A stretch of DNA of 22,538 nucleotides, taken from Candidatus Altarchaeum sp. (GTDB taxonomy: Archaea; Altiarchaeota; Altiarchaeia; Altiarchaeales; Altiarchaeaceae). The translations under genes and the position numbers were made by a program. The notes beneath the pieces were generated by a model. That model was given only the letters and a program-made list of their open reading frames with translations. It made no database searches and had not been told where the DNA came from. The first letter of the stretch is position 1. Every line of letters begins with the position of its first letter. This document shows positions 1 to 22,538 of the stretch, in pieces. Where the stretch lies: contig JAGWDQ010000130.1 in the NCBI GenBank assembly GCA_018260615.1, positions 1 through 22,538 of the forward strand, read 5' to 3'.

Positions 1-101
1 TAAATGGTGCTTACAACATAATAAAGAAAGCAATTCCAAATGCGTTCGCAAATGGAATACAGGGTGCCGGGTGTCACCCAGTTAGATTGGAGGTATATTG
101 A
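1..101 (+). mobile_element. tnpB: 3' end of TnpB-family (IS200/IS605/IS607) RNA-guided nuclease gene, partial
   Basis: Frame starting at 3 reads (V)NGAYNIIKKAIPNAFANGIQGAGCHPVRLEVY*, stop TGA at 99-101. This matches the TnpB C-terminal RuvC-III motif (NADxNGAxNI) and the typical 'AIPNAF..G..G...HP' tail. Only 33 codons are visible. Confidence 0.75.
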
Positions 102-113
102 AAATTTAACAAA

Positions 114-137
114 TTCGCATTCTGAAAAGAAAGCGAA
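114..137 (+). other. GAAA-capped hairpin 13 nt after the tnpB stop (candidate omegaRNA / IS right-end stem)
   Basis: TTCGC-A-TTCT-GAAA-AGAA-A-GCGAA: two paired stems with one A/A mismatch and a GNRA loop. Confidence 0.45.
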
Positions 138-181
138 ATCACTCATAAATTTATATAATTAAAATTAATTTAAAATTTAAA

Positions 182-1471
182 ATGAGATACGAAATAACAA
201 AAACAACATTAAAAGGAACAACAGATGCCCCGCCCTCTAAAAGTTATACTCACAGGGCAATTATTTGTGCTTCATTGGCAAACGGGCGATCAAAAATAAC
301 AAATTATCTGGAAAGTAATGATACCAATGAGACAATTCTAACATTAAAAAAATTTGGAATTGCTATGGAAAAGTCAGATAATGAGCTAAATATTTGGGGA
401 AATGAAAATTTAAATGATGTAAATGAAGGTGAAAAAATTATAATAGACACAATAAAAGAGTCCGGCTCTACTTTAAGATTTCTAATTCCTGTTGCATGTA
501 TATCAAAAATTAAAAAACCGATAATTTTTGTCAGAAAAGGACGACTAAAAGACAGGCCTGTTGAGCCATTAATGGATGCATTGAGCAAATTAGGTGTCCG
601 ATATGAAATACGCAAAGACAGGGCTGATGATAGCGAACTGATCACTATTTATCAGGGAATCACCGGTGGAAAAACAGAAATTCCGGGAAATATAAGTTCC
701 CAGTTTATAACAGGTCTTCTGTTTGCGTGTTCAAGGGCCGAAAACGACACGGAAATAAATTTAACAACCGAAATTGAATCAAAGTCATATGTAAAAGTAA
801 CCCTGGATGTCTTAAATGATTTTGGAATAACTATTGATGTATCCGAAGATATGCGAAAATTTAAAATATCTGGAAATCTGTCTTATAAAAACAGAGAATA
901 TATTGTTGAGGGTGATTATTCTTCTGCTGCATTTTTGCTTGCCGCAGGTGCAATTAATGGAGATATCATTGTGAAAAATTTAAATACAAATTCAAAGCAG
1001 GGAGACAGGGAAATTTTAAACATTCTCGGGAGCATGAATGCAAAAATTGAGATAAAAGAAAACATTATTCATGTAGAAAAATCAAATTTAAAAGGGATTG
1101 AAATAGATGCAAAAAATATACCTGATTTAGTTCCGATTTGCGCTGTGTTGGGATGTTTTGCTGACGGAGAAACAAAAATTTTTAATGCGGAGAGATTGCG
1201 ACTTAAGGAAAGTGACCGGCTGAAAGCAATAACGCAGGAATTAAGAAAGATGAATGCAGATATAGAAGAAACCAAAGACGGATTAATTATTAGAAAGTCC
1301 GATTTAAAAGGAGCGGAAATAAATCCGCACAACGACCACAGGATAGCGATGTCATGTGCAATTGCAGGATTATCGGCAGAAGGAAAAACCACAATAAACG
1401 ATGCAGAATGTGTCAATAAATCATATCCTTCTTTTTTTGAAGATATTGGGCGATGTTTCCATACTACATAG
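182..1471 (+). CDS. aroA: 3-phosphoshikimate 1-carboxyvinyltransferase (EPSP synthase)
   Basis: Motifs PPSKSYTHRA, ESGSTLRF, SSQFITGLL, LRLKESDR, HNDHRIAMS, KSYPSFF. The last residues (CFHTT*) are read from a CRISPR-like repeat. Confidence 0.97.
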   Translation: MRYEITKTTLKGTTDAPPSKSYTHRAIICASLANGRSKITNYLESNDTNETILTLKKFGIAMEKSDNELNIWGNENLNDVNEGEKIIIDTIKESGSTLRFLIPVACISKIKKPIIFVRKGRLKDRPVEPLMDALSKLGVRYEIRKDRADDSELITIYQGITGGKTEIPGNISSQFITGLLFACSRAENDTEINLTTEIESKSYVKVTLDVLNDFGITIDVSEDMRKFKISGNLSYKNREYIVEGDYSSAAFLLAAGAINGDIIVKNLNTNSKQGDREILNILGSMNAKIEIKENIIHVEKSNLKGIEIDAKNIPDLVPICAVLGCFADGETKIFNAERLRLKESDRLKAITQELRKMNADIEETKDGLIIRKSDLKGAEINPHNDHRIAMSCAIAGLSAEGKTTINDAECVNKSYPSFFEDIGRCFHTT

Positions 1472-1614
1472 TGCGATTTAAACAAATAATATCCTTCTTT
1501 TTTTGAAGATATTGAGCGATGTTTCCATAGTATATCTTATGATTTAAACTTGTCGAGACGCTACGAAGGTATTTGGTGGGTCATAGTTTCCATACTACCT
1601 GGTACAATTTAAAC
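1455..1614 (-). CRISPR. Degenerate orphan CRISPR mini-array: 3 repeats (29 bp), 2 spacers (37 and 36 bp)
   Basis: R1 1455-1483 GTTTCCATACTACATAGTGCGATTTAAAC; R2 1521-1549 GTTTCCATAGTATATCTTATGATTTAAAC (23/29 to R1); R3 1586-1614 GTTTCCATACTACCTGGTACAATTTAAAC (25/29 to R1). Spacers are 1484-1520 and 1550-1585. On the minus strand all repeats start GTTTAAA and end ATGGAAAC, like class 1 (type I-B/III) repeats, so minus-strand transcription is inferred. No cas genes are in the window. Confidence 0.8.
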
Positions 1615-1740
1615 GAAGATTTACTCACCCAATTTTTCATAAATAATTAAATTTAAATGCTTAAATATTAATAATAAAGGCCAAAAAATTAGTCCCTCTT
1701 TGGTAAACCCCTTATTGGAGATTGACTAAATTTTAATAGT
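1615..1740 (-). promoter_or_regulatory. Putative CRISPR leader (AT-rich, non-coding)
   Basis: AT-rich non-coding stretch abutting R3 on the side predicted to be 5' from repeat orientation. No sequence-level confirmation. Confidence 0.4.
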
Positions 1741-1808
1741 AAAAATGAAATGCATTTTACAGATAAAATTTAGTCGGTCAAATTTTTTACAAATTAAAAT
1801 TTAAAAAT

Positions 1809-2063
1809 TTAAAATCTGAAAAATTTAAGAAATAAGAGTCCGACAACCATAAGGACAATTGACAAAATTATTGCCAAGAGCATCGTCTCTTTATCAGTTC
1901 CAAATCCAATCGGAATCGGACCAAGCATTATAACTCCTCCGCCTTTAAAATTTCCACTGTCTTTTCCATCTCCGCTTATTATGTTCATCAAAGTTCCGAT
2001 AAACAAAATACAAAAACCGGCTAAAATTAATCCGATTCCTAAAAGTATAAATTTTTCATCCAT
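1809..2063 (-). CDS. DUF131 / TIGR00304 family small membrane protein
   Basis: Two hydrophobic segments flanking the GGVIMLGPIPIGFGTD signature. Confidence 0.85.
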   Translation of the reverse strand: MDEKFILLGIGLILAGFCILFIGTLMNIISGDGKDSGNFKGGGVIMLGPIPIGFGTDKETMLLAIILSIVLMVVGLLFLKFFRF

Positions 2064-2220
2064 ATTTTTATTTCTTCTTATATTAGGGTATTGAAATTTT
2101 CTTTCTTAAAAAAAGAAAAGATTTTACGGTGAACGATGTTATTTATTGCTTTTTAAATTTATAAATTTTTCATTTTTATCTTACATTCCGCACATTTACC
2201 ATAACGATATAAAAAATGCT

Positions 2221-2432
2221 CACACAAAGCCACAAAGTCACAGAGTGTATTTCCCCTTTGTGTCTCGGTGTCTCCGTGTGAGTATAATAAAACGAACTTT
2301 CCTGTACGATAAAAAATTTCAAAATCGGCATATTTACTCGCTTACACTCACTGCCGTTCCCGTATTTCCAAAACTCTCACATCGCTACCGTTCGGAGATT
2401 TTCAAATCGTTTGTAAATAGATTGAAAATTTA
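2221..2432 (+). repeat. Intergenic composite repeat, copy A (CACAAAG heptad imperfect inverted repeat + hairpin-family module)
   Basis: 2221-2280 has CACAAAG-like heptads facing CTTTGTG/CTCGGTG/CTCCGTG. The 26-mer at 2291-2316 recurs inverted at 19549-19574. 2333-2408 is homologous to 5252-5323 and contains the core CGGAGATTTTCAAA at 2393-2406. Confidence 0.75.
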
Positions 2433-2479
2433 AATTTTACGATGAATCTGCGGAAAAAGGGTTTTATCCCGTCTTTCAT

Positions 2480-3370
2480 TTATCTATAAAATGCCTTAAT
2501 TACATCCGTCGTGGTTATTATTCCCACCAATTTACTATCTTCAACAACAGGAAATCCCCCGAAGTTCATCTCCTTCATTTTAGTGACAATAGTGTCCAAA
2601 TCAGTATCAGGGAAAACAACAGTCGGCTGTTTCATAATTTTATCAACTGTTTCACTTAAAACATCTTCACTCATTACGCTCTTAAATTCACCTTCTTTCA
2701 AAAATTTAAGAACATCCATTACGCTTATAATTCCGACAAGTTCTCCATCACTTACTACGGGAATCCTTCTCTTTTTTGTGTTTACAATTATTCTCGCCAA
2801 ATCCTTTATTGTTGTCCGGGGAGTTACAGTTGTTACAGCCCTTTGCATAATGTCTCCTGCTTTCACACCCGATTTCTTCATAGTTGGAAAAACATCTTTT
2901 TCAGTAACAACCTTTAAAATTTTTCCGTCTTCATCCACAACCGGAATTAAACTGGTGTGTTTTTCAATTATTATATTTACCGCATCTTTTATTGAGTCAT
3001 AATTTGTTAGTGTCATAAAATTTTGGCTCGCAATCTTTGCGATTGGTGAATTAATTGCAGACAGAAAATTTCCGTTAAAATTGTTCAAAATTATATTATA
3101 TTTTTCCCCGCCGCCCAGAAAATCAACAATATCTACTGCCTTTGCTACTCCTAAAATGACTTTTGTTCCGGCATCAACGATGGGAATTCTCCTGCAGTCA
3201 TTTTCAATCATCATATTTGCAACCTTTATTACTGGTGTCGTAGCATAGACAGTTATCGGCTCTTTTCCTATGGTCATTATCTCCCCGTCCTTCCTTTCGG
3301 CTTTTTTTGATTCAAATCCCTTTTTTACTCCGAATTTTCCCGTTTGTTTTGGCGTTCTTCCCTGATTCAT
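2480..3370 (-). CDS. CBS domain-containing protein (four CBS repeats, MJ1225-like nucleotide sensor)
   Basis: Repeated RRIPIV/RRIPVV, GIISVMDV, GGFPVV, GIITTTDV, plus the family motif DIVDFLGGGEKYN. The true start may be the internal Met (MTIGKEP). Confidence 0.9.
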   Translation of the reverse strand: MNQGRTPKQTGKFGVKKGFESKKAERKDGEIMTIGKEPITVYATTPVIKVANMMIENDCRRIPIVDAGTKVILGVAKAVDIVDFLGGGEKYNIILNNFNGNFLSAINSPIAKIASQNFMTLTNYDSIKDAVNIIIEKHTSLIPVVDEDGKILKVVTEKDVFPTMKKSGVKAGDIMQRAVTTVTPRTTIKDLARIIVNTKKRRIPVVSDGELVGIISVMDVLKFLKEGEFKSVMSEDVLSETVDKIMKQPTVVFPDTDLDTIVTKMKEMNFGGFPVVEDSKLVGIITTTDVIKAFYR

Positions 3371-3425
3371 TTTAGTTAAAATTTTACTTATTTTTAATGT
3401 TGAAATTTAATATAAATTTGAGAAA

Positions 3426-3902
3426 TTATTCCTGATGTGCAAGTTGTTCGCCGTATTCATTTAAGGCGGAAATTTTATTCATAATCTCGGAATGTTTTTT
3501 CTTTAAATTTTCCATAACGGCATTAATTTTTTTAATATCTTCATTCAGACCGTTTTTTGCATCTTCGGGAGTTCTTTCAATGAATACACTATCCGTAATT
3601 CCGAATAACACATTTTTTGATTTTAATGTAGCACGGACAAGAACATTTTTGCCGACAGGAAGCAAAATTTCTCTGGTTTTATACTCGTCTCCCCCCATCC
3701 CGCTTAGGCCATCTAATGTTTCAATGGTTCTTTGCATCTCCTGAAGTGTTCCGTTCAGCATTGCAATCTGATTGTCTAATGTATTTGCATGTTCTTCAAG
3801 TGCCTTGGCCTGATAGATTACTTTTTGTAATTCTTCTTCTCTGTTTCCCGCACCTGTATTATGAGTATTTTCCTTTTCTTCCTCTTTATTTTCTTCTTCC
3901 AT
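3426..3902 (-). CDS. pfdA: Prefoldin alpha subunit
   Basis: Two coiled coils around beta-hairpins (EILLPVGKNVLVRATL...VLFGITDSVFIE). Confidence 0.88.
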   Translation of the reverse strand: MEEENKEEEKENTHNTGAGNREEELQKVIYQAKALEEHANTLDNQIAMLNGTLQEMQRTIETLDGLSGMGGDEYKTREILLPVGKNVLVRATLKSKNVLFGITDSVFIERTPEDAKNGLNEDIKKINAVMENLKKKHSEIMNKISALNEYGEQLAHQE

Positions 3903-3998
3903 TATGTTTTGGTTTATCTTGACGATTTTAGTGATTAATTAGGAACATATTAAAAAATTTTTGATTAAAATTTATTTCAATAACTATAATTTCAATAA

Positions 3999-4154
3999 CT
4001 ATAAAATAAGATCCTTTTCTTTTGTTCGCCATGCTATTGTTACTTCCTTATCCGGATTTTTTTCGCTGATTTCATCAAACTTCTTTTCAGGATTCAACCC
4101 CCTCCGGACCTCTTTCCCATCTGTCTTTATCACATAATAAAATTTCTCTTTCAT
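3999..4154 (-). CDS. Small protein, DUF5678-like (51 aa from ATG at 4154)
   Basis: YVIKTDGKEV..G.....F.E...KNPDKEVTI....KEKDLIL resembles the recalled DUF5678 pattern. Starting at 4154 avoids the overlap with hisC. Confidence 0.55.
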   Translation of the reverse strand: MKEKFYYVIKTDGKEVRRGLNPEKKFDEISEKNPDKEVTIAWRTKEKDLIL

Positions 4155-4164
4155 TTTATTCCCT

Positions 4165-5214
4165 TTAAAAGATACCTTCAATTGCATCAGTTAAAATTTC
4201 ATTCTCCTTTTCTGTCCCGACAGTTATCCTTATATATTCACCTTTAAATCCATCCAATTTTCCGAATGGCCTTACGATAATCTTTTTTTCATAAAGGTCT
4301 TCAAAAAATTCCTTCGCGGTGTAGGGAGAGACATCAATGAACAAAAAATTTGTATAACTCTCAAAAACCTTAAATTTCCTGCTTAAAATATCGCCCAGAA
4401 TTTTCCTGCTGTTTAAGACCTTTTCGACATTTTGTTTCATAAAAGCAATATCGTCCAGTGCCGCCAGTGCCGCCTCCTGTGCCAGGCAATTTACATTAAA
4501 CGGCGGCTTAACTTTGTGTAAAAATTTGATAATTTCTTTGTTTGCTATCCCGTAGCCCATTCTTAACCCCGCAATCCCAAATGCCTTTGCCATCGTCCGA
4601 AGCACAATCAAATTTTCATACTCTCCAGTTAAATCAAGAGATGTTAAATTTGAAAATTCATAATATGCCTCATCAACGACAACTACTTTGTTGAACTTTA
4701 AAATTTTTTCAATATCCCTTCTGTCAATAATTCCTCCCGTCGGATTGTTTGGGGAGCATAAAAAAACAACTCTCGCTTTTTCAAATTTCTCATCATTTAT
4801 AAATTTTTCGCAGTTAAATGTAAAGTCATCATTCAGCGGAATTTCATAATAAATTTCGTTAAAAATTTTGGAGACGCGATTATATTCAACAAATGAAGGG
4901 TAAAATCCCATGTATGGGGACTGAAAGATCTTGATTATTAATTCAATCAGTTCGTCAGAGCCGTTCCCGAGTATTATGTTTTCGGGCTTGATTAAATTTC
5001 CGCAGTATTTTGAAATTTTTTCCTTAACCAGTTCATCTTTATAAGGATAACGAAATATATCTCCTGCTTTATCTTTTATTGCAGCAATTACCTTTTCCGA
5101 AGGTCCGTAATCATTCTCATTTGACGCTAACTTGATAAAGCCCTCACTCATTTTTCCGGGAATGTAAGGCGAGACATCAGAAATCCACGGTTTAAAAAAT
5201 TTTGAGAGTTCCAT
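4165..5214 (-). CDS. hisC: Histidinol-phosphate aminotransferase
   Basis: KLASNEN, GNGSDELI, SPNNPTG, VDEAY, LRTMAKAFGIAGLRMGY (PLP lysine), YIRITVG. Confidence 0.95.
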   Translation of the reverse strand: MELSKFFKPWISDVSPYIPGKMSEGFIKLASNENDYGPSEKVIAAIKDKAGDIFRYPYKDELVKEKISKYCGNLIKPENIILGNGSDELIELIIKIFQSPYMGFYPSFVEYNRVSKIFNEIYYEIPLNDDFTFNCEKFINDEKFEKARVVFLCSPNNPTGGIIDRRDIEKILKFNKVVVVDEAYYEFSNLTSLDLTGEYENLIVLRTMAKAFGIAGLRMGYGIANKEIIKFLHKVKPPFNVNCLAQEAALAALDDIAFMKQNVEKVLNSRKILGDILSRKFKVFESYTNFLFIDVSPYTAKEFFEDLYEKKIIVRPFGKLDGFKGEYIRITVGTEKENEILTDAIEGIF

Positions 5215-5250
5215 TGTAAATTAAAAACAAATATGACCTTTAAATTGTTC

Positions 5251-5491
5251 ATCACTTGCTTATGTTCACTGCGTTAGTGTGTTTCCAAAACTTCACATCA
5301 CTTCGTTCGGAGATTTTCAAATCTCAGCGATTTGAAAACTGCATTTTTGAAATCGTTCGTGTCTTTACAAAATGCTTTGCATTTTCAAAATACTTCAAGT
5401 ATTTTGAAAGATTGAAAACTAATAGTTTTCAGTATTTATAAGATTGAAAATCTCAAAGATTTTCAGTATTCAAAAACTACGAATTTTTGAA
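5251..5491 (+). repeat. Intergenic tandem-hairpin repeat, copy B
   Basis: Core CGGAGATTTTCAAA at 5308-5321, followed by back-to-back dyads: TTTTCAAATC..GATTTGAAAA, TTCAAAATAC..GTATTTTGAA, GAAAAC..GTTTTC, GAAAATC..GATTTTC, TCAAAAA..TTTTTGA. Confidence 0.8.
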
Positions 5492-5541
5492 ATCATATAT
5501 GATAATAAAAATAAGGCAAAGAAAGGTAAGAAATAAATTTC

Positions 5542-5958
5542 CTATTCTAACTCCTCTTTCGTAAAGAATATAGGCATTTCCCTGTTTACTGATTCAATAC
5601 TGTCCGATGCGTGAATTACATTTGCCTCCATTGCTATTCCAAAATCCCCTCTGATTGTTCCCGGCTCTGCTTCTGCGGGATTTGTCTTTCCGTTCATCTT
5701 TCGGACAATTTCTATAAGTTTATCAGTGTCTGCTTCAAGCACACAAACAACAACTTTATCCGAAGTTATGTAATTAATTAAGGAATCATAAAATGGTTTT
5801 CCTTTATGAATGCTGTATAATTTTTCTGCTTCTTCTTTACACATTTTTATCATACGCATTGCCTTTATTCTAATCCCTCTTTCTTCAAACCTTGACAAAA
5901 TTTTTCCGGTTATATTTCTTTTAACTGCATCCGGCTTTATTATGATAAACGCCTTCAT
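5542..5958 (-). CDS. ndk: Nucleoside diphosphate kinase
   Basis: IIKPDAV, PGTIRGDFG, NVIHASDS catalytic His motif. Confidence 0.97.
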   Translation of the reverse strand: MKAFIIIKPDAVKRNITGKILSRFEERGIRIKAMRMIKMCKEEAEKLYSIHKGKPFYDSLINYITSDKVVVCVLEADTDKLIEIVRKMNGKTNPAEAEPGTIRGDFGIAMEANVIHASDSIESVNREMPIFFTKEELE

Positions 5959-5984
5959 TTTTTCTTAAATTTGTTAAATTTCCA

Positions 5985-6179
5985 TTATTTATATTTTTTT
6001 ATTCGTGCTTTTTTTTCATTCCTGTATTCTTCTGTCCATTCAACATTTCTCGGTTTTCTTTTCATTTCAGCATTCTTTCTGCACTTGGAAGAGCAATAAT
6101 TAATCCCTCTTCCTGACAACATAACAAACAGTAAGCCCGTTCCTTTTTTAATTTCGTTTCCACAATATGAACATTTCAT
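5985..6179 (-). CDS. rpl24e: 50S ribosomal protein L24e
   Basis: CSYCG..I..GTG......YCSSKC.KN....RKPR.VEWT. Confidence 0.96.
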
Positions 6180-6421
6180 CTTGCTCTTCTCTTATTTTTA
6201 TTTTTAAGTTTCAGTAATTTTTTTGCAGCGGTCTCTATTGGCCTTGATTCTCTTTCGGTTTCTTTCAGGGCAAGTATATCTCCCATTCTTACCGGTGTTC
6301 TGACATTTCTCCTTAAAACATTCCCTGCCTCTCTTCCATCCAATAGTTTACACATGATCTGAATTACTTCACCGTAAATTCCGGTTCTTCCAACGATTTC
6401 AACAACCTCTGCCAAAGGCAT
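6176..6421 (-). CDS. rps28e: 30S ribosomal protein S28e with basic C-terminal extension
   Basis: [13 protein letters not shown]...[21 protein letters not shown]; conserved rpl7ae-rps28e-rpl24e-ndk order. Confidence 0.93.
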
Positions 6422-6431
6422 TTTAAATTTT

Positions 6432-6794
6432 TTACTTTTTAATCTCTTTTAGTTTGTTTATAACCTCTGCCAGTATATCTTTACTTTTACCTTCTTCAAT
6501 AACACATGCTGCCGAGCACGGAACTTTTAATCCGATTGCTTTTCCGACATCTTCTTTCTTATTAACAAACAGGTAGGGTATCTCTTTTTCGTCACATAAC
6601 ATTGGCAGATGCATAACATTTTCAGGTGGAATTACATCTCCTGCAATTACTACTAATTTTGTAATTTTTCTTTCCACTGCTTTTGTTACTTCATTTACTC
6701 CTTTTTTTATTTTGCCTGTATTTTTTGCGGTTTCCAAAACCTCTAACGATTTTGTTTGCAATTCCGCCGATGCTTCAAATTTTACATAACTCAT
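6432..6794 (-). CDS. rpl7ae: Ribosomal protein L7Ae (K-turn binding)
   Basis: [37 protein letters not shown]. Confidence 0.97.
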
Positions 6795-6891
6795 TTTTCA
6801 TTGGTTTTGATTTATTTGTTTTTATAGTTATATTTGTTTTATTATAATAATTAACATAATAATTAACAGCGAAAGTATAAATTTTAAATTT

Positions 6892-7209
6892 TTAAATTTC
6901 ACTGAGTATATGGATGTCTGTTTCAGTAACATTTTCTACATCGGGCAATTTTGAAATTTTATCCTCTATGCTTTCTAATTCGCTCTTTGCTTCCGTAATC
7001 AGTATTGCTACTTCTAATGCTTTTAAGCCGAAAGCAATCGGTTTTACTTCGGCGGAATGAAATTTACTTGTTTCATATGTGCTTAAAATTTCCTTAATCT
7101 CACTCTCTACTTTTTTTAAATCAACATCAACTCCTTTTGGCATTATCCTTAATATTGCAACCGTATTAAATTTCTTTATTTCTTTTCCCATTTTCATTAA
7201 TTTAAACAT
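6892..7209 (-). CDS. ef1b: Archaeal translation elongation factor 1-beta
   Basis: LRIMPKGVDVDL, KPIAFGLKALEV, DVENV. The real start is probably a downstream Met (MGKEIKK). Confidence 0.9.
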   Translation of the reverse strand: MFKLMKMGKEIKKFNTVAILRIMPKGVDVDLKKVESEIKEILSTYETSKFHSAEVKPIAFGLKALEVAILITEAKSELESIEDKISKLPDVENVTETDIHILSEI

Positions 7210-7215
7210 AAAATT

Positions 7216-7413
7216 TTAACTTGCGAGCATACCTGTTTTTAATAATTCCGGGTCAATATCAATCATGCCCATAGATGACATTTCAATGGACTTTGAAATT
7301 ATTTCCCTGTTGGTATTAAAAATTTCTGTGTTCTTCTCCACGAGTCCTAACTTGTCTTCTTTGTCTTCTTTATTTATTCTCCTTGCAGTTCTTCGTAAAA
7401 TTTTTTTGGCCAT
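7216..7413 (-). CDS. Hypothetical 65-aa protein
   Basis: ORF ends 6 bp before the annotated ef1b start on the same strand and sits divergently from citG. No recognised motif. Confidence 0.55.
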   Translation of the reverse strand: MAKKILRRTARRINKEDKEDKLGLVEKNTEIFNTNREIISKSIEMSSMGMIDIDPELLKTGMLAS

Positions 7414-7480
7414 TTTATTTTAAATTTTTTGTCTTTTTAATTATGAATACTTAATAATATTTAACAATAAACTTTTACTT

Positions 7481-8404
7481 ATGGACAAAATTTTTACTAA
7501 TAGCATAGGCAAACTTTCAAAACAAATAGGAAATTTTGCAAGGGTTGCATGTATTTTGGAGGTAACAACAGAAAAGCCCGGAAATGTCACACCAACTCAT
7601 GATTTTGCCGATACAAAATTTGAAAATTTTATATTTGGCAGCATGCTCATTGGCGATGCTGTTGAGAAGGCATTTACTGATGGATACAAAGAAAATTTCA
7701 ACATAGGAAAACGAATCCATCAGTTCGCAAAGCAGTCAAAAATTTACAACGAAACAAATACACATTTTGGAATCGTGTTGCTTTTTATTCCGCTTGCCAC
7801 TGCATTGGGAATGGCATTGGGAATGATGATGAAGGGAAATGAAAACGAAAAGAATAATAAAATAAGCGATGAAAATTTAAGGAATGCAATTACTCATGTT
7901 ATGAAAAAAACAAATGTTGATGATGCCATTTATTTTCATAAAGCAGTAAAGATGAGCAATGTCAGAGTTTCAAAAGATTTCGGTATTGATAAATTTGATA
8001 TATTGTCTGAAAATTTTATTAAAATTGCAAAAAAAGAAAATATCAATCTGTATCATCTGCTCAAAATTTCTGCTGATAAAGATATAATAGCGAGGGACTT
8101 AACAACAAAGATGGAAATTTCATTTGAGCATCTGGATTTTTTAAAAGGTATTTCAAGAAAAGATATATTGTCCCTGTATTTATTATTACTTTCAAAATTT
8201 CAGGATACTCTGATAATGAAAAAGCGCGGAAGCGAAATTTCGGAAAATGTTTCGGAGATGGCAAAAGAGGTTATTAATGGAAATTTATCTGTTGAAAAAT
8301 TTAGCGATTACCTGTACATTAACAACATAAATCCGGGAACTATCGCAGACATTACAGCAAATGTTGTGTTTTTATACCTTTTAAAGAAATTTTTATATTT
8401 TTAA
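7481..8404 (+). CDS. CitG-family triphosphoribosyl-dephospho-CoA synthase-like protein (archaeal type)
   Basis: EKPGNVT, NTHFGIVLLFIPL, INPGTIAD motifs. Confidence 0.85.
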   Translation: MDKIFTNSIGKLSKQIGNFARVACILEVTTEKPGNVTPTHDFADTKFENFIFGSMLIGDAVEKAFTDGYKENFNIGKRIHQFAKQSKIYNETNTHFGIVLLFIPLATALGMALGMMMKGNENEKNNKISDENLRNAITHVMKKTNVDDAIYFHKAVKMSNVRVSKDFGIDKFDILSENFIKIAKKENINLYHLLKISADKDIIARDLTTKMEISFEHLDFLKGISRKDILSLYLLLLSKFQDTLIMKKRGSEISENVSEMAKEVINGNLSVEKFSDYLYINNINPGTIADITANVVFLYLLKKFLYF

Positions 8405-8405
8405 A

Positions 8406-8437
8406 ATGAAATTTTTAGCGAAAAACATCAGGGGAAA
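8406..8437 (+). repeat. 32-bp direct repeat: stub copy of the pelota 5' end
   Basis: ATGAAATTTTTAGCGAAAAACATCAGGGGAAA is 31/32 identical to 10024-10055; the single difference is synonymous (AAC/AAT). Confidence 0.92.
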
Positions 8438-8568
8438 AATTGCTGCATTTTTGATTTTTGTATATTTTCATATTATTATGTCTTAATTTATAATTTATTA
8501 TATCTTTCATTTAAATTTATTCAACAAAAGGTCTATTATATTTAATATCAAAAAGTTAATATCTTAAA

Positions 8569-8772
8569 ATGGGTAGGTTTTTTACTGAACGGGAAAAAGA
8601 AGTTTTAGAAAAATTTAAAAACGGCGGCAAAATAGAAGAGAATGAAGAAGAAATTTTAGATGATTTTGCATCTGTTGGTTTTGTAAGTTTTGGTTTCTTA
8701 ACAAATACCGCTAAATTAACGCCGATGGGTCATGCTTTTTTACGATTAGAACTAAAGCTGATGTCTCAATGA
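8569..8772 (+). CDS. Small hypothetical protein, possible winged-helix fold
   Basis: FTEREKEVLEK N-terminal helix and a terminal AKLTPMG resembling the wHTH wing motif. 21 bp upstream of the next gene. Confidence 0.6.
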   Translation: MGRFFTEREKEVLEKFKNGGKIEENEEEILDDFASVGFVSFGFLTNTAKLTPMGHAFLRLELKLMSQ

Positions 8773-8793
8773 TATAAACAGGAATATGGGAAA

Positions 8794-9903
8794 ATGAAAG
8801 AGTATGGAAAATGGTATGGGTGGATTCCTATATTTACTTATGAGGTTTTTTTTGAAGAGGGTATAAAAAAGAGTTTGGAAAAAGGGACCGGTTGGGAAAA
8901 GGTAAATGATAAAGAAAGGGAAATTCTTAAGTCACTCAAGTCATTATTGGCCGATATAGAAAAAGTTTCTATTTATAAAAGGAAAGAAAAAGAGAACGAT
9001 GTTCCATCAGAAAGCGAATATTTTTGGCACATCCTGTCTGTTAAAGAAGATAAAATACAGGATGTTGTAATTTTTTCATCGTCCCATAACGAGGAAGAAA
9101 TAAAAAAAGACAATTATATCTGTGCTGCAAATATAGAGTTTTTAAAAAATTCTGCGAATAATTGTGCGGGGTTAATAAAAATAGAGTTCAATAATATAAA
9201 TGAAAAATATGGAAATGAGGACAGGAGGGTTAAAAATTTTGTAAGGAGAATTTATGTCTGTATCAGGGATATATATCACTCTCACAGTCATCATCATTCT
9301 TCTCACGAAAGACATTTGGATGTAATCAAATGTGAAAATGATGAAGAAGCGATTAACGGCATAATGGAACAATATGAAAAGAAGATTGATGAATATCATT
9401 CTCGTATGAATGAGTGGTTCTGGCATCCTGAAGTTTTGAATGAAAAGGATGCAATAGCAATAATACAACCTGCGAAGGGAGAAATGTTGTATGCTCAAAA
9501 CTTTATAGAATTGTATGAACAGAAAGATCTTAAAAACACATTTGTGCGCGCTTATGAATCGTTTAGCAGTGTAGGAAATGATCTTCTTAGGACAATAGAG
9601 TTCGAAAGAAATAAGATAGAGTCCGAAAGAAATAAGGATGTTCGCTTACTCACCGTTTTTGGTTCTGTATTTACTGTGATTATCTGCGTTTTAACATTTT
9701 TTGTCGGACTTGATGCAATTTCTAAATTAGCACACACAGAAAAACTATTACTCCATACATCTTTTTTTGGTCTTTTTGTTTTTTCAATGTTTTTTGCTAT
9801 TCTGGCGGCGTTAAAATTAAAAGAGAGAAATATTTTTGTTATACTTTTCGTTATGTTCTCTATATTTGCTGTGTTATTTTTAATAACAAGTATATATCTT
9901 TAG
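8794..9903 (+). CDS. Hypothetical membrane protein: soluble N-domain with His-rich loop, coiled coil, three C-terminal TM segments
   Basis: 369-aa ORF with HSHSHHHSSHERH, the heptad IEFERNKIESERNK, and three hydrophobic helices at the C-terminus. Confidence 0.8.
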   Translation: MKEYGKWYGWIPIFTYEVFFEEGIKKSLEKGTGWEKVNDKEREILKSLKSLLADIEKVSIYKRKEKENDVPSESEYFWHILSVKEDKIQDVVIFSSSHNEEEIKKDNYICAANIEFLKNSANNCAGLIKIEFNNINEKYGNEDRRVKNFVRRIYVCIRDIYHSHSHHHSSHERHLDVIKCENDEEAINGIMEQYEKKIDEYHSRMNEWFWHPEVLNEKDAIAIIQPAKGEMLYAQNFIELYEQKDLKNTFVRAYESFSSVGNDLLRTIEFERNKIESERNKDVRLLTVFGSVFTVIICVLTFFVGLDAISKLAHTEKLLLHTSFFGLFVFSMFFAILAALKLKERNIFVILFVMFSIFAVLFLITSIYL

Positions 9904-10023
9904 GTTAAACGGGCATAAAATAAATAAATGTAAAAAAAATTATACAAAAATAATTTGAATACAGGAAATATTGCTGACATTGCAGCAAATATCAGTTTTT
10001 GTATCTTTTAAAGAAATTTTAAT

Positions 10024-11046
10024 ATGAAATTTTTAGCGAAAAATATCAGGGGAAATTTTATAAAGGTAAAGATTGAAAATATTGACGATTTGTGGTGGCT
10101 GAACAATCTGATTGAAGAAGGTGATTTAATTAAGACAAAGACATATCGGAGAAAGAAAATGGAAGATGTCGGAAAAAGTGAAAGAGAGATGGTTATCATA
10201 AAAATTTCAGTTGAAAAATTTGAATTTAACGGGAAAATAATCCATGTTATCGGGAAAATCGTTGAGTCAAGTGATGATGATGTTCCTTTGCACAGTTATC
10301 ATTCTTTTAATATATCAGTTGATGACATTATTGCCCTTGAGAAAATTTTTAACGAATATCACATCGAAATTTTAAAAGAAGCTGAAAAAGGTAACTTTTT
10401 AAGACAAATCCTGATTGTCGTTGTTGATGAAGGAACTGCAAATATCGCATTGCTTAAAGATGTCAGAGTGGAGTATTCTGAAATTTCAGGGAATATCGGA
10501 GGGAAGAGAAATATGGAAGGCAGAGATAAGAGAAAGACGGACTTTTACTGGAATGTTTTAAATTTTATAAAGAAATTTTCTGTTTACAAAATTATAATCG
10601 GAGGGGCGGGATTTGAAAAGGAAAATTTTTATGAATTTTTAAAGGAGAAAGACAAAGAAATTTTAAAAATCTGCGTAATTGAGAATACCGGGAATTGCGG
10701 AGTTAACGGAATTAAGGAAATTATCGGAAGGAGCAAGCACCTGATTAAAGAAATGAATGTCGTTGAGGATGCAAAATTTATTAATGCTTTGATGTATGAA
10801 ATTTCAAAGGACGGGCTTTATTTTTATTCGCTTAATGATGCCGGAAATGCGTTAAATTACGGGGCAATTGATGTATTATTATTGACAAACAGATTTTTTA
10901 ATGAGCACAGGAAGGAATGCGTGGAAATAATTAAAGCGGTAAAGAACAAAGGCGGAAGGATTCATATAACGGATAGTGAGAATGAAGCGGGGATGCAGCT
11001 GGATGCGCTGGGAGGGATTGCGGGATTGCTGAGGTTTAAAATTTAA
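10024..11046 (+). CDS. pelA: Pelota (Dom34) ribosome rescue factor
   Basis: ENIDDLWWL, HSYHSFNI, VVVDEGTANIA, IGGAGFEKENF, GAIDVLLL, QLDALGGIAGLLRF. Confidence 0.96.
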   Translation: MKFLAKNIRGNFIKVKIENIDDLWWLNNLIEEGDLIKTKTYRRKKMEDVGKSEREMVIIKISVEKFEFNGKIIHVIGKIVESSDDDVPLHSYHSFNISVDDIIALEKIFNEYHIEILKEAEKGNFLRQILIVVVDEGTANIALLKDVRVEYSEISGNIGGKRNMEGRDKRKTDFYWNVLNFIKKFSVYKIIIGGAGFEKENFYEFLKEKDKEILKICVIENTGNCGVNGIKEIIGRSKHLIKEMNVVEDAKFINALMYEISKDGLYFYSLNDAGNALNYGAIDVLLLTNRFFNEHRKECVEIIKAVKNKGGRIHITDSENEAGMQLDALGGIAGLLRFKI

Positions 11047-11114
11047 AATTTAATTAAAATTTAATGTCAGAGACAAAATTTATATCTGCGAGCAGGTTTA
11101 TAATTTATTTTATT

Positions 11115-11152
11115 TTAATTTATTTATATCCTTATCATAATTTATTATATCC
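11115..11152 (+). repeat. 38-bp direct repeat, left copy
   Basis: TTAATTTATTTATATCCTTATCATAATTTATTATATCC, identical to 11580-11617. Confidence 0.9.
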
Positions 11153-11242
11153 GAAAATTAATTATTTATTTATGGTCTAATTTATTAATTTAATTATATC
11201 CAAAATTTAATAGTAATAATTTAAAAATTTACAATATTTACA

Positions 11243-11563
11243 ATGTCAAATACATTCATAACCATAGATCAATTTAATGAAATATTAGTAAGATTGCAAA
11301 AGCTGGAGAACAGAGAGCAATATATTGGCAAATATGAAGATACATATAAGAATGTTGATGACTTAAAAGGAAAATATTATACATTAGATAAAAGAACAGA
11401 AGTAACTGATACAAAGATAGATTCATTAGAAAAAGTAATGAATGAGAGATTCAACACAGTGGATGAAAAAATCACTTCGCTCCGCACAGAACTTCGCATA
11501 ACCCTCGGTGCGATACTGGCTGTGATGATAACTATCGGGATAAAATTAATATTTTATTCATAA
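11243..11563 (+). CDS. Coiled-coil protein with C-terminal membrane anchor (DUF1640/CCDC90/Bdr-like architecture)
   Basis: Heptad-rich stalk (IDSLEKVMNERFNTVDEKITSLRTEL) followed by one TM helix. Confidence 0.75.
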   Translation: MSNTFITIDQFNEILVRLQKLENREQYIGKYEDTYKNVDDLKGKYYTLDKRTEVTDTKIDSLEKVMNERFNTVDEKITSLRTELRITLGAILAVMITIGIKLIFYS

Positions 11564-11579
11564 AACACAAATTTAATTA

Positions 11580-11710
11580 TTAATTTATTTATATCCTTAT
11601 CATAATTTATTATATCCAAAATTTAATTTAATATATCCAAATATTATTTATTTAATATCCAAATTCATAATTTAATATATCCAAATATTATTTATTTAAT
11701 ATCCAAAAAT
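11580..11710 (+). repeat. Right 38-bp direct repeat continuing into a periodic ATATCC array
   Basis: ATATCC starts at 11591, 11612, 11633, 11655, 11677 and 11699 (spacing 21,21,22,22,22). Confidence 0.85.
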
Positions 11711-11787
11711 TAATTTATTTATAGTTACCAACTCTAATTAATTAAACAAAAATAATTAAACAAAATTTAAAAATAAAAAAACCTAAG

Positions 11788-12675
11788 ATGAATAACCCAA
11801 AATATTTAGCAGGGATTTCAATAGTCGGACTGGTTTTGATCTTAGGTTTAAGTGCAAATGTAAGTGCAATGCCCTATATAAGTATGGGGAATGCAACGCA
11901 TAATTTTACGGTTGTTCCGGGGCAGGCAGCGGATATAACTCTGCCGATAATGGTTAAAAATATTAATGTTTCTAATGTGGGTGAGACAATAAAAGGATTA
12001 CAATTTAATGTGACATTTAATTGTTCTATGATAAATATTACAAATATAACGGAAACTCCGATTGTTGATGTTCCGGGCGGAGTAAAAGTGGCATATAATA
12101 ATGTATGTAATAATACTTCTATACCTATAAGTTTACTAAATGCGTGGTGCTTTTTTATGAATACAACTCTTGCTTCAGACAACAAAACAAATGCAAGTGT
12201 TTTATTCGCAACAGTTAAGAATTTAGGAAATGACACTTGTGTTTTGAGAATTGCTTTCGCAAGTCATAAAAACTTAACTGAAGATGTGGAAATCGGAAAA
12301 ATAAGAATGAAGGTTGGAGCAATGCCAAGTTATCTTAATGGTTCTTCAGTTAATACGGACGCTATGTTTCAAATGAACATAACAATTGAAAGAATGGGGG
12401 CAAATCACAGTGTAAATATAATAAATGATTCATCACAATCTCAAACAAATATGCGCGTTAATGGATTGATAAAGGCATGCAGAGGAGATGCTAATCGTCA
12501 GGGGGATATAAATGCCATAGATACTTTGTTTATTGCACAATATACTGCAAATATGAGAAATTTAGATGATATAAAAGATTGTTTGGATGTAAATGGGGAT
12601 GGACAAGTAAATGCCATAGATACTTTGTTTATTGCACAATATACTGCAAATATGAGAAATATTAATGAATATTAA
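11788..12675 (+). CDS. Secreted protein with cohesin-like beta-sandwich region and C-terminal type I dockerin
   Basis: Signal peptide ending in VSA-M; many N-x-S/T sequons. Duplicated Ca-binding loop-helix segments GDANRQGDINAIDTLFIAQY and DVNGDGQVNAIDTLFIAQY. Confidence 0.85.
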   Translation: MNNPKYLAGISIVGLVLILGLSANVSAMPYISMGNATHNFTVVPGQAADITLPIMVKNINVSNVGETIKGLQFNVTFNCSMINITNITETPIVDVPGGVKVAYNNVCNNTSIPISLLNAWCFFMNTTLASDNKTNASVLFATVKNLGNDTCVLRIAFASHKNLTEDVEIGKIRMKVGAMPSYLNGSSVNTDAMFQMNITIERMGANHSVNIINDSSQSQTNMRVNGLIKACRGDANRQGDINAIDTLFIAQYTANMRNLDDIKDCLDVNGDGQVNAIDTLFIAQYTANMRNINEY

Positions 12676-12723
12676 ATTTATTAAAATATTAATTTAACTA
12701 AAAAATTATTAGATTTTTATAAA

Positions 12724-14997
12724 ATGGAAAACAAAAAAATAGGGGAAAAAAATAGGGGAAAAGAAATGATAGGAGGTTTTTGTGTGGTTTTAGGAATGAT
12801 AATGTTAAGTTTTGTTGGTGCCAATGGGGCTAATGTTACAATGTATATTGAAGATTATGGTGTAGATCCGGGAGCAACATGGATTACTATCCCGGTTGAT
12901 TTAAATGTTTCTTCAGGTTCAAACCCTTTTGGAACTACTGGTTTTAATGTAACTTATGATGGCAATATTTTAAATGCAAGTAATTATACAAAAGGGCCAA
13001 GTATGGATGCAGCGGTTTGTAATATCACCGTACCAGGAGTTATACAATGTGGAAGCATATTTAATAGTGCAGGCATACAAGGTGATTTTACCTTAGTAAA
13101 TATAACTTTCAATATCATACAAATTGGTGTGAAAACAGATTTGAACATTAGTATAGGTGTCATAGCAGATAAGGATGGAAATGGGTACTCTTATTCCATT
13201 AAAAACGGTAGTGTACAAATTAATTGTACAAATGACACGCAATGTGGAGCAAATAATACTTGTAATATAACAACGCATTTATGCCAAGCAACAACAATAA
13301 TCTGTTATGGGGATGCAGATGGTGATGGATATGGAAATGCAACAAACACAACACAAAATACAACTTGTCCAACAGGATATGTTAATAATAGCAATGATTG
13401 TAATGACAACAATTCAGCAATTAATCCAAATACAATATGGTTTGCAGATATGGATAATGATGGTTATGGAAATGCAACAAACAACAGAACAAACTGTACT
13501 AAACCGTCAGGAATGTGGATTACAAATGCAAGTATGGCTACTGATTGTAACGATAATAATTCGGCAATTAATCCAAATACAATATGGTATGCAGATAATG
13601 ATACCGATGGTTATGGAAATGCAGCAATCAATCAAACAAATTGTACTAAACCGTCAGGAAATTGGGTATTAACTTCTGGAGATTGTAATGATACTAATTC
13701 AGCAATAAATCCAAATACAGTATGGTATGCAGATAATGATACCGATGGTTATGGAAATGCAGCAATCAATCAAACAAATTGTACTAAACCGTCAGGAAAT
13801 TGGGTATTAACGCCTGGAGATTGTAATGATAATAATAATGCTACCTACCCAGGAGCACCAGAAATTTATAATGGAGTTGATGATAATTGTGTTAATGGAA
13901 TAGATGAAGGATTTTGCGATAGCAATAAACCGTGTTCATCAGGAAAATATTGTGGTACTGATCATATATGTCATACAAGTTCAACACGTGAGGGATACAC
14001 AGGTTCAATTGATCTTGCACCAACTACACCTGCAACAAATGCAACACTTAAAGAATTTTCAGGCGTTCCGGGAGAGGCAGAAGGTTTAACCGTTACATTT
14101 AATTTGGGAAAAGATGCAAAAGGTGCACAAGTTACTGCAACTGTAGGAAATAAAACAAGCACAGCAACTGCCAATGCTAATGGAACGGTAACTATTACTC
14201 TTCCTGGATATGGACAGGGAGAAATAACAGCAACTAAAACAGGATTTAAGACATTAACAAAAACCATTAATGTTTATGCAGGAACTTTAAATATAACTAA
14301 AATAAGCGGTGAAAAATATGGTGACGAATTTAAATTTAAGGTAACAACAAAGGACGGAACTCTGGTAAAAGATGCGGAAGTTGAAATTTACGGAGAAAAA
14401 TTAAAGACAGATGCAAAGGGAATCGTTACGAAACAAATTAAAGAAATACGGTCAGGTTTAGAAGCATCTGCATCAGCAAAGGATTATAAGGGTTCAAGCA
14501 TTTCATTTGATGTGGAAGCAATAGGAAAGTTGGGGTTTGAGGGTATTCCTGAAAAAGTGAAGCAAGGCGACACAATTACAATTACAGTAACAGATGAAAA
14601 CAAAAAGCCAGTTCCAAATGCAAAAGTTACAATTAACGGTGTTGAAAAAACAGCAGATGCAAATGGAAAAATTGAATATAAAGTTACAACAAGATCATTA
14701 ACACTTAAAGCAAGCAACGATGGTTATATTCCATCAGAGCAAACATCTGTTTCAGTTGAACCAAAGATTGAATGCGGAGACGGGAAATGTGAAGCAGGAG
14801 AAACAAAAGAAAACTGTCCGAAAGATTGTATAAAATGTGGTGATGGCGTTTGTGATAAAGGCGAGACATCTGAAAATTGTGTGGGTGATTGTCCAAAATC
14901 AGAAGGATTCCCATTATGGATAATAGGAATTTTGCTCGTGATTGTATTGATAGCAGCATATTATTTCCTCGTGATGAAAAAAAAGAAGGAAGAATAA
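12724..14997 (+). CDS. Membrane-anchored modular surface glycoprotein: cohesin-like domain, MopE-type metal-binding repeats, Ig-like domains, Cys-rich repeats, TM + basic tail
   Basis: N-terminal hydrophobic signal; cohesin-like ITIPVDLNV...FNVTYDGNIL...TLVNITFNI. Repeats DxDxDGYG...DCNDxNxAINP end in DCNDNNNATYPGAPEIYNGVDDNC. Two CGDGxCxxGETxENCxxDC units, then LWIIGILLVIVLIAAYYFLVMKKKKEE. Confidence 0.85.
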   Translation: MENKKIGEKNRGKEMIGGFCVVLGMIMLSFVGANGANVTMYIEDYGVDPGATWITIPVDLNVSSGSNPFGTTGFNVTYDGNILNASNYTKGPSMDAAVCNITVPGVIQCGSIFNSAGIQGDFTLVNITFNIIQIGVKTDLNISIGVIADKDGNGYSYSIKNGSVQINCTNDTQCGANNTCNITTHLCQATTIICYGDADGDGYGNATNTTQNTTCPTGYVNNSNDCNDNNSAINPNTIWFADMDNDGYGNATNNRTNCTKPSGMWITNASMATDCNDNNSAINPNTIWYADNDTDGYGNAAINQTNCTKPSGNWVLTSGDCNDTNSAINPNTVWYADNDTDGYGNAAINQTNCTKPSGNWVLTPGDCNDNNNATYPGAPEIYNGVDDNCVNGIDEGFCDSNKPCSSGKYCGTDHICHTSSTREGYTGSIDLAPTTPATNATLKEFSGVPGEAEGLTVTFNLGKDAKGAQVTATVGNKTSTATANANGTVTITLPGYGQGEITATKTGFKTLTKTINVYAGTLNITKISGEKYGDEFKFKVTTKDGTLVKDAEVEIYGEKLKTDAKGIVTKQIKEIRSGLEASASAKDYKGSSISFDVEAIGKLGFEGIPEKVKQGDTITITVTDENKKPVPNAKVTINGVEKTADANGKIEYKVTTRSLTLKASNDGYIPSEQTSVSVEPKIECGDGKCEAGETKENCPKDCIKCGDGVCDKGETSENCVGDCPKSEGFPLWIIGILLVIVLIAAYYFLVMKKKKEE

Positions 14998-15020
14998 TCC
15001 GGAAAATAAACGATGGGGTA

Positions 15021-15062
15021 AGAAATTAGTCAGGGACTAATTTCTTTATTTTTTTCTTTTTT
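15021..15062 (+). terminator. Hairpin plus T-tract terminator after the surface-protein operon
   Basis: Perfect 11-bp dyad AGAAATTAGTC-AGG-GACTAATTTCT (15021-15045) followed by a T-rich run. Confidence 0.65.
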
Positions 15063-15153
15063 AAATTTTAAATTTTCTTTTTCTTTATGTTTTTAAATTT
15101 TCTTTTATATTTTTTGTTATGTGAATTTAATTTCTTTATGGAAAATCTTAACT

Positions 15154-16860
15154 ATGGACAAATACAACATTCTAATAAATGCAGCATTACATCCGGAAAA
15201 GTGCGATTTATTTGTTGAAGGGAATTTAGTAAATGTCATAACAAAAGAAATTTATAAGGCAAGAGTCGGAATAAAAAACGGAAGCATCGTTTATATTGAA
15301 AGGGATGAAGGCGTAAAATCGGAAAAATTTTTACTTCCTTCTTTCATTGACTCACACATTCACATTGAAAGTTCTATGCTCATTCCATCCGAATTTGCAA
15401 AATTAGCAGTTAAACACGGAACCTGTGCCGTTGTTGCAGACCCTCATGAAATTGCAAATGTTCTTGGTATGGAAGGAATTAAATTTATGATTGAAAATTC
15501 AAAAAATATTCCTGTAGAAATTTACTTTAACATCCCGTCTTGTGTTCCCGCAGCAGAGGGATTTGAAACATCTGAAAAAATAACTATTAATGATATAAAA
15601 AAACTAAAGAAATACAAAAGAATATTGGGATTGGCAGAGGTGATGAACTTTCCGGGAGTGCTCAACTGCAACCCTGAAATTATTGAAAAACTAAAAATTT
15701 TTAACACTGGAAATTTTGTAATTGACGGGCACTGTCCGGATTTAAAGGGAAATTTATTAAATGCTTATGCCTCGTTCATCCATTCGGATCACGAATCAAC
15801 AAATTATGAAGAGGCAATTGAAAAATTAAGAAAAGGAATGTACCTGATGCTCAGAGAAGGTTCTGCTGCAAAAAATCTGAATATTTTAAAAGACATCGTT
15901 AGGAACAAAATTTCTACAGCTCATTGTATGCTCGTATGCGACGACATTCACGCAGATGAATTAAATAAAGGACACATAAATTTGCTGCTCAAAAGAGCGG
16001 TTGAAACTGGTATGAACGAAATTGATGCAATACGACTGGCAACCCTACATCCCGCAAATTACTTCAATCTGAAAAATTTAGGTGCAATAGCAATCGGAAG
16101 GGACGCAAACATAACCATTGTTGATAACTTAAAGGACTTTAATATTGAAAAGGTGATATTCAGGGGCAAGGTTGTGGTTAGCAACGGAAAAATTTTAGCA
16201 AAATTTAAAAAAAGAAAAATTTCCGAAAAATGGACACATACTGTAAAAATCAGAAAAATTGAGCCCGATGATTTAAAAATCAGGACAGACAGAAAAGAAG
16301 GAGGGGAAAAAGTGAGAACAATAAAAGCAATTGACGGACAAATATGGACAAAAGAAGAAACAGGTGAAGTTGAGGTAAATGACTATTGCCTGATAGAAAA
16401 TTTAAACAAAGATATACTAAAGATTGTGGTTGTTGACAGACATAAAGGAGAAAATTTTGCAGTCGGATTTGTAAATGGCTTCGGAATAAAGAACGGAGCA
16501 ATTGCGTCAAGTATATCACATGATGCGCACAATATTATCTGTGTCGGAAGCAAAGATGAATATATATTGAAGGCGATAAATGAGATTCAGAGAATTGAAG
16601 GCGGAATTGCTGTTGTAAGTAATGATGAAATTTATTTCATACAATTAAAAGTTGCGGGATTGATGTCAGATAATGCAGAAGATGTTATAGAAAAAGCAAA
16701 AATTTTAAATGAAAAAGCAAAAGAAATAGGATGCACATTAACACATCCCTTTATGACGCTTTCATTTCTTGCTTTGCCCGTAATTCCGGAATTGAAAATT
16801 ACAGATAAGGGATTAGTAAATGTGAAGGAATTTAAATTTACAGACCTGATTGTGAAATAA
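15154..16860 (+). CDS. ade: Adenine deaminase
   Basis: IDSHIHIESSML, VVADPHEIANV, LAEVMNFPGV, DGHCP, REGSAAKN, CDDIHAD, SISHDAHN, LALPVIPELKITDKGL. ATG at 15154 is preferred over GTG at 15121. Confidence 0.96.
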   Translation: MDKYNILINAALHPEKCDLFVEGNLVNVITKEIYKARVGIKNGSIVYIERDEGVKSEKFLLPSFIDSHIHIESSMLIPSEFAKLAVKHGTCAVVADPHEIANVLGMEGIKFMIENSKNIPVEIYFNIPSCVPAAEGFETSEKITINDIKKLKKYKRILGLAEVMNFPGVLNCNPEIIEKLKIFNTGNFVIDGHCPDLKGNLLNAYASFIHSDHESTNYEEAIEKLRKGMYLMLREGSAAKNLNILKDIVRNKISTAHCMLVCDDIHADELNKGHINLLLKRAVETGMNEIDAIRLATLHPANYFNLKNLGAIAIGRDANITIVDNLKDFNIEKVIFRGKVVVSNGKILAKFKKRKISEKWTHTVKIRKIEPDDLKIRTDRKEGGEKVRTIKAIDGQIWTKEETGEVEVNDYCLIENLNKDILKIVVVDRHKGENFAVGFVNGFGIKNGAIASSISHDAHNIICVGSKDEYILKAINEIQRIEGGIAVVSNDEIYFIQLKVAGLMSDNAEDVIEKAKILNEKAKEIGCTLTHPFMTLSFLALPVIPELKITDKGLVNVKEFKFTDLIVK

Positions 16861-16874
16861 ATTTTATCACAAAC

Positions 16875-18341
16875 TTATTCTAGTAAATTTAATCCGTTTA
16901 TAAATGCCGCAACACTCGCCATAACGATATCTTCATGTATTCCTCTCGCTATTACTGTTTTCTTCCCGTTACTTAACTTTATCGTTACTTCTGCTAATGC
17001 ATCGCTTCCGCCGCTGATTGCATCTAAATGATATTCCTCTAAACTGACATTGCTGTATTCTTTTATTTTTCTTATCGCATTTAATGCGGAATCAACAGTT
17101 CCAACGCCCTCGCTAACAGCAATTTCTTCATTTCCGTTAATATCCAGCTTTACGAATGCAAACGGTTTTTTCCCGAAATCATTATAAACCCGTAAATCAG
17201 CCAGTTTGATTTTTTCTTCTCTTTTTCTGCCCAAAATATCATCTGCTATTGCCATTAAATCAACTTCCGTAACCCTTTTTCCTTTATCTCCCAGTTCCTT
17301 GATTTTTTTTGTTATAACTTCTGCAATTTCATTTGAAACATCGTAATTTAATTCCTTTAATTTACTTTCAACTGCATGAACTCCCACCAATTTTCCCATG
17401 ACAATTCTTCTCTTCGCTCCTACCATTTCAGGTGTTATCGGCTCGTAAGTTGATGATTCGGCAAGTACGCCGTGAACATGAATTCCCGCCTCATGTGCAA
17501 AAGCATTGTCTCCCACAAAAGGAAAATTCGGGGAAATTTTTATTCCGTAAAGCCGTTCAACTAACTTTGATGTTTCATAAATTTTCTCTGTTTTTATGTT
17601 TGTTTCAAATTTATCTGCGTATAAAATTTTACATCCCATAACGACCTGTTCCAAATCCGCATTTCCCGCTCTTTCTCCGACGCCGTTTATGGTAACATGA
17701 GGCAACATTACACCTTCCTCAATTGCCGCAAGCGTATTAGCAACCGCCAGCCCGAAATCATTATGACAATGAACTGCAAGAGGAGTTGAAATTTCTTTTC
17801 GCAACGATGAAATTATTTGCTTCATTCTTTCAGGCGTACAAACCCCAACCGTATCAGGAATATTTATGTAATGGACCTTCATTTCATCTGCAAGTTTGCA
17901 AATTTTAACCATGAAATTTTCCTCTGTTCTCGTTGCATCTTCCAGGCTAAAATGAACTTTAAATCCATGGTCTTTGCAGTACTGAATGCTTTTTGTTATT
18001 TTTTCCGTAACCTGTTCTTCAGTCATCTTTAATTTAAATTTCATGTGTATCGGAGAAGTAGCAATAAATATATGTATTAAATCAACATCTGCATTAATGC
18101 ATGCGTCAATGTCATTTTTTGTGCATCTTGCCAGCCCGCAAATTTTTCCGGGAAAATTTTTTGAAATTTCTTTAACCGTCTTCTCTTCGCCTTCTGATGC
18201 AGATGGAAAGCCCGCCTCAATAATATCAACTCCAAGCTCCACTAACGCTTCTGCAACTTTAAATTTATCCTGTGAAGTTATTGCCACCCCAGGTGTTTGT
18301 TCCCCGTCCCTTAATGTCGTATCAAAAATTTTTATTTTCAT
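16875..18341 (-). CDS. leuA: 2-isopropylmalate synthase (LeuA/CimA family)
   Basis: DTTLRDGEQTPG, IEAGFP, HCHNDFGLAVAN, GERAGNA, and a C-terminal regulatory domain. IEAGFP and NIPDTVG favour LeuA over CimA, but the two cannot be fully separated here. Confidence 0.8.
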   Translation of the reverse strand: MKIKIFDTTLRDGEQTPGVAITSQDKFKVAEALVELGVDIIEAGFPSASEGEEKTVKEISKNFPGKICGLARCTKNDIDACINADVDLIHIFIATSPIHMKFKLKMTEEQVTEKITKSIQYCKDHGFKVHFSLEDATRTEENFMVKICKLADEMKVHYINIPDTVGVCTPERMKQIISSLRKEISTPLAVHCHNDFGLAVANTLAAIEEGVMLPHVTINGVGERAGNADLEQVVMGCKILYADKFETNIKTEKIYETSKLVERLYGIKISPNFPFVGDNAFAHEAGIHVHGVLAESSTYEPITPEMVGAKRRIVMGKLVGVHAVESKLKELNYDVSNEIAEVITKKIKELGDKGKRVTEVDLMAIADDILGRKREEKIKLADLRVYNDFGKKPFAFVKLDINGNEEIAVSEGVGTVDSALNAIRKIKEYSNVSLEEYHLDAISGGSDALAEVTIKLSNGKKTVIARGIHEDIVMASVAAFINGLNLLE

Positions 18342-19450
18342 TTTAACTCTTTTAAAATTTCTCTTATACCTGTTAAAATTATCCCTGACTGTATCTTTAT
18401 AGTTTCCTTTTGTGGATTTATAAATAAAATGTTTTTCCCGGATAAATAAATCTTTTCTGCCCTGCTTATTCCCGCATCTCTTATTTCTTCCTTATCTTTA
18501 AACATTTTTAGTATTTCAATTACTTTATCTCTTTCAACGGGAATTTTTTCTTCACCTTCTTCCATCTCTATTTTTGGTTTTACATACAACAATTTATCAA
18601 GCATATCTGATATAAGGCGCCTTTTCTCAGCAATTTTCTCCTGAACAACTGAATTTATTTCTTTGCCTTCTTCAAGCAATATTCTCAAATCCCCGGGTTT
18701 CCCCCCGAAATATTTTATTGCCGTATCTATATCTCCGAATTTAAATTTTTCCAGAAATTTCTTTGTTGTTTGTTCGTCAAAATCATCAACTAAAATGTAA
18801 TTTGCTCTTCCTTCCAGCATTGCTTCATTATATACCTTTTCAATAAACAAAGAATCAGAGGATAAAGCAAAGACATGACAAATATGCAATTCCTTTGTCA
18901 GGCGAATGAAAAAGTTAAACAATTTATAAATAAAGTGTCCGTTAATTTTTAAATCACCTATTGTTTGTAATTCATCAATGATTAAAACAGGTGTTTTGTG
19001 TTTTGCTATTGTTTTAAAATACCCCTCAAGATATACAAACACATCTTCATGAGATTTTTCTTTGAAAAATGTTTCAAGCAAACTTTCACCTACAGGAATT
19101 CCATGTGATTTATATAAGGTCTTTTCTCCTGCCGAAGTAATATGTTTCAGAAGTCCTTTAAAAAGACCTTTTATCTTTTTTAAGAGTCCTTTTTCCTCAA
19201 TTGTGAATAAAACTCTGATGAAGTCCCTATATTTTATGATTGACTTTCCTCTTAAATTTATGTAAAAAACAACATAACCACCAGGTAAATTTTCAATTAA
19301 AGTTGTAATTAAAGTTGTCTTTCCTGAATTTATCGGACCGTAAATAAAATTGAGCAGTTGCGGCTTTACTTTCAAAACATCCATAATCTGTTTCGTCTCA
19401 TTTTCCCGGTCAAAAAATTCAATATCTCTGAAATTTCCTGTTCCATTCAT
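18338..19450 (-). CDS. Archaeal AAA-type ATPase (PF01637-like ATP-binding protein)
   Basis: N-terminal FFDRENE, Walker A GPINSGKT, Walker B LIIDELQ. ATGA overlap with leuA at 18338-18341. Confidence 0.88.
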   Translation of the reverse strand: MNGTGNFRDIEFFDRENETKQIMDVLKVKPQLLNFIYGPINSGKTTLITTLIENLPGGYVVFYINLRGKSIIKYRDFIRVLFTIEEKGLLKKIKGLFKGLLKHITSAGEKTLYKSHGIPVGESLLETFFKEKSHEDVFVYLEGYFKTIAKHKTPVLIIDELQTIGDLKINGHFIYKLFNFFIRLTKELHICHVFALSSDSLFIEKVYNEAMLEGRANYILVDDFDEQTTKKFLEKFKFGDIDTAIKYFGGKPGDLRILLEEGKEINSVVQEKIAEKRRLISDMLDKLLYVKPKIEMEEGEEKIPVERDKVIEILKMFKDKEEIRDAGISRAEKIYLSGKNILFINPQKETIKIQSGIILTGIREILKELK

Positions 19451-19548
19451 TTTAGTAATCTTTCTTTGTATTTTACAAACACAACAATAAATTAATAAGC
19501 AATAACAAATAATAAAGACATTAAATAAGTTAAAAATTCATACAAAGT

Positions 19549-19770
19549 TTTTTTATCGTACAGGAAAGTTCGTTCTTTATTTTTGGTTCTTCTCACCAAG
19601 ACACAGAAACACAAAGAAGTTATATTCTGTAACATGGTGACTTTGTGGCTTTTTCAAAACCCGAAGGTTTTGAAAATCTCCGGGCATTTTCAAATCGCAT
19701 TTTCAAAACGCAGAGTTTTGAAAATCTCCGAGCAACAGCGAGGTGAACAGCGAGGTTATTGTGTGAGTAT
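19549..19770 (-). repeat. Intergenic composite repeat, copy C (inverted relative to A and B)
   Basis: 26-mer at 19549-19574 is the reverse complement of 2291-2316. Heptads at 19594-19650. TTTGAAAATCTCCG at 19669-19682 and 19727-19740, each at the base of a TTTTCAAAAC..GTTTTGAAAA hairpin. Confidence 0.8.
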
Positions 19771-19784
19771 TCTTCTGATTTTTT

Positions 19785-21071
19785 TTAAATTTCACTCCTT
19801 TCATTAATTTCATAAGCGATATTTGTCAGCATGAAATTTTTTATATCTGTATGCTTATTATGATGTCCAAGTGCGAACATCAGTTTGATGTATGCTGCTT
19901 CGGGAAGCATATCCTCACAGGGAACAACACCCGCTTTCAATAACTTTCTTCCTGTTGCATAAACATTTAAATTTGTCCTCCCGAATATCGTCTGTGAAGT
20001 CATTGCAATAAATGTTCCTTTATCAATTGCCTTCTTTATCGGCTCAATAAGAGAGTCATGGACATGTCCCAGGCCGGTTCCCTCAATAACAATCCCTTTA
20101 TATTTTTCACATAAAATTTCAAAAATTTCAGGAGTTAATGTCGGGAAATATTTAAGAAGCATAACATTTTTTTCAATCTTCGTGTCAAGGAGGGTCTCAT
20201 TTTTTTCATCTTTTTCCAAAATTTTCCCGTTTTCATATCTCTCAAATTTCTTTTCAAAAAAATTGAGTCGTGCAAATTTGTCACCTTTAAAGGCATCCCT
20301 CATACTTGTGTGCATCTTTCTGACCTTTGTTCCCCTGAAGACAGCACAAAATTTATCGTCAATACCTTCGTGCATTAAAACAAATACACCTTTATTGTGA
20401 AATTTTTCCGGGTCCAACGAAGCAAAATATATTGAATTTATTAAATTTAATGTAGCATCACTGCTCCCCCTGTCACTGCTTCGCTGTGCCCCTGTAAAAA
20501 CAACCGGAACATTTAAATTTTTTAGCATGAAAGACAACATCGCCGATGAATAATGGAGCGTGTCGGTTCCGTGCGGAATTACAATCCCTTTTGCTCCTTT
20601 CTCCACGCATTTATAAACCTCGCCGGCAATTTTAATCCAGTCATCAGGAGTTAAATTTTCGGAAAATTTATTTAAAATTTGCTTCCCCAAAATTTCCACG
20701 CCTGTTTCGGAAATTTCCGGAACCGTGCTTAACAAGTCGTTTGCAGAAAATGCCGGCTTTACCCCACCTGTAATATAATCAATTTTACTTGCTATTGTTC
20801 CTCCGGTTGCCAATATTAAAATTTTTCCGTCTGCATCTTCAAAATCACACTCTTCTTCACTTCCAGCAATCTCTTTTTTCACATTTCTTTTTATGAGTTC
20901 TATATTTAAAATTTGAACCTTTCTTATTCCAACATTGTAACCGCTTTTCAGTTTTACGAACAAAAATTCCCTGCTTTCAAGTTCATATTCCGGCATTAGG
21001 TGACCCTCAAAAACCTTATCCGTTGTCGTAATTTGAACAAAATCGCCGGGATTAAAATCGTATGAATTCAT
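19785..21071 (-). CDS. gatD: Glu-tRNA(Gln) amidotransferase subunit D
   Basis: KLKSGYNVG N-domain, ATGGTIASKIDY, HGTDT, GAQRSSDRGSSD, RKMHTS.RDAF, EDMLPEAAYIKL. Confidence 0.96.
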   Translation of the reverse strand: MNSYDFNPGDFVQITTTDKVFEGHLMPEYELESREFLFVKLKSGYNVGIRKVQILNIELIKRNVKKEIAGSEEECDFEDADGKILILATGGTIASKIDYITGGVKPAFSANDLLSTVPEISETGVEILGKQILNKFSENLTPDDWIKIAGEVYKCVEKGAKGIVIPHGTDTLHYSSAMLSFMLKNLNVPVVFTGAQRSSDRGSSDATLNLINSIYFASLDPEKFHNKGVFVLMHEGIDDKFCAVFRGTKVRKMHTSMRDAFKGDKFARLNFFEKKFERYENGKILEKDEKNETLLDTKIEKNVMLLKYFPTLTPEIFEILCEKYKGIVIEGTGLGHVHDSLIEPIKKAIDKGTFIAMTSQTIFGRTNLNVYATGRKLLKAGVVPCEDMLPEAAYIKLMFALGHHNKHTDIKNFMLTNIAYEINERSEI

Positions 21072-21180
21072 TTTAAATTTTTATAATTTGTCTGTTTTTT
21101 ATTTTCTTTTTCTATTTTCAGATACTAAATACAAAAAAAATATGATTTGGACAACCTCAATGGAAAATTTAAAAAATGGG

Positions 21181-21621
21181 TTATGAATTTTTAGACAGAC
21201 ATTCAAAAGGAATATAACTTACATTTACTTTCATATTCTTTGCTACATCCCTGATTAAAGTATCTGTGGTTAGAATGAGAGAATTTCTCCTCCCGGCAAC
21301 TGCCAATATAAAACAATCAACTAATGAAAGATTATTCGGATTCCTTATTTTGATTGCGCCTGCTTTTATAGCATCATCATAGTCCAATGAAGGCAATTCC
21401 TGATTTAAGGATTTTAACCACAAAATTTTGTCTTTTACTTTTTTCTCCCCGAATTTTGGAACATTTTTATAATAAATTTCACTGACAACTGGTGCAATTA
21501 GTATCAAATGTGATTGTTTATTTCGTATCCGATTCCAAATTTGTGACCATTTTTGCGGGATGGAGATGTTGCCATACAGCAAAACGGATAAGACATTCGT
21601 ATCAAAAAGATATTCTGTCAT
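21181..21621 (-). CDS. PIN-domain (VapC-like) ribonuclease toxin
   Basis: YLFDTNVL, a conserved E in VVSEIY, LSLVDCFILAVA, ILTTD. Confidence 0.88.
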   Translation of the reverse strand: MTEYLFDTNVLSVLLYGNISIPQKWSQIWNRIRNKQSHLILIAPVVSEIYYKNVPKFGEKKVKDKILWLKSLNQELPSLDYDDAIKAGAIKIRNPNNLSLVDCFILAVAGRRNSLILTTDTLIRDVAKNMKVNVSYIPFECLSKNS

Positions 21622-21645
21622 TTTTTAAAGTTTTACAAAGTTTAA

Positions 21646-21671
21646 AAAATATCCGAGCATAGGCGAGGTGA
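21646..21671 (-). repeat. Truncated member of the intergenic repeat family, copy D
   Basis: AAAATATCCGAGCATAGGCGAGGTGA is 22/26 identical to 19731-19756. Confidence 0.6.
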
Positions 21672-21703
21672 TTTTTTATTTATTCTTTCTCCTTCTTAAC
21701 CGC

Positions 21704-21907
21704 TTATTTCATAACGGGACATACTATTCTGATTATCAGTTTCCCGTTTTCATTTTCGACAACTTCCACACAGCCATTTTTATCTTTTGAAATCATATAA
21801 ATTTCGCCGGGAGCAAGTTTTTCAAATATTGGTTCTGCCCCTGAGATAATATGACTCTCGCCGGGAGCAAGTTTTTCTAAAGGTTCCTTTTTCTTTTTTC
21901 TTACCAT
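21704..21907 (-). CDS. Small protein upstream of vapC, candidate antitoxin
   Basis: 67 aa, co-oriented and upstream of the PIN gene; EKLAPGE occurs twice, 18 aa apart. Confidence 0.55.
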   Translation of the reverse strand: MVRKKKKEPLEKLAPGESHIISGAEPIFEKLAPGEIYMISKDKNGCVEVVENENGKLIIRIVCPVMK

Positions 21908-22040
21908 TTTTTAGTAGTTAATTATAAAAAATTACAATTAAAAGATTAAATTTTAAAATTTTAACATCCAAACATTTATGACCTTTTAAAACCCTGTTGG
22001 TGAAACATATTTCCTAATTCTTTTTTAGTATTTGTTTAGC

Positions 22041-22352
22041 ACCACAGAGGCACAGAGAAAATAATTTTATGTCTAATTTTTGTCTTTATTAGTCCTTTAA
22101 AAAAACCTCCCACAAAGTCACAAAGCCATAAGGTATTTTAAAATCAAGAGATTTTAAAAGATTGAAAATCTTCAAAGAATTTTCAGTATTTAAAAATTTC
22201 GTAAATTTTTAAAGATTGAAACCTCACAGGTTTCTGTATATCTCTCATAGTTCTTTGTGTCTTTTTCAAAATCAATAGATTTTGAAAATCTCCGAGCATT
22301 TTAAATTTATTTAAAATACACGAACGAAGTGAACGTAAGAGCGAGGTGACTG
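22041..22352 (-). repeat. Intergenic composite repeat, copy E
   Basis: CACAGAGG-CACAGAG (22043-22057) and CACAAAGT-CACAAAG (22111-22125). AGATTGAAAATC..TTTTCAGTATT module matches 5441-5470. TTTGAAAATCTCCG at 22281-22294; CGAACGAAGTGA...GCGAGGTGA at about 22321-22349. Confidence 0.78.
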
Positions 22353-22476
22353 TATCTCCGTGTTAGGAATTACATTTTAATCATCTAAACAATTACCTTT
22401 TTTATTCTCTGTTTTTAATTCTTTTTTAGTAATTGATATTCATTGATTTTAAATGTAGTTTATCAAAGATATACAA

Positions 22477-22538
22477 ATGGAAGATAAAAATTTTATTCGG
22501 TTTTTAGGAACATCAGGCGGAAGATTTGTAATGGCATC
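22477..22538 (+). CDS. 5' end of a probable MBL-fold metallo-hydrolase (partial)
   Basis: ATG at 22477 gives MEDKNFIRFLGTSGGRFVMA..., the 'FLGTxG' first strand of metallo-beta-lactamase folds. It runs off the window. Confidence 0.6.
   Translation, partial: MEDKNFIRFLGTSGGRFVMA

Follow-up and report, generated by a model that had tools for sequence, protein, structure and literature searches.

Why should a spacer in a small CRISPR array repeat the end of the very gene beside which that array lies? The question is raised by the 3' end of aroA in the window, by which we mean the whole 22,538-nucleotide stretch of Candidatus Altarchaeum DNA analysed here. The initial annotation had proposed two answers: a CRISPR-guided regulator of aroA, or the fossil of an escape from a self-targeting spacer by recombination. 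The comparative data favour a reading close to the second, and the best reading of the sequence is that the spacer matching aroA would be a scar and not a working guide.

The array lies on the minus strand and its trailer-end repeat, R1, contains the aroA stop codon (Table 1). The aroA product matches Pfam PF00275 (E=8e-109) over profile positions 5-416 of 417, the match ending at residue 421, and its orthologs in three members of the same genus (G001, G002 and G003) can be aligned to residue 422-425. On these alignments aroA appears to keep its whole catalytic domain, with a non-conserved tail exchanged for five R1 codons. In the aroA frame, positions 1418-1453 read KSYPSFFEDIGR, and this native gene end, F, which R1 now directly adjoins, was presumably once the protospacer. 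The two spacers, of 37 and 36 nt, fall within the family range of 33-42 nt, as measured on 554 natural spacers (ten metagenome contigs, G001 and G003), a set that represents a G003-type population and not that of the genome holding the window (G000). The leader adjoins the first repeat. From 1615 to about 1779 it aligns with the leaders of large arrays (G001:C44 and G003:C220), with a local score of 83 against a shuffle maximum of 33; it includes a conserved AT-rich promoter-like block and occurs once within G000. No match to S2 was found in G000, in viral contigs or in the 554-spacer library, and the 22.5-kb window contains no cas genes.

Table 1. Features at the 3' end of aroA, in window coordinates
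Feature	Position	Strand	Description
aroA (EPSP synthase)	182..1471	+	ORF; final 5 codons and stop supplied by R1
F, native end (37 nt) of the conserved aroA sequence	1418..1454	+	homologous to G001/G002/G003 aroA 3' ends up to the R1 boundary
R1, trailer-end repeat, 29 nt	1455..1483	-	identical to family-A consensus; crRNA sense ends ATGGAAAC
F', 37-nt spacer	1484..1520	-	in-register copy of F, 35/37
R2, variant repeat, 29 nt	1521..1549	-	6 changes, all at positions 10-20; both termini intact
S2, 36-nt spacer	1550..1585	-	47% G+C against 33% G+C for the genome
R3, leader-proximal variant repeat, 29 nt	1586..1614	-	4 changes at positions 14-21
Array leader fragment and insertion end	1615..1792	-	leader homology to about 1779
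Orphaned former aroA 3' tail	1793..1835	+	would read LKFKNLKSEKFKK then stop; return to native sequence, the junction being ambiguous by 1-2 nt (AT)
Convergent DUF131 membrane-protein gene	1809..2063	-	Pfam PF01998 E=2e-15; next to aroA also in G001, G002 and G003

The copy of F in F', noticed at the outset as a match of 35 in 37, holds up and is exactly in register with the repeats. Indeed, the limits of the alignment are the two edges of R1, since it runs from the first base after the repeat and to the last base before it (upstream -37..0, downstream 1..37), and its score was matched by none of 200 shuffles. The two mismatches (1422/1488 and 1449/1515) correspond to positions 6 and 33 of the crRNA. 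At the first, F has retained the ancestral TCA (1421-1423) and F' has a derived TAA, the relatives having TCN; at the second, the GGG of F (1448-1450) is derived and F' has retained the ancestral GAG (GAG or GAA in the relatives). Each copy thus bears one derived change, as expected of an old copy. F' thus matches a protospacer on the chromosome, namely F. What flanks this target is R1 (..GGAAAC in crRNA sense), the same context as in the array, so that, as had been claimed, repeat sequence stands in place of a functional PAM. Judging from the relatives, the ancestral flank at the PAM position would have been TTA.

The repeat itself is a genuine type I-B repeat of the genus. R1 has no mismatch to the repeats of C73, of C139 (both in G000) and of G001, where it is the repeat of an array of about 58 repeats beside a type I-B cas6-cas8b-cas7-cas5-cas3-cas4-cas1 locus; G003 holds at least 20 copies of this family-A repeat. 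All three repeats of the window keep the 8 nt of the 5' handle and the opposite terminus, with variable centres (corrected P about 0.003). The 10 changes of R2 and R3 are restricted to the centres, and these two share A19 with the G003-type repeat, where R1 has G19; R3 was not found as the consensus repeat of another array among 61 genomes of the class, and Rfam gave sub-threshold CRISPR-DR matches only. The big arrays have their degenerate repeats at the far end, and in the window the conserved leader is found to the right of the array; both facts support the minus-strand orientation, and with it the prediction of a crRNA transcribed from that strand, antisense to aroA. A cognate Cas6 ortholog is present in G000 (78% identity), on a contig, C100, that ends about 2.5 kb past cas6. 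Neither HMM nor tblastn searches of this 87%-complete assembly recovered Csh-type cas8b, cas7, cas5, cas3 or cas1; for Cas5 the PF09704 search is uninformative, as it missed even the Cas5t of C131. No PF03787 (RAMP) match was found in the 87% of G000 that is assembled, while control genomes scored, and this lends no support to the earlier suggestion that a type III system is silenced here by complementarity to the handle. The second repeat family of the genome, of the C131 type, has no scattered copies, unlike family A, whose main array in G000 is only partly assembled (C73).

Comparing the aroA 3' ends of the relatives, as had been advised, makes it clear that the array is an insertion. In G001, G002 and G003, aroA is uninterrupted and without repeat. 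The insertion in G000 amounts to about 338 nt (1455-1792) and comprises the three repeats, the aroA copy, the foreign-looking S2 and 178 nt of leader; the sequence that follows GATATTGAGCGG in the aroA of G003 and G001 is collinear with the window from 1793. On the aroA side the insert ends exactly at the repeat boundary, and on the other at an arbitrary point inside a genuine leader. It carries no element genes, and synteny with the convergent neighbour of aroA is intact.

The layout seen at aroA is not unique in G000. At about ten other junctions (C139, C79, C87, C98, C2, three at C109, and pth2/C88), a repeat directly abuts native sequence, in most cases the end of a gene, on its trailer side. 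Ten junctions share this arrangement, with variable array-derived DNA or deletions towards the leader. On the leader side, which is that of the PAM, C139 has a leader and also a break of synteny; the other junctions show 8-28 nt of filler, or deletions of native DNA of 8, about 30 and 212 nt (C109, pth2). Among the scattered repeats only C130 and C139 have a leader, and the filler after solitary repeats gave only chance matches of 10-13 nt to the spacer library. In-register copies of the flank recur at C139 (39 nt, twice, at 100%, in three identical units), at C79 (33 nt, 29/33) and at C98, where a single repeat is followed by a 36-nt copy with an internal 15-nt deletion and by no second repeat. 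These copies are all direct, and relative to the gene the structures are sense at C139, C79, C98 and C2 and antisense at aroA. At pth2, the 5' end of the gene is collinear with the G001 allele and only 8 nt on the PAM side have been exchanged for the repeat; mini-arrays with pth2-derived spacers adjoin pth2 in three species, and that of G003 contains one spacer that is an inverted copy of the pth2 start as well as two near-identical spacers. Capping has struck gene termini or a dispensable gene, the pattern that would arise if disruptive scars were lost. At 5 of 9 junctions the PAM position was ancestrally occupied by TTN, the expectation being 0.14 (P about 0.004-0.01). A different origin for the scatter, hitch-hiking on MITEs, was rejected: only 3-4 of 140 MITE ends adjoin a repeat half, and it is the MITE that inserts into repeats.

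We propose that the capped sites are scars of self-targeting, in which breaks were repaired by copying the array at the matching spacer and the PAM was replaced by a repeat, and we regard this as evenly poised between true and false. From the final structure and its state in the relatives, both directly observed, we infer four steps. A type I-B system using this repeat would have acquired the final 37 nt of aroA, then followed by TTA, as a spacer, and Cascade/Cas3 would have broken the chromosome at this protospacer. The broken end bearing the protospacer would then pair with the spacer in the array, the sole homologous copy safe from targeting, and the array would be copied leader-ward, yielding a repeat, S2, a repeat and 178 nt of leader. 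Out-of-register re-pairing among identical repeats would re-copy the spacer once, giving F-R1-F', and the new strand would be joined to the other chromosome end through a short AT-rich microhomology. The product would be a 338-nt mini-array with leader placed exactly at the boundary between protospacer and PAM, and since the PAM is replaced by a repeat, the site would be immune to further attack. A variable length of copying would account for the solitary repeats and mini-arrays at the other junctions. Both ingredients have precedents: archaea mend type I-B self-targeting either by homologous recombination or by end joining at microhomologies (PMC7521656), and staphylococci provide a documented case of recombination between spacer and target (Varble 2019, cited in PMC8616872).

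Several observations weigh against this scar model. The donor array, in which the aroA spacer would stand beside S2 and the leader, was not found in the partial arrays of G000, and a metagenome scan with a 26-nt core of F was empty; nor was a second copy of F, S2 or the leader found in G000. The assembly, 87% complete, yielded no cognate Cascade, Cas3 or Cas1 genes, and their past activity is therefore assumed. R1 is a perfect consensus and R2 and R3 carry their 10 central changes, which strains a simple one-step story: either another event took place, or the template was switched early, or selection acted afterwards. None of the 554 natural spacers matches any capped flank, and two of the three intact flank copies have lengths, 33 and 39 nt, that are rare in that set (0.4% and 2.7%). 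Finally, the two natural spacer matches in G000 have AAA and ATT at the PAM position and not TTN, and viral contigs gave no matches to S2 or to three natural spacers from which a PAM could be read.

The first rival starts from the integrase. Here the leader-repeat module would have reached the end of aroA by an unrelated event, after which Cas1-Cas2 would have nicked the junction between repeat and flank and integrated about 37 nt as a prespacer. Such capture has a parallel in the array-proximal self-protospacer hotspots of P. furiosus, credited to nicks at both repeat borders (PMC5737086), and in E. coli likewise, as cited in that paper. It suits the spacer-like lengths of the flank copies, and the inverted pth2-start spacer of G003 can only be explained by genuine uptake of DNA from close by or from another allele. 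However, it leaves unexplained the precise arrival of leader and repeats at a gene end, the arbitrary end within the leader, the repeats that stand in place of deleted native DNA (C109, pth2) and the single repeat of C98 with its copy but no second repeat. Integration duplicates the target repeat, yet R1 (consensus, with G19) and R2 show 6 differences; F' is the leader-distal spacer, so that S2 would have to have been acquired later; and PAM-less capture should give random orientation, where all in-register copies are direct. We think this explanation improbable, if still worth weighing.

Replication slippage would dispense with CRISPR enzymology altogether, a 66-nt unit made of the aroA tail and the terminal repeat of an earlier two-repeat mini-array having been tandemly duplicated. 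The two units (1415-1480 and 1481-1546) are 86% alike on alignment, and duplication of units is visible elsewhere, in the near-identical spacers at pth2 in G003 and in the identical units of C139. The halves of the unit have diverged unequally, though, by 6/29 in the repeat and 2/37 in the flank, and R1 is nearer R3 than R2. No flanking direct repeat could seed the first duplication, the duplicated flank is bounded by repeat edges and of spacer length at three independent loci, and the presence of an array at aroA is left without a cause. This makes slippage decidedly unlikely.

The other answer given at the outset, a dedicated regulator, fares worse still and seems to us very improbable. A crRNA from 1521 to 1484 would pair with aroA mRNA or DNA and tune the shikimate pathway, the repeat cap blocking lethal cleavage. 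The retained promoter-like block of the leader, the conserved repeat termini, the Cas6 ortholog, the pth2-derived spacers beside pth2 in three species and the existence of crRNA-like regulators (10.1101/2023.03.03.530964) are all compatible with this. But the cognate effector genes, like type III proteins, were not found in G000, a type I Cascade requires a PAM that the aroA target lacks, and the insertion is missing from all three congeners. Known crRNA-like regulators have partial, PAM-adjoining promoter matches and lie in cas loci, whereas here the match is near-full and 3' coding. Unrelated genes are flanked by this layout too, in sense as well as in antisense orientation, and that speaks for a by-product of mechanism.

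A mobile-element remnant whose attachment-site duplication would be the 37-nt copy, or else an assembly artefact, is scarcely credible. Archaeal viruses and plasmids commonly bear mini-arrays and solitary repeats (PMC6858448, PMC8616872) and other inserts of the window are flanked by 32-38-bp duplicated gene ends (8406/10024 and 11115/11580), but these duplications (the 32-bp one at pelota) are without repeat-like sequence and represent a different phenomenon. Attachment duplications flank a whole insert, but at aroA the copies enclose nothing except R1, the remainder of the insert following F', and just 338 nt without element genes are inserted in intact synteny. Against an artefact stand the 2 differences between the copies and the 4-6 among the repeats, as well as a single contig spanning both junctions with native DNA, analogous structures being present in the independent assemblies G002 and G003.

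Returning to the self-targeting scar, that breaks at type I-B self-protospacers are repaired by array copying, and that this is an escape route from autoimmunity not previously described, is a tentative claim to which we give somewhat less than an even chance. If true, such repair transplants pieces of repeat, spacer and leader, seeding leader-bearing mini-arrays and solitary repeats chromosome-wide, leaving deletions and rearrangements at gene ends and providing a mechanism for the birth of isolated arrays. It would add to CRISPR autoimmunity a new outcome, the conversion of a target into 'self' through the gain of a repeat, and would give a testable origin for isolated mini-arrays and solitary repeats, an open question in the literature (PMC13142298); an uncultured archaeon would then show natural self-targeting at work on the ends of its genes and on their order. 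The signature to screen for is native DNA that directly abuts a repeat on its trailer side and sometimes recurs as the next spacer. For annotation, the case calls for caution, as a spacer that matches a neighbouring gene is not necessarily a regulator.

Among known systems, off-target 'neo-CRISPR' integration, attributed to Nivala et al. 2018, also creates new array-like structures at ectopic chromosomal sites, and reportedly duplicates a repeat-length genomic piece around the inserted spacer. Here, in contrast, the true 29-nt repeat is constant, and what has been duplicated from the genome has the length of a spacer (37 nt). The mini-arrays known from viruses and plasmids (PMC6858448; Faure et al. 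2019, cited in PMC8616872) and isolated arrays (PMC13142298) share with ours a leader and 1-3 repeats away from cas, and solitary repeats; ours differ by their conserved chromosomal synteny at the ends of housekeeping genes and by spacers that copy the adjoining flank, and at aroA the 338 nt between the gene and its conserved convergent neighbour hold no element genes. CreA/CreR-type mini-arrays (10.1101/2023.03.03.530964), with which the scaRNA of Francisella is grouped as crRNA-like regulatory (via PMC6990116), have partly degenerate repeats and a spacer matching nearby host sequence. They are found in cas loci with a partial promoter match beside a PAM, whereas the aroA array lies far from cas, matches coding sequence at 35/37 and has no PAM.

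The array-proximal hotspots (Shiimori et al. 2017, PMC5737086) likewise involve spacers taken from array-adjoining DNA and integrase nicks at repeat borders, but there PAMs select the spacers, both strands contribute them, register with the repeat edge is lacking and they are seen only transiently in populations, and repeats are not moved into genes. Closer are the self-targeting spacers (PMC6990116; Haloferax I-B PMC5435918, PMC7521656, PMC12281630), which share a host-matching spacer and an archaeal type I-B system, repair by recombination or microhomology, and deletions adjoining the target. The escapes listed there are deletion or mutation of the target, loss of the spacer and loss of cas, and in the passages searched no description was found of a PAM replaced by a repeat or of array or leader DNA pasted at the target. 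The recombination of Varble et al. 2019 (Nat Microbiol; cited in PMC8616872) shares the use of a spacer of about 35 nt as homology and the joining of array DNA to the target. That case concerns recombination between phage and host and transducing particles, whereas the present one, as proposed, concerns the host's own chromosome and a stable, copied mini-array.

The aroA gene of the window (182-1471; EPSP synthase, PF00275 in Pfam, E=8e-109) is complete, and the profile match stops at residue 421; its end is embedded in a CRISPR mini-array of three 29-nt repeats (R1, R2 and R3) separated by two spacers (F' and S2). The initial annotation had described F' as a copy of the native aroA end (F), which is itself capped by a repeat, and this description stands: the two copies agree at 35 of 37 positions, they are in exact register since the match is limited by the last base before R1 and the first base after it, the stop codon of aroA lies inside R1, and none of 200 shuffles reached their alignment score.

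Positions of the aroA mini-array, of other loci carrying the same repeat and of neighbouring or associated sequences. Unlabelled positions are in the window; C and a number denote contigs, of the genome holding the window (G000) unless one of the same-genus genomes G001 to G003 is named.
Feature	Position	Description
F	1418-1454	last 37 conserved aroA bases, coding KSYPSFFEDIGR
R1	1455-1483	29-nt direct repeat
F'	1484-1520	first spacer
R2	1521-1549	29-nt direct repeat
R3	1586-1614	29-nt direct repeat
Inverted repeat	1724-1775	imperfect, 21 nt, 86% complementary, 10-nt loop; within leader fragment
Former aroA tail	1794-1835	orphaned; junction ambiguous by 1-2 nt
Interspersed repeat	2208-2320	separate; >150 copies genome-wide, another just upstream of C73 array
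Duplicated pelota start	8406-8437, 10024-10055	31/32, reaching into upstream region, around 1.6-kb insert
Direct repeats	11115-11152, 11580-11617	perfect, 38 bp, 465 bp apart
TraB-family gene start	C139	39 nt upstream of repeat recur twice as 100% identical spacers, followed by leader fragment
Start codon in repeat	C139:1111-1122	ATG within ATGGAAAC of the repeat, in frame with TraB-family gene starting 1 nt past repeat (M-E-T-M-I-K...)
Histidine-phosphatase gene start	C79	33 nt recur past repeat, 29/33; spacer copy again retains ancestral bases
50-nt insert	C98	relatives uninterrupted, TTA followed directly by ATTCAAATAC; insert exactly there
Split gene	C109	continuous in G001 and G002; here three repeats of one orientation divide it into collinear pieces
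Flush homology ends	C87, C2	homology to relatives ends flush at repeat
pth2	C88:30798-31198	5' gene fragment collinear with intact pth2 of G001; only 8 PAM-side nt swapped for repeat
pth2 mini-arrays	G002:C95:~2700-2860; G003:C93:~5210-5470
pth2 site, no mini-array	G001:C65:~10940-11060
Solitary repeat	C92:705-733	between gene end and tRNA gene
Mini-array	G001:C60:6300-6740	three full repeats, and two shortened to 24 nt with GTTTT following
cas6 region	C100:30563-33919	cas6, then Fic-domain gene and 484-aa ORF without family match, in place of cas8b
MITE-like element in repeats	C109:21697-21770, C109:21817-21895, C136 near 1108 (-), C79 near 40500, G002:C95 near 2710
ACCTTTATGTCGGGATTATTCCGTGAATCGTGC	C131:~22370-22402, C73:~6520-6552, C61:~7800-7832	~33 nt, at contig ends

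The state before insertion can be read from the relatives, a comparison that the initial annotation had proposed. In all three same-genus genomes, a convergent DUF131 gene comes directly after aroA, and no repeat separates the two. The aroA end of G003 runs from GATATTGAGCGG straight into TTAAAATTTAAAAATTTAAAATCTG, that of G001 is similar, and this continuation resumes in the window at 1793, which means that 1455-1792 is a single-point insertion. These 338 nt comprise R1, F', R2, S2, R3 and 178 nt of leader; the left end is an exact repeat boundary, and the right end is an arbitrary point of the leader, with a junction ambiguity of 1-2 nt (AT). Since the Pfam domain is intact and the relatives show no conservation in the displaced tail, aroA is probably still functional. 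An ancestral GAG is kept in F' and is now GGG in F, while an ancestral TCA is kept in F and is TAA in F', so each copy appears to have gained one change since the copying.

The repeat gave nothing above threshold in Rfam. It is identical, in its R1 form (family A), to that of a ~58-repeat array in G001, which immediately follows a canonical type I-B operon (cas6, cas8b/Csh1, cas7/Csh2, cas5h, cas3, cas4, cas1). An array of the same kind with 20+ repeats is present in G003, and among 61 genomes of the class the repeat was absent outside G000, G001 and G003. The large arrays of G001 and G003 have degenerate repeats at the cas-distal end and a conserved AT-rich leader at the other, to which the window is homologous from 1615 to ~1779 (score 83 vs a shuffle maximum of 33). 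These positions indicate that the window array is read on the minus strand, with repeats ending ATGGAAAC and F' adjoining the trailer-end repeat, so that the predicted crRNA is antisense to aroA, as originally proposed. A palindrome similar to the inverted repeat of the window is seen in the corresponding segment of the G001 leader.

G000 carries an ortholog of the family-A Cas6, 78% identical to that of G001, on a contig that ends ~2.5 kb past cas6. Searches for the cognate Cascade, Cas3 and Cas1 genes found none of them, and no type III RAMP protein was detected, in an assembly that is 87% complete, so that missing cas genes are to be read as not found rather than as proven absent. C131 carries another I-B locus, which is complete, of the Cst type and associated with a different repeat. 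The aroA locus can be classed as a type I-B CRISPR mini-array with a leader; having no PAM, it is not an interference-competent self-targeting spacer. Assignments to a Cre-type regulator, a neo-CRISPR integration product and a mobile-element mini-array were also tried and rejected.

The family-A repeat occurs at 14 loci of G000, with an ordinary array at C73 only and mini-arrays or solitary copies at the others. The C98 insert is made of one repeat and a duplicate of the 36-nt flank that lacks 15 internal nt; the repeat caps the intact gene-proximal copy, and the crippled copy still adjoins TTA. In the split gene of C109, the first repeat stands in place of 212 nt and the other two in place of ~7 and ~30 nt, with fillers of 28 and 8 nt after them. 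The genes flanking the C139 locus are not neighbours in any relative. A mini-array lies immediately upstream of pth2 in three of the four genus genomes, each different and each with pth2-derived spacers; in G003 the copy is inverted and most like the G000 allele. G000 also retains two truncated 5' ends of pth2, and in one of these the break falls at the protospacer edge. Across ten junctions, it is always the trailer-side edge of the repeat, opposite the PAM side, that adjoins the native DNA without a gap, and on the leader side there is leader, filler, deletion or rearrangement.

Several observations accompany these loci. The in-frame ATG at C139 suggests that repeat capping can add an alternative start codon. 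Strongly decayed repeat-like 29-nt sequences occupy the slot of the C92 repeat in G001 (C21) and G003 (C159), so this repeat seems older than the genus; the G000 copy is far nearer the consensus. A MITE-like element, with the end motif CACCTCNCTNNCGNTNGGAGATTT and 140 copies, interrupts several CRISPR repeats precisely at their midpoint; so small a target should be hit far less often, and the element may thus be a repeat-targeting mobile element. Two CRISPR arrays and one other locus are broken off by ACCTTTATGTCGGGATTATTCCGTGAATCGTGC, which probably represents the end of an insertion sequence that lands in arrays. No CRISPR-repeat-like sequence was found at the junctions of the pelota-start duplication and the 38-bp repeats.

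What would fit these structures best is a polar process that starts from the edge of a spacer-length native stretch and runs leaderward over a variable distance. An array would acquire a spacer from the host chromosome, and the type I-B effector would break the chromosome at that protospacer. The protospacer-bearing end could then pair with the matching array spacer, the sole copy not itself targetable, and repair synthesis would copy the array leaderward before rejoining by microhomology; we infer all three steps, from the break through the pairing to the copying. Re-pairing one repeat out of register would copy the spacer again, giving F-R-F' at aroA, C79 and C98 and F-R-F-R-F-R at C139. The repeat would take the place of the PAM and make the target site immune, and only gene-sparing scars would survive, which would account for their location at gene ends or inside one gene that was destroyed. 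In support of this model, five of nine junctions have TTN as their ancestral triplet at the putative PAM position, against 0.14 expected.

Some features fit this repair model poorly. R1 is a perfect modern consensus. R2 and R3 have ten changes between them, which are confined to positions 10-21 and leave both termini unaltered (corrected P ~0.003), and they share A19 with the G003-type repeat; F' has one derived change in 37. This contrast in change load (R2 and R3 vs F' and R1, P=0.003, Fisher's test) suggests that R1 is probably of separate or later origin; alternatively, a template switch somewhere in the repeat's first 9 nt, or selection altering R2 and R3, could be responsible. No donor array for the aroA spacer was found in the partial arrays of G000, 554 related-population spacers and a metagenome scan, and flank copies of 33 and 39 nt are of lengths rare among 554 natural spacers.

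The integrase could instead have captured the trailer flank as a new spacer, and array-proximal hotspots of acquisition are indeed known (PMC5737086). Such capture accounts for in-register, spacer-length copies and is required for the inverted pth2 spacer of G003, but it leaves unexplained the arrival of leader and repeats at gene ends, the single repeats with copies on either side, the repeats in place of deleted DNA and the difference between R1 and R2, and we consider it rather unlikely. Plain slippage is quite improbable, as it fails on register, length and recurrence. The CRISPR-guided regulation of aroA put forward in the initial annotation is very unlikely: no type III system was found, Cascade would face a target without a PAM, the match is nearly full and falls on a 3' coding end, the loci include sense as well as antisense placements with respect to genes, and congeners lack the insertion. 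A degraded mobile element or a misassembly is hardly credible given how the parts are arranged, how the copies differ in sequence and the parallel structures in independent assemblies.

The locus is thus likely to be a by-product, left when CRISPR acted on its own chromosome, and not a dedicated regulator; the specific route of array-templated repair, proposed from the sequences compared here, has perhaps an even chance of being correct. A limited literature search, which does not prove novelty, found no description of a repeat-capped target with transplanted array DNA. Two precedents support the proposed route: repair after archaeal I-B self-targeting is known to proceed through homologous recombination or microhomology end joining (PMC7521656), and recombination between a spacer and its target is documented (Varble 2019, cited via PMC8616872). 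The aroA locus is best described as a repeat-capped protospacer with transplanted array DNA, a variant of the known theme of self-targeting and escape.

Follow-up and report, generated by a model that had tools for sequence, protein, structure and literature searches.

CRISPR arrays away from cas genes were reportedly treated by Shmakov et al. in 2020, and neo-CRISPR loci are said, in work by Nivala et al. from 2018, to result from off-target spacer integration. The locus analysed here belongs to a groundwater archaeon of the genus Altiarchaeum, whose bin comprises 148 contigs and 2.23 Mb (33% G+C, 87% complete); the window, which is the whole stretch of 22,538 nt that was analysed, is contig C130 of this bin. 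Near the start of the window the 3' end of aroA runs into a short CRISPR array of a repeat family termed DR1. Judged from its sequence, the aroA locus is an orphan, leader-bearing DR1 mini-array, which passes the sequence tests for such an array and displays neither linked cas genes nor spacer turnover. Orphan or collapsed arrays (PMC8047081) are alike in being short and distant from any cas gene, in having degenerate repeats and no turnover of spacers, and in consisting of a leader and few repeats, as after array collapse. In contrast with orphan arrays, the aroA array lies inside the coding end of a housekeeping gene, to which it gives the last codons and the stop, and its oldest spacer duplicates the DNA lying beyond the last repeat. 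Lone repeats and orphan arrays commonly pass for inert intergenic debris, whereas the array fragment at aroA rewrote the C-terminus of an essential gene and then became fixed.

Neo-CRISPR loci likewise present an ectopic repeat-spacer-repeat structure in chromosomal DNA. Their repeat, however, is a duplicated local sequence and they have no leader, whereas the aroA locus displays a canonical repeat and a true leader, the flank copy alone being local. The aroA tails of relatives bear no resemblance to the repeat, which is thus not a local duplicate of the neo-CRISPR kind. Stand-alone mini-arrays and cr-like RNAs (CreA, scaRNA and those targeting cas promoters; PMC10120712) also consist of two or three degenerate repeats with a spacer that matches host sequence nearby, and an origin by duplication of the terminal array unit has been proposed for them (Shmakov et al. 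2023, PMC10120712). These mini-arrays are located in cas loci and pair partially with a promoter next to a PAM. In contrast, the aroA array is far from cas genes, its spacer has a full-length match in a coding 3' end, and a repeat instead of a PAM flanks the target, so that neither the PAM nor the promoter of a regulatory mini-array is seen. The aroA locus is neither a neo-CRISPR nor a described regulatory mini-array.

Two further systems share single traits with the locus. Solitary repeat units of viruses, described as RNA anti-CRISPRs (Camara-Wilpert et al. 2023, PMC10651486) and as mini-arrays (PMC6858448), are lone host repeats outside arrays, but the DR1 copies are chromosomal, located at host gene boundaries and in some cases translated. 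Insertions with long target duplication, known for restriction-modification units (Kobayashi group), leave a second copy of the target gene's end while the gene stays whole, and the same style is observed at pelota; at the DR1 loci, by contrast, a CRISPR repeat or array was inserted and the duplicated piece is as long as a CRISPR spacer. What is new is that the array is fused with the end of a housekeeping gene, that a spacer derives from the flank and that copies lie at gene boundaries across the genome.

The rewritten end of aroA

The EPSP synthase domain (PF00275) of AroA extends from residue 8 to residue 421 of 429 (E 8e-109, Pfam) and is full-length. The elements of the region are as follows.

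182 to 1471, plus strand: aroA (EPSP synthase), 429 aa; last five residues and stop encoded by R1
1418 to 1454, plus strand: U, the final 37 nt of the native aroA coding sequence (KSYPSFFEDIGR); adjoins R1, source or twin of spacer 1
1455 to 1483, minus strand: R1, an exact DR1 consensus 29-mer (GTTTCCATACTACATAGTGCGATTTAAAC), the leader-distal repeat; on the plus strand, (C)FHTT and TAG of aroA
1484 to 1520, minus strand: spacer 1 (U'), a 37-nt copy of U; match of 35/37 here and 37/37 in the sister strain
1521 to 1549, minus strand: R2, a degenerate repeat with six changes, all in the middle 12 positions
1550 to 1585, minus strand: spacer 2, 36 nt, more G+C-rich than its surroundings and foreign-looking
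1586 to 1614, minus strand: R3, the leader-proximal repeat, with four changes (three in the sister), all in the middle; weak match to Rfam CRISPR-DR44
1615 to 1793, minus strand: CRISPR leader fragment; leader homology over 1615-1781, junction sequence over 1782-1793
1794 to 1835, plus strand: displaced ancestral aroA tail (LKFKNLKSEKFKK and stop), no longer coding for aroA; assigned from alignment A1 and relatives' tails
1809 to 2063, minus strand: DUF131 membrane-protein gene (PF01998), ancestral convergent neighbour of aroA in 3/3 same-genus relatives

The C-terminus of AroA reads EDIGR-CFHTT followed by TAG. The codons TGT TTC CAT ACT ACA TAG occupy positions 1454-1471, with the stop at 1469-1471; since R1 covers 1455-1483, the repeat supplies all of these six codons except their first base, as the first-pass annotation, which was made from the sequence alone, had read it. 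The end of an essential enzyme gene now lies inside a CRISPR repeat, R1 providing the last five codons and the stop of aroA. The annotation had also proposed a comparison of AroA C-termini from close relatives. In the same genus they end in FFEDIEKLKFKKFKT, EDIERLKFKNLKSEKPEK or DDLKRLATNKENIMKVHD, each followed by the stop, with the convergent DUF131 gene directly after. The other Altiarchaeum AroA proteins end in FFEDI(E/N)(K/R/N)L(K/R)..., the ending EDIGRCFHTT is confined to this species and to a sister strain whose AroA is 97% identical, and CFHTT is absent from the ends of 16 further Altiarchaeum-like AroA proteins.

In alignment A1 with two same-genus genomes, G001 and G003, homology stops at the end of U, after GAT ATT GGG CGA T (1454), and resumes at TTA AAA TTT AAA AAT (1794). 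The gap of 1455-1793 corresponds to a 339-nt insertion 14 codons ahead of the old aroA stop, and comprises R1, the 37-nt copy of the aroA end, R2, a spacer, R3 and ~170 nt of leader. The gene-side join of the insert is exactly a repeat border, while the search at the leader-side junction gave no informative homology. As a result of the insertion, the repeat gives aroA five new codons and a stop, and the old Lys-rich tail has moved 339 nt downstream, where its final 27 nt are shared with the end of the convergent DUF131 gene. The ancestral tail was outside the conserved EPSP synthase domain, and the sister strain displays an 8-nt deletion at 1796-1803, within the displaced tail and outside the DUF131 overlap. 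Comparison with the sister yields a dN/dS of 0.18 for aroA (pS 0.085), indicating that the retailed gene is functional and that purifying selection continues.

In alignment A3, the segment 1615-1781 pairs with the ~170 nt nearest the repeats in the leader located between cas2 and the DR1 arrays in G001 and G003, with a score of 119 against the G001 leader compared with ~30-45 for the flanks of other loci. This homology, together with the repeats, identifies the insert as a complete small CRISPR locus, arranged on the minus strand as leader-R3-S2-R2-U'-R1. From the position of the leader, transcription of the mini-array is predicted to run into aroA, antisense to its 3' end, which agrees with the convergent transcription that had been proposed and for which the homology to the cas2-DR1 leader of two relatives now speaks. 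The alignments thus show the insertion into aroA, 14 codons before its stop, of a fragment of a DR1-type CRISPR locus, namely part of the leader and a few repeat-spacer units. The block 1615-1795 was also considered as a dispersed element, a candidate rejected as the block is unique in this genome.

The first-pass annotation had suggested that an ectopic array or off-target integration replaced the native tail. The array is indeed ectopic and the tail is replaced at the protein level, but construction in place by off-target integration does not hold, since the insert brought ~170 nt of genuine leader along; neither was the tail deleted, being displaced and still readable at 1794-1835. A related reading holds that the array arose de novo, the ancestral aroA tail having resembled the repeat and served as an off-target site of Cas1-Cas2, with R2 keeping the old tail. 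The reading frame, which is open through the second copy, would fit this proposal. Relatives, however, end in LKFK..., the old tail lies downstream of the array, and in this genus the canonical repeat linked to cas genes is this very one, here with a true leader attached, which refutes the de novo origin and leaves it next to no probability. Similarly, R2 neither is nor preserves the ancestral tail, which is LKFKNLKSEKFKK and not CFHSISYDL.

A genome assembled as a 148-contig metagenome bin could in principle contain a chimera, aroA being fused to a CRISPR array via the shared spacer. The region 1400-1850 recurs unchanged in an ENA and in a JGI assembly, in NCBI assembly GCA_002841105.1 the match extends to 1814, from where the sequence reads N, and a Logan contig matches as far as its extent; the AroA protein is identical in these four other assemblies, which come from different pipelines. 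The same array with the same two spacers is also present in the diverged sister strain, which has substitutions of its own. The same join in the four assemblies and in the sister bears out the physical overlap of array and gene that had been noted, and refutes the chimeric reading, whose probability is practically nil. No other alleles of the junction between aroA and the repeat were seen among the records returned from JGI metagenomes, which may omit near-identical ones. Spacer turnover was found neither among the other assemblies nor in comparison with the sister, and no spacer has been gained since the split (pS 0.085); the mini-array is an immune relic.

Repeats of the mini-array and the DR1 family

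The repeats of the mini-array are spaced by 66 nt (R1 to R2) and 65 nt (R2 to R3), and shuffled versions of the window (n = 100) produced 0.00 chance matches to a degenerate pattern that includes R1 and R3. Positions 1415-1480 and 1481-1546 form a 66-nt tandem unit with 86% identity; the second copy that had been read in the aroA frame is therefore real, with spacer 1 matching at 35/37. The confinement of the changes to the middle 12 positions of the repeat is significant for both R2 (p = 0.002) and R3 (p = 0.02). These two repeats have in common G19A, a G003-type variant typical of another DR1 subtype. R1 and R2 differ at 6/29 positions, compared with 0/37 differences between spacer 1 and the flank in the sister, and these values, with the shared G19A, point to a separate and younger origin of R1. 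From its sequence R1 thus looks younger than R2 and R3. In the sister, spacer 1 contains a lineage-specific Gly codon, indicating that it was copied from the aroA of its own lineage. The perfect repeat of the array is the leader-distal one, an atypical polarity for a CRISPR array. Spacer 2 had no match in this genome or in the viral collections and contigs searched, no structure was found in the repeat RNA, and looking for R2- or R3-like variants at the ends of other arrays revealed nothing specific.

The R1 29-mer is the repeat of a 56-repeat array located directly behind cas1-cas2 and a leader in G001, and G003 has a 20-repeat array of a one-base variant of R1, with a contig-end copy on cas1 contig C220. 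Chance similarity, which relatives with the same AroA ending and a 29-mer found nowhere else as a repeat would have indicated, is therefore not what is observed: the sequence is a bona fide CRISPR repeat and lies at other gene ends as well. Among the 41 genomes searched DR1 is confined to Altiarchaeum, no copy being found in any other genus. In G001 the degenerate repeats are at the end away from cas2, which gives the transcribed form as GTTTAAATCGCACTATGTAGTATGGAAAC (R_g), ending in a typical 8-nt handle. Of 3911 DR1 spacers, 98.6% measure 35-39 nt, and the 37 and 36 nt of the mini-array spacers fit the length of the family. No DR1 spacer target was found in the phage collection or in this genome, and no DR1 repeat in IMG/VR viral contigs.

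No cas genes were identified near the mini-array, among the neighbour genes with Pfam calls in the first ~4.2 kb of the window. The genome contains a single complete type I-B operon (cas6, cas8b, cas7, cas5, cas3, cas4, cas1), which adjoins a different repeat, DR2, present in 109 copies there and nowhere else in the genome; DR2 is not scattered. Cas1 and the effector genes belong to this DR2 module, the active type I-B system of the genome. Altivir_8_HURL, a local virus, is matched by four DR2 spacers, with CCN as the 5' flank. The only Cas1 of the genome, located by DR2, displays 52-53% identity to the DR1-linked Cas1 of relatives, compared with ~70-90% for housekeeping proteins. The DR1 operon of G001 has a close counterpart here for cas6 only (78-82%; contig C100, 30563-31405, beside radB), and apart from this lone cas6 no DR1-type cas operon was found in the 87% complete bin. 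The DR1 arrays of this genome are thus relics of which only the processing enzyme survives. Loss of the DR1 module in this lineage is the probable reading of the gene content of the 87% complete bin. Type III cleavage of the aroA mRNA was considered and dropped, as Cas10 was not found in this genome (87% complete).

Scattered DR1 copies and their possible function

Beyond aroA, DR1 lies at 13 loci, in most cases 1-29 nt ahead of a start codon, and the search for other genes ending in the repeat, which the first-pass annotation had proposed, identified two genes that take their N-termini from it. A glycogen-debranching-type gene on contig C87 reads through the repeat (MSESPV-MFKSDYVVWK-AEYLITNG), while the N-termini of relatives are unrelated, and a truncated methyltransferase on C109 begins at the repeat's ATG. 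R_g is in sense orientation 1 nt before the start codon on C139, 3 nt on C79, 4 nt on C2 and C129, 10 nt on C88, 25 nt on C92, where the other end of the copy abuts a tRNA gene, and 29 nt on C98. The repeat upstream of pth2 (C88) is common to G002 and G003 and absent in G001. A truncated DR1 copy is found 34 nt before a gene of virus Altivir_8_HURL, and C73 holds a 7-repeat array with unique spacers.

Cas6 of the Pyrococcus furiosus type, which acts on unstructured archaeal repeats, binds the 5' end of the repeat and cuts 8 nt from its 3' end, so that binding and cutting would conserve exactly the two repeat ends. Over 15 scattered copies, 32/47 mismatches are in the middle and 3/47 in the eight positions with TTTAAAT (p = 3e-4). 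The retention of the two end motifs suggests that the scattered copies are still read by something. The repeats of the mini-array likewise retain the two end motifs that such a Cas6 needs.

A function for which the insert is kept, a reading compatible with the explanations of its origin, is considered unlikely. The mini-array would act as a crRNA-like or antisense regulator of aroA, or DR1 copies would serve as portable gene-boundary signals, in which a TTTAAAT promoter box is combined with a Cas6 site leaving an RNA that starts with AUGGAAAC. The conserved end motifs, the retention of the DR1-type cas6 alone, the sense repeats 1-29 nt before start codons on the seven contigs listed above, the pth2-linked repeat common to three species and the truncated copy before the viral gene are consistent with such roles. 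RNA targeting, however, has no evident effector, Cas10 not having been found in the 87% complete genome, and the aroA target is flanked by the repeat itself, normally a 'self' signal. The array region differs from the sister at only 4 positions in ~390 nt, but the two strains diverge patchily, other stretches of 200 nt having no difference at all. The in-frame ATG count of 6/9 is post hoc (p about 0.04), and TATA-like words are ubiquitous at 33% G+C; the upstream regions of tRNA genes are likewise too A+T-rich for a readable promoter consensus. A wider proposal is that Altiarchaeum has domesticated the DR1 repeats as portable gene-boundary modules. Units would be copied into spacer-matching sites and survive at gene ends, bringing a TATA-like box and a site for the orphan Cas6, whose cut would leave a leaderless message starting with AUGGAAAC and its own start codon; at aroA the module would provide a stop codon and an antisense guide instead. 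This proposal is regarded as decidedly improbable.

Origin of the insertion

Copies of the flank with the size of a CRISPR unit are observed at five loci, measuring 37 nt at aroA, 39 nt on C139, 33 nt on C79, 38 nt on C88 and 36 nt on C98. The flank-repeat-flank copy pattern recurs at several DR1 loci, with all copies in direct orientation. C139 contains two or three perfect units, each comprising the 39-nt 5' end of traB and a repeat, beside ~70 nt of leader. On C79 a 33-nt copy of the gene start is accompanied by half a repeat, and on C88 pth2-derived pieces lie between two repeats. The C98 locus displays a repeat followed by 36 nt of a foreign allele type of the yjeF upstream region, beside the resident allele, the two having 17 nt in common. 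The ancestral flank is TTA at 3/5 loci, compared with a genome frequency of 3.2%, a post hoc comparison.

The best explanation of the insertion, held to be slightly more likely than not, is recombination of a unit with matching chromosomal DNA while the DR1 CRISPR locus disintegrated in this lineage, a setting suggested by the lone cas6 and by the DR1 repeats scattered over 13 other loci. R1 and spacer 1 would represent one CRISPR unit, with a 37-nt spacer taken from aroA itself, and this unit may have recombined with, or been copied into, the matching site beside an older degenerate mini-array (leader-R3-S2-R2). Unit recombination is favoured by the joins at repeat borders, the spacer-sized copies at five loci, the foreign allele on C98, as expected if a repeat-spacer unit entered a homologous site, and the distinct origin of R1. 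No donor array with an aroA-derived spacer was found: the DR1 and DR2 spacers assembled for this genome and for two relatives lack any match to aroA. Other points also run against unit recombination, among them the leader-side junction, where no informative homology was seen, and the repeat-free duplications at pelota described below. In addition, the same 37 nt would have to be hit twice in succession, which is unparsimonious; near-perfect self copies are restricted to the two loci that keep a leader, which better fits in-place uptake; and the 33-nt copy on C79 has a rare spacer length (0.26%).

Uptake of self DNA in place is the main competing explanation and is considered rather unlikely. 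A leader with one repeat would have landed in aroA, Cas1-Cas2 would have nicked the borders of the repeat, and the adjacent 37 nt would have become a spacer, spacer 2 being acquired later. Hot spots of self-spacer uptake next to an active array have reportedly been observed in E. coli by Levy et al. in 2015. Both leader-bearing ectopic loci, aroA and C139, have spacers matching the DNA next to the last repeat, C139 holds such a spacer more than once, and the aroA copy is of spacer length and begins exactly at the repeat border. Canonical uptake, however, duplicates the leader-proximal repeat, so that R1 to R3 should have started identical, whereas R2 differs from R1 at 6/29 positions while spacer 1 matches the flank at 37/37 in the sister. 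In addition, the unit-sized copy on C98 has neither a leader nor an upstream repeat, and every copy is a direct one, although no PAM would impose an orientation.

The structure at aroA is also, formally, a 66-nt tandem repeat, and may be taken for a plain duplication in which the aroA end and the repeat were doubled by slippage or unequal exchange, with no CRISPR enzyme, and then drifted. The perfect 68-nt units on C139, which number two or three depending on the assembly, vary as slippage would produce, and gene-end duplications around inserts are common in this genome. In contrast, no second repeat is located upstream of the flank to prime slippage, and the five independent loci all have copies of 33-39 nt. 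The divergence is uneven, with 6/29 differences in the repeat compared with 0-2/37 in the flank copy, and all the changes of R2 and R3 are in the middle 12 positions (p = 0.002 and p = 0.02, respectively). Plain tandem duplication is therefore held to be distinctly unlikely.

If insertion of units into matching sites is the true mechanism, self-derived spacers remodel chromosomes rather than kill the cell, and some of the 'self-targeting' spacers known from these archaea would have arisen in this way. In practice, such loci will inflate the self-targeting counts and the spacer-based host assignment for Altiarchaeum metagenomes. Duplications of gene ends of ~70 nt are also present at pelota, in this same window, around inserts that contain no CRISPR repeat, and a general, repeat-independent insertion process may thus underlie all DR1 insertions.

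DR1 repeats beside and within genes

In the window's own genome bin (G000), the 29-nt repeat DR1, which occurs genus-wide in Altiarchaeum, lies in the gap separating traB from gltX, two divergent genes, as part of two or three perfect 68-nt units, each comprising the 39-nt 5' end of traB and one repeat (contig C139:1076-1279; loci L058/L172). The run of units adjoins ~70 nt of CRISPR leader, and the number of units differs between assemblies, with 3 in one and 2 in the other (ENA copy L173:1377-1510). Upstream of pth2, which encodes a peptidyl-tRNA hydrolase, a DR1 mini-array or a lone repeat is accompanied by pth2-derived pieces in three species (G000 C88:30990-31085 and the same-genus relatives G002, L094, and G003, L093), and such a locus is absent from a further relative, G001. 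The pth2-derived piece of G003 is inverted and adjoins repeats of a third family (GTTTGAATCTCACTTGGTATGGAAAC), whose spacers are duplicated. DR1 is also read through in frame by a glycogen-debranching-type gene (G000 C87:24607-24700; L082:1007-1100), residues 8-17 of the protein being repeat-encoded; in relatives the N-termini are unrelated.

Inserts in G001 arrays, the DR2 array and viral matches

The main array and a second mini-array of G001 both carry inserts (C44:14115-14650 and C60:6300-7300; L075, L076). Two repeats of the main array are separated by a 536-nt gene-like insert. In the mini-array a small Zn-ribbon gene is inserted with the leader on one side and the first repeat on the other. 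One G001 spacer derives from DNA that itself bears an inversely oriented DR1 repeat. In the G001 array, the spacer nearest the leader agrees with G000 C87:16016-16053 at 34/36 positions, possibly reflecting cross-species targeting.

The active array of G000 comprises 109 copies of the other repeat, DR2 (C131:15100-22400). Matches to Altivir_8_HURL (BK059162.1), an Altiarchaeum virus, occur for four of its spacers, at 88-100% and with CCN on the 5' side; they yield a probable PAM and a host link. The same viral genome contains the first 23 nt of DR1 at about 9446-9468 (L105:1507-1529), in the sense direction and 34 nt upstream of gene 18, a piece that may be a solitary repeat unit or part of a promoter.

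Interspersed elements and other features of the window

A ~42-nt element (cacctc...ggagattt...) interrupts a DR1 copy in both G000 (C109:21696-21751) and G002 (L094), at an identical position within the repeat. Related short elements are very abundant genome-wide, with window copies at 2389-2408 and 5304-5323. Window positions 2207-2320 hold a ~110-nt interspersed repeat with dozens of genome-wide copies at 80-97% identity, one of which sits left of the DR1 array on C73.

A stretch of ~70 nt that spans the start of pelota is duplicated with about 92% identity on either side of a 1.6-kb islet (window 8368-8437 and 9995-10055). This arrangement has the insert-plus-duplicated-gene-end style of the DR1 loci, without any CRISPR repeat. 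In other assemblies (L039/L040/L074), a TnpB (OrfB_IS605/Cas12f-like) gene upstream of aroA ends ~80 nt before it; in the window, where positions 1-180 precede aroA, the first base already falls within the 3' end of this gene.
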